Of a DNA stretch of 64,000 nt, positions 1-64,000 are shown piece by piece. Numbering within the stretch: the first letter of the stretch is position 1; each line of letters starts with the position of its first letter. The notes under the pieces are model-generated. The model saw only the letters and a program-made list of their open reading frames with translations, had not been told where the DNA came from and searched no databases. The translations under genes and the position numbers were made by a program. The stretch is from Salpingoeca rosetta (taxonomy: Eukaryota > Protista > Choanoflagellata), in assembly GCA_033442325.1 (NCBI GenBank), contig JAWQFM010000007.1, positions 1,396,351-1,460,350 on the forward strand, given 5' to 3'.

Positions 1-1184
1 TGGCAGCACAGCGGCATCCATCCTCCAGTGACGTGACTGCCAACAACAAAGCAACTGCTTTGACGTCTTCGTCGGCTGCTGCATTTTCTTCTTCGTCAAC
101 ACAGGCGGCGTCGGTTGTCGTGCACGCGAAACCGCGTCCTCCACCGCCATCCAAGCAGGCGCCAACACGAAGCAGCGAAGCGCCTGCACCTGCTGCACGC
201 GCTGCACCTGAACCAACCAAGCCTGCGTTGGCAGGCAGCGCGGTGAAGAAGGACGGCGCACGTGTGAGCACCGCAGCAGCGGTGACGACTGCAAAGACGG
301 ATGGTGCGGATAACTCAGGTGCCGGGCGGCCGAAACCGCCACCGCCGAAGAAGCCAGGTCAACTTGCCGGCCACAAGGTCGCGCCCGCCGCCACCAAACC
401 AGCACCTGCAGCCAGGGAGGGCGGCGTTGGTGGTGGTGATGGTACGAATGGCTATGGCAACAATGGCAACAATTTGGTAAAGGAGCTGGGGAAATCCCTC
501 AAGCAGCAAGCACCCGCGACATCAGGGGCAGCAGCTCCCCATGCTGACAAGGGCGCGAAGCACAAGCTGCCACCACCGCGAGCGACAGCAGCCGTCACGC
601 AGGCGCCGCCGTCGAGTGCGCTGCCGCCCCCACGTCAAGCGCGCCCAGCCAAACAGCAGCAGCAACAGTCAGCACAGCCTGTACAGTCTGTACCGCCAGC
701 TCAGCAGCAACAGCCACAGCGTGAGCAGCAGCCAGCGCAACGACCACAGCGCAAGCCGAGTGTGAGACCCACAACCAGGCCGGTAGGGAGCCCTGGGGTG
801 AAGAAGCCCGCAACAGCGCCTGCGTCGGGCGCATCAACAGCGGCACCACGTGCAAGCGTGAAAGCGACACCAGCGCGTACAGCGCCTGCCCTGACCAAAC
901 CACAGGCGGCAGTGTCACCGTCAGCACCAGCTAAGCCGCGCGCCCCTGCACGGGCATCAACAGCACGCAAGCCACCCGCTCACGCTTTGAGCCGAGACGG
1001 CGGAGACACCAAGACGAGCAGTTCCCGCACACCACCCGCACCCTCGTCGTCAACGCCGGCATCAGCAGCATCTGCAACGACAACGGCAGCAACGTCAGGA
1101 CCATCGCGGCCCTCGGCACCATCTGTGCGCAAGTCGGCACCAACAGCGACGCCACCCGCCTCCCGCAAGCACCCGAACCACCAC

Positions 1185-1236
<52 letters not shown>

Positions 1237-1439
1237 CACAGCGACGACCAGCACCGCGGGCGACTCGTGTGCCTGCGAGCTCGAGTTCTTCTTCGTCGTC
1301 GCCTTCGACTGCGGGGCCTTCACGCCCAGCTGCACGCGCAAGCACGCGCACAGGTGGCGCTTCGCAGGGTGCGCCGAGCCGACCACCAGCACGCCCATCT
1401 GCTGGGCCGCGCGCACGAACCAGCAACCAGGCCTCGTCA

Positions 1440-1470
<31 letters not shown>

Positions 1471-1727
1471 CTGTGGCGGCTGCACGGAAGCGTACAAACC
1501 CGGGCGAAGCGAGCACGGCGAAGAAAAACAAGGGGGGTGGCGACGGAGGTGGATCGAGCGTGTGCAAGGCGATTGTGACGTATGTGGCACGAACGGCGGA
1601 GGAGCTGTCGTTTGAGGAAGGCGAGGTGATTGTTCAGCTTTCACCCGCCGTGAATGGGATCTGCAAAGGCATGAAACAGGATGGCACAGTCGGCACCTAT
1701 CGTGCTGCTCACGTCGATTCCTTCTAA
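1..1727 (+). CDS. 3' part (last exon) of a Pro/Ala/Gln-rich protein with a C-terminal degenerate SH3 domain
   Basis: Frame is open from the window start to TAA at 1725-1727. It has many PxxP/PPPP tracts and polyQ. The C-terminus CKAIVTYVARTAEELSFEEGEVIVQLSPAVNGICKGMKQDGTVGTYRAAHV follows the SH3 pattern (A-x-x-x-Y-x-A...ELSF-x-x-G-E/D). Confidence 0.8.
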
Positions 1728-3213
1728 TGTGCTACGTGTGTATTGTTATTGTTATTGTGGTTGTGTGTGTGTGTCGTGGGTTTGTGTGTATTGTGGCTGT
1801 GTGTGTGTGTGTGTGGAGGTGTGCGCCCTGCATTGCAGCACCCTTGCACTGCAACGCCCTGCATTGCAACGCCCTGCATCTCTGTTGGCGCTCCTTTACG
1901 TGTGCATTTCTTTTTCAGGTGTTTTGTCATTTTGGTGTTCTTGATCTTGTTTTTGTGAGTGGAGTCGAGTTTCCTTCGCTGCCACTCTTGTGCAGGCACA
2001 AGATGTGCTGTTTGTTGTGTTTATGGATTGACGATGACTGTAGTGCAAGCGAGAAGCGAGCGAGAGTGTTTAGTCAGCGACCCTGTTTGACGGCAACGTC
2101 ACCCGAGTCAAAAACTACCATACATACATACATCCATCCATGGACTCGTTGCGAGCTCCAATGTTGCAGAGCTCCAAACCAGGGTGATGAGGCAACGTCA
2201 CACAACAACACCACACCAACAAACACGCCAACAAAACACAACAACGTGCAAAACTCGTTTGCGTGCCACCTGGCTGGTTGGCATAGGCATGCTAGGCATG
2301 GCATGTTGCTGGGGCCGTGGTTGTTGCGTGGGTGCGTGCCCTCGTTTGCGTCAACCGCCAGCACCCTCCAAGCAAGCAAGCAAGCCCAGCAAGCAAGTAA
2401 GCGTGTCGTTTCCGGACAAGCAGAACAAACGCCCAAACCGCACAACGCCACGTCATGGTATTGTGCGGAATATTGACTGAAATCTTGTACAATTTATCGT
2501 CAACCGGGAGTCCTACCCCGGGTTTTTTTTGCGCCGGTGTGCTCATGCTTGGCTCGTCAGCACTTGTTCTGAAAGCAGCAAGGCAACCCAACGGCCAGCG
2601 TGGAAACGCAGAAGCCGCCAGCAGGGACACCGCAAGTGCGCATGCGCAAGCGAAAAGCACTCCGAAGCCGCGCAGCAGCGCAGTTCCCGCAGCCCATCAG
2701 CACTCGCCCGCGCACGCTCTCGTCGTTGCTCTTGTGCGTCGTGCCGTGTGTCGTGCCTTGTTTGGAGTGCTGTGCGCGTGTGCGTGTGCGTGTGCGCTTG
2801 TGCGTGCTTCCTGGGCTGTGCTCACATTTTTCTCACCACCACCAAACCTCGGCAGCTTCGTCTCTTTTGCGAAGCGCACGGGGTTCCGGAGGGCTCCGAG
2901 ACACGAAACCACCACCACCACACCCAATAGACTAGCTGCTGCCACAAAACATCACCGAGTTCCCATATTCCCCCTTCTGTCGTTCTCTCCCTCTCCTCCT
3001 CCTCCTCGTCCTTCCCTTCTTCTTCCATTCTTTCTGCCATTCTTTCCCTTCCTCCACCTCGACTCGTCTGCTACGACTGTTCGATCCCTGAACCAGCTCC
3101 CCCTATTCCACCCCCCCCCTTCCAACCTTTCTCTGTGTTTTGGCTTGAACCATCTATCTCCCTGGGTTGTTCTTGTTTGTCTTCTCCCTTGAGCAACGGC
3201 ATTTTTTCCTGTG

Positions 3214-5280
3214 ATGCACAGAGTTTGCTTTGCGGGCCACTCCTCGACCCATGCATCTCCTTTCTGCTCCGTCGCTGGTGAGGAAGACGACGACGACGAC
3301 GACGACAATCGGCGCTCACCGCTCAACCTCTTTGACGAAACACTTCACACTGCTTCAAGCGCAGGCAGCAGCAACAGTCTTCACTCTACTGACGCTGAAG
3401 CCTTCGTGAGCTTCCCGGACAGCACCAGCGCCGCCCTTTACTCAACCACCAAGCTTCCTCCGCCGCTCCCGCTTCCCTTGCCTCAGCAGCAGGAACAAGA
3501 AGAGCACGAAGATCTTGAGGACGACGAAGGCCTTGTCCTTAACCTCTCCCCTTTGTCCAACTGCCCCGCCGAGTGCGACGCCACCTCTCTGCCTTTCCCC
3601 GACTTTGGGAACCCCTTCAAGACGGCAAGCCAACAAGAAGCACGCTCATCCTCCGACGCTGCCGCGCCAACCACCAATGTTGCGACGGCGCCAACGGTCG
3701 AGTTTTTCGACCTCCTAGCGCAGGATCAGCCTTCGCCAGGCTTCTTCCCCTTGCCGCCAGGCACCCCGCCTCCGGCCTCGTCCTCCGCCGCGGCCCAGAC
3801 GACTGGCGCTACCGCCAGATCAGCCGTCACGACCAACGGCAACGGCAACGTCACGCCAGCCTCAGCTGCTGGCACGACCATGACTGATGCCGTGATGGTG
3901 GGCGGTTTGCAGGCGTCGGCCCAGGTGACGCAGATGTCTGTGAGCAGGGCGCAGGGCATGCCCCCAGGTGTGCCCGCCACGGCAACGCTGGACCTGTGGA
4001 ACGTGGACTTTCTCAACGAGGCAGCGTGCTCGTCGTCGCCGACCCCGCCCGCCATGCTGAGCGCTCTGGCGCCCTACATGCCGCAGGACGCCATGGTGAA
4101 CGGCGCTGCCGGCAATCAGGGTGTTGCGCAGGCATCGGCTCGCCGCTCGTGCCTAGCACCGCGCCGCTCTGGGCAGCACAGCATGCCGCCAGCCCTTTCG
4201 CTGGCCGCCAGCAACTACAACAACTACGCCAGTTACAGCACCTTCACGGCCAACGCCAACCCCGGCAATAACAACACCAACAGCAGCAGCAGCGCAAATC
4301 CAGCGGTTTCGTACGCGTACTCGCCCAGCGGCGTGCCCGCCGTGCTGGTGCCGATGATGGCGCCACAGCACTCGGCAGCGGCCCTCACCCACGCTGGCAA
4401 CATGGTGGAAGGCCGTGTCGCGAGCACCGGCACGGGCACCATCACGGGGAACAGCAGCACGTACAGCGGGAGCGACCTCAAGACGGAGGAGCAGCTCTCC
4501 CCCTCGCCTGTCGCCAACATGCTCTCCGAGGACGATGAACAGGCGCTCGACTTTGCCATGTGCGGCGACCCCATGTTGATGGACACGCGCACGACAACGC
4601 CGCCGCCGCCAGCGAACCGGCTGCGCGCACCGATGACCCGCGGTCGCAGGCGCAGGCGCAGCAAGCGGCAGCAAGCAGCTGTCTCGCAGGCATCGCAGCC
4701 GCACGTGATGACCATGATGCCTGCAAGCATCAGCGCCATGGCGAGCAGCAGCATGTCCTCAGCGGGCTCTGCACCGCGGAGAAGCCTGCGCCAGAAGCAA
4801 CAGGGCCAAGTGCACAAGCAGCGCAGCAAGCAGTCCAAGCGCCACCAGCAGCAGCAGGAGGAGGAGGAGGAGGAGGAGCAAGAGACCTCGCCTCCATCGT
4901 CCAACTCGAGTGATCACGGGCACAGCAGCGCCCATCACCCGCACAAGCGCGGCGTGAAGCTCGAGTCCAAGTACCAGTGGGACGAGCACCTCCTCACCAT
5001 GCCACGTGCTGAATTTGTGCACTTTACGCGCACCAACAAGCACCTGACTGCGGATCAGCTGCAAGACCTGCGACAGACGCGCCGCCGCATGAAGAACAGG
5101 CTGTACCAGAAGGATGCCCGGGACAGGCGGTTCATCAGGGTTGCGCGGGAGCGGGAGTTGACCCGCCACCAGCTGCAGGCGTCTGTGCGCCGTCTCTCTG
5201 CACGCTGCCTTCGTCTTGAGGCCATCATCCGCGCCCACTGCCCAGAACAGCTCACCACCCTCACCGAAGAGCAGCTGTGA
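3214..5280 (+). CDS. Maf-type bZIP transcription factor, single exon
   Basis: ATG 3214 to TGA 5280, no introns. The C-terminal WDEHLLTMPRAEFVHFTR...LTADQLQDLRQTRRRMKNRLYQKDARDRR resembles the Maf extended homology region plus basic region (N-x-x-Y-x4-R), followed by Leu heptads. The long N-terminus is acidic and Pro/Ser/Gln-rich. Confidence 0.8.
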   Translation: MHRVCFAGHSSTHASPFCSVAGEEDDDDDDDNRRSPLNLFDETLHTASSAGSSNSLHSTDAEAFVSFPDSTSAALYSTTKLPPPLPLPLPQQQEQEEHEDLEDDEGLVLNLSPLSNCPAECDATSLPFPDFGNPFKTASQQEARSSSDAAAPTTNVATAPTVEFFDLLAQDQPSPGFFPLPPGTPPPASSSAAAQTTGATARSAVTTNGNGNVTPASAAGTTMTDAVMVGGLQASAQVTQMSVSRAQGMPPGVPATATLDLWNVDFLNEAACSSSPTPPAMLSALAPYMPQDAMVNGAAGNQGVAQASARRSCLAPRRSGQHSMPPALSLAASNYNNYASYSTFTANANPGNNNTNSSSSANPAVSYAYSPSGVPAVLVPMMAPQHSAAALTHAGNMVEGRVASTGTGTITGNSSTYSGSDLKTEEQLSPSPVANMLSEDDEQALDFAMCGDPMLMDTRTTTPPPPANRLRAPMTRGRRRRRSKRQQAAVSQASQPHVMTMMPASISAMASSSMSSAGSAPRRSLRQKQQGQVHKQRSKQSKRHQQQQEEEEEEEQETSPPSSNSSDHGHSSAHHPHKRGVKLESKYQWDEHLLTMPRAEFVHFTRTNKHLTADQLQDLRQTRRRMKNRLYQKDARDRRFIRVARERELTRHQLQASVRRLSARCLRLEAIIRAHCPEQLTTLTEEQL

Positions 5281-6137
5281 GGCTGTGTCGGCGTGTGCGT
5301 GTGTGTGCGTGTGCGTGCGAATGTTAGACAAGCTGCTGCTGCTCTTTGAACACGTTTTTTTTTTTTTGTGTGTGTGTGTGTGCTGCTCATTTCCCATGCC
5401 AGGTTATATCTGAGCCTGTGTTGTGATTTGTCTTTTTTCGTGATGCTGATCGATCATGATTGGGGTGTTGATGACAAGCTTGACTGACAACAAGCTTGCG
5501 CGTGTGTACCTGCAAGCCTTCTGCTGACTAGCCCCTGTGCACATGTGTGTATGTGTGTGAATGTGCGTAACGTCCATCCCTTCGTCTTACGCTACAATTG
5601 CTGACGCTTTGTATGTTAATTGAAAGTCGTGTTGACATTGAAGACACTCCCCGAGTCAAGTCAAGCCATGGTACAGGGTGCGGGTGGAAGGGTGAAGGCC
5701 GATAAGATTTGATTTGGTAGCTGTATTGAATGAAAATGAGATGGCACGTGATATGCACCCAAGCAGCAGCAGCAGCAGCTGCTGCTGCAAAGTGTGTGTG
5801 GGAGAGATTGAGGAGGGCAAAGCAAGCGTGCAGTGGGGTTCAACTATCAAGAAAGGAGAGGGAGCGGTAACGACATCGAAGGGTCAAGTGACCAAGGGAA
5901 AACGACCAACACAAGGGACACAGGCATACGCAAGCATGGACACGTACAAGCGCACACATACACAAGCAGAAAAAGAACAACTAAAACCACACTCACACAC
6001 AATACACACACAATACACACAAAGAAGCATACAAACACACACACACACACACACAAAGAATCACACACAAAAACACACACACAATACACACACACACAAT
6101 ACACACACACAATACACACACACACACACGTGGAGCG

Positions 6138-6719
6138 TCAGGAGGTGATGGAGGGGTGTTTTGATTTGGACTTGACAAGATTAACCCGAGAGATGCGGCG
6201 TGAAGCGCTCTTCTTCAATGAGCCTGTTTTGCCCGGGGGATGGATTTCAAACTGAGGGAATCGAGAGGCGATGACATCCGCCTGCAACAGGGGCGAGAAC
6301 CGGTACCGGCCGACACTCATGGACACGACGTCTTCCTCCTCCTCCTTCTTGCGTCGCCCAGATGTGGAGCGCGTTGAAGACGGTCTCGATGGTGGGGCAA
6401 CGGATGCAGTCTCCGAATCAAAGCCATCACCCAGCGCCAGTGGCATCAGCAGCACCGGGACCATCACCGAACGCGACTTGAGCACCGTGGTCACAGGCTG
6501 GCTGGAGTTGGCGAGCTCGGGCAACAGCGCCAGGCGGCCGCGGTCTGTGGCCAGGTCCACCTTTGAATCCGGTGGGATGCTGCATATTTGTGCAACCTGG
6601 TCATAAAAGTGGCACACTTGGCAGTCCAGGTTCAAGTACGTCACCGTCCCAGCCCCATGTACCACCTCCACAAAGTTGGCTTCCCCTCCACCACCGCCGC
6701 TGTTGTCGTCCGTGCCCAT
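6138..6719 (-). CDS. CXorf65/C22orf15-like protein (Il2rg-named Pfam family), single exon
   Basis: 193-aa ORF. FVEVVHGAGTVTYLNLDCQVCHFYDQVAQICSIPPDSKVDLATDRG matches the F-I-x-V-x-H/F-G...N-x-x-C...P...IDL...G pattern of CXorf65/C22orf15. Also RFSPLL and a basic C-terminal tail. Confidence 0.6.
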   Translation of the reverse strand: MGTDDNSGGGGGEANFVEVVHGAGTVTYLNLDCQVCHFYDQVAQICSIPPDSKVDLATDRGRLALLPELANSSQPVTTVLKSRSVMVPVLLMPLALGDGFDSETASVAPPSRPSSTRSTSGRRKKEEEEDVVSMSVGRYRFSPLLQADVIASRFPQFEIHPPGKTGSLKKSASRRISRVNLVKSKSKHPSITS

Positions 6720-7067
6720 CGCGTCTGTTGACTGCGTCGTTGGCTGCTGGCCGAGTGGTCGTCAGGGCGAACAGGTTAGCGACATCAAAAAATGCAGTGT
6801 GGTCTGCTTGTTTGGTTGTCGCTGCTGCTGTGTCGCTGCTGTTGTGCTTTGTTTGCGACTACCTGCTGCCTGCGTGTCTCACAACATCACAACACCACAT
6901 CATTGTCCGTCCATATCCTTGTCACACTGTCACCATCAGTCTGCCTGTCCGTGCCAGTGTGACGTGACCACTGCACACCTGCGCGAGCCAGAGTGTTGTT
7001 CTCCCCCTACCCCGTTGTTGCGATCAAAAAAGTTGTTGTGTGGTTTACTTACTTACACGCGCCCTTG

Positions 7068-8850
7068 CTACGCCATGTCATCCCCGCCCAGGAGGGCCTT
7101 GAGCATGCGCTCCACATCATCTGGTGAGAACCGCAGATACTTGTGCGGGTTCTTCTGCGAGAAGCCCGATGTGCTGTATGCGTTGTTGAACGCCACAAAG
7201 CGCGGCAGCACCGTGTCAAGGTTCGTCTGCGTGAGCTCTTCCCGCAACGCCTGCGTATGCGTGCGTGTGTGTGCATGTGTGTGAATGTGCATGTGTGTGT
7301 GTGTGTTAAAGCAAGGCAGGAAGGGGCTGTTGTGTGCAGCAGGGCACGTGCTGCCAGTGACACGGAGACCACAGCTACGGCAGCTCCATAACCACACACC
7401 TGGCTTGGAATGGCAAACTCCTGCTGTAGGGCCTGAATCCGTTCCAGCTCCGTGTTGAACGTGGTGTAGCGCTCCTTGATCATATCCCTTTCCCGCTTCG
7501 ACAGCGGTGTTGACACCGCCTCAACCTTCAACGCGCCCTGTAACCATGACGGTGACGATGGTGTTTGAGGGAGTGAGTGAGTGAGCGAGTGAGTGAATGC
7601 ACGAATGGTGTGTGCAGTGATGCCAGTCAATGCGTCGAGTGGCACAACAGCAGATACACACGTGCACGTACACGTACACGCACACACACACACGCGCACG
7701 TACACGTACACACACACGTACACGTACACAAACACAAACACACACGCACGCACTCGACGCCAATGAAAGCGGTAAAAGCAGTGTGCTTGAAAGCGCCACC
7801 ACTGTTCGTTGTCAGCTGACGCTGCCAGGCGTACCAGAAGCGTTTCCCATGTCGTCTTGAGGTAAAGGTCCTTTGCCGTCTCCACAAGCTCCTCAAAGTG
7901 CACAACAAGCTGCAGAATGCACACACACACATACACACACAGGCAATCGTCAAATCTTGGCTGGTGTCACGTGTCGCAACGTGGCAGATGCCATACAAAC
8001 AGCAGAGGCTGAACACACACACACACACGCACATACACAAGCAAACACACACGCGCGCGCGTACACACGCACACACCTCACGCAGTGTTTCCTCCGTCAC
8101 ATGGGTTTCAAATACGTTCCCCTTGAGTGCACTGCAACCATGGAGATAAAGAGCAAGCTGAGCATACGCACAACACAGCTTGCTTCGGCTTCCAACCACA
8201 ACAGCCATGTAATCGCATCCACAAAACAAGTGGCGCGAACAAACATTGCGCAAACATTGCGCACAACAAACACAGCACCGTGCAACCGGCACACGCCCAC
8301 CTGACAATGTACGCGTAGTTGTTCATGAGAAAGACGTTGAGGATGGTCGGGTCCTCGTACGTCCGCGCCTTCAGCTCAAGATTGTCCTTCAAAGCCGTCA
8401 ACACTTGAACGGCAAACATGCAGCAGCGGGAGCAGCGAGAGGATGTGTGCGTGTGTGTAAATGTGTGTGTGTGTAAAAGTGTATGTGTGTGTGTGTGTAA
8501 ATGTGTGTGTGTGTGAGTGTGTGTGTGTGTGTGTGAGTGGGTGTGTTGTGTGTTTGTGGATGAGGGTCGTGAATGAGCAGAAAATGTTGATGTGAGCAGG
8601 AAAGCAGCAGGAGAAACATACACACGTACACCTACACCCACGCACACACCTGAGGAAAGCCAGTTTGTGAGGGTGACTTTGGCCTCTGTGCCCGCGATCC
8701 AGTGCATGCCGCGATCGGCGTTTGCGCTCTGCTTGTGGGCGAGCACAGACGCGGCTGCCTCATGATACTCCATGACACTCACAACAAACTTGATGGAGCG
8801 GCTTGTCAGCTCGTGCACTGTCCCGTCCTCAGGCAGCTTCTGCAGTGACG

Positions 8851-8923
<73 letters not shown>

Positions 8924-9392
8924 CGTGTTAGTATGTGACAACTGCTTCAGCACACAAATGCGCAAGTGCGCCACACAAGCTGCCTCCTGCCACCACTCAC
9001 CCCTCCCCCCTCCCTTCATGTGTAATGTGGCAATCGCACGTGTGCCGGCGGATCGCTGCTCACGGAATCCTGGAACCCGAGCAGCACCGCCCGCACAACC
9101 GCTGCCAGGCTGTGCACACGTGAAGGTGTAAGCGAACAGCAGGGCATGTGTGTGAATAGGTGAGGAGCTAAGTCACAAAGTCAGTCGGTAAGTTTGGCTG
9201 AAGGAGCTTCGCATAGTGATGATCACCGTTTGGCACAGGAGACCGAAGATGGGTGGCGTGCAAACAATCGTGAGCATCTGCAGGTGCACATGTGTTGATC
9301 GTACTCGAGCTGCGCCTGGAAGAAGCGGCGTCGATGCTCCGATGTGTCCGTGGCGTCAAAGACGGCAACGAAATACGGCGCCTGATCATCAC

Positions 9393-9489
<97 letters not shown>

Positions 9490-10187
9490 GCGCGCGCAGG
9501 GGCAGGAGGCGATCGAAGAGGGGGAGAAGAGAAGGGAATTGAGGGTGAGCTGAAGTGGTACACAACGCATCAATGCACTTCGCACCAATGCACGTGCCAC
9601 AGGAATGTAATGCAAATCAACACAAGGGTGGGGGGTTCAGGTGGTGCATACGAGCGCATGGAGGCGGCGAAGAACATCAAACGCAGCCAGCGTGGAAAAG
9701 TACTGGTGTTGCGAGCTTTGCATGCTGCAAACAGACAACCGCCACAGAAACACATGTGGAAGTGCACACGGTGTCAGTCACAGCGTCAGAGACCCCCAGC
9801 CAACCCACGACGCCTTCATGGAGTGCTGAAATAGACCGCTCACCACCACATCAGGCGAAATGCATGCACATTACATACACCCGCACATGTACACGCACAC
9901 ACACAGACAGACACATACAGACGAGGTTTCCACATGCGGGTGGTTATTAGTGTCGAACACGACCGCACCCGGTAGCTGTGGTGAGTTTGCGAAGCTTGAG
10001 GAGCAGGGTGTCGAGTGTTTGATCGCACACGTCCGACAGCACACGCGCACAGTAACCTGAATACACCACGAGTGTTGGAAATGAAAGAGGTGACAACGCT
10101 CGTGCAAACAACGACACGAACACACGCACACTCACATACACACACATACACATGCACACACATACACACGGAGGCACGCACGTACAC

Positions 10188-10218
<31 letters not shown>

Positions 10219-12919
10219 TCCACATCCACATACACATACACATACACATCCACATCCACATAGACATACAGACGTCAACCGCGCAGCAGCTTTATGGTCG
10301 TACGTCGAGGAAGGAAGGCGCAAAGGGTGGCGTGCTCATGGCGAAGGCATGCAAGACACACGTCCAGAAACTCAAGCAACGGCTCTGTGCCCTGTGCAGC
10401 CCATGCATACAACACAGGTGAACGCATACATGCACATAGTGAGTGGATGACTGACACGAACTTGAGAAACACACAGTGGATGTCCACATGCACGTGCTCC
10501 TAAACAAGTTGGTGTGTGGTGTGTGTGTGTGATGAGAGTGCATGGCAGCCTTTGTCATCATCGTTCTCCAACTTTCTCGTAAGCGTCGGTGGCCGTCCGA
10601 TCCGCGTCCGGTTGCGTCTGAATCGAAAACAAACAAGGAAAAGCGCAGCCAGACGGGTTGTGAGTGCTGGACTGAGGATTACACACATGTTTCCCACGGC
10701 GACCGCGGTAGCACACTCAAAGCGAACCGTGCAACACGCACGTATCACATACCACGCCTCATATACCACACATGACATACCACGCATGACATCACGCTAT
10801 CAACTGACCGCCCTGCCTGGCGACCCCATGATCTGGCTGTGTCTGCGAATGGAATCAACGCGGGATTTACGCAGCAGCGACGACGTACGATGCAGCACAC
10901 CCTGGACCTGGTCGAGAGGGGATCACAGTCGATGGCAGTCGCGTGAGAACTCGCCCAGGTGGTGCTGGTGGCGGCAGCCGTGTTGGTGTTGTGCTCGTGA
11001 CTAGCAAAACTCGGGATCACTGAAGCACTGAAGCACTGGAGCAAGAAACAACAAGACAACAACGACAGTACGGACGAGCAACAGCGGCGCGCACGTGTGC
11101 ATGTACCTTCTTGGCTGCGCGGGCGGGTGTCCCCGCCAAACCCTGCCTGCTTCGTCCCCTGGCATGCATAACGCAGTGGCGATACGTGAGCAGCAAGTGA
11201 GAAGGAAACTGGCTTGTCCAGGCAAGATGCACAACAGATAAGAGAGAGCATGAGCGCGTGCTATGCATACGGCCATGAATGCACAATGGCAGATAGAGAC
11301 ACCGACAATCAGACAATCAGACACACGCACATATACACCCGCACACATTCACACACTAGCACGTACACACATGAGCACACAAACGAGCACACGCGGGTGC
11401 AGACGTACGCTGGCGTGGATGGGCGATTATCTGGGGCGAGACCGGCGAGGGTCAACTCCATGGGAACGCGGCGCACCCTGGCGGTGATGTCAACGCACTC
11501 GTCAGCGTGTGTGGAGGTGATGATCATCCATTCAGCCAGCGTCTTCAGCGTGGTGATGGTTTCCGTTGACAGTGACGTGTGCACCTCTGGTGCTTCGTGT
11601 GGCGGCACCGCTGTCAGTGCAAACCCGCGCAATGCAACCGGGTGTGTGAGCTTGACCAAAGGGTATTTGTATGGATGATGTCGTGGTGGCTGAAGCAAGA
11701 AACAACAACCATTGTAGCACCATGTGTCTGTGTGTGTCTGTGTGTGTGTCTGTGTGTGTGTCTGTGTGTGTGTGTGTCTCCGTCTCTCTCTCTCTCCCTC
11801 TGTCTTTCTCTGTCACACACACACACACACACGCACGCACGCACTCTCTCTCATACACACACACTCACACACACACACACACTGTGTGTGAATACGGACC
11901 GGCCAGGCGCAGTTGCGTCTGCGAGTCGATGAGAGCGAGGATCTCGGCCTCCTCCAGTGGAAGACTGTACCGTTCCAGCACCTCGCCATACTCTTGGATG
12001 AGCGCATCGTGTGATCGCTTGCGCATGGTGCGTAAGCGGGAGAGCTCCGGGTTGTTGGCGTTGTTGTCTTCAAAGTAGGCGATGGCTTCGTCCATCTCCT
12101 TCACAGTGTCAATGTACTCCTCCAGCTCGTAAGAAGGCCCCCTGTCCAATCGCTTCTGCGCCACATGAGCCAGTCTGTAGTACCGCTCCACACCCGACAG
12201 CAGCTCCGACACTTGCTCAATGTTGTCACGTGCCCTGGTGAGTGAGTGAGTGAGTGAGTGAGTGAATGTATGAGTGAGTGAATATGAATGTGAGTGAGTG
12301 AGTGAGTGAATATGAATGTGAGTGAGTGAATGAGTAAGCAAGAGTGAGTGAGTGAGTGTGTGTGTGAGTGTGTGTAAGTGTGCATGCTTTCCTCTGATCA
12401 TTGGGTGTGACACATGCCGAGACGAACCGAGTCAAGACAGACGTCTCCTCGTAGACGGGTTCGATCGAGTGCTGGAGATCTTCCAAGCGCTGCAGGAACG
12501 AGGACAGCAAGTTCTCCTGCAACCAAACACACAACGGTGCAAGCAGATGTGTGTTGATTGGAAGGCGCAGTGGAGAGGCTTCTCGCGCGACACCACAGCC
12601 AGATACCGCCTCAGACACAAGCACACGCGCATGCGCATGCACGCACGCATACCATGCGATCTGTAGCCTGGGACAGGTTCTTTACATTCTCTTGATAGAA
12701 GCGAAGCTGCAATACAAGGGGGGGGGTGTGTGGGTGGGTGTGGTGCCTTTGGTGAGACACAGTGCAACGCGCAAGTCAACACTGATACGTGCAGACGAAC
12801 ACACACACACACACACACATACATGGACAAACCTTCTCCTCGTCGTGCTTGAGCCGCTGCTGCGTCTTGTGCCGCAGGTCGGCCACACCATCGTTGCGGC
12901 GTTCAAACTCTGCACTCAT
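7068..12919 (-). CDS. EXOC7: Exocyst complex component 7 (Exo70), multi-exon
   Basis: ATG 12919 (MSAEFERR) to TAG 7068. Exons carry Exo70 motifs: ELEEYIDTVKEMDEAIAYFEDNNANNPEL, LPEDGTVHELTSRSIKF, LKDNLELKARTYEDPTILNVFLMNNYAYI, ERDMIKERYTTFNTELE and KNPHKYLRFSPDDVERML. Checked junctions are GT-AG. Confidence 0.95.
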
Positions 12920-12995
12920 CTCCGTCGTGGCTGTCCTTTCGCCAACAATCGATTGGCATGAATCAACAACCAATCTCACGCTGACAACAACAACG

Positions 12996-14354
12996 ATGCT
13001 GAGCGAGCGGATTAGGAGTGCTGTTGTTGGTGTGGGTGATGGTGGTGGTGGTGGCGGTGAGATGAAGAGGAAGAGAAAGAAGCAAAGGAGGGAAGTGGGA
13101 GGTGAGGCTGGGCGGGGAACGAAGGGTGATGGCGAGAGGCCAAAGTATGCATGTCGCAAGTGCAGGCGGGTGTTTATGAACGCGTCTGCTTGCCGCCGAC
13201 ACGCGCTGCTGTGCGGGACTGGGGTCCGCTTTGCATGCAGCTGCTCCCACACTCCATTTGCGTCCTTCGAAGCGCTCCGACTGCATGCCCGCCGCCTCAA
13301 GCACGACATCCCAGAGCACACGCAGGCCTTGCGCAGGCAGCTGGCCGAAGTGTCAGCTGCGAGCATCCCTGATGTCATCGTCCTTGGCGCTGCCCACAAC
13401 ACGGCAGCGACAACAGGAACAGCGGCAATGACGACAACAGAAACAGCAGCGAGAACCGCCACCGCAACGCAGCTGACCACCACAACACCTGTGACGGTGA
13501 CAACACAAACCATGGTAAGAATGGAGACGACTTCTGGTACGCCAAACCTGCGTGCGTCCTCCTCAACATACCCACAGAGGGCAACCCACACAATGACCAG
13601 CAGTATCGGGACCAGCACCGACTTTGGCAACCTCGCATCAACTCGACACGCAGACGCTGCAGCTGCTGCCACCTCGACCCATGGACAGGCACAAGTGCAC
13701 GATGTTTGTCTTCAAGCTGGAGGCATGCTCGGTGGCCAGCCTGCGATGGCAGTACACGCTGCAAATACAAGCTTCAACAGCGTGAGCACGAGCACCAACA
13801 CACCCAAGAGCGCGGTCGACATCGCTGCCTGCCACACGGAAACGCAAACGACGGAGCTGGACATGCTTGCGGCAAGCCACCTCTTCTCCCTGCCACCAGG
13901 GCCCTCCCCAGACGTCTGCACGGCCACCTGCCAGACCGAGTTTGAACAGGACGGTGCCTTGCCGCTCTACCTGTGCTCCGATGACCAGCAGGAGGCACCA
14001 CCAACCCCGTCGCTTCCTCCACTCGCTACGGCCCCGTCGACGTCAACACCTTCCCCACGCACAACAACAACAACAACAACAACAACAAAGGCAACAGCGA
14101 CGACAGCAACAGCGTCAAGCGCAGCGACGGCTGCAGGCATGACCTCTGTTGCGCTTGGTTGCAGTGAGCTGGACATTCTCGCGGCGACGGGTGTCGGGGC
14201 CACTGATCCACAACACATGGACAGAGGCACGTCCCCTTTGTTCCACACAGTGGGCACAGACTGCTCAGAGCTCTTTCATGACATGGCGACAGACTGCGAC
14301 GACCTTCTCTTTGCAGATGCCTCCACGGACTGCTTTGATCTCTTGTTCTCATAG
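12996..14354 (+). CDS. ASCIZ/ATMIN-like C2H2/C2HC zinc-finger protein with multiple putative LC8 (DYNLL)-binding motifs, single exon
   Basis: In-frame ATG at 12996 (or 13062). NLS-like MKRKRKKQRR. YACRKCRRVFMNASACRRHALLCG and FACSCSHTPFASFEALRLHARRLKHDIP resemble ATMIN fingers 3-4. The disordered tail has TTQT, TETQT, TCQT, GTST, RGTSP and three TDC motifs. Confidence 0.7.
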   Translation: MLSERIRSAVVGVGDGGGGGGEMKRKRKKQRREVGGEAGRGTKGDGERPKYACRKCRRVFMNASACRRHALLCGTGVRFACSCSHTPFASFEALRLHARRLKHDIPEHTQALRRQLAEVSAASIPDVIVLGAAHNTAATTGTAAMTTTETAARTATATQLTTTTPVTVTTQTMVRMETTSGTPNLRASSSTYPQRATHTMTSSIGTSTDFGNLASTRHADAAAAATSTHGQAQVHDVCLQAGGMLGGQPAMAVHAANTSFNSVSTSTNTPKSAVDIAACHTETQTTELDMLAASHLFSLPPGPSPDVCTATCQTEFEQDGALPLYLCSDDQQEAPPTPSLPPLATAPSTSTPSPRTTTTTTTTTKATATTATASSAATAAGMTSVALGCSELDILAATGVGATDPQHMDRGTSPLFHTVGTDCSELFHDMATDCDDLLFADASTDCFDLLFS

Positions 14355-14412
14355 CGCAGCAAGGTTGTGTGTGTGTGTGTGTGTGTGCGTATGTGTGTGC
14401 ACGTGCGTGCGT

Positions 14413-14466
<54 letters not shown>

Positions 14467-14812
14467 ACGATCACGTCCTCTTTGCACGCGCTGCTGCCGC
14501 CGCTGTTGTGCGCTTGTTTGCCCATGGCTCATGGCTTGGTCATGTGTATTTGGCGTTGGATTAGGGAAGGGTCAACGTGTCTGTTGTCTTCAACGGCAGT
14601 GATGATAACAAGCAAGACCAAGAACCAGAAAAGAAGAAGAAAGGGGAGGGGACGAAAGGATGGAGGAACGGGGCGTGGGGAGTAAGGGAGAGAGAACAGA
14701 ACGAGGTCTTGCGGTTTCGTATGCAAAGAGCGTGAGTTGTGTTTGTATTTGTGTGGGTGTGTGGGTGTGTGGGTGTGTGGGTGTGGGTGTGGGAGCGTGT
14801 GGTTGGAGGGAG

Positions 14813-15372
14813 TTAGTTTGGCGGGATGCAGCCGGGGGAGTCGCAGTGGAAGGCGGCGACGTTGAGCTCCCAAGGGGTGCCACCCCACATGGACCAGTGC
14901 AGGTGATCCTGAATCTCGCAGCCAGAGTTGGGATGCACGAGGAGGTCGAGGCCGTCGCGGCGCTGCATGATCCACTGCACTGTCTCGCCGTAGAAGGAGC
15001 GGGGCACGAAGAACGAGTACTGGGCAGTTGGGAAGGGGCCGTCGGGCAGCCAGCTTGTCGGGTAGGCGCAGATGGACTTCTGTTCCGGGCGCGGGTCGCC
15101 GGCTGCAAACGAGCAGTTCTCCTTCTTGCCAATGGGAACCTTGAAGTGGGACGCAAACTCATGCTGCAGAACCATGGCGCGGCTCACCTCATCCTGGTTG
15201 TTTGCGTTGAACAGAATGTGCTGCAACGAGGGGTGGGGGTGTGCGGAAAGGCGAGCACAAAGGAGAAACGGCAAAGAAGACCGCAGAGTGAACAGAGGGA
15301 GATCCAGTGTGAGGACGTGATGTGGGGGGAGAGGGCGGTGGGTTGAGGTCGAATTGTGGACAAGATATCAAC

Positions 15373-15449
<77 letters not shown>

Positions 15450-15633
15450 ACACATAATCACGGCATTCCTCGCAACTCACAATGTGGTAGGAGACGAGGT
15501 GGGGCGGGTGAGAGGAGTTGACGCACTGAGGGTCAATGGGCACCTGCGTCTGAGCATCAGTGCCACAGGCACCAAAAGCAACCAGCGCAGCCAGCGCCAC
15601 CGTGGCGAGAACAGCAAGGCGGGCAGCGATCAT
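14813..15633 (-). CDS. DOPA 4,5-dioxygenase family protein (DOPA_dioxygen, fungal/bacterial type) with signal peptide, 2 exons
   Basis: Exon 1 is 15633-15481 (MIAARLAVLATVALAALVAFGACG...SYHI) and exon 2 is 15220-14813. Splicing restores YHIHILF. Other motifs are GPF-P, VQWIMQRRDGLDLLVHPNSG and QDHLHWSMWGG. Confidence 0.85.
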
Positions 15634-16035
15634 ATTGGGTGGTGATTGGTTGGTCTTGTTCTGTTGTGTGGGGGAAATGCGCTCGCATGTGTTGTCCTCC
15701 AAAAACTATTGCACAATCTCATCATTGGGCGTCAGATGAGTTTCATTGTGACATGATTTGTGCATGTGACACGTTTGTCGAACCCCCACCCCCCAGCTTC
15801 TAGCTTTCTCCACTCTTTCTCCACCCTGTCCCCCCCCCCGCCCACTTCCTTCTTCCTCCTGCACTCGTCCTTGCTTGCGTGGGTGTACTCAAAAAAAGAG
15901 AGACAGAGCAGGGGGGCAAAGCCATGTAAGTCCACGACACAACACACAACACACAACACACAACACACAACATACAAAATCTCGCAGACACACAAAAACA
16001 CACGCGGGCAGCACGAGTGCTGTGAGGTGAGTTAG

Positions 16036-19000
16036 TTACGCCTGAATGGTGGCCTTGGAAAGAACGCCAGTGCCAAGCTGCATGCACTCTGCGACAAACG
16101 ACTCCATATCAAACACAAGCTGGCCATCCTTCTGCGTTGATTACCACACAAATCACAACCGGCAATGGAGTTGTGAGGGAGTTGAAGTGATCGAGGATGA
16201 CATACAATGGGCGCAAGTGCGCGTGCACCATGAAAGAAAACAGTGACGCGATGAACAGCAACAGGGACACGAAGCCAACACACCCACGGAAAACACACAC
16301 ACACACACAACATGCACGCATAAGGCGGCATCGTCGAATCGCACACGCACCTCCATGCGCGTGGCGGCAGTCTGCGTCATCTTGAACGGATGTGGCTGCT
16401 TCACCTGCACCAAGACCATCATCAAGCGTCTCAGTCGCTGAGATCATGCACGACGAATCACACCCACCCCAACACAAGTAACGAGTGTGTCATGCAAAAC
16501 GCACACCACGCACACAACACACACACAAAACGCACACAACACACAACACACGCACAAAACACATACAAAACAACACGCACACACACACACACACAAAACA
16601 CACACAAAACAACACACACACACACACACAAAACACATACAAAACAACACACACACACACCACGCACACCTTTGGGTTGACGGCTGCGCAGATGACAGGA
16701 CCGCCGAGCTCGTCGTACCAGAACATGACCGTGTCCTTAAACTGCCGCTGCAGGTCTGCAAAGAGCTGCGCAACAGGGTCCCAGCCAGGCCGACCCGTGC
16801 CAACCTTGCCCTTGAGCTCAAGGTTCTTGAACTTGGGCTTGCTCACCCCACCTGACGATGACGACGACAATGTGTCATCATCTGTGCCAGTCAGCGCCTG
16901 TGTGCGACGCACGTGCGCCTCGGGGGCAATGTCAAACACAACGTCGTACGCGGCGAGTGGCGTGGAGAAGATGGTGAGGGCGTTGCCGACGGTGCCGCCA
17001 ACAAGGCCATCCCCAACAGAGCGAAGCGCAGCAGCCGCAGCCTCCTCTGCACTTCGCGCAAACCGCACTGGTGGGGATGGGAGAGGTGGTGTGGGAATGT
17101 GTGGGAATGTGTGGGAATGTGAGTTGCCTCGACATGACATGGTGGACAGCAAATACACTTGTGGATGTGTGCGAATGTGTGTGTGTGTGTGTGTGTGCGT
17201 GCGAATGTGTGTCTGCTTGCAGGCAACCAGCAAGCATGATTGGCGTGCATGGGTCAGGCGAGGTTGCGGGTGCACGCACCAAGGCGCTGGAACACAAGCT
17301 TCGATGGCGACTCGCGCGTCCACATAGAGTCCGGATCCTAATGGAAGAGAACACACAACACACGCCCAAGCAATGACAAGCGCGCAAGCACGCACGGGCG
17401 GTGAGTCAACAAGCAGACAGCCGTCAACAGGTTGTGTTGCATGTGCGCAAGGAAGAACAGACCTGTAAAGGCTCCCTGAAAGCACGCATCATCCACACAG
17501 ATACGCAGATACGCACGCATGTACATGAGTACGTACCACTGATGTGGCAACAAACATGATGGGCAGCTTCTGTCGCTGTTCACGGAAGCGCTCGCGAATG
17601 CTGGCCTTGGTGGCATCCGGCAACGAGGCTGCACATCAGAATCGGGGCAAGATGTGGTGAGTGGGAGAGAGGAGGAGGTGCTGAACGCGAGTGCATAAAT
17701 TGTGCAACGACAAAGGGGCAGCCACACTCGCACAGATAACGCGTTTCTCGGCACTGTCTCGTATTCACAAACAAATACACACACTCGCGAGCATTCCCAC
17801 AAAGTCCCACACAATTCCACACACAATCACTCATTCACTCACACACACACACACACACACACACACAATACACACAACACACAACACACAACACACACAC
17901 ATACACACACAAGCACAACGCCTGACCATCTGGGTCGACAAAGAGAGGGTCGTGGATCCAGTTGTGGGAGGCGAGGAGGTGGAGGAAGCGGAGAAAGCCC
18001 ACGTCGGGGGTGCCCGGTGCGCCGTACGGCTGATCGTGGTTGTACAGCGACAGCACCAGCAGGTCAATCAGCTCGTCCGGCACGTATGACGAGAACATGT
18101 GCGCATGGATCTGCACAGGCACAGCGATTGGAGGAAGTGCAGTGTGCAACAGGGAAAGCAAGGGAACCGTGAGGAGGAAGAAACGCTCATGCAGAGCCAC
18201 GCACCAGAACTCGCAACCACAAAGCACCACATGCTGCACTCTCCACAACACTTATCCTCACAAACAATCTCCACAACAAGAACAATCTCCACAATAAGAA
18301 CACATTACACATCTCGCCGTGTGTCCCTGCGTTCGGCCCACACCGGTCTCAAAACGCCACCACAAGCAACAGCACAAACAAGAGCAGCAGGCAACCCACC
18401 CAGCGCTTTGCAAGACGGGTTGTGGGGCCATAGGAGGCCATCTGGACAGCAAATCCGCGGATCCAGGCGGAGAGGCGGGGCAGCACCAGCATGTCCCGTC
18501 GCATCATACGCGCCAGTGACGACATGTCCTGTGCAGCAGCAAGCAGTTCTGTTCGCTGGGCACCCTGCACCTGCTCTGCAGATGATGTGTACTCCGCCGC
18601 CTGCTTCTGCACAAGCGTCAGCTCCTGTCGCACAAAGATGACAATGCGGAACACAAATCCGCGGAAGTGCACATCGAGGTACTGGCGTGTCAGCCGCGTC
18701 GTCAGCGCCTCGCTGCTGCCGCTCTCGCTGTTCTTCGCCAGGAGCCGCGCAATTCGAATGAGAAACGCCAGCTTCACCTGCTGCAGCGCGCCAATGTCGT
18801 CCGGCCACCGCGACGAGCCCTCAAACTGCAGAATCGCCTCCATGACAGGCTGCCACTCGCCGCTGGTGTTGACCGCCTTCCCTGCGTGCTCGGCAGCGCC
18901 GGCGACCGTGGCTGCCGTGGCCGCCTGCGGGAACGGGTCCGTGAGGCGGAATGTCGACGACACGCAGCGCAGGTCGCGCACGAGCAGCGGGAGATCAAGC

Positions 19001-19409
19001 CGCCGCACCATCTTCACCAGCTCCGTAAACGCATCGGAGGCAAGCCGCGATGCTACCATGCCGTTGTCGTCACGGGGCTTTGGCGCTTCGTCCGTTGTCG
19101 GTGCCGATGACGCTGCCGCGAGTGCGCCGGGAGCGGGTACGCCCGCGCCCGCAAGGACGGGCTCAAAGAAGAACGGCTGCATGGCAACGTGCGCAGCGTC
19201 AAGCTTGGCGTGGCGAGCAAGCACGTGCAGGGCAATCCACTTGACGAGCAGGTGGCGCTGGTGGGGCGCGCAGTCCCACACGACACCGTGGCGAAGGGAG
19301 CCATCGGCCAGAGCCCGCAGCGTGGCCTTGTCACCCCAGAAGTTGACAAACGCCTCCACGTCGCTCTCGTCCGTGGACGGCAGAATGTCGGCGGTGCGGT
19401 AGCACGTCT

Positions 19410-19470
<61 letters not shown>

Positions 19471-21246
19471 TGCGTGTTGATAGGAGAGCGCGTGAGCATG
19501 CATTCGGTTCATGTCACCACAGCGAGGACGGCAAAGTACACACAAAAAGTGTGTGCACGTGTTTCGACGTGCAAATGTGAACAACAAGCACTTCATCAAG
19601 CGTGGGTGTCAGCCCTGCAAGCACGGTGCATTGGTTGCGGACCAGGTTGAGGAGAACGCCGATGCTGATGACATGCTCCTGTGCGGCGAAGATGGACGAC
19701 GGCGGAGCGCCTGTGATCTTCCACGGCTGCTGCGGCGTGGGCAGCGCTACAACAACGGGTGCGCGGTCGCCGAGCCCGCGGCGAAGCAGGACGGGGAGGA
19801 GGCGGCTGGCAAGGTCAATCCAGTTGCCGGCACGGTCAAGCAGCTGCGCAGGGTACTTGCTGACAACCTCAGGCGAGAGGCGCGCGTGGATCATCGTGTC
19901 AAACTTGTAGTGCGGGTCAACGGGCGACAGGAACAGCGACGAAAACGCTGTGCGTTGTGTGTGTGTGTGTGTGTATGTGTGTGTGTGTGAGTGTGTGTGA
20001 GTGTGAGTGTGTGTGTGTGTGTTTGGGTGTGTGTGTATGTGTATATGTGAGCGTGAGTGTGGAGTAGGATGAGGGAGAGATAACAGTCTGAGCAAGATTC
20101 AAGCGGAGCAAGACCAGGGTTCAAGTTCAAGCGTGAGATGCATGTTTCAAATGGAGACCGACACGCGGCAAAACCCGGAGCAAGAGACAGCAGGAATATG
20201 GGCTTGCACGTGTGACAACAAAGTGGCAAAGGAATGACGGCATGCGAAGACAAACCGTTTGTTTCGTCACTGTCGAGTAGTTTGATGGCGCGCGCTGCTT
20301 CAAACCGCAGCTCATCGTACTGGCCGCTGAACACATGCAAGCACATGAAACCAAACACACGCACACATACACGCGAATGTACGAGTAGGGGGAGAGGTGC
20401 ATGTGTTAACCAATGAGCTGGGCAACACTGGAGTGTAAGATGTTCAAAGGCATCCACAAAGCGCGTACGTTCACAAACACGCGCCACGACCATCAACAGC
20501 ACCACGAACGCCGACACAAGTACAACCAATACAGCCACCATCAACGACATGCAAAGCGCGTACATGGTCATGTGGCCGAGGAGATTACAGAAGCCAGACG
20601 GGTCAACAAAGGTGACGAGGAAGGCCTGCTGGATGTCCTCAATTGGGGGCGGAACAGCGCCAACGTCAATGTAGTGCTTCATGGCGAGCGGCTCTTCGTT
20701 CCACTTGCTTGATGCAATCACTGCCATTGTCTTCCGCACCATCTGGTACGCGCTCGCCTCGCGAGGAACCTGAGGAGTGGGCGGCGGGGCGGGAGGTGCG
20801 GTGTGAGGGGAGGCGGGATGTAACATGCAAGATGGATCAAATGTTGGGGGTAATTGACGTCTCTCGCGCAAATTTCCACCGCACACACACATGCACACAT
20901 ACATTCACACATACATTCACACTGACAAGTACAGACAACCATACACGTAACGCACACACAAGCACACGCACACACCTGTCGCTGCTGGATGAGGTGGATG
21001 AGGAGCATGGTGGCGGTGAAACCGTTCATGACGCCAAATGTGCGCGAGTTCATGCCGCGCTGGCGCAACCACGTCTGCAGCACAACGAGCAGGCATTGGG
21101 TGACGGGTGGTGTGAGGTAGTGCAGCATCGGTATGGGGAGGTGCCGAATGACACGCACACACATGATTGTGCATGTTGTCATGAACATGAATGAACACAC
21201 ACATGCACACACACAGAGCAGCAGGAGGTGGCCAGACCACAATGCA

Positions 21247-21312
<66 letters not shown>

Positions 21313-21631
21313 GTGTTCAGGGTGCGTACCTTGAGCAGGAGGACGGCCTCCTTGAAGTTTGGCCCAAGATCCTTCGTCGCGTTGGCGACAAACTGCGACA
21401 TTCATTGTGCACGCAGATGCGGACGCAAGCGTTTGTGTTGCACAGGGACATGGTGAGAAAGCAGGAAGCAAGCAACTGGACATGTGAACATCACCTGAAT
21501 CATGCCAGTGGCATGACTAACATACACTCATGTGCAGCCAAGTACGCGGGTGTGGGCGCACCTTTGCGTGCTCCATCATCAGCACATCTTGCAAGATGCG
21601 AAGCGTGTACCGCGGCGTCGCCGTGCCTGAT

Positions 21632-21675
<44 letters not shown>

Positions 21676-22978
21676 ATGTGGTAACAATGTCAGCACAGCA
21701 CAATTTGTATTCAAGTAGTTGTGTGTGTGTGTGTGTGTGTGCTCTTTGTGTGTGCTGTGTGTGTTTGTGCTTGTTGGAATGGTTCACACTGTCGGGTTGC
21801 TGCGCGCTGCGTGGCGGCGGTTGCCATGTGTAGAATTCATGTCGAACCTGTGGTTTGTGTGCCAAAGTCGAGGTCCTTGTGCTGCGGGTACAGAAGGTGC
21901 AGATCTGGCCAGTCGAGTGTGTTGTGCTTCGGGCCAAGCTGGTTCGGCTGTAATTCAGCAATCAACAGCAGCGCACGGATTAGAAATACACGATGTTCGA
22001 CCCAACAACCATGGCGGCGGCTAGGGCACAGCACAGTCGTGTGCACAGTCGCAATCCCTGACATTCGCCTACGCAACCCCATCATCTCACTTGTGTACAC
22101 GCACGCACGCACGCATGCACTCGCGCAACAATTACCCATCTCCCTTGTGTACCTTGAAGAAGTCCTTTGGAGCGATGGCGTGGATGACAATACGGAAACG
22201 GCTTGGTCGCGGCTCGCCATCTGCCGTGTTGCCATTACCGTCGTTGTCGTCGTTGTCGTCGCCAGCGCCTTTTGCGGCCTTGCGCTGGCCCGGCTTCGGG
22301 CGCGCACTTGTGGCTGCGCTCTTGAGAGGAGTGATGCACAGCACGGGCTTCAGCTCATCCCCCTGCAGGCAGGCAGGCAAGGGCGGTGGTGGATGAGGAA
22401 GAGGGAGGACATGCAAGTGGTGGGCAGTGTGTGTGTGTGGGGGGGGCGGTGTTGAAGTTTCAATTCGGTGGGGAGATGCGCATGTGCATGCGCCCATGTC
22501 TGTCAGTCTGTCTGTTTGATTGGCTGGCTTTGAGTCTGTCTGCATCCAGCTCCTATGCCCATATCTGTGTGTGTGTGTGTGTGTGTTTGTATGTATGTAT
22601 GTATGTATGTGTGTGTTTGTGTGTGTGCGATGCGTACCTGGAATCGCTCATACGTGACGCTGTGGATGCCGTCAAGCTTAGCGGCAATGCCGGCGATGTG
22701 TGCAAGGAAGGCTGCGCGCTTGTACAGATACCGAAACCGCTTCCGGTCTTGGTGCTAAGGGGATATGCAACGCGTTGAATGTGTCGAGGCGAATAAAGCG
22801 CAAGCAGTTTGGGTGTGTGTGCATGTATGTGAGAGTGTGAGTGGACGAGAGATGAGCAGTGTGAAGTTGGTGAATGTGTGGAACCACGAGATGCACCGTG
22901 AGGTATGCGTGTGTGTATGTATGTGTGTATGTGTGTGTATGTATGTGTGTATGTGTGTGTATGCGTGTGTGTATGTAT

Positions 22979-23011
<33 letters not shown>

Positions 23012-23692
23012 GCTTAGGGCGAGAGCAAGGACGCAATGCCGAAGCGAAACGAAATTGTGCGCGTGCGTGTGCGTCAGTCAGCACCTGCAGGAGGGCGCGC
23101 GGCATCTGAATGCAGACGTCCACGTCCAGCGTCGGCTGTGCAAGCAGCGACCGGCGAACGCTGCCAACATACTCAACTGCAACAGCACACACACACACAA
23201 GGGCAGGTACAGTCAACACCATGTCACAGTATGCGGACGTAAAGAAAAAAAAAAAACATTATGCGCAGAAGACACTGCTGATCGCTCCGTGCAACGGACT
23301 GTGCAGTTGTCAGCAAGACACTCCTCTTTCCCATGATCCAACAAACAGCACATCTACACCCTTGTGAAAACAACATCAACATGCCCGCAAACGTCCTGCA
23401 CACATTGCACATGTGAAGCCACACAACCCAAACTGACCGGCACATTGGCGGGATTCGGTCCCGCCGTTGAGCTTGAGGTCGAGCGCAAGATCGCCATCGA
23501 GGTCCTTTGGATGAAGCGGCGGTTGGAATGGAACCGGGTACTTGCCATCAACCTTGTTCTTTCGCACCTGCACACAACACATGCACGCACACGTGCACAC
23601 ATGTTGTGCATGGTGCCGTTGACATTAGCTGTGCAAACACACCAGATAGAGCTGTGTTCAAGCGGTTGCACTCGGCTCAAGAGCCGCATTTG

Positions 23693-23765
<73 letters not shown>

Positions 23766-24692
23766 CACACACACACGCACGCAGGCACACACACACCTTA
23801 ATCTGCTTCATTGTCTCAAAGCAGGTGAGGGAGTCTGCAATGTTGTTGACGCACTCCTGTACGTACTCGGGGACCTTGGCGGCCTTGACGTGCTTCAGCA
23901 ACTCTTCCATCTGGTACGCAGGTTGCAAGCAAGCAACAAGTGTGAATCAGGCAAGTACGCATCAACAGCGATGAGAAACAGCAAACAAGAGCGGCACGGG
24001 GGTGTGCTGCCGCAAGTGTGGCTGTCGCTGAGGTTGTGCACATATGTGTGTGTGTGTGTCTGTGTCTGTGTTCGTGTCTGTGCCTGTGCCTGTGCCTGTG
24101 TGCGCATCAAAGCAGCTCAGCAGCGACGCATGCCCACCTGGAAGCGAAAGAGGCCGGATTTGAAGAGGCTGTCTGCTTCGCGAAGCGTTTCCAGCTCCTT
24201 GCGTGATGGCAGGGCGTACAGCTGCTTTGTGGAGCGCAGGGCTGAGGGTCCAACTTGTTGTTGCTGCTGTTGTTGCTCCTCGGCGTCTGGTGCGGGGGCT
24301 GCGAGCTTGTTCTTGGCGACGTCGTCCTCGTCCCACACCTCGACGGCGGCGGCGTCGGCGGCCTTGAGGGGCTTCGGGGCCTTGGCGGCTGCCTGCTGCT
24401 TGGCCTTCTTCTTGCTCTTCTTTGACTGGGGCTTTGGCTTGTCGGCTGCGGCTGCTGGACGCGCGTCGGACTCAAAGGTGCCCACCGTGGCCATGTTCTT
24501 GCTGATGGCCTGCACCTTGTTCAGGATGGCCGTGTGGGTCTGCTGAGGGTCCTCTGCCTGCTCATCCTTGGCTGGTGCCTGCTTGCCCTCCTTCTCTTCC
24601 TTCTTCTTCTTGTGCTGATACTTGGCGCCCTTTGTGCTCTTGCGAGGATCAATGCGATCCTTCGCAAACAGCATGTACGACTGCCTGCCCAT
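16036..24692 (-). CDS. NOL6: Nucleolar protein 6 / U3 snoRNA-associated Utp22 (Nrap family), multi-exon
   Basis: ATG 24692 to TAA 16036. Motifs: LPSRKELETLREADSLFKSGLFRFQMEELLKHV, FWGDKATLRALADGSLRHGVVW, QFEGSSRWPDDIGAL, YGPTTRLAKRW, PGTPDVGFLRFLHLLASHNW and GWDPVAQLFADLQ. Confidence 0.95.
21248..21312. repeat. (ATC/GAT)n trinucleotide microsatellite in a NOL6 intron
   Basis: About 21 perfect TCA/CAT units. It produces the spurious polyH/polyM/polyD/polyI ORFs in the track. Confidence 0.95.
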
Positions 24693-24853
24693 CCTCGCTC
24701 GTTGTGTGTTCGAGTGTTGGTGTGTGTTGAGCACGAGGGTGTGTGAGGGTGTTGGTGCACCACGATGGAAAACACGTGGGTGAAGTTGTGAAATTTATAG
24801 GAAGATATACTCAATCATCGCACGAGGGCCAACATGTGAGACGCAACGGCATC

Positions 24854-24972
<119 letters not shown>

Positions 24973-25023
24973 CCCACGAAGGCACATGAACACAAACACA
25001 AAACACGACATGGAACAGGCAGT

Positions 25024-28014
25024 TTAGAATCTTGTTGGGCGTTTCCTTCCGGAGAACTTTGAGTCGCGCTTGACAGAGTTTTCGCCGTATTTCTTGCGCC
25101 GAGACTCCTTCTTCTTCATCATCCATTCCCGCGACTTGACACCGGCCCGCTTCTTCCGTCGTGCTGCAGCGCAAACAAAGAAGCACACACACACACATGG
25201 AAGATACACGCGCACATATACACACACATATACACACACATACGCGCGCATACGCGCGCACACAAACATAGAAGACACACGCACATACAAACACATACAT
25301 ACGCACAAGAGTACACGGCGACGTGAGTGACAACAAAACATATGAAACACGGCATGACGATTGACAGGCGCAAGGCCAGGCCTGCCGGTGGTTCGTTGCA
25401 AGCAAGGGCATGCAGAAGCAGCAGTGCACCTTGCCGGCGGCGGTCTGCGCGTGTGTATGCAACCGTGCTCTGGCTCGCCGTGTCACGCATCATGTCAGAC
25501 TTGCCCGCGGGTACACTGCCAACCACGCCGGCAAACAGGCACAGGAAGATTCTGCGCACAGTACGAGCACACCACATGCATTGGTAGGTGGTCAGCGACC
25601 CAACGGTATTCACACACATGCACATGTGTGTATTCTTCACAGACGTCTCGAGCACAGACGCAGGCATGCAGACACGCGTCAATCGCGCACGACGCCACGC
25701 CAATCACACAACGCCCACCACCAGAGGGCAGCACCCACACCACGGCCATCCACACGATGGCAACGCACTTCTTGGCGCGTGTGCTGTTCGGGTAGTCGAT
25801 GACAATACCGCCAGTGAAGCCGCACTTCATCGCCTGCTGCGTCACAAGCTGCATCTGCTCGTGTCCGACCAAGACCCGCAGCCACAGCCATGATGTGGAG
25901 TACGTGTGTGCGTATGTGTATGTATGTGGGTGAGTGTGTGTGCGTGTGTGTGCGTGTGTGCGTGTGTGTGTGCGTGCGCGTGTGAATGTGAATGTGTATG
26001 TGCGTGTGTGTGTGTGTGTGTGTGCGTGTGTGTATGTATGGGTGTGGGTGTGGGTGTGGGTGAGTGTATGTGTGTGCGTGTGTGTGTGCGCGTGTGTTGT
26101 GCCTTTCCCTTGCCCTTCGCAGTGGTCGTCGACAGGTGAACCGAACAAGCGAGAGACAGGCTGCACATGAACCCCCCCCCCCAACACACACACACACGGA
26201 CGCACCTGCTCCGGACTGTCTGGGTAGAACTGGAACACCGCCCTCGCTCCATGCGCCTGAATCATCGCAACAGCAGCGCACAAGTCAAACGACGCCAAGT
26301 CAGAGCAGCGTGCATGTGTTTCGCTGTTGGTGTATATGTGTGTATCTGTGTGTTTACATGTGTGTATCTGTGTGTGTGTGTGTGTGTGCGTATGCATGTG
26401 CATGTGTGTGTGCACGCACCATGGCGCCGTAGAGGGTGGTGAAGAAGTGCTTAAGGCGCTTGATGGGGTTGTGTGATGATTTGTCCTGGTTGCAAAGCCA
26501 CTGCAGCGCCGACACGCTGCACGAGCAAAAAGCAGACACAAACCAGTAAACGCGCAACCGCGCACAATCACACACGCGCAATCACACACGCGCAATCGCA
26601 CAGTCCAAAACAAGCGGCAATGAGCGAACACAGCGAGAATATGGTGCGCGCGCCAGCAAAGAACAGGAAAGCGCAAGACTGCAGCATCCCCGACCGCCGT
26701 TGTTTGCACCTGATGACGCCATCAAAGGAGCCCGGCTGGAATGGCACGCCCTGGCCCATGTCCTGGTGAATCAGGTCGCCGCCACACTCCCGCTCGGCTG
26801 CAACCTCTGTCATGGCACACGCACAGAGGGGAGCGCAGGCATGAGACATGTGGACAGCAACAGGCCGGGGGCCATGATTACAGAGTTGCGCAGTGTGGAA
26901 CGGCATGAGTGGATTGAAAGACAAATCACACGTAAGACACAAGCGTAAAGACACAAGCATCATCAACCGCGTCAAAGCGCACAGCGGCATTCCAGGCAAC
27001 GGGCCAGATGCGGATGCTGAACGATGCTCCAGTCTTACCGAGCATGTCGCCAGAGATGTCAAAGCCAACCCAATGGTGTCCGTGATCGCTGATGGTTTCT
27101 CCGCTCAAGCCAGAGCCACACCTGTGACAACATTGGGCAGAAAGTCGAAGAGAAAAAAGGGTTGATATCAGATGCGCACAAACAAGTGTGCGTGTGCATG
27201 TGTGTGTGCATGCGTGTGTGTGTATGTGTGTGCGTGTGTGTGTTTGTGAATGTGTGCGTATAAGAGCTTCTGTGCAACGTCACACACATACGAGGGCTGC
27301 GTGGCAAGGCACTGTGTCATGCGCGACGGTGCACTGCACTGTGGGCTTTCATGGGTGTGTCCACGGCCCACTCCACCTTGCCCCCCTCCCCTCCAACCCG
27401 GCTTCCACCATGCTGCCGATTATTCCGGTGTTCTCACCCGATGTCGAGAAGGAACCCCGGCGTGTCTTCGGGAAGTGCGAGCAGCTCCAAGCACCGTTCT
27501 GTCAACTCCCGCTGAATCTGGATCATACGAGTGCTGTGCACCAAAAGCAAAGAGAGTGTCATGTTAAGTGTGTTGCTTACTCGTGTGTGTGTATGCGTGT
27601 CTGTGTGTATGCTTGTGTGTGTGTGTGTGTGTGTGTGTTGCTTGCTCGTGTGTGTGTGTGTGTGTGTGTTGCTTGTTCTTGCGTGTGTTACTTGTTCGTG
27701 TGTACATGTACAGTTGTGGGTCTGTGTGAACACAAATCCGCATCAGGGCGTTGTGGATTTACACGATAGACCCAGCCACCCACACAAATCGAAACAACAC
27801 GAGTTGTGGGCCTTACTTGGATGTGTACTTGCGAGCTTCCTCCGCATTGTAAAACTGACAACGCACGTGTGCGGTGAGATGGCTGCATTTGATGAAGCAA
27901 CAAACCAATCAACACAACACAGAAACATACACAACCACAACCACAAGCACAACCACAACCACAAATAAGTACACTCACGATCTCCGGTGGCGCGGTGTAC
28001 TCTGGGCGAGACAT
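25024..28014 (-). CDS. BUD23: 18S rRNA (guanine-N7)-methyltransferase Bud23/WBSCR22, multi-exon
   Basis: ATG 28014 MSRPEYTAPPEI, then [57 protein letters not shown] and GFTGGIVIDYPNSTRAKK. C-terminal KSREWMMKKKE...DSKFSGRKR and stop at 25024. Confidence 0.97.
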
Positions 28015-28020
28015 GGCTGG

Positions 28021-28085
28021 CTCTGCTTGCTCTCTGCTTGCTCTTTGCTTGCTCTCTGTTTGCTCTCTGCTTGCTCTCTGCTTTT
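28021..28085. repeat. Degenerate 11-bp tandem repeat (CTCTGCTTGCT) x~6 just upstream of the BUD23 ATG
   Basis: ctctgcttgctctctgcttgctctttgcttgctctctgtttgctctctgcttgctctctgc. Confidence 0.8.
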
Positions 28086-28339
28086 GTTTGCTTGGGTTTG
28101 CTTTGCTTGGTGGTGTGTGTGTTTGGCTCTCTTCTTGTCTCGGCGTGCGCCCTTGTCCGGGGTGGGTCGAGGATTGGGTGGTGATATTGGTTAATTGTCC
28201 CAACTCAGCAAGTGGTAAAGCGGAGCCGAATATCTTTCGGAGATTTTCTGATGCGCGGCCTCGTGTTCACGCTACGGAGAGCAGGCGAAGAACAAGCACG
28301 GGAGTTCACTTTAAAGCGAGCCGGGGCTCACATGCAGTG

Positions 28340-28350
28340 CCTTTTTCCCT
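28340..28350 (+). promoter_or_regulatory. Candidate TCT/5'TOP initiator of RPS9
   Basis: The pyrimidine run CCTTTTTCCCT lies about 50 nt upstream of the RPS9 ATG and fits YCTYTYY. The TSS is not known. Confidence 0.35.
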
Positions 28351-28392
28351 GATCTCGCACACGACCACCCGAGCACCACCACCAGCACAACT

Positions 28393-30198
28393 ATGGGTCG
28401 CATCAAGGGCGTGAAGGCAGCACCCAAGGTCTGCAGCAAGACCGCTGAGGGTCCCCGCCGCCCCTTCGAGAAGGAGCGTCTCGACCAGGAGCTCAAGCTC
28501 GTTGGCGAGTACGGCCTCCGCTGCAAGCGCGAGGTGCGTGGGCCGCCGCTGTTTGTGTGTGCGCGTGTGTGAATGTGTGTGTGTGCATGAATGTACATGT
28601 GTGTGTATGTGTGTGAATGTGCGTGTTTTTGCAAACCAGCCCAGCCCAGCCCAGCCAATCCCAGCATGCCGATGACATTGAAAACGATGAGAGTGATGAT
28701 AGAAACGGAGCAAGCATCGTGTGCAGCAACACTCCTCCTACCAACGATGCGCTCCCCGCTGTTGCCGACGAACACACGCAGCTCCTCTGTGTGCATGCAG
28801 TGCCCGCGTGTCTGGGCTGAGGGAGACAACCGCAGCACGTGCACGTTGCAGATTCATCCCTGGTACACTACCACAGCAAGCAGTTCACCACACCAGCAGC
28901 CCGAATCTATCACATACATCAGCATCAGCATTGCCCAGCTTGGGTAGCAGTGCATGCCTTTTGGCCATGTGTGGTGGTGCATCCCAACACTCATCATCAT
29001 CACTTTTTTGTCTGCTCTTGCACGTGGCTTCTGCTTCCTGGTTCGTAGGTTTACCGCGTCAAGCTGACCCTTGCCAAGATCCGTAAGGCAGCCCGTGTGC
29101 TTCTCACCCTTGAGGAGAACGTAAGTTTGTGTGTGTGTGTGTGTGTTGTGTGAAGTGCGCAACGTTGTTCCCTGTCTTCAAGCACGTGCTGCCTTGTTTC
29201 TTTTGCAGTCTGAGTTGACCGCATGAATCCCCTTTGCTGACGCTCCCATGTTCATGTTCTCCTTCTCTTCCTCTTCTGCTTTCTCTCATCATGTCTCACT
29301 TGTGGTTTCTTTCTTCTTCAGGACCCCCGCCGTCTTTTCGAGGGCAATGCGCTCCTCCGCCGTCTTCTCCGCATCGGCGTGCTCGATGAGGAGCACATGA
29401 AGCTCGATTACGTCCTCGGTCTTAAGGTGCGTTGCTGTTTCTGTTGTTGTCGTCGTGGCTGCGTGGGAAGCATGCGTTTTCTTGCGTATGCATGTGCTGT
29501 GCTGTGTGTGTATGCATATTTGTGTGTACAGTGTGTGTACCGCACGGCTGTCTTTCCTCGCGAAGAGTTACCCATGTGTGCTTGCTGAACTCACGCTGTT
29601 TGGTCTCCTATTGCGGGTTTTTGTACTTTGTGAACAGATTGAGGATTTCCTCGAGCGTCGTCTGCAAACACAGGTGTTCAAGCTCGGTCTCGCCAAGTCT
29701 GTCCACCACGCCCGTGTCCTCATCCGCCAGCGTCACATTAGGTTCGAACAAGCATGACAATGCTCACGCACATCATGCATGCCGTGCCCCCCCCCCTGTT
29801 GTTTTGGTCCCCATCCTGCCGCGTGGTCGCAAGCCTCGTGTGCCCAGTCTTTTTATGTCCATCAACATCCTTTGGTTGTTAGTTTGTTTTGGTGGTACAT
29901 TGCATCGCGTGTTATCACCCATCATGACTCGCACGTGTGTGTACTGTCGTATCGTTCTTCAGCCTCCACACCTCACACCTTGTTTCACCCTTGCCGCCTC
30001 CGCTCCCGCTTTTTGTGTTTTTCTCGCCTTGACAGGGTTCGCAAGCAGCTCGTGAACGTGCCCTCCTTCACCGTGCGCGTCGACTCTGCCAAGCACATTG
30101 ACTTCAGCGCGAAGAGCCCCTTCGGTGGTGGCCGCCCTGGCCGTAACAAGCGCAAGAAGATTGCCGCCCGTGCCGAGGCTGCTGGCGACGAGGAGTGA
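28393..30198 (+). CDS. RPS9: 40S ribosomal protein S9 (uS4), 5 exons
   Basis: Exons 28393-28533, 29049-29120, 29322-29426, 29638-29741 and 30036-30198 splice in frame: [28 protein letters not shown]...[15 protein letters not shown]...[43 protein letters not shown]...[10 protein letters not shown]. Confidence 0.99.
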
Positions 30199-31345
30199 TT
30201 GTCTCCGCGCTTTGGTGTTGTTCGTGTGACATTTTCTTGAATCCGTATCGCGCAGTAAACAGCCTCCCCGCGCTACATCCCATTGAAGAAACAAAGACGG
30301 TGGCACCCTTGCGTGTGCCTGTGGGTGTGTTTGTGTGTTGGCGGTCATGGATGTGAAGGACATCGTGTATCTGCAAAGTGTGCGTTCACACTGTGTTGTT
30401 TTACGTGTTCCCTCATCTCATCTCACAACAGATCAAATCAAGTGATTGTGGCCTTGTTGCTGTGTTTATCGTGGAAGTGGATGGATGGATGGATGAATTC
30501 ACGGCTAGAGTGCGGTGGGTGAATATGTTGGTAAAGGGCAGGCAAAGGATGACAACAGCAAAGCCGCCGGCACCACCTGGCCCTCAAGCCACACACTAAG
30601 GCACGCAAAACATGGGGCCGGACACCACGCAAGCAAACGAAAAGCCAAGGCGAAGGTGGGAGCGATAACAAACGGGGAGAAAGGAAGACAAGAAGGAGGC
30701 TGTTGAACATCACACAGCGCACCTCCACTTTTTCACACGGACACTTGACACTTGACACTTGACACTGGGGTGGAGCCGCAACGTGAACACATGCGGCCTA
30801 CACGCGCTCGCGACAAGGAAGAAGAAACAGGGCAGCCTATCACAGACAACCAACATACAACAGGAACCACAGTGTGTGTGTGTGTGTGTGCGTGCGTGTG
30901 CGTGTGCCCTTCACCTTCAACTAACACAACGCACACAACTCACACAACTCACACAACTCACACAACGCACGTTTCGAAGAAACAACAAATAGGAAGCGCA
31001 TGCTAATATCAACCTGGCACGGCACAGAAACCGACGGCAGCAGCCAAACTATGCGTCACATCGAGCATATCACAGCAAGAACATACGCCCGTTCAATGCG
31101 TTAAGCACGACGCCGCGCTGATGACGTTAAATTGACAACAGCAGAGCACACACAAAGACGTGCCCGTGCGTGCATGTTTGTGGGTGCGCGAGCACACGCA
31201 CACACACACCACCAAACACACAAGCACATGTGCATGCATGCATGCACGTATCGACAACAACCTCATCTTCGCTCACAGGCCAATCTAATCAAAGCCCTGT
31301 CCACGCCACACACATACACACCACACCACGCCACCCCACGCCACG

Positions 31346-31379
<34 letters not shown>

Positions 31380-31449
31380 CAAACGAGATACACACGCACC
31401 GACGACGACATGCGCACACATGTAGCTGTTGTTGCAGGTTGATGGCGGT

Positions 31450-31914
31450 TTAGAGGTCATCAATGTCGACGTCACCACCGACGTCAAAGTCCTCCTCGTC
31501 GCCTGCGTTGTCAACCTCGGCGAAGACAACGGTGTCGTCCTGCTCCTTGTCGGAGTCGCCGCCCTCGTTGAGCTTTGTGTCGGCTGGGAGCTGCCCGTTC
31601 TTGATGAGGTTTCGCGCCTCGTCCATGGTGTACTTGAGGATGATGTCGCACTTGCCGTCCTGGTAGTCGCGCAAGCTGACGAGAATGATGTCGTCCTTGT
31701 TGATCCACACCTTCTTGCGCATGGTGCCGCGGATGTGGCCAAGGCGCGTCGTGCCATCGAAGCAGCTGCACTCGCAGCGCCCGTTGCCGAGCATGCGCGT
31801 CACCAACGCGTACTCCTGGCCCTCATCCTTGAACACCAGCTCGCGCCTGTCCGGCTCGTTCTGGTTCTTACCGCGGCGGCGGTTCTTGCCTCCCTTGCCC
31901 TTGTTCTTCGGCAT
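31450..31914 (-). CDS. EIF1A: Eukaryotic translation initiation factor 1A, single exon
   Basis: [17 protein letters not shown]...[12 protein letters not shown]...MLGNGR...[12 protein letters not shown]...[15 protein letters not shown] with an acidic tail. Confidence 0.99.
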
Positions 31915-32383
31915 CTTGGACGTGTGCTCTTTGCGGTGCTTCTACTTGCTTCTTCTGCTGCTGTTGCTGGTTGTAACGCTCGCTTGTCCTTGGGTGGATC
32001 GCTTGTGGAGGTTGTCTGCTGGCGCTTGGCGGGAGAGTTGTCAGCTGAAAAAAATGAACGACCACCTCTCTCGCAAGCACACGTGTGCGTTGCAAATTGC
32101 CACCGACCGCGCAATTTCCTGCAAAGCATCAGTTACAACAAACGCACAAACAACAGCTTGGTGTGGATGGCAGCGCTGTGTCCTTCCTCCCACACGCGCG
32201 CGCTTCCTCTCTGGTGTATGTGACGTTGCTGGCGCATGCTGGGGACTTCCCTGTGTCTTGCTTGCAGCAAAAAGATTGAAAAGCTTCCTTGATTGCAGTC
32301 AGTCCAGGTGGTGGCGAAGCGGGACGGTGAAACTTGACACGGCGCTGTCCAAAACAGCAAACAGGCAGCGTGCTGCTGAGACG

Positions 32384-32737
32384 ATGGAGGAGGATCAAGC
32401 ATCGCTGCGGGTGCTGGATGTGGTGCAAGAGTACTTGAAGAGCACGGGCTTCACACAGTGGTTGCGAGACAACGTACAAGCCCTCGTGACACAGCCCTTG
32501 TTGCCGTACAACCCTTACTCATGGCTCTTGACCAAGTGCATGGCCCGTGCCACCTTACCCAACCTGGATCGATCCTCCCATCCCCTGCCAGCCATAAACC
32601 ACATCCACGAAGATGACCAACTCCCGGGCGATCTCGTCACGTTCAGTGGTGCGCACTAGGGGAGGAAGGGTGTGTGAGGGGGGGGGGTGTCTGCGCTCTT
32701 TTGTTCGTGTCTGTGCTCTTTTGTGCGTGTCTGTCTC

Positions 32738-32771
<34 letters not shown>

Positions 32772-33811
32772 AGCTCGCTGGTGTGTGCGATTTCATGCCT
32801 GCCTGCCTTTCTGTCTTTTTTGATCGCATCCCGGGTCTGTGTCTCGATAGCATTTGTGCTCGTGTGTGTCTGCCTCACTGCGCTGCCATTCCTTCATGTG
32901 TGCTGCCCAGGCCCTCTTGGGGAGGAAGCGTTTGGCCTTCGATCTGTCCTCTTGCTCACAAACGCACGCGTCGTACGCACTGCAAGGTGCGCCGCCGAGC
33001 AACATGGGCCACGCTTCATGTCTGTGTTGCCTGTATGTCGACCCACGTGGCTGCGCGTGCAATTTTGTTTTGTTTTGCTTCTTCAACACAAGAACTGACC
33101 TGAGCACACACACCCTGGTCATCATCATCCATCCCTCCAGCCTGATTGCCCAAGCCATTGAAGACACATGGATGGGTAAGTGCGACGCTTGTCATACATC
33201 GCTGTGTGTTTGTGTAGTTATATGGGCTGCCTGTAGCTGTTGTGTACATCTGCGCCTGTGCCTTCAGCTGGGTGTCTGTGGCTGTTGTGCTGCATTCACA
33301 TGACTCACTTTGTTGTACCCCCACCGTCTCTGCCTCTCTTCCTCACCACCCACTTGACAGGTTGCATAAAGTCGAGCTTGCCGTTCAATGTGCTGCTGGC
33401 GGCAACCATACCTTCGCTATGGGGTCTCTCCAACACCGCAACCACAGACCTGTCGCTCGCTTGCGTACGTGAACTCACCTGCACGGGGACGAGCACCCGC
33501 GCTGATTCTGGTGGATTGCATTGCACAGTCACATGGGGGCACGCAAGCAGCACTCTCCCGGACGCACTCACCCACTCATACACTCACTCATACGCGTGCA
33601 CGTGTGTCCCTACTGTAGGATTGCGTCATGCGGGGCATTGGCCCTGACGACGGAATCCTCGTGTTTGTGAGCATTCTGCAAAAGTTCACCGCCCGTCTCT
33701 CCACAGACACACACGCGCTGATGTGGGCAGACGTTGGCGATGAGCGGGTACGTGTTGCATTGCCATGCTGTGTGTGTGGGGGGGGGCAGTGCAAGGTAAC
33801 ACCCCTCACGC

Positions 33812-33851
<40 letters not shown>

Positions 33852-34983
33852 GCAGTTGTTTGCGGGTGATGTGCAGTCAAAGCCTGCTGCTAGCAAACTC
33901 GTCAGTGCCCTCAAAGCCAACGCACCCGTCGTCCTTGCCGCCGTCTTCATCGACTCTGTACGCTGGCCAATGGCTCAAGCACCGTGTGTCTGTGTCTGCG
34001 TGTCTGTGTGTGTTTGTGTGTGTGTGTGTGTCTGTCTGCCTGTCTGTCTGTCTGTCTATCTGTGTCTGTCTATCTGTGTGTCTGTGCACTTGAAACTGAA
34101 CACACTCATACATCTGCACTGTGCCCGTGCGCTCATCCAACAGAGCACCCAGCGCGTGCACGCATACCGCCTCTCCCTTGGCTTGCACATCATCGCCAAT
34201 CAAATGGACGAACGTACGGCTTATGGGTGTGTGGGTGGGTGTGGGTGTGGGTGTGGGTGTGGGTGTGTGTGGGTGTGGGTGTGTACGAGATGCGCAGTGA
34301 TTGTGCAACTGTGGCTGTTTTGTGAACTGCTTGTCCTCGTGTGTTTAATGGCACGCTCCACCTCACCGCCATCATACCCTCCGCCATCGTTACCACCACC
34401 AGATGCTGCGCTGTCGACGCGACCGCCATACCACCTCGTCCTCACGGGCGCTCTCCTTGCCCGCAAGAGCGCAGCCCTCTACATGTCGCTCTTCACCGCA
34501 GACCGTACGTCCCGACACACACACACACACACGCACACGCACATGTGAACGACTCTCGTGTGTGTTTCTTCATGTGTGTGTGTGTGTGTGTGCTGTGCTG
34601 TGTGTTTGTGTTCCGCGGTTTGGACCTCCAACTGTGCTTGGCACTTGTGCAGGCACAAACTCTCCCGCGTGAAAGATTGCTCTTGTACTGTCCCAAACCC
34701 AACACACACCGCACATAACGTGTGCGTCACATACCACCCCACCTCATGCCACCCGTTTACTGTACGTCGACTGCAGCGGGTGGGCTTGAACAGCGATACA
34801 GAGCAACACTGACACAGTCGCTGGATGGATATCGACAGCAGCCAAGCGAGACCGCAGCAAATGTCCTCCACGCTGTGAGTACACACACACACACATACAC
34901 ACACATGCGGCATGTGCGTTTGTACGTGTGTGGTGTGCGTTTGCTGACCTCTTCTCACACGCGCGCGTCACGCACATATCCAT

Positions 34984-35057
<74 letters not shown>

Positions 35058-35895
35058 CCGCGCGCATTTCTGCCAATGAATTACAGTTGCTGGCCATGGC
35101 CGCTGTCGATTACAATGATGCCAACACCACCACCAGCACAAGCAGCAGCACGCATGCGCCGCCGCCACCCGACGTGAGCACGGACGTGTTTGGGGACCTC
35201 AGCTCGGTCGCTGTAGTTGGGCCGCAGCGCGTGCGTCATCTTCGACACATTGCCTCAACGTGCGTTCTATCACTACATCCAAAAGCCGCTGCGCTGCATT
35301 TCTCGCTCATCGTTTGCTTGACGTGATGCTTTATATTGTACACACCCTTGTCTGTGTTGCGTGCACGTTTTCCAGGTCACACACGTGACAGCGGTTGTCA
35401 TTCACACTCCCGCCACAATATTTGCATTCCCAACCCACGTTGTGCCAACAATCTCAACCCCATCACGTCGTGCAAACCCCATCACGCATCACTGCACCGT
35501 TATCTACACTGCGCGCTTCTGAAGGCCATTTGTGGCGCTCGAGTCGTTTGCGCTGCAAGTCCAGACCATTTACTCCCTTGTGGTGGACGCGGCTGCTGTT
35601 GCCGGCGCGTGCGGCGCTCCAGTTGACCGGTACATTGCTGCTGTCTGTGAGAACATCACTTCCTTCTTCCGCACCCTCGCCCACCCGGGTATCGAGGTGC
35701 GCCCACACGCTTGCCGCCCTGCTTTGTTTGTCTCTTGCAGGCCGCGGTGGTGCGGTGCTGCTCGCCATGCGTCTGTGTGCCCATGTCACGTTTCGCATTC
35801 ATTCGTCTTCCACAACCAATCATCGCACAAACATGCAACTGCACCCACTCATCCTACGCTCCTCTTCTCCTGGACTGCTCCATGCACGCGCGCCC

Positions 35896-35932
<37 letters not shown>

Positions 35933-36236
35933 TGTCTGTCTGTCTGTCTGTCTGTGTCTTTTTTGTGTGTGCGTGTGAGCAGGAGGTTGCGGAAGACGTT
36001 GCGCTGCTCTGTGGTGCAATTGCCGGTACCACCCGCACCGCCAACGAGTCAGTCGTGCCACTCCAGATATCCGTGTACACCTGCATGTATCCTTGTTCCT
36101 TTGCTCATGTGTGCGTGTCGTTTGAGGTTGTATCTGCCCATCTGTCTGTCTTGTATGTACACGGATGCGTTAACAAGGGTACGCAGTTGATACAAACCTC
36201 GTGCCTCTCACTGCATCTTATGCATGTGTGTGTGTC

Positions 36237-36267
<31 letters not shown>

Positions 36268-36518
36268 CTGTAACCGCTTGTCTGTGTGTGTGTGTCTGGG
36301 TGCAGGCTTGAGCGGCTATTTGTGTATCTGCACTACTCGCGTGCTGTGTTGAAGCAGAGCGTGGTCGCGGACCTTGCAGCCGTGGGCGCCACCGCTCTCA
36401 TTGAGGCGCAACACACCGCCATTGGTGACCGCGAGTATGCAGAGTACCTGCAGGGCTTTGATCTCAGCACCATTGCTTGGGGTCTCAACAACGACCTCGT
36501 CCTCGATGTTCAACAGGT

Positions 36519-36584
<66 letters not shown>

Positions 36585-36847
36585 ATGACTGCTGATCGTG
36601 CACGTGCTGCGTGTGCTGTCGTTGAGTTCGTTTTGATATCTGCACGCTTTCTTTCTTTCTTTCGGTACACACCGGCTGTAATGGCTGCCCATCATTGCAT
36701 CACGTCTGCAGATCACAAAGACGTCGCGACTGCCGCCTGATATCCGCCACAGCGCCGTCATTACGCAATATCTCATTGACACGCGCATGGACGAGACGCT
36801 GCGCCAACTCCTGCTCGAGGTAAGCCCAGCGGGCGCGTGTGTCTGTC

Positions 36848-36885
<38 letters not shown>

Positions 36886-37586
36886 TGTGCGTGTGTGTGT
36901 GCGTGTCTGCGTGTGTGTGTGTGTGCGGGCACACATCATCTGCATGTGCACGTGGCAGCTTTGGTCTTCCTCATGCAAAGTTTCCTCCTGCCCCTCCTCC
37001 TACTGCAGGTGGTTGGGCAGACGTCCCTGCCGGCGAATCCGTACATGCGCGCGTGCACCGCTTTCCGCCGCGCAATGTGGCTCACTGAACTCTGCACAGA
37101 GACAGACGCCAAACTGCAGGCCAGAATCACGCGCACAGACCCAACACCCGCCGGCACCGTGAGTGCTGTGTTTCTGTGTGTCTGTCTGTCTGTCTATCTC
37201 GATGTTTTGCTTGTCTTTCCTTGTGTTGACGTGTTGGCTTGGTTCTTGTGTGCCTGCAGCTAATTTACCGCACCCAAACTTGCAATCGCCACCACCGATG
37301 GGACACACCACGAATGTGTGTGCATGCGTGCGTGCTTGTGCTCAGGAGGGCATGTACTCGCTTGGCCAGCCGCCCATCTTCGGCAGCAGTGCGGTGCTGA
37401 CAGCCATGAAGCCGCAGGCATTCACGCAAGTGAGCGAGCTGTTGAAAGAGGTCAAGACAGATGCAATGGCTGGTCGCGGAGAAGTGGACACATCCACCGC
37501 AATCTGGCTCTCAGGTGCGCCACTGTGCACTCATCACCACCATCGGCATCTGTGCTCCAGTCAATCACACTTGCACGCTCAGCGTA

Positions 37587-37650
<64 letters not shown>

Positions 37651-39800
37651 ACACACACACACTCACACACACACACACTCACACACACGCATGCACGCAT
37701 GCACTCACGCACGCACGCAACGCACTCCGCCCAATTTCTCTGCGCAGCACATCAGGCGTTCTCTGTGTCGCACCGCGGGGTGCTGGTTGCCTTTGACTGC
37801 CACGAACACACGCATCTCATCTCCAGCAAGCGCGGGCGTGCACTTGAGCTGTTTGTTGAACACCTCACGCAGGCGCTGCTGCGACTAGCCGGCGGCCGCT
37901 GTATCATCAGCAGCATCAACACCCCTGGCGCTTCTTGGTCCGTTGATGACGTCAAGTACAACGCCATTGAGCTGAAGGTGCGACAGCCTCCCGCCACGAC
38001 TCGCCCCGTGCTCTTGCGTCCGTTGATGTTCGTGCATTTGCACGTGTGTTTCCGCACCATTGCTTGTGTTGTGCTTTGTTTTGGGGGTGTTCGTGCTTGT
38101 GTATGACAATTGGGTTTGCGCTCATTTCCTCCGCCCAATGTGTGCTGTTCGGTTTGTGGTGTGGCAGAGTGCAGTTCAGTTTGCGCTGCAAGCACGCGAA
38201 GCTGTGTCCATTCGGTACGCTAGGCTGTGGTTATGGACTTGCAAGCAATGTTACAGGCGGGTTGTTTGTACGACCACGTGCATGTGCACGCTCACTGTTT
38301 TAGCTCTCGCCTGACTTCACATGCTTATGACCACAAACGCATGCACAACACATTCACTGTTGCTTGACTCGCTGTTGCAGCATTCACAACTGGACGGGTG
38401 ATCGGTTCATGTCGATTCGCAAGAACATCACGCTTTCTATCAGCACCAACGACGGTTCTCTTCTTCTCGCCCCAACAGCGCCTTCCCTCGGTGTGCAATA
38501 CACAAATACACACAAACACACACACACACATACAAATACACACACACAAACACTAACACACACACGTTGAGATGTTTTCTTGTCGTTTTTGATAGTGTTT
38601 TGGCGCGCCGTTTGCACTGTGCTTCGTTCGCACGTTTTCTACCCTTATCCCCTTCTCCCCTGCTCTTCCTCTCTACCCGTGTTCTGAAGCGCTATCAACA
38701 CATCCACCGCGTAACACACAACATGCACAACCTCACCGCCACACGCCTGTGCTGCTGCTGCTGCTGCTTGATGCTTGCTTCATCAGGGCTTGCTGTCAAG
38801 ACGGCGGTGTTCCCCACGCTTGATGATGCACACACGGCCCAGCGCTTCCCCACCGTGCAGAGTTAGTCACGTTCACAGACGGGACCTGTGACAAGTGGGG
38901 CATTGTGTGCAGGGAATAGTCAAAGTGACAATGCTTGATGCGTGTTCTAAGACTGTGTGATTTGGTATCTACGTTGAACATGTTAAACAGTGGTACTGCA
39001 ACTTGCTCAAACATTCATACACACCATGACTCCCTCACTCACTGATTCTCCCAAATGGTGACACCAACACACTTCCATGTACACCCTGACTCACACTCAC
39101 ACACTCACCCACTCGACCGGTTGCAGGCACTTCGCGCGATGTGTTACTGACGCAGCTGGGCGGGCAGGTGGCAAACGCTCACGCGGACAACGATATGCAT
39201 GCGGTGTTTGGGAAGACCGTTGTTCGCTGTGCACTGACGGGCGACTGGACGCTCTTGCCCTCGCTCGTGCGCTACTTCTCCAGCGCTGCCGACTCGTTGC
39301 TTGCATGCAACGAAGTGCTCACCACGCTCATCAGCCTGCAGGCGCTCGAGGTGGAGTCTGACGAACTGGACGCCACGCTGCAGCGCCAGCGCCAGGCAAC
39401 GAGCATGCAGGCACGCGGGCTCGTAACGCGCGTACTCAAGTACCACGCGCTGCACCTTCCACACGAGCTACAGGCTCGCATTGTGTCGCACTTGCTCGGC
39501 CCGATGGGCAGCGAAGACCAGCGGCACATTCGGCACGTGCAGGGGTTCTTGCACGTGCTGCTGCGCGTGGTTGCGCATCAGCTGTTTGCCGTGCTCGATG
39601 ATGTGCGGGATGCGGTGCGCGTGCAGCTGTCGGTCCTGCGCGCCGCTGGACTGAAGGACGAGCGAGACGACACAACAGGAAAGACAGTCGCAGGCGGTGC
39701 GCGGAATGCACGGCGCCAGTTTGCATCGGACAAATCATCCGACCGAACAAAGAAGACGGTCGTGTTGGAGGACGACCAGCCCAGCGGCTGGACTATTTAA
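32384..39800 (+). CDS. Large uncharacterised multi-exon protein with two RIIa/Dpy-30-like dimerisation/docking motifs (internally duplicated)
   Basis: ATG 32384 to TAA 39800, with coding blocks between GT-AG introns. D/D-like helices VQEYLKSTGFTQWLRDNVQALVTQPLLPYNPY and ITQYLIDTRMDETLRQLLLE|VVGQTSLPANPY. Internal exon boundaries are only partly resolved. Confidence 0.65.
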
Positions 39801-40185
39801 CCACCATGCATGCGTGAAAACGTTTACATGAGTGTGTGAGTGAGTGTCTGTGTGTCTGTGCATGTCTGTGTGTGTGTGTCTGTGTGTCTGTGTCTGTGTG
39901 TATGTGTCTGTGCCTGTGTGTCTGTGTTTGTGTGTTTATCTCTCTCGCCCTGTCCCGCCCCTTCATGTGCATGTCATCACTTTCATGCTGCGCTTGGTGT
40001 ATAATTGCTGTGTGGTTGAGATGGCTGGTGTTGTTGGTGCATCCGCCCAAGGGGGAGCGAGTGTGTGTGTGTGTGTGATTGACGATAACAGCCTCTAATA
40101 AACTTGGTGCGTTACATCTTGATGGAGTGTGATGGGTTTCCGACGAAGCTCAAGTGCTGACACCCACAAATGGGTGCACTGGGAG

Positions 40186-47418
<7,233 letters not shown>

Positions 47419-47669
47419 CGCGAACGATTCCTCCTCTGTGTGTGTGTGTAATTTATGGTGTTTGCACACAACACCCCATACGACTCCCAGCCACCAGACA
47501 TTAATCAACCAATCACTGCTCCTCTTCTTCTCAGTGCGTCTGGCCGCCCATCTCTCTCTCTCTCTCTCTCTTTCTCTCACTTCCACGTCTCCTCTCGCTG
47601 CTTCACTGGTGTCGCACGTGTGCTTGCAGCACCTCTCATCTGTTCACGTCGCACGAATTGGGTTGCGGG

Positions 47670-48598
47670 ATGCCGCCGCGTCGAGCCAGGGCATCGGCTG
47701 CAAAGCCGCAACAGCCCGAACCCAAGAGGGAGCCCATCGCCCTCTACCCTGTACGCTGCTCCATGCTTGCATATGTGTGTGTGTGTGTGCGTGTTTGCAC
47801 GCATGCCACATGCTTGGATTGGCTTGGCTTGGCTTGACTCACCAGGCGTTTGGCCTGCACCACCTCTCACGCCCACACACGCACGCCAACACGCGCGCAC
47901 GCACGCACGCACGCGCACACATGGTACAGCAAATCGAGACAAAGGTGAACGAAGACTTGCCCACAGACATCCCCGCCGATGAGATTCTCAACTACAAGAG
48001 GTAGGCAATGCAATGTGCAGCTGACACGGGTGTGGACAACACACACGCGTGCGCGCATTCACGCACACATGCACAAGTCATGGATTTTACCGCTGGCATC
48101 AACCTTTGAATGGAATGACGTGTTTGCTCACGCACGCACCTGCTCATTGTTATTGTGGTTCAGACACTTTGATCAGACTGTGAAGCAGCTTCCATATTAT
48201 CTCAAGGAATCCGCAGAGCGCCACTGTACGTTGGGTGTCGTCGCAGAGCAAGCACTGGCCTGCCCTGTTTGTCATGGTGTTGGGCTCTGCACATGCTGGT
48301 CGCGCATGAATGCTTGCTTGCTGGCTGCTTGCCTGTCCCGTTCACTTCATTGAAAGCCATGCCCATGTTCTGTCTTCATCCCACCTCCCCCTCCCCATCT
48401 CTTTTGTTGTGCTTTGCTTCTGCATGCATTCAACCATTCAAGGGGTGGTGCGGTACTCTGACAGCCTCGTGAGCCAAGCGTCTGCCAAGACCGGCAGCAG
48501 CTCCGACGTTGCATGGGACCTTGGTGCGCACACGCGTGTCTGTGTTGTGTATTTGTCTGTAGATGTGTGTGTGTGCGCGTGTGTGCGCGTGTGTGTCG

Positions 48599-48665
<67 letters not shown>

Positions 48666-49659
48666 GCTGTCGTTTGCTCTCTTGCACCCTTTGTTTGTTG
48701 ACACGACTCCACAGCACATTTCAACACGACAATGTGTTCTCCTTTTTGCCAGCATCATCAATGTCTCCTGCAGTACTGTATCGCACTCACCAGCAACACA
48801 CACACACACGCACACACTCACTCACTCGCTCACCCACTCACTCACTCACTCACTCACACACACACACACACATACACACACACTCACTCACTCACTCACG
48901 CACAGGATGGCCCATGCCAACAGAGCTGATGGCTCGGCCACCGAAACGAAAGAAGACAAAGACATTTGGGGGAGACCTGCAAAGATTATCGGTGTGTCCC
49001 TGCGTGTGGCTCTCTGAACTGTTTCGTTAGATGGCTTCTCTCCAAGTTTCTTCTGTTTGAGACCTAGTCATTGCCTGTGTTATCACAACACCGTCGCTCA
49101 CACACTCTCGCCCAACTCACACACATTCACACTCTTACTCACCCAACTCACTCACGTGTACGCGCACCTCCGCAACCGTCTTCTTGCTTTCCGCTGTTCC
49201 CTGGTCCTGTATGCGACACCAACAGCGAAACGGCGGGCCGGACGACGACGAGGATGAAGACGAAGATGAAGGGCAGCCGCGGCCCGAGGAGGAATACGAC
49301 GAAGAGCAAGAGGAAGAGGTCGGTGGCCCGTCGACCTTTGTGTGTGCTGTGTATATTGTGTGTTTGTGTGTCTGTGTGTGTGTCTGTCTGTCTGTCTGTC
49401 TGTCTGTGTGCGCGTGTAGTGTGTGAGAGTAACTTCACATGCTTCCCTGGTTCTTTTTTGTGTTGCTTGCCACCTCTGTCTTGTCCGTCTATCTTATCTG
49501 GCTGTGCGTGCGCCTCACTGCCCCCCTCCCCTTCGCTCATGACTCACATCCACACGCACGTGCACATGCCAGGGTGGTGATTACTTGGCGAGCTACTTTG
49601 AGGATGACGACGACACATATGAACGTGCAGAAGGCGGCGAGGAGGAGGAAAACTTCTAA
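47670..49659 (+). CDS. POLR3G: RNA polymerase III subunit RPC7/Rpc31 (POLR3G-like), multi-exon
   Basis: ATG 47670 MPPRRA...PIALYP|QIETK...KRHFDQTVKQLPYYLK...VVRYSD...WDLGWPMPTELM..., an acidic EEEYDEEQEEE stretch, then GGDYLASYFEDDDD and TAA 49659. This fits the Rpc31 P-Y-F/Y, RYS, P-x-E-L/M and DY-x-x-SYF-E/D-D motifs. Confidence 0.85.
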
Positions 49660-50162
49660 CATAACCCACAACGCCGCTGCTGCTGCTTCTGCTGTTGCCG
49701 CTCTCGTGTGATGATGACTCGCCCCTTTTAAACAATACACAAGACTGCGTGATATGAGATGAGGCTGCTCAAACACAGACAGACAGACAAAGAGAGAGTC
49801 GCAGCAGACACACGGACAGACAGACAGACAGTGTGTGTGTGGCAGAGAGGTGAGGAGCACTCCCACCCCACCACCACAACGAGGAATGAACACGACAAAC
49901 AGTAGTGCAGTGCTGACACGCCTGCGCCACGTGTGTGTGTGCGTCGTCCGTATTTTTGGCGCACCTGGTGGTGGTGTCTTGTGCAACGGCCAACCACTGA
50001 TTTGCGCCTCTGCTTGTCACCCTCCACGTTGACACTCACTCATTCACACCAGCACTGACTTTGAGACACAACAACAGCAGCTACTACCGTCTGCCTGTCT
50101 ACTCTCTCTCCCTCTTGCTTGAATCGTCACTGCCAACCAACCAACGGCCAGCCAGGCACGAA

Positions 50163-51440
50163 ATGGTTGAGAAGAACAGCGCCAGCCACGTCAACGGTGG
50201 CAAGGCGAACGGGGCCACGGCCGCGTCCTCCACCGCCACCACGGCATCTTCGTCGATGCGATTGGGGAAGGGCGCTGTTCGGCGGCGCCGTCGCACCATG
50301 GGCCTGCATCGCAGCAAGAACTTCCTGCAGCGGCAGCGCGCCCGTCTCAACTCCGGATCCAAGAGGGAGAAGGCTCTCTCCTTGCTCCAGCTGCTCTTCT
50401 ATGTTGGCGTCGATATCCTCACCGCCAGCGTCACCGCCACCATCTGGTTCTTCGCCGGTATCTTCCTCTGGTTCTTCTCCCACATCCACGACGCCATCCT
50501 CTCCCGCATTGTCGGCTTCCACTACCTCTACAACGTCTCCTGGGAAGACCCGCGCGTCGACAGGGAGGCCCTCAACCTCACCGAGGACGACCACGTCATC
50601 ACCATCGCCTCCGCATGTACGCCCACCAGCCTCATCAACCACCACCAGAACCATGCACGCTTGCACATAATAATAACTGCACATAGTGCGCGACTCGCAT
50701 GCACGCACGTACACACACACGCACACACACACACACACATCCTAATGCATAGCACTGCGCACAGCAGGATTCACATCCACATCCACACTGACACTAACGC
50801 ACCTCCTTTCCCCCCTTCAACCTTCCGTTGCACTTCTCCTCACATCTGCACCACGTTTGGGCCAACAGGTGACAATGTGCTCGACTTCATCATTGACGGG
50901 GCGCGTGTGACGGCTGTTGACCTGAACGAGTGCCAGCTGGCCCTGTGCGAGCTCAAGAAGGCCGCCATCCTTGAGCTTGGCTTTGAAGACTTCTTCGCCA
51001 TCTTCGCAGAGCAGGACATCAAGCTTCTCAAGGCGTGAGTTTGTTCAGTGTGCCATGCTGATGGTCGTGTGTGTGTGTGTGCGCGTGCGTGTGTGTGTGT
51101 GTGTGTGTGCGTGCGTATGTGTGTGACAATGTAGCACGCCCCATGTGTGCAGCTCAGTCCTCACATCACCGCCTCCTGCCGTCACCATCGCCCACACACA
51201 GCAAATTCGCGCATCTCAAGCGCCACCTTGGTCCCCACTCTCTTCGCTTTTGGGAGCGCACGCTTCGCCGCGGGTACGTTTGTGTAGCGTTCGGCAACCA
51301 TGTGCCGGAGGTGTGTGAGTGGTTTCCAAGGAATGCAGAGGGGCGCAGACATGTGGTGTTGTCGATACAGAGTGTGAATGCTGGCGACGGTTCGCGGCGT
51401 GCACCCAACCCCTTTGTACTGACGCCCCCCTCTCCACTCG

Positions 51441-51514
<74 letters not shown>

Positions 51515-52108
51515 GTTTGGCGGGTTCATGTATTCCGGGTCCTCTGGCTGGCTGGCGTTTATGCTCTTCCGCGTCCTCTTCCCCGTCATTGGCATGGGCT
51601 GGGTCCGCAAGGCTCTCCTCGACGGTGGGTGTGGGAGGGGGTATATGTATCTGTGTATGTGTCTGCGTGTGTGAATCTCCGTGTGTATGCATGTCTGTGT
51701 GTACAATGTGCGTATGCACAACAAGAAGAGTCCGTGCACCTGCCTTTGCTGGTGTTTTTTTTGTGTGTGTGGTAAGAGCGTGTCATGACCAGTCAGCCCT
51801 GCACTGACACGCCCTTCAATACCATCACATCACACGACGACAGGTGTCGACCAGGCCACGTTCCGCCGGAAAGCGCAGCAGCACGCAAAGCGACTGGAGT
51901 TTATCGCTTGGGTTGCAGACAGCGTCCTCGTCCCCATCTGCGCACCGCTCGCTGGCGTCCCCGCAGGTATTCGCGCGCGTGTGTGCACGTGTGGGGGGGG
52001 GCGGATGTGTGTATCTGTGTGTGTGTGTGTGTGTGTGTGCGTGCGTGTGTGTGCGTGTGTGCGTGCGTTTGTGCGTTTGTGCTTGTGTGCACGCTTTATA
52101 TGTGTGCC

Positions 52109-52144
<36 letters not shown>

Positions 52145-53376
52145 CGTGCCTTTCACTTGTTATTCATTGCATTACTCATCACTCGCTTACTTCTGCTTTC
52201 TGGTACCGCCTGCATATGCCATCCTACCCCCTCCCCCCACCTCGTTTCCACCGCCTCCTTCTCCGCAGCGCAACTTGGCCTTGGTGACCACCGCGAGGGA
52301 AATGTGCACACCATTATGGAGCGCGTGTTCCTGCACACGGATGTTGTCAACGACAACTACTTTTTCCTCGGCTACATCCTTGGCAAATACACCCGCACCT
52401 GCTGCCCGCGCTACCTCAAGGTCTGCACTGCGGGGTGTGCACTTCTTGTGGGTGTGTGGGTGTGTGGGTGTGGGTGTGTGTGTGGCTGTGTGTGCGTATG
52501 TGCGTGTGGGTGTGTGTGCGTGTGCGTGTGGGTGTGGGTGGGTGTTTGCGCTGTTGTGTAAATGCCACAGCTTTGCTGTACCCTGCCGTCCGTGCGTGCA
52601 GCCTTATCCAGTTCTTGCATCCACCTTGCCCCTCGGCACCCCCACTGTTCCTTAACCCCCCCCCCCCTCTCCCCAACCTCCACGCATGTTGCTCTTGCTT
52701 TCGCAGGAGGAGCACTTTGGCAAGTTGAAGCGGTACATCCGGCAAAACCGGCTTGACCTGTATCACGGCACGCTTGCCGACCGCTACCGCGACGACATGA
52801 GGCAAGTTGTCCCGCCCACATACACCGCAGCTATCATGCTGGACCATCTCGACTGGATGGACGACGCAGGTGCGCTCCCATATGACTTGTATTCACACAC
52901 ATTCATGCCATTCGCAAACATGCACAAGCAAATACACGTACACTCATACACACAAACACATCTTACGTACACAAAATACACACATACACACAGAGACACA
53001 CGACGCACACACAAACACGCACAACATACCTGTTCACATCCCCTATCCCATCCGCTGTGTGTGTGTGTGTGTGCGTGCAGGGGTGAATGAGGAGCTTGCG
53101 CTGCTGTGGCCGCTGCTTGACGACGATCGCGGCCGCATTCTCTGGCGCTCGTTCAGCGACACGCCGCACCGCGCAGCCCTCAAGTGGATGGACAGCACGC
53201 GTGTTGATGACGGAAGCAGGGACCGCACGGGCATGTACTGGGGAGTGTGGGTCGCGGAGAAGAAGACATGCGGCGTTCACCCCGAGGACATCACGCCTGG
53301 CCTCTTCTGGAGCCCGCAGCCGCCGTTCAGCCTGGTGAGCAGCCGTGCCATATGTGGGGAGGGAGGGCTTGGCTGG

Positions 53377-53454
<78 letters not shown>

Positions 53455-53927
53455 TACTTGTTGTTGTTGCTGTTGTTGCTGTTGCTGCTGCTCTTGTTGC
53501 TGCTGCTCTTGTACTCGTTTAGGTTCTTGTTCTTGCTGTTACTGCTGTTTCTGGCCGCACTGTAGCTGCACGCTCCTTTTGTTGTTATCGACAGCTAATA
53601 GCGACCTCTTCTCGTTCCCCTTGTCTCCGCTGTCACGTTGCGCTCAGGTGGACCAACTGCTGACGGGGCTGCGCATCGTTAGCTTCCCTGTGCTGCAGGC
53701 ATTTCGGTCCGGTATGAGCAAGGCCCAGTGCCTCTCTGGTGTTGCCGCCGATGACCTCTCCCGCAACAGACACGCCCACAAGATTGAGGCCTTCTACCAG
53801 TCCCAGGCAAAGTGCGACCGGCTGCCGCTGCGTGGGTGTGGGTGTGTGGGTGTGTGTATGGGTGAGACGTGTGCGCAGCTGACACCTTCCTATTTTCCTC
53901 ACAGCACGACCGCGCACACACACACAC

Positions 53928-53981
<54 letters not shown>

Positions 53982-55436
53982 AAACGCACGAATGCGTGCG
54001 ACAGGGCATACGACGCGTTTCGCGAGAATTTCCTGCATGCGCGCAAGGCGCTGGCGACATCGCTGCCGCTCAAGAGCGATGAGAAGTTGGTGTGGATTGA
54101 CGTTGGTGCCGGTACTGCCCGCAACCTCGAGTTTTTCCCTGTCGACACCCTCCGCCGCCGCTTTGCAAAGATCTACATCCTTGACATCTCAGCCAGCCTC
54201 CTGTGAGCCTGTGAACCGAGCGGGCATGTGGTTGTGTGTGTGTGCTTGTGTGTGTGTGTGTGTGTGTGCTTGCATTCCTTACTCTCCTATCCTGCCCTCT
54301 TCGTGTTGTTGATGGCGTTCACTTGCCATGTTCTCACCTCCTTGTATTTCTTGACTTTAATTTTCCAGGAACGTTGCCCGCCATCGCATCGAGCGTGCTG
54401 GTCTCTCTGACATTGTTGAGCTTGTTCTTGCAGACTTTACCGACCTCTCCGAAGCAGGGCAGCAGGCCCTCCCAAAGCCAGGCACTGCACATCTCGGTAC
54501 AGCGCATGGCGTTGTGAGTGCGTGTGCGTGTGCGTACCTTGTGTGCGTGTGCATGCCTTGTGTGCGTATATTTCTTTGTCGTGCACGCACACGTGTTTAT
54601 GCGTTTTCGCACACGCACACACACGCACGCACCCTGCCGTCTGCGGAGCCCGACTTACACACAAAAGTCTCACCACTCATGCACTCGGCAACGCCTGTCT
54701 CTCTGTTTGCAACAACAATGCAGTGACGTTCAGCTACTCGCTGTCGATGATTCCAAACAAGACGGCTGCACTGCAGCAGGCCGCCCGCCTCCTCCACCCG
54801 GACGGCGCCATTGGCGTCGCAGACTTTTTCCAAGCAGGGCCAGCCCACCACCAGGTGCTGTGGCGTGTGTGATGTGTATCGATTTGTATGTAACTGCGTG
54901 TCTGTGTGTCTGTGTGTGTGTGTGTGTGTGACTGCGTGTCTGTGTGACTGCGTGTGTGTGCGTGTGTCTGTGTGTGTGTGTGTGTGTGTTTTAGTTGGTC
55001 TCTGTGTTGTGTTGTGTTACTCGTGCATTTGCACGTTGATGTTTGAGCTCACGTCCACCTTCCTCCCTCCCCATTCCCTGTACATGCATGCACACGCATA
55101 CACGCGCACACTCCCCGCCTCTTCATACTCGTGGTGATGTGCTGTTTGCTGCAGCACAAGCCCGTGTCGCGCATGCTGTCTCGCCTGTACGACCTGGGCT
55201 GCAAGCTGTGGTTCCGCCAGGATGGCGTGCACCTGCTGTCGGACCATCTGTTTGACACGGTGCTGGAGCGGGACAACGGCGTGCTGGCCGTGTGCACGGA
55301 GCGCTTCCGTGGGCAGGTGCCCCTCATCCCCGTGCTCCGCCCCTGGCACGGTGTCTGGGTTGGAAAGCGCGCCCAAGACGACGCTGAGGAGGAGGACGGC
55401 GATGATGAGGAGCAGCCGTCCACCAGTCAGGAGTGA
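50163..55436 (+). CDS. BTA1: Bifunctional betaine lipid (DGTS) synthase: N-terminal hydrophobic segment, BtaA (DUF3419, 3-amino-3-carboxypropyltransferase) then BtaB (SAM N-methyltransferase); 13 exons
   Basis: BtaA motifs: [75 protein letters not shown] and DRTGMY. BtaB motifs: [53 protein letters not shown] and WFRQDGV. Confidence 0.92.
53377..53510. repeat. Compound (GTT)n/(GCT)n trinucleotide repeat in a BTA1 intron
   Basis: gttgttgtt...gctgctgct tract. It produces the spurious polyL/polyC/polyV ORFs. Confidence 0.9.
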
Positions 55437-55962
55437 CAACCAAGCAAGCACGCAAGATGAACGCTTGATGTGAAAATGTCACTAGCATTGCCGTTCTCGG
55501 CACTGTTTCTGTGCGTGCGTGTCTGTATGTCTGTCTCTGTGTTCGTGTGTGTGTCTGTGTGAGTGTGTGTCTGTCTCTGTGTTCGTGTGTGTGTGTGTGT
55601 GGGTGTGTTCTAGTGCCATGTCGAACCATCAGATACAATACAAGAGGAACAACAGTGTAAACACGAAAACAAGAACTGATGACGTCACACAAACACTTGC
55701 CTTTTTTTGCTGACTGCGCGGTTTTTGTCATTCCCTGTCAAATTTGACGTGCGGCGGTTTTCTGATTGTATGCATCGAATCATTTTGCACTCCCCAACGA
55801 AACCAGAGAGTCGCTTATCGCGTTCCAGCGCAAGGCCAGCAGCCAGTCTTCCACTCACACACCACCACACCACCCCGCACCAAGGTCATCATCCTTTCGT
55901 TTGGCCGACCCAGCCCGCCAAGCAAGCAAGGAAGCCTGCTGCCCTGATCACGTCCAGCTGTC

Positions 55963-57134
55963 ATGGCTCAGCAAGGTCAGCAGCAGCCGCAGCAGCAGCA
56001 CCAGGCGCCGCAGAATGTCACCACCAGCGACTACTCCCGCCTCTATGGCGTGGCACCAGCGCTCATGGGCCACCCGCGTCTCATGTTCCCTTCCCAGCAG
56101 TTCCCTCAAGGTTTGCACAGCCCGAACGAACGCCTTCCCTGCCTATCCCCTCGACCACATGCATGAATCTCTGCCTATGTCTGTGTGTGTGTGTCTGTAT
56201 CTGTGTGTCTGTGTGTTTCTGTGTGTGTCTGTGTGTTTCTGTGTGTGTTGTTGTTGTTGTGGTGGTGGTTGCTGTCGTCATGCGCCACCTCTCACCTTCA
56301 CACCTTCACAAACACACCCGACAAACAACAACAACAACAACAACATAGGCACTGAAGCTGGCGTCACAAACGCCATGATGTCGGTAAGTCGGTCATGATC
56401 TACAACACAAACACAGAGCCCACGCACCTCAGTGGTGGTTTTTTTCGGTGCTGGGCCGTGCATTGTCCCCCGCCCCCACCACCCCAACCCACCCCAATTC
56501 ACACCACTCGACCTGCTTTGCCGCGCTTCTTTGTCCAGTCATACATGAGCGCCCAGGCCGCCGGACGACCCGCTTATGTCTCCTTCCACCGTAAGTGCCA
56601 ATGCGCGTGTTTATTCACCTCTCCGATGCAATTCGCTGGATTCTGTTGAATGGTTCTGTTTCCATCACACCTGTCTGTGCTCACATGTTCACATGCACAC
56701 TGCGTGCTCCTGATGTGTGCGCCTGCAGCAATGATGTCCATGCCGCAAATGATTCCGTTCAGCGGCTCCATGGTGAGTGTGACGGCGCGCAGTTCAACAC
56801 GTCGCAACCTCCCGCTCCTTTTGCTCTCGGTGTGCTCGTGCTCTCGCATGCAGCCCCACTCTCGCCCTGCGTGTACATACGGTGGCCCTTCTCACCCTGA
56901 CCTTCCGCGATGCATACTCTTCCCAATCACCACAAACCACGTGCGCCAGCCGTATCTGCCGGCACACTCTACGAGCCTGCCGGCCATGACGGGCGGCATG
57001 CCCCAGCACATCAACCCGGCTGCCATGATGTCCCAGGAGGATATGAGCCGCTTCGCAGTCATGCCACAGGTCCGTCATTCGTTCGTGTCTCTGTGTGTCT
57101 GTGTGAGTGCGTGCGTGTGTGGGGGGAGGTTACT

Positions 57135-57169
<35 letters not shown>

Positions 57170-57951
57170 ACTTGTCTGTACTCTTGTGTCTGTCTGTCTG
57201 TGTCTGACAAACATGTGTGCCTGTCTTGTCTGGCTACATCAACGGCCGCGGTCTTGTCCATTGCACTGCGGGTGCTGTCCTGTGGCTCTGCGCTGAGCCT
57301 CACCTCACCGCCTTTCCTTGCGCGCGTGTCTCTGCACCCTGCCCGTCCTCCAATACTTGGACCATCACGTCACGTCATGCTGGTGCATTGGTGCGCCTGC
57401 TCTGCAGATGCAGAAGAAGACGCCCCGCAAGGTTTGTTTTCACGCTTCAAACACCTTCGCTCAGCTGCTGTTGTCTCTTATTGCCATCACAGCGTTTCGC
57501 CTGATCCAAGCATGATATCAATCACAACGCCGCCACTAACTCAGTTCAATCAACTTTTTTCCTTGACCGCATCTCATCTTGCTCGCGGCGTGTGTGTGTG
57601 TGTGTGTGGTGTGCGTGTGTCTGTGTGTCTGTGTGTGTCTGTGTGTCTGTGTGTGCTCCGCTCTCGTGTGTGTCACACAGGGGAGCATCCAAACGCAGGA
57701 AGATGAGCTGGCAACCAACATCCCCGACCTGTCAACAACAAAGCCAGAGCCGCCAGCCAAGCGCTCAAAGTGCGTTGATTGCATGATTCATGAAAGCATG
57801 TATGCTGCCACTTACACTTGCCTGGTCTCAACATGTTTGTGGCTCTTCTCACGTTTGTTCTGTCGCCTGCATATTTTCTTTATCTTCTGCTTCTTCTGTC
57901 TTCACAGGGCCAGCCGCAAGCCTCGCTCGAGTACGTCCTCAATCGGCACAC

Positions 57952-58001
<50 letters not shown>

Positions 58002-58985
58002 ATTGTTGTCAACGCCATACCGCCGCCACCACCACCACCACTACTGCTTCTCCTCCCTTCCACTCACACACGCACACTCAACCTTTCACCTACGTCGCTG
58101 TCTCACTTGTAACCCCCCCCCCTCCCTTCAACACACACTCCTGTGTCTGTCTGTGCGCAGACAAGGAGCCGAAGCGGTCAAAGCAGTCGTCTGGGCGCGG
58201 GTCATCGCGCAAGGACAAGGACAAGGACGGCGCGGGCAAGAGTGCCTCCTCTGGCGGAAAATCAAAGGGGCCTCGCTCTGCACACTCCGCCAAGAAGGCC
58301 GCCGCCGCCATGGCCGCAACTGCGGCACAGCAGCTCGCAGAGTACGCTTGCATTGCGGGGGCGGTGTGTGTGTGTGTCTGTGTGTCTGTGTGTGTGTGTG
58401 TCTGTTTGTCTGTCTGTCTGTCTGTCTGCCTGTGCACCTGTTCACCTGTCTGTGCCCGTTTGTGTGCCCTGCTCTGTGTTCTATTCGTTCCTATGCCCGT
58501 GTGCTTGCGCGCTGTGCGTTGCTGACCGTGCACATCATTGTTGCCTTGCGTGTGATGTCCATAGGCCCAGCCTAACAGAGCTGCTGAGCAAATATGTGCG
58601 GCACCGCCCTCCCGTGTGCGACATCATGTATGGCCGCAAGGACCACATGAAGACGTGGGCAGAAACGGTGCGTGTCTTGGTCGCGTATCTCTGTCTGTCC
58701 GTCCGTCCGTCTGTCTGTCGTTCTGTTTGTCTGTCTGTGTGCTCGCTTGTCCCTTTGTTGCCTTGCACGTGCAATGTAACAGGTGCTCGTCTTGTTCGTC
58801 GGCGCAGGGTGTTCCCGGCCACTTCAAGCGCCCATCCGATGTCAAAGTGGAGAGAACCACGCCCACCTTTGATGACATTGTGCGCGATGAAGGCTTTGAA
58901 GCTCGTCGCACGGTGCGTTGTCGACACAAAGAGGGGTGGGGCAGCACGCCAGGGTGCATTGTGCCATTGCGATTGCTTGGGTTTA

Positions 58986-59016
<31 letters not shown>

Positions 59017-59804
59017 ATGCGTGTGTGTGTGTGTGTGTGTGTGTTTGTTGGTACGTGGGTGGTTCTCCTTGCCATTGCCTTTGTTTTTGGCGTGCTCATG
59101 TGTCGCTTTCGCGTACGCGTGTTTGCAGTCGGAGGCGAAGTTCCGCACGAAGATGGTGGTGCAGCAATTCGAGTCCATCTTCATCGATGACCAGGACACC
59201 ACCGAGCGCGTTCAGGCCCTGACTGAGGAAGTAGGTCCACTTGCAGGGTGTGGTGGTGGTCGTGGTCGTGGTGGTGGTGGTGGTCGTGGTCGTGGTCGTG
59301 GTGGTGAGCTTATGCAGCTTATGCAGCTTATGCGGCTCATGCAGCTTATGCAGCTTATATGCAGCCCACACTTGCACACTCACGCGCTTACACGTGCACA
59401 CCCTCTCTCGCGTTTGTTCAGCTTGACGAGGAGCGTGCGCATGTCGTGGATTCGCTGTCCAAGGACGATGCAGAGAAGCTTGAGTCTTGCATCGACTACC
59501 TCAAGGTGCGTGCTGAGGCACTGTCACCCGTGTATGTCACCGATTGCATGCGTCCTTGACGTCGCCCGTTATTGTTGCTGTGGGTGGCCCCCTTGCTCAG
59601 CACATGTCAGCCCTTTGTTGGCCCGCCAACAGGCTCACGCTTTGTTCCATTGGCTGTTGGCTGTAGGAATGGGACACGGTCGCGCAGGAGCAGCGTGTTG
59701 CGCTTGACAAGTGCCTGCGCTCGTTTGAGAAGCTGCCAGACTCACAGCAAAGATCCATTGCATCCATGATTAACAAGCATGGCCCTAAGAGACCCCGTAG
59801 ATGA
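55963..59804 (+). CDS. Uncharacterised, probably nuclear protein: Q/M/P-rich N-terminus, basic linker, helical C-terminus; about 14 small exons
   Basis: Phase-consistent GT-AG exons 55963-56110, 56349-56383, 56539-56590, 56729-56772, 56950-57069, 57408-57431, 57681-57769, 57908-57930 and further exons, ending KHGPKRPRR-TGA at 59804. Confidence 0.7.
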
Positions 59805-60291
59805 GCCACCTCTGCCTGTGTGTGTGTGAGTGTGCAAGTGTGCACGCTGTTGTGTGCATGCTGTTGTGTACACGCTGTTGTGTGCATGCTGTTGTGTACA
59901 CGCTGTTGTGTACACTTAAGCGTTGTTTTCGTCTCTCGGCTACACCGTCTGCTGTCCGCCCTGCGTATCCTTCTTCCTAGCACCGTCTTTCTTGGCTCTT
60001 TGAGGCCGCTCTCCCGTTCCCGCTCCTCTGCTGCACAATGGCCGTGTTAGTCACGTGTCTGCTGTACATAGCACCCCCGTTGTTGTATTTGCTGTTCTTT
60101 TGCTTGCCTGATGTCAATAAACGACCCACTCTGAGACAACCGGAGACAGATGGCTGTTTGGCACAATCACTCACTCACTCACTCACTCACTCACTCGCTC
60201 ACTCACTCACTCACTCACTCATAGACACAAGCAGCCTGCGTGTACAGGCCATTTTGGCGGGAAAATCACATCTCACAACATCACACAAGAC

Positions 60292-61209
60292 ATGGCCAAA
60301 CACAGAATGGCGGGAAAGCGAAACATGTAACGCGTGTTGTTGCTTTGCTACAGCGTTGGCTGGGGGTGGGACTGCGGCCGCTGGCGATGTTGCTGGTGCA
60401 TTCATCTTGTCGCTGGTCCAGCCAGTGTTCACGTCGTCGTCGATGCTCCTAGCTTGTGCAGCCAACACATACACGCTCCACCTCTCTCCTCTGCATAGGA
60501 TGGAGAAGCTACGCGTGAGACTGACCTCAGGGTTTGTCGCGCACTATGCAAAGATACCACACGGGAGCCCCTGCCCTTGGCTGGGCGACCAGCTCTCGCT
60601 TGGCTTCGAGCTTCGTGCAATCAGCAGTGAGTGGTATGCGGGTCGCTTGTTTCATCGTTTTTGATTCAGGTTTACGTGCTGCTGTTGACGCAGACACTCG
60701 ATCTTGCCGCCCTTGCTGCATCGTGGCCTCACACACACACACGCACAGACAGACAGACACACACGCGCGCGCGCGTGCACACACACACACTCTCTCTCTC
60801 TCTCTCTCGCTCGCTTGCTCGCTCGCTCACGTGCGCACACACACATACACACACTCTCCCATGGCATATCAGCTCTGCTGAAGGACGACGTTGTACAGCT
60901 TGGGCTGCCCACAATTGAGAGCCAGCATGGACAGTGCGTGCTGTTGTTTGCAGCAAAGACGAGTGTGTTCAAAGATGCACGGTTTCGAAAGCGAATTGCA
61001 AAGGCGGGCATGGCGCTCGTCGGTAAGCCACTGGATCCAAGTCTGCAGCAGATTCTCGCAGCACTGCACCTGCGGATCTTGGTCCACTCTCGGTTCTGGA
61101 CATGTGGCGACCACGCAAACTGGACATGGTTGCTCAAGGAGACCATCGCCACCCAAGGACCCCCACTTCCAGGTTGGCTGATGCGTGCATGTGTGTGCGC
61201 GTACGTTAG

Positions 61210-61241
<32 letters not shown>

Positions 61242-64000
61242 ATGTGCGCAAGTTGTAGACAGTTCTCTATGTACTCTGACATCACTGCTGTTCCTGGCAT
61301 GCTGCGCTCACGCCCTTTGCGCGACCACGCCCTGCAAGCCTGCATCATGTCCGTCGATGACCTTGGGGATGATGAGGACGATGGCGACGACGACGTCTTC
61401 TTCATTCACACAAGAGGCTGCCGTGTTGCAACACAGCCACTTCAGGTACGATAGACCACGCACACACAAGCTCCCCCCGCCACCCAACGTCTATTCACAC
61501 ATCCACATCCACATACACATACACATACACATACAAGCTTCAACATACACATACTCACACACATATAAGCGTAAACATACTCACGCACTCACATTCGTAC
61601 ACTTGTATTGAGAAGCTCGAAGCACTGTTGCCGACAGCAAGCCAGCGAGAGTCGTTCTTGGCCCAAGATCAAGCACATCCCATCGAAGAGGTATGGCACA
61701 ACATTCACAACAAGAACTAGAGGACGTGCTTCCACCTCCTTCTCCTCCTGTTCGTGCATGACTCGGGCTTCGTTCCGTTTTGCGCTCACCACGCAGCACC
61801 TACGCCCACAACAGCAGATTGGCCATGACTGCATTCACAACTACTCGTCTCACGCACGTACCAACCCTAACAACCACTTCCATACGCTGCCACCTTTCTC
61901 TTTACCTCCCTCTTGCAGATTTGCTGCTTCATGCTACCGTATGGAACACCGTGCAAGCTCGACCGCATCTTGCCTCCCCACGCTGTCAAGACCTCCTTCC
62001 TCAGCACTTACACCACCGTGGTACGAAAGTACACGCATACACACACACACACCTACGCATGCAAGCAGATCACTGCTGCTTGTACTGTCTCATTGCACCA
62101 TGTCATTCATACGACAGGATCAAGGGCAAAGGCACAGGGCACGTACTGCACGCAGAGCCCATATAACTGGCTTCTCCCACACCCACACGTAAACACACAT
62201 ACACGCACACACACGCACCCACACACGCACCCACACACACACGCACACAAACACGCCTGTGGACAGTGGAACAAGATGTTGCCAGACCCAGGGTTTGTTG
62301 GCCTGGTGGTGTTTCCGGGTGCTGCTTCTGCACAAGCGGTGCCTGGCAGCCTGCTGTTTACGTCTCGGCCAGCACCGATCATTGAAGGGCGCCAAGACCG
62401 CTTTGGGTATGTGTTCAGCATTCCAGCGTGCGCGATCCGCACCATCTCCTCTCAATATTGAACAACCACAAGCCACTCACTCACTCACTCACTCACTCAC
62501 TCAACTCACTCACTCAACTCACTCACCCACCAACGCCACCAATGATCATGTGCTCAGGGGTTCATACCTGCAGGAGATGAAAGAGGAGCTGAAAGCCGTC
62601 ATCAAAGGCATAGCGACCGTCGAGACCGGTGCGACCTGCAGACGTGCTGCTGGGTGTTGATGGCCAAGCAACGCGCAGCGCAGTGCAATGCGTCGATGAT
62701 GCGACACGGCAGATGGGTCGCACAATACAATGCAATCACCCATAAGAAGCACCGTGAATGTCGATACTTGCACGCACGACACCCACTCACGCATACACAC
62801 ACCACGTTCGCAGTGAACAAGCCAGCCCATGTACAAGGACTGTGGCCAGAGGAAGAGTGTTCACTTCGCCGCTACCTACGCGACTCCTTCGCGGCCAAAC
62901 TTGTCGATGATGACAAGAATACGGAGACAATGCCGCTCTCGTCTTCTTCCTCGCCCACAGCCCTGGGTCAGGATACGAGCAACGAGGGAGCCATCGGGAA
63001 GACCCCTCGTCCTCCACCCATCGTGCCTTCGTTCAAAGCCAGGCGACCAGTGCGTCACAACTCATCCGACTTGTGCTTTCTTGCTTTGTCCACACGCATC
63101 CTCTTTGCGTTGCTTGTCTGCAGCGCGCACACACACACACGCACACACACACACGCATGAACACACGCACACAAACACACACACATGATCATTCGCCAAA
63201 CCACACACACATGATCATTCGCCAAACCACACCCACACACCATCCTTCATACCCACACACCATACAACATATTCACACACGTGTGCTGTCACTCTCTCGC
63301 GTGTTCGTGTGGTGGCGCAGAAGGTGATAGCAGTGACAACAGCAGCGAAAGCAAAGAAGGCGTCATCAAAGTCCACGAAGAAGCGCCAGAGCACGAGCTC
63401 GTCATCATCATCAACATCAAGCACCCCATCCACCCCTTCGAGCAACGCCAAGACCAAGACGAAGCCCAAGCCAAAAGATTGCAAACGAAGACCATCAACA
63501 GCAGCTGGCAGTGCCGATAACGCGAGCGAGACACCAGCCACCAAGGAGGCATCTGCACATAGTGGAGGCGACTCTGCGGGCGTCCACACCCAAGCGACGA
63601 AGGATGGCACGGCAGAGCTGGTGGATAGCGAGGTGCCAGCGAAGAAGCCGCAGCCGAAGAGGAAGCAAACGAAGACCGCATCAGCGACGAAGCGAGGACA
63701 AGCGAGCAAGCAACACAGTAGCAGTGGTGGGGGGAACGGCGAGAAGAGGCGAGACGAGAAGCGTCAGGGCGGCGGTGATGCAGATGGCGAGGATGCAGTG
63801 ACTGGTGAGACGGCGGCGACACAGCAAGATACCGCCGGTGGCGACAAAGGTGACACATCGGCTGCATCACCTGATGCGCAACGCAGCAAGAAGACGACAA
63901 CGGCACGACCAAGCACGAAGAAGGCGACGACGAAGAAGACGACGACGAAGAAGAACAAGAACAAGAAGAAGGACGACAAGGATAAGGCAAAGTTGTTGGG
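60292..64000 (+). CDS. Multi-exon protein, possibly C18orf63/DUF4708-like, with a long Lys/Thr/Ser-rich tail running off the window
   Basis: ATG 60292 with phase-consistent first exons. Segments LLKDDVVQLGLP...KDARFRKRIAKAG...W, ALQACIMSV...FIHTRGCRVATQPL, CFMLP, WNKMLP...AVPGSLLFTSRP and GSYLQEMKEELKAVIKG are colinear with remembered C18orf63 blocks. The last exon is open from about 63321 to the window end. Confidence 0.5.

What the first reader, a model, noticed from the sequence alone, without database searches (positions are those of the whole stretch)
12996..14354. ASCIZ/ATMIN-like zinc-finger factor with a ladder of LC8-type motifs: possible pre-animal dynein light chain feedback circuit
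Seen: two fingers with the unusual C-x2-C...H...C-G and F-x-C-x-C...H-x4-H-D-I-P spacing that I recall from ATMIN fingers 3-4, followed by a Thr-rich disordered tail with about 10 spaced motifs (VTTQT, IGTST, VSTST, HTETQT, TATCQT, DRGTSP, VGTDC, MATDC, ASTDC). Established: animal ASCIZ activates DYNLL1/LC8 transcription, is titrated by LC8 binding to many TQT sites, and affects ciliogenesis; TSP is a known LC8-motif variant. Inference: the LC8-sensing rheostat may predate animals, with novel TDC anchor variants and only two fingers.
Basis: partly seen in the sequence, partly recalled or inferred. Interest (0 to 1): 0.7.

Follow-up and report, generated by a model that had tools for sequence, protein, structure and literature searches.

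The report
Choanoflagellate ASCIZ-like two-finger transcription factor
A single-exon choanoflagellate gene encodes a two-zinc-finger protein whose second finger looks specifically like the fourth finger of the animal factor ASCIZ/ATMIN and whose floppy tail carries a few conserved TQT-type dynein-light-chain motifs, so the animal LC8 control circuit may have an older, simpler relative, though this is not proven.

Summary
The ORF 12996-14354 (+) is real. It equals an annotated 452-aa protein, is single-copy in a 55.4-Mb genome that earlier scan notes call Salpingoeca rosetta, and has orthologues in two other choanoflagellates, Hartaetosiga gracilis and Barroeca monosierra.

All three share the same layout:
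- a C2HC finger;
- an odd F-x-C-x-C-x-H...H-x5-H-[DT]-I-P finger;
- a disordered tail.

For the second finger of all three, the best Pfam match is PF24761, "ASCIZ fourth zinc finger" (E 9e-4 to 0.04). It is the only match for two of them, but all three score below the curated cut-off. Shape searches also put ATM-interactor clusters near the top. The first finger is a generic C2HC finger and does not match the ASCIZ third-finger model. ASCIZ fingers 1-2 are absent.

The "ladder of about 10 LC8 motifs" is overstated. Only two TQT and one CQT have Gln at the key position, which is no more than composition predicts in this species. However, two of these sites are conserved in position and spacing across the three species, and QT is enriched in the other two tails (7 observed against about 2 expected).

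The TDC repeats are real and conserved, but they look like an acidic activation motif, not LC8 anchors. LC8 binding and LC8-gene control remain untested. I obtained no true ATMIN sequence and no RNA reads.

The parts
12996..14354 (+). Single-exon coding sequence, 452 codons plus stop, of the two-finger factor (P0001)
   Evidence: Translation. Exact match to a recorded 452-aa protein on a 1.95-Mb contig. Single copy in the genome. Colinear orthologues P0002 and P0028.
13062..13091 (+). Basic cluster K-R-K-R-K-K-Q-R-R (residues 23-32), a probable nuclear localisation signal
   Evidence: Read from the sequence. The function is inferred. The orthologues have basic clusters after the fingers instead.
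13146..13217 (+). Finger 1, C2HC type: C53-x2-C56-x12-H69-x3-C73-G (residues 51-74)
   Evidence: The ligands are invariant in three species. It is modelled as a beta-beta-alpha finger with pLDDT about 88-90. The best Pfam matches are generic: for this species only zf-C2H2_4 at E 0.012, and for the orthologues zf-C2HC_2 and the BIRD-IDD third finger. There is no PF24759 match.
13230..13313 (+). Finger 2, ASCIZ-fourth-finger-like: F-x-C81-x-C83-x-H85...H97-x5-H103-D-I-P (residues 79-106)
   Evidence: The only Pfam match is PF24761 C2H2_ASCIZ_4th: 19.3 bits, E 8.8e-4, model positions 2-28 of 31, cut-off 24. The same family is the best match for both orthologues. In the own-genome scan this is the only near-full-length PF24761 match. 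No PDB chain matches this finger alone. ATM-interactor clusters align to it at 1.4 A rmsd.
13314..13361 (+). Helix after finger 2 (residues 107-122)
   Evidence: AlphaFold2 model, helix H107-122, pLDDT about 79-88.
13365..14351 (+). Thr/Ala/Ser-rich intrinsically disordered tail (residues 124-452)
   Evidence: pLDDT below 50 throughout. The Atlas model has mean pLDDT 0.39. Composition is T 68, A 53 and S 32 of the 340 residues 113-452.
13491..13514 (+). Candidate LC8 site 1, V-T-V-T-T-Q-T-M (residues 166-173). Species-specific.
   Evidence: It has a canonical TQT anchor and no proline inside the 8-mer, judged by the rules in PMC6607443. It is not conserved in the orthologues.
13830..13853 (+). 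Candidate LC8 site 2, C-H-T-E-T-Q-T-T (residues 279-286). Conserved.
   Evidence: C279, Q284 and T285 are invariant in three species. The E-T-Q-T core is the same as in the validated Drosophila ASCIZ sites QT1 and QT2, Kd 7-14 uM (PMC5963919).
13917..13943 (+). Candidate LC8 site 3, C-T-A-T-C-Q-T-E-F (residues 308-316). Conserved, with a non-canonical CQT anchor.
   Evidence: C312, Q313, T314 and F316 are invariant in three species. It lies 28-32 residues after site 2 in all three. The acidic +2 residue is favoured by the rules in PMC6607443. Cys at -1 is untested.
14247..14351 (+). Three C-terminal T-D-C-x-[DE]-L-[LF]-[FH] repeats (residues 418-452), a probable acidic activation motif
   Evidence: Three TDC against 0.11 expected, p about 1e-4. 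D441, A442, T444, D445, C446, D448 and L449 are invariant. All three repeats are present in B. monosierra, and two TDC motifs in H. gracilis. The activation role is inferred from the acidic-hydrophobic make-up.

Best explanation
This is a real, single-copy, single-exon gene for a nuclear DNA-binding factor found in at least three craspedid choanoflagellates. A C2HC finger and an atypical C-x-C C2H2 finger form a compact two-finger module. I read that module as a divergent relative of ASCIZ/ATMIN fingers 3-4.

The rest of the protein is disordered. It carries two positionally conserved xQT sites ([TM]QT and CQT, 28-32 residues apart), further species-specific xQT sites, and a conserved C-terminal triple acidic-hydrophobic TDC repeat.

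Proposed mechanism, all inferred: the fingers bind promoters, and the TDC repeats recruit co-activators. LC8 dimers, whose peptide groove is almost unchanged from animals, bind the xQT sites and duplex or mask the tail, which tunes activity. Whether the LC8 gene is a target, which would close an ASCIZ-type feedback loop, is the least supported step.

Shown here: the gene, the orthologues, the finger geometry, the sub-threshold ASCIZ-specific match, the disorder, the motif conservation and the conserved LC8. Inferred: DNA binding, LC8 binding, activation and the target gene.
For: - The gene is real and conserved. It matches an annotated protein exactly. Orthologues exist in H. gracilis and B. 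monosierra. There is one copy in the genome.
- For finger 2 of all three proteins PF24761 (ASCIZ fourth finger) is the best of 24,736 Pfam models, and the only match for two of them. E is 8.8e-4, 0.038 and 0.021, covering model positions 2-28/29 of 31.
- A generic poly-finger protein of the same genome shows no such match.
- Finger 2 alone matches no PDB chain.
- My model of the finger pair (pLDDT 79.8) has ATM-interactor clusters in rows 2, 3 and 6 of the Atlas shape search, at 1.4-1.6 A over finger 2. The Atlas's own model gives the same result.
- The finger before it is C2HC, as in Pfam's C2HC_ASCIZ.
- Mouse ATMIN H210Q in finger 4 behaves like a null allele (PMC4197704), so the finger that is retained is the essential one.
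- The tail is disordered.
- Conserved islands in the tail coincide with two xQT 8-mers and the TDC repeats.
- QT is enriched in the two orthologue tails: 7 against 2.3 expected (p 0.0026) and 7 against 2.0 expected (p 0.002).
- The E-T-Q-T core equals validated dASCIZ sites.
- Exon 2 of the S. rosetta LC8 gene is 46/48 identical to mammalian DYNLL1.
Against: - All PF24761 scores (14-19 bits) are below the curated 24-bit cut-off.
- In a six-frame scan of the whole genome this locus scores E 0.28, and two generic fingers reach 19.1 bits on partial matches.
- PF24759 (ASCIZ C2HC) and PF24757 (the other ASCIZ C2H2-finger model) do not match.
- No true ATMIN sequence was recovered, so there is no direct or reciprocal alignment. 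The large search was swamped by poly-finger proteins.
- In S. rosetta, TQT and QT counts are within composition.
- The three sites are 113 and 29 residues apart, which is not a ladder.
- Many TQT peptides do not bind LC8 (PMC6607443).
- There is no expression data for this species.
Confidence: 0.5

Rival explanations
1. This is a choanoflagellate-specific C2HC/C2H2 transcription factor unrelated by descent to ASCIZ. The C-x-C finger followed by H-x-I-P resembles ASCIZ finger 4 by chance or convergence. The xQT and TDC islands are parts of an activation or partner-binding region that has nothing to do with LC8.
For: - Scores are sub-threshold only, and comparable bit scores occur on generic fingers in the genome scan.
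- Finger 1 best-matches generic or plant C2HC models, not PF24759.
- Fingers 1-2 of ASCIZ are absent.
- TQT is not enriched in this species.
- The most strongly conserved tail element is TDC, which is not an LC8-type anchor.
Against: - Three diverged orthologues all pick the same specialised Pfam family, over its full length, as the best match for finger 2.
- Independent shape searches rank ATM-interactor clusters at the top.
- Conservation in the tail covers exactly the 8-residue window around two xQT sites, with conserved spacing.
- QT is enriched in two orthologues.
Confidence: 0.35
2. It is a true ASCIZ relative, but the two-finger protein has lost or never had the LC8 link. It acts as an ordinary activator, or in a DNA-damage role through SQ/TQ phosphorylation, with no LC8 sensing.
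For: There are only 2-3 candidate sites, against 7 in fly and 11 in human ASCIZ (PMC5963919). One ancestral site (T-E-T-Q-T-F in H. gracilis, L-Q-T-D in B. monosierra) appears to be lost in S. rosetta. Four S/TQ dipeptides are present.
Against: Two xQT sites are kept under conservation while the rest of the tail drifts. The LC8 groove is conserved. The S/TQ sites are too few and too scattered to form an SQ/TQ cluster.
Confidence: 0.1

Closest known systems
ASCIZ/ATMIN (ZNF822) of animals, including Drosophila dASCIZ/Digitor
   Same: - N-terminal zinc fingers followed by a long disordered C-terminal domain with TQT-type motifs.
- A C2HC finger directly followed by a finger whose best Pfam match is the ASCIZ fourth-finger model.
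- The E-T-Q-T core is as in dASCIZ sites QT1 and QT2.
- The coding sequence is intronless, as in fly (PMC5115829).
   Different: - Two fingers instead of four.
- Profile scores are below the family cut-offs, and finger 1 does not match the ASCIZ C2HC model.
- Two TQT plus one CQT, against 7 sites in fly and 11 in human.
- It has conserved TDC-x-D-L-L-F repeats.
- It comes from a non-animal lineage, whereas the literature describes the ASCIZ motif array as conserved 'throughout the animal kingdom' (PMC5963919).
Generic tandem C2H2 DNA-binding fingers (Kaiso/ZBTB33, ZBTB24, Tramtrack)
   Same: Two consecutive beta-beta-alpha fingers. These are the best solved-structure neighbours.
   Different: The matches are weak only: Foldseek E 0.01-0.1, phmmer E at least 0.012. 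Finger 2 alone matches no PDB chain. Finger 1 ends in Cys rather than His. Finger 2 has C-x-C and H-x5-H spacing.
Plant BIRD/IDD third C2HC finger and zf-C2HC_2
   Same: Finger 1 of the orthologues scores 25.2 and 26.8 bits against these models.
   Different: These scores are also below cut-off (27 bits). The plant proteins have four fingers in a different order, and no ASCIZ-type finger follows. This is most likely shared C2HC geometry only.
Other multivalent LC8 clients (Nup159, Chica, Bassoon)
   Same: Several anchor motifs in a disordered chain, a layout that lets LC8 dimers duplex the chain (PMC5963919).
   Different: Those proteins are not transcription factors and have no zinc fingers. 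Here the candidate sites are few and widely spaced.

Membership tests
ASCIZ/ATMIN | Fourth C2H2 finger (Pfam PF24761, C2H2_ASCIZ_4th) | tested here: inconclusive
   It is the best Pfam match for finger 2 in all three species, and the only one in two. Scores are 19.3, 14.1 and 14.9 bits (E 8.8e-4, 0.038, 0.021) over model positions 2-28/29 of 31, but the cut-off is 24 bits. In the six-frame scan of the genome the score is 17.5 bits, E 0.28.
ASCIZ/ATMIN | Third finger of C2HC type (Pfam PF24759, C2HC_ASCIZ) directly before the fourth finger | tested here: not met
   The C-x2-C-x12-H-x3-C spacing and the position are right. However, PF24759 gives no match at E up to 10, either in hmmscan of the isolated finger or at this locus in the genome scan.
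ASCIZ/ATMIN | N-terminal fingers 1-2 (Pfam PF24757, C2H2_ASCIZ; I take this model to stand for fingers 1-2, which I did not verify) | tested here: not met
   There is no match at this locus. The protein starts 50 residues before finger 1. The upstream DNA is occupied by a divergent Exo70 gene. The orthologues also have two fingers only.
ASCIZ/ATMIN | Disordered C-terminal domain with many LC8 (TQT) recognition motifs | tested here: inconclusive
   The tail is disordered. S. rosetta has 2 TQT plus 1 CQT, not above composition. The orthologues have 7 QT each (p about 0.002). Two sites are conserved in position.
ASCIZ/ATMIN | Direct binding of LC8/DYNLL1 to the tail | not testable with these tools
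   Only the prerequisite could be checked: exon 2 of the S. rosetta LC8 gene is 46/48 identical to DYNLL1. No complex modelling or binding assay was available.
ASCIZ/ATMIN | Transcriptional activation of the LC8 gene, with negative feedback by LC8 | not testable with these tools
   The LC8 gene is at G000:C5:2329718-2330313. I know of no ASCIZ DNA motif to scan for. This needs a knockout, a reporter assay or ChIP.
ASCIZ/ATMIN | Reciprocal best match with a bona fide animal ATMIN sequence | not tested
   No ATMIN sequence entered the session. The word-index searches found only the choanoflagellate proteins. The exhaustive search listed its top 150 hits, nearly all poly-finger proteins.
Generic C2H2 zinc-finger transcription factors | Tandem beta-beta-alpha fingers with zinc ligands | tested here: met
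   The AlphaFold2 model shows two beta-beta-alpha units, mean pLDDT 79.8. Ligands are invariant in three species. The nearest PDB structures are DNA-bound C2H2 domains.

The most novel reading that the evidence does not exclude
The ASCIZ-LC8 autoregulatory rheostat predates animals. Under this reading, choanoflagellates keep a minimal two-finger ASCIZ consisting of fingers 3-4 only. Its conserved xQT sites bind LC8 next to a TDC-repeat activation motif, so free LC8 switches off transcription of its own gene and thereby helps set dynein and flagellar supply in a unicellular relative of animals.
Probability: 0.2. Interest if true: 0.75.

Novelty: new variant of a known kind. Interest (0 to 1): 0.55.

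Why it matters
ASCIZ is the textbook case of a transcription factor that counts the product of its target gene through many weak binding sites. It is described as conserved across animals (PMC5963919). In the library I could search, no paper mentions ATMIN together with 'choanoflagellate' or 'Monosiga', or ASCIZ in connection with choanoflagellates or other unicellular organisms.

A two-finger relative in choanoflagellates would:
- date the origin of this factor to before animals;
- point to fingers 3-4 as the ancestral core, and mouse genetics already marks finger 4 as essential;
- offer a much simpler system of 2-3 sites in which to study how the number of binding sites tunes transcription.

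Tried and rejected
- **Word-index protein searches.** I searched with the whole protein, the finger region and a three-species alignment. They returned only the query and H. gracilis; Thr-rich words flooded the candidate lists.
- **Exhaustive profile search.** The finger-pair profile gave 2,137 hits, but the 150 listed were nearly all poly-finger proteins scoring by many stretches. Only P0028 was a new orthologue. P0114, a 68-aa metagenome fragment, was rejected as a member because its second finger best-matches ZHX.
- **Metagenome scan** with back-translated finger patterns: 89 pattern matches, none confirmed.
- **Other ASCIZ candidates in the genome.** The locus on contig C2 that scored on PF24757 and PF24761 is an ordinary poly-finger protein.
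- **Feature search in the ESM Atlas.** It gave only generic C2H2 clusters. Its shape rows for the disordered tail have TM 0.15-0.21 and carry no weight.
- **TDC, TST and TSP as LC8 anchors.** Rejected on the published anchor rules and on composition statistics.
- **LC8Pred-style matrix scoring.** I did not build one, because it would have needed many typed peptides.
- **ATMIN sequence from memory.** I recall the human ATMIN finger 3-4 pattern as C-x2-C-x12-H-x3-C-G-x2-F-x-C-x-C...H-x5-H-E-I-P. That would fit well, but it is a recollection, not a test.

Full report
**What is there**

The + strand ORF from the first ATG at 12996 to the stop at 14352-14354 translates to 452 residues. It is identical to a protein already on record for a 1.95-Mb contig. 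The window is G000:C7:1396351-1460350 of a 55.4-Mb, 68-contig genome. Earlier scan notes call this genome Salpingoeca rosetta. That fits my finding that the only close relatives are choanoflagellate proteins.

The genome has introns: the neighbouring Exo70 and Nrap genes are in pieces. This gene, however, is one open exon. Upstream, an Exo70 gene runs on the opposite strand. Its Exo70_N exon lies at 11868-12413, and a probable first exon has its ATG at 12919. Only 76 bp therefore separate the two start codons, which leaves no room for extra 5' exons encoding more fingers.

A protein search of the whole genome finds no paralogue; the next best hit has E 0.02.

**Relatives**

The word-index search found one relative, P0002 (385 aa, Hartaetosiga gracilis transcriptome). 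The exhaustive profile search added P0028 (416 aa, Barroeca monosierra). The H. gracilis sequence comes from a transcript assembly, so the family is expressed in at least that species.

The three proteins are colinear:
- a short N-terminus;
- the finger pair, 56% identical between S. rosetta and H. gracilis;
- a long diverged tail;
- a conserved C-terminus.

A metagenome scan added nothing.

**The fingers**

Finger 1 is C53-x2-C56-x12-H69-x3-C73-G, a C2HC finger. Every ligand, H85 and the I-P dipeptide are invariant in the three species.

AlphaFold2 folds the region as two beta-beta-alpha units plus a following helix. Mean pLDDT is 79.8 for the pair alone, and 71-91 for this region in the full-length model. 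The nearest solved structures are DNA-bound tandem C2H2 domains such as Kaiso, ZBTB24 and Tramtrack, but only weakly.

**Is it ASCIZ-like?**

Pfam now holds three ASCIZ-specific finger models: PF24757, PF24759 (C2HC) and PF24761 (fourth finger).

Evidence for a specific resemblance:
- Scanning each finger on its own, finger 2 of all three proteins has PF24761 as its best match among 24,736 families, and its only match for S. rosetta and B. monosierra. Scores are 19.3, 14.1 and 14.9 bits (E 8.8e-4, 0.038, 0.021), covering model positions 2-28/29 of 31.
- Generic C2H2 models do not match this finger at all, and the finger alone matches no PDB chain.
- A control poly-finger protein from the same genome matches only generic models.
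- Shape searches of the ESM Atlas, with both the Atlas's own model and mine, put ATM-interactor clusters at rows 2-3 (and 6). They align to finger 2 and its extension at 1.4-1.6 A.
- The mouse Atmin H210Q allele, which destroys finger 4, behaves like a null (PMC4197704). The finger retained here is thus the one known to be essential.

Evidence against:
- All scores are under the 24-bit gathering cut-off.
- In a six-frame scan of the whole genome this locus reaches only E 0.28, and two generic fingers score 19.1 bits on a 16-residue partial match.
- The ASCIZ C2HC model does not match finger 1. Its best matches are generic or plant C2HC models.
- PF24757 has no match here.
- I could not bring a true ATMIN sequence into the session, so no direct or reciprocal alignment exists.

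My reading is that this is probably a divergent two-finger relative of ASCIZ. I do not file it as a member.

**The tail**

Residues 124-452 are predicted disordered. The tail (residues 113-452) is 20% Thr.

In shuffles of the tail, two TQT (expected 0.55, p 0.10) and three QT (expected 2.8) are unremarkable. The "ladder of about 10" is therefore not supported in this species. The three sites lie 113 and 29 residues apart.

The family view is more favourable:
- The only conserved islands in the otherwise drifting tail are three. The first is C-x-x-x-[TM]-Q-T-[TC] (S. rosetta 279-286). The second is [TN]-C-Q-T-[ED]-F (311-316). The third is the C-terminal repeats.
- The first two islands span the 8-residue window that LC8 reads, and sit 28-32 residues apart in all three species.
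- QT dipeptides are enriched in the H. gracilis tail (7 against 2.3, p 0.0026) and the B. monosierra tail (7 against 2.0, p 0.002).
- A third shared site (T-E-T-Q-T-F in H. gracilis, L-Q-T-D in B. monosierra) seems to be lost in S. rosetta.
- The H-T-E-T-Q-T-T core matches the E-T-Q-T core of the validated Drosophila sites QT1 and QT2, Kd 7-14 uM (PMC5963919).
- The published rules are an H-bonding residue at -4, no pre-anchor proline, and an acidic or Pro residue at +2 (PMC6607443). All three S. rosetta sites meet the first two. Only the CQT site has a favoured +2 residue, and its Cys at -1 is untested.
- The partner is present. The LC8 gene is at G000:C5:2329718-2330313, and its second exon is 46/48 identical to mammalian DYNLL1. 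I searched the exons separately and did not join them.

**The TDC repeats**

Three T-D-C-x-[DE]-L-[LF]-[FH] units end the protein at 418-452. This is far above chance (p about 1e-4), and the repeats are nearly invariant in B. monosierra and partly kept in H. gracilis.

Asp at position 0 and Cys at +1 break two of the three anchor positions. The published work stresses that Gln at position 0 is the most conserved residue and that poor anchors do not bind. The acidic-plus-bulky-hydrophobic make-up is what acidic activation motifs look like, which is my inference. I therefore read these repeats as the activation or co-factor-binding end of the protein, not as LC8 sites.

**Mechanism and odds**

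I put the statements in this order of confidence:
- A real zinc-finger factor with a disordered tail: about 0.95.
- Related by descent to ASCIZ fingers 3-4: about 0.6.
- At least one xQT site binds LC8: about 0.5.
- It controls the LC8 gene with feedback: about 0.2.

The main rival (0.35) is a lineage-specific C2HC/C2H2 activator whose likeness to ASCIZ is coincidental.

**Novelty**

ASCIZ motif enrichment is described as conserved "throughout the animal kingdom" (PMC5963919). Full-text searches paired ATMIN with "choanoflagellate" and with "Monosiga", paired ASCIZ with "unicellular", and combined ASCIZ and LC8 with "choanoflagellate". None returned a relevant paper. If the relationship holds, this is a new two-finger variant of a known kind, from outside animals.

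**Limits**

- No ATMIN sequence was available for direct alignment.
- No RNA reads were obtained.
- No complex modelling was possible, and no DNA motif is known for scanning the LC8 promoter.

Noticed in passing
window 8108-12919 (-): An Exo70 exocyst gene in several exons lies head-to-head with the zinc-finger gene. Exo70_C is at 8108-9019, Exo70_N is at 11868-12413, and a probable first exon has its ATG at 12919. Only 76 bp separate the two start codons, so the promoters or 5' UTRs must be shared or must overlap.
   Followed up: partly
window 12799-12818, 14366-14387, 14415-14464, 15376-15437: (AC)n/(GT)n microsatellites of 20-62 bp bracket the gene and its neighbours. They create the long 'THTHTH' and 'CVCVCV' pseudo-ORFs seen in six-frame listings.
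   Followed up: no
window 3211-5280 (+): This ORF ends in a bZIP_Maf domain (PF03131, E 8.6e-22), so it is a Maf-type bZIP factor in a choanoflagellate.
   Followed up: no
window 18349-20904 (-): Exons of an Nrap/UTP22-type nucleolar protein (Nrap domains 2-5).
   Followed up: no
P0114 (ENA metagenome, 68 aa): A short fragment with a C2HC finger followed by a C-x2-C finger and H-S-L-P-E. It resembles the finger pair, but its second finger best-matches the ZHX model, not ASCIZ. Its origin is unknown.
   Followed up: partly
G000:C10:865961-866122 (-), locus L003: A second, weaker Dynein_light match (39.6 bits) besides the canonical LC8 gene on contig C5. It is probably a divergent LC8-family light chain.
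   Followed up: no
G000:C2:1453050-1455472 (+), loci L004/L010: A His/Gln-rich protein of at least 772 aa with about 10 C2H2 fingers. One finger contains C-G-K-R-Y-A-S-K-T-T-L-R-S-H-I, which partially matches the middle of the ASCIZ fourth-finger model (19.1 bits). A duplicate hit lies at C2:1485992-1486039.
   Followed up: partly

What the first reader, a model, noticed from the sequence alone, without database searches (positions are those of the whole stretch)
50163..55436. Complete betaine-lipid (DGTS) synthase in a probable choanoflagellate, in the BtaA-BtaB domain order
Seen: 13 exons splice into one ORF with an N-terminal hydrophobic helix, a BtaA/DUF3419 domain and then a BtaB methyltransferase domain. 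Established: BtaA plus BtaB convert DAG and SAM to the phosphorus-free lipid DGTS, a phosphatidylcholine substitute under phosphate starvation, and animals are not known to have the pathway. From memory, fungal and Chlamydomonas BTA1 are B-A fusions, while A-B with an N-terminal membrane segment is the arrangement in stramenopile algae such as Nannochloropsis. Inference: this close relative of animals can remodel its membranes with DGTS, and the gene may come from algal prey rather than vertically from the fungal-type gene. It now carries host-style microsatellite introns, which argues against contamination.
Basis: partly seen in the sequence, partly recalled or inferred. Interest (0 to 1): 0.8.

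Follow-up and report, generated by a model that had tools for sequence, protein, structure and literature searches.

The report
Choanoflagellate betaine-lipid synthase gene, already known
This is a real, expressed 13-exon gene of the choanoflagellate Salpingoeca rosetta for a two-domain enzyme that most likely makes the phosphorus-free membrane lipid DGTS, but choanoflagellate genes of this kind are already in a published family tree and the proposed origin from algal prey is not supported.

Summary
Thirteen GT..AG exons (50163-55436, + strand) give one 798-aa ORF. It is 100% identical to the annotated S. rosetta protein PTSG_03719. Transcript contigs and stranded RNA reads reproduce all 12 introns.

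The protein has a disordered N-terminus, a hydrophobic helix (about residues 71-108), a BtaA/DUF3419 domain (120-474) and a BtaB-type methyltransferase domain (about 532-777). This is the "type A" BTA1 order.

Six choanoflagellate species carry orthologues, which form one clade (100/99). S. rosetta and M. brevicollis share an intron position. The gene is therefore old in choanoflagellates and is not contamination.

The clade lies inside the short type-A group, with eustigmatophytes, synurophytes, a diatom, a cryptophyte, an apicomplexan and a cercozoan. The base of that group is a polytomy. An AU test does not reject choanoflagellates as sister to all the rest (p 0.45). The gene is not fungal-type, but transfer from algal prey is neither shown nor excluded.

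Bolik et al. 2023 (BMC Biol) already show choanoflagellates in their BtaA tree, and report the BtaA-BtaB order for the marine organisms in it. No lipid data for choanoflagellates were found, so DGTS synthesis remains inferred. S. rosetta has one unusual substitution, D660H in BtaB. The scan's notes hold no earlier betaine-lipid finding.

The parts
50049..50162 (+). 5' UTR (minimum extent)
   Evidence: Transcript contig X13 begins at 50049. It differs from the window by a 3-nt deletion at 50081 and a CTCT insertion at 50101.
50163..55436 (+). BTA1-type gene PTSG_03719: 13 exons, 12 GT..AG introns, 798 codons plus TGA
   Evidence: spliced ORF; 100% identity to P0153; RNA joints and contigs.
50163..50372 (+). 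Low-complexity, basic N-terminal region (residues 1-70), predicted disordered
   Evidence: pLDDT is below 50 for residues 1-52 and 64-69.
50373..50486 (+). Hydrophobic segment, residues 71-108: the likely membrane anchor
   Evidence: Kyte-Doolittle windows of 1.6 or more over 71-108. Most short type-A relatives checked have an equivalent segment ahead of DUF3419 (the Rhodomonas sequence shows none). AlphaFold2 predicts a helix at 74-116.
50520..53262 (+). BtaA / DUF3419 domain, residues 120-474 (exons 1-8)
   Evidence: Pfam PF11899, E 4.9e-76. Hits are colinear exon by exon. All 39 columns invariant with bacterial BtaA are kept.
50616..50870 (+). Codon 152 (T|GT, Cys), split by intron 1. The intron position is shared with M. 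brevicollis, and the residue is a G-to-C change in the SAGxN motif.
   Evidence: same alignment column, phase 1, in both species. Cys in 4 of 6 choanoflagellates, Gly in 88 of 94 sequences.
53747..55370 (+). BtaB-type class I SAM methyltransferase domain, residues about 532-777 (exons 9-13)
   Evidence: Pfam Methyltransf_11/12/25 at 584-691. It aligns over about 255 residues with bacterial BtaB encoded next to btaA (E down to 2e-42). Fold matches include lipid and phospho-base N-methyltransferases.
54490..54492 (+). Codon 660 CAT (His), where 83 of 94 family members have Asp
   Evidence: No read or contig differs from the window at this place (table 3).
55437..55505 (+). 3' UTR (minimum extent)
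   Evidence: Transcript contigs reach 55505.

Best explanation
The locus is the annotated Salpingoeca rosetta gene PTSG_03719. It is a bifunctional 'type A' betaine-lipid synthase (BTA1).

Inferred mechanism: an N-terminal hydrophobic helix holds the enzyme on an endomembrane. The BtaA/DUF3419 domain transfers the 3-amino-3-carboxypropyl group of S-adenosylmethionine (SAM) to the free hydroxyl of diacylglycerol, giving diacylglyceryl-homoserine. The C-terminal BtaB domain then methylates the amine three times with SAM, giving DGTS.

The gene is transcribed and correctly spliced in ordinary cultures. It is conserved in at least six choanoflagellate species and has been resident since before S. 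rosetta and Monosiga brevicollis diverged. It belongs to the short type-A clade found in marine protists and not to the fungal/green-algal type-B group. How the choanoflagellate lineage got it (old eukaryote-to-eukaryote transfer or vertical descent with losses) is unresolved.

Shown here: gene structure, expression, domain content and order, conservation, and phylogenetic placement. Inferred: the enzymatic product, membrane location and any role in phosphate limitation.
For: Gene model and identity. RNA: nine joints seen directly, and full-length transcript contigs from several studies. Domains. Fold: mean pLDDT 86, pTM 0.84. Two-domain phosphoethanolamine N-methyltransferases align over about 490 columns, and bacterial phosphatidylethanolamine N-methyltransferase 8ys9 matches with TM 0.78 by target. 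Nearly all residues conserved in 85% or more of 94 BtaA and BtaB sequences, 24 of them bacterial, are retained. Orthologues are at 63-66% identity in M. brevicollis, Choanoeca perplexa, C. flexa and Hartaetosiga balthica, with a more divergent one in Salpingoeca infusionum. Choanoflagellate monophyly is 100/99, inside a short type-A clade (100/100) that contains Nannochloropsis/Microchloropsis. N. oceanica BTA1 is the characterised type-A enzyme. Intron 1 position is shared with M. brevicollis. In 63 of 65 bacterial loci btaB lies directly downstream of btaA, so the A-B order is the operon order. DGTS has been detected in another heterotrophic marine flagellate, Cafeteria burkhardae (bioRxiv 10.64898/2026.09.28.754671).
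Against: No lipid or enzyme data exist for any choanoflagellate in the searched library. S. rosetta alone has His instead of the near-universal Asp at position 660 in the BtaB domain. Four choanoflagellates have Cys for the conserved Gly152 in the BtaA SAGxN motif. The effect of either change is unknown. I could not include fungal or Chlamydomonas type-B sequences in my own trees. Phosphate regulation was not testable.
Confidence: 0.8

Rival explanations
1. One reading: the gene entered choanoflagellates by horizontal transfer from algal prey, for example a stramenopile.
For: The distribution is patchy. The nearest relatives outside choanoflagellates are mostly algal type-A proteins at 40-46% identity. 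Fungi, the other opisthokonts known to have BTA1, carry the type-B order. In the BtaB tree the choanoflagellates sit next to a cryptophyte and P0173 with moderate support (93, 96*).
Against: In the concatenated careful tree the choanoflagellates are one of about six branches of a basal polytomy, with no supported algal sister. The AU test does not reject them as sister to all other short type-A sequences (p 0.446). The clade also holds non-photosynthetic organisms: Cardiosporidium cionae and a cercozoan. Two published HGT surveys of S. rosetta and M. brevicollis do not list the gene, although one supplement was truncated when stored. Any transfer would predate the split of six choanoflagellate species, so prey of living species is not informative.
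Confidence: 0.3
2. Vertical descent: a type-A BTA1 was present in an early eukaryote, or at least in the ancestor of choanoflagellates and animals. It was then lost many times, including on the animal stem.
For: The AU test allows choanoflagellates as sister to the rest of the short type-A clade. The gene is old in the lineage, as shown by six species and a shared intron. The short type-A clade spans several supergroups.
Against: It requires many independent losses, and a separate origin or domain swap for fungal type B. I recovered no other holozoan or amoebozoan type-A sequence, but my searches were capped and this absence is weak evidence. Bolik et al. favour either two lateral transfers or a very early split, and do not decide between them.
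Confidence: 0.3
3. The S. rosetta enzyme is impaired or has a changed product, for example incompletely methylated homoserine lipid, because of D660H in BtaB and G152C in BtaA.
For: His660 is unique among 94 sequences, 83 of which have Asp. Gly152 is kept in 88 of 94.
Against: All other conserved residues are kept. The gene is expressed and spliced. Cys152 is shared by four species that otherwise conserve the protein at 63-69% identity, so it has been tolerated for a long time. Residue 660 lies at the start of the predicted strand 659-665. By general knowledge of class I methyltransferases, that end of the strand points away from the SAM site.
Confidence: 0.1
4. The gene is contamination or an assembly artefact from an alga or a bacterium.
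For: None found.
Against: The gene lies on a 1.95-Mb S. rosetta contig. It has 12 spliceosomal introns carrying the genome's typical microsatellites. It is present in DNA and RNA runs of the same organism from six studies. Five other choanoflagellates have orthologues.
Confidence: 0.01

Closest known systems
Nannochloropsis oceanica BTA1 (type A; Murakami et al. 2018, as cited) and its N. gaditana / Microchloropsis salina orthologues (P0197, P0198)
   Same: N-terminal hydrophobic segment, then DUF3419/BtaA, then a BtaB methyltransferase. About 43% identity over about 750 aa. Same short type-A clade.
   Different: The host is a bacterivorous heterotroph and not an alga. The S. rosetta gene has 12 introns. 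It carries the G152C and D660H substitutions. No biochemical or genetic test exists.
Monosiga brevicollis MONBRDRAFT_36263 and the Choanoeca, Hartaetosiga and S. infusionum orthologues
   Same: Same architecture. 63-66% identity (about 42% for S. infusionum). First intron position shared with M. brevicollis.
   Different: M. brevicollis has 2 introns against 12. There is no flank synteny. The other choanoflagellates keep Asp at position 660 (S. infusionum has Gly).
Type B BTA1 of Chlamydomonas, Chlorella and fungi (BtaB-BtaA)
   Same: The same two catalytic domains and the same product, DGTS.
   Different: The domain order is the opposite, and published trees place it in a separate clade. The one type-B fusion I obtained (giant-virus MAG, L083) is 26% identical in BtaA and 34% in BtaB, and falls outside the type-A clade.
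Bacterial BtaA and BtaB (two-gene operon, e.g. Rhodobacter; planctomycetes)
   Same: The same two activities and the same A-then-B gene order (63 of 65 loci). Conserved motifs are shared.
   Different: They are separate proteins without the N-terminal anchor, and only 28-36% identical in BtaA.

Membership tests
Type A BTA1 betaine-lipid (DGTS) synthase | BtaA / DUF3419 domain with the family's conserved residues | tested here: met
   PF11899 E 4.9e-76. All 39 columns invariant with bacterial BtaA are kept. Of about 57 columns conserved at 85% or more, 7 differ, and all but G152C are conservative changes.
Type A BTA1 betaine-lipid (DGTS) synthase | BtaB-type class I SAM methyltransferase domain (FY..Q...YD.FR, GxGTxxxx[13 protein letters not shown] motifs) | tested here: met
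   Pfam methyltransferase families at 584-691. It aligns with operon-encoded bacterial BtaB, E down to 2e-42. All conserved columns but D660H are kept. The fold is class I methyltransferase.
Type A BTA1 betaine-lipid (DGTS) synthase | One polypeptide with BtaA N-terminal of BtaB | tested here: met
   Single spliced ORF confirmed by transcript contigs. Domain coordinates.
Type A BTA1 betaine-lipid (DGTS) synthase | Hydrophobic N-terminal membrane segment before the BtaA domain (short type-A subgroup) | tested here: met
   Residues 71-108. Equivalent segments occur in the other choanoflagellates, Nannochloropsis, Mallomonas, Cardiosporidium and the cercozoan; the Rhodomonas sequence shows none. 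Helix 74-116 in the model.
Type A BTA1 betaine-lipid (DGTS) synthase | Groups phylogenetically with experimentally characterised type-A enzymes | tested here: met
   It lies inside the short type-A clade with the Nannochloropsis/Microchloropsis orthologues, at 99* in each domain tree and 100/100 in the concatenated tree. The N. oceanica protein itself was not in my set.
Type A BTA1 betaine-lipid (DGTS) synthase | Converts diacylglycerol and SAM to DGTS | not testable with these tools
   Needs lipid analysis or heterologous expression. No such data were found in the library.
Type A BTA1 betaine-lipid (DGTS) synthase | Induction or use under phosphate limitation | not tested
   The RNA runs are of unknown growth conditions.
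Type B BTA1 (fungal / Chlamydomonas) | BtaB domain N-terminal of BtaA | tested here: not met
   The order is A then B. No B-before-A protein occurs among 324 retrieved relatives.
Horizontally acquired gene of algal origin | Recipient clade nested with support inside a donor (algal) clade | tested here: inconclusive
   Polytomy at the base of the short type-A clade. AU p 0.446 for choanoflagellates as sister to all others.

The most novel reading that the evidence does not exclude
Choanoflagellates really make DGTS with this enzyme, and the type-A gene was inherited vertically from the common ancestor of choanoflagellates and animals or earlier. Betaine-lipid synthesis would then be a membrane-remodelling ability that was lost on the animal stem, and not a recent import.
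Probability: 0.2. Interest if true: 0.55.

Novelty: already known. Interest (0 to 1): 0.3.

Why it matters
[quoted passage not shown] That bears on how bacterivorous marine flagellates cope with low phosphate, and on which lipid pathways animals lost. The gene, its domain order and its place among marine type-A BTA1 proteins are already in the literature at tree level. What remains open is biochemical proof and the route of acquisition. S. rosetta has genome-editing tools, so both the lipid phenotype and the odd D660H residue can be tested directly.

Tried and rejected
1. Getting the spliced protein into the search tools. No single reference exists, so I used the stop-free stretch 50373-51032 (end of exon 1, in-frame intron 1, exon 2) for the one representative search. 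I then worked from the protein ids it returned.

2. Fungal and Chlamydomonas type-B sequences. None came back from any search. P0070 and P0078 looked like type B but proved to be truncated long type-A proteins. A giant-virus type-B fusion served as a poor proxy.

3. NCBIfam on single exons gave nothing useful.

4. HGT survey papers for S. rosetta and M. brevicollis do not mention DUF3419, betaine, PF11899 or PTSG_03719. One supplement was cut when stored.

5. Synteny with M. brevicollis: none found.

6. Pfam on neighbouring long ORFs: no hits.

7. Giant viruses as a vector. The ESM Atlas labels a look-alike cluster as viral. However, IMG/VR holds only one divergent type-B relative, and two unlabelled short type-A proteins on long contigs have cellular eukaryotic neighbours. 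I dropped this lead.

8. 'Archaeal' DUF3419 proteins at about 45% identity (for example P0053) are truncated fused type-A proteins on short contigs, and are not prokaryotic donors.

9. GC3 comparison with neighbouring ORFs was uninformative.

10. Murakami 2018 is not held in the library.
Full report
**Observation.** I read 49800-55800 and assembled the exons in a script. Thirteen exons with canonical GT..AG borders join into a 2397-nt ORF of 798 codons plus TGA. An independent exact spliced mapping of the database protein onto the window gave the same 13 exons. The product is 100% identical over its full length to P0153, NCBI 'hypothetical protein PTSG_03719 [Salpingoeca rosetta]', which lies on a 1.95-Mb contig. 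The host is therefore S. rosetta. This agrees with earlier notes of this scan.

**Expression.** Twenty public runs of the same organism hold the stretch. Fifteen of them hold 0.33-0.46 of its sampled words, which is about the exon fraction of 0.45. I laid four runs on 49900-55800.
- Nine introns appear as explicit GT..AG joints, in stranded raw reads and in contigs.
- Introns 3, 7 and 9 are flanked by skipped repeats. They follow from the record coordinates of 2722-nt and 2578-nt transcript contigs, and from loose ends that read into the next exon.
- First mates lie on the - strand, as expected for an RNA from the + strand.
- Transcripts reach at least 50049 to 55505.

**Protein.**
- Pfam on single exons gives colinear DUF3419 pieces.
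- On the whole protein, DUF3419 covers 120-474 (E 4.9e-76) and generic class I methyltransferase families cover 584-691.
- AlphaFold2 with a 60-sequence family alignment gives mean pLDDT 86 and pTM 0.84. The model has a disordered N-terminus, a long helix at 74-116, the BtaA domain, a linker helix at 498-519, and a Rossmann-type domain at about 532-777.
- Foldseek's best matches are two-domain phosphoethanolamine N-methyltransferases aligned over about 490 columns. A bacterial phosphatidylethanolamine N-methyltransferase (8ys9) matches with TM 0.78 by target. This fits a lipid head-group N-methyltransferase.
- Residues 71-108 are hydrophobic, and most short type-A relatives checked have a similar segment before DUF3419.

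**Conservation.**
- All 39 columns that are invariant between choanoflagellate and bacterial BtaA are kept.
- In alignments of 94 sequences, 24 of them bacterial, nearly all columns conserved at 85% or more are kept.
- There are two notable exceptions. Gly152 of the SAGxN motif is Cys in four of six choanoflagellates. Asp660 in the BtaB strand 'xDxVTFSYSL' is His in S. rosetta only (83 of 94 sequences have Asp).
- The CAT codon at 54490-54492 shows no variant in reads.
- I regard neither change as disabling, but the His is a stated risk for the methylation step.

**Relatives.** The representative search with a stop-free piece of the gene, followed by word searches with full-length hits, gave 324 proteins.
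- Choanoflagellate orthologues: M. brevicollis, Choanoeca perplexa, C. flexa and Hartaetosiga balthica at 63-66% identity, and Salpingoeca infusionum, which is more divergent.
- The next relatives, at 38-46% identity, are 'short' type-A proteins of about 690-800 aa. They come from Nannochloropsis/Microchloropsis, Mallomonas, Leptocylindrus, Rhodomonas, the apicomplexan Cardiosporidium cionae and a cercozoan.
- A second group of 'long' type-A proteins (about 900-1000 aa, with an N-terminal extension) comes from Cymbomonas, Amorphochlora, dictyochophytes and Chrysophaeum.
- Prokaryotic BtaA reaches only 28-36% identity.
- 'Archaeal' proteins at about 45% identity are truncated fused type-A proteins.
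- No B-before-A protein was among the 324.

**Trees.**
- Separate BtaA and BtaB trees (94 rows, quick method) and a concatenated careful tree (42 rows, 649 columns) agree.
- The six choanoflagellates are monophyletic (100/99) inside the short type-A clade (100/100).
- The base of that clade is a polytomy of about six lineages.
- Holding all 26 non-choanoflagellate short type-A sequences together costs 0.99 log-likelihood units (AU p 0.446).
- The data therefore do not tell old transfer apart from vertical descent.
- The only type-B fusion I could obtain, from a giant-virus MAG, falls outside the type-A clade in both domain trees.

**Age in the lineage.** M. brevicollis has two introns and S. 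rosetta has twelve. The first intron of each lies in the same alignment column and the same phase. None is shared with Cardiosporidium's eight introns. Flanking genes are not syntenic.

**Literature.**
- Oishi et al. 2022 define type A (N-terminal BtaA, C-terminal BtaB) and type B. They place green-algal type B near fungi and far from prasinophytes and secondary algae.
- Bolik et al. 2023 list choanoflagellates among the taxa in their BtaA-domain tree. They report that the BtaA-BtaB order goes with marine organisms and BtaB-BtaA with freshwater ones, with planctomycetes at the base of the marine clade. They leave open two lateral transfers versus an early split.
- I found no paper with lipid data on choanoflagellates.
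- I found no listing of the gene in two HGT surveys.
- DGTS is reported in the heterotrophic flagellate Cafeteria.

**Mechanism.** By established knowledge of BtaA and BtaB (summarised), BtaA transfers the aminocarboxypropyl group of SAM to diacylglycerol, and BtaB adds three methyl groups. In 63 of 65 bacterial loci btaB follows btaA directly. The type-A order is therefore what a simple read-through fusion would give, and one planctomycete MAG carries such a fusion. The membrane anchor, the product and the phosphate link are inferred for S. rosetta.

**Verdict.** The gene is real, complete and expressed. It is a member of type-A BTA1 by every sequence-level criterion. The function is probable but untested. 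The origin is unresolved. It is already known in outline.

Noticed in passing
L073:3941-5980 (uncultured Planctomycetaceae MAG, 1.08-Mb contig): A single 679-aa ORF carries both a BtaA and a BtaB domain, in the type-A order. It groups with other planctomycete sequences and not with eukaryotes, so it looks like an independent bacterial fusion.
   Followed up: partly
L083:2660-4594 (IMG/VR giant-virus MAG GVMAG-M-3300009001-5, contig GC 23%): A 645-aa ORF with BtaB (about 19-251) before DUF3419/BtaA (271-643). This is a type-B BTA1-like fusion on a giant-virus MAG contig. The ESM Atlas also labels a 131-member look-alike cluster as mostly Nucleocytoviricota.
   Followed up: partly
window 54490-54492: His660 replaces an Asp kept in 83 of 94 BtaB sequences, including the other four close choanoflagellate orthologues. 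It is unique to S. rosetta in my set, and it is present in both DNA and RNA.
   Followed up: partly
window 52934-53024 (intron 7) and 54513-54567 (intron 11): RNA reads and high-depth contigs join these CA-rich and GT-rich tracts on opposite strands and run on into unrelated sequence. Fixed G>C differences occur at 52993 and 52995. This is most likely transcripts from other loci that share the microsatellite, or template switching. It recalls the scan's note on complementary (GT)n/(CA)n tracts in introns.
   Followed up: no
window 50081-50101 (5' UTR): One 2017 transcript contig lacks 3 nt at 50081 and has an extra CTCT at 50101. This is length variation in a CT-rich tract between cultures or assemblies.
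   Followed up: no
P0053, P0190-P0193 (metagenome proteins, one binned as 'archaeon'): These standalone 'DUF3419 family' proteins at about 45% identity end inside the BtaB domain on contigs of 4-5 kb or less. They are truncated eukaryote-type fused BTA1 proteins that were probably mis-binned. This may explain 'archaeal' BtaA entries in data sets.
   Followed up: partly
P0010 / L082:2001-4961 (Cardiosporidium cionae): An apicomplexan parasite of sea squirts has a short type-A BTA1 with 8 introns. None of its intron positions is shared with S. rosetta.
   Followed up: partly
P0173 (EukProt, species not given): A 715-aa short type-A protein with a transcriptome-style name like those of the choanoflagellate data sets. 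It groups with the cryptophyte in the BtaA and concatenated trees, and sits in a polytomy with the choanoflagellates in the BtaB trees. Its source organism could change the picture.
   Followed up: no
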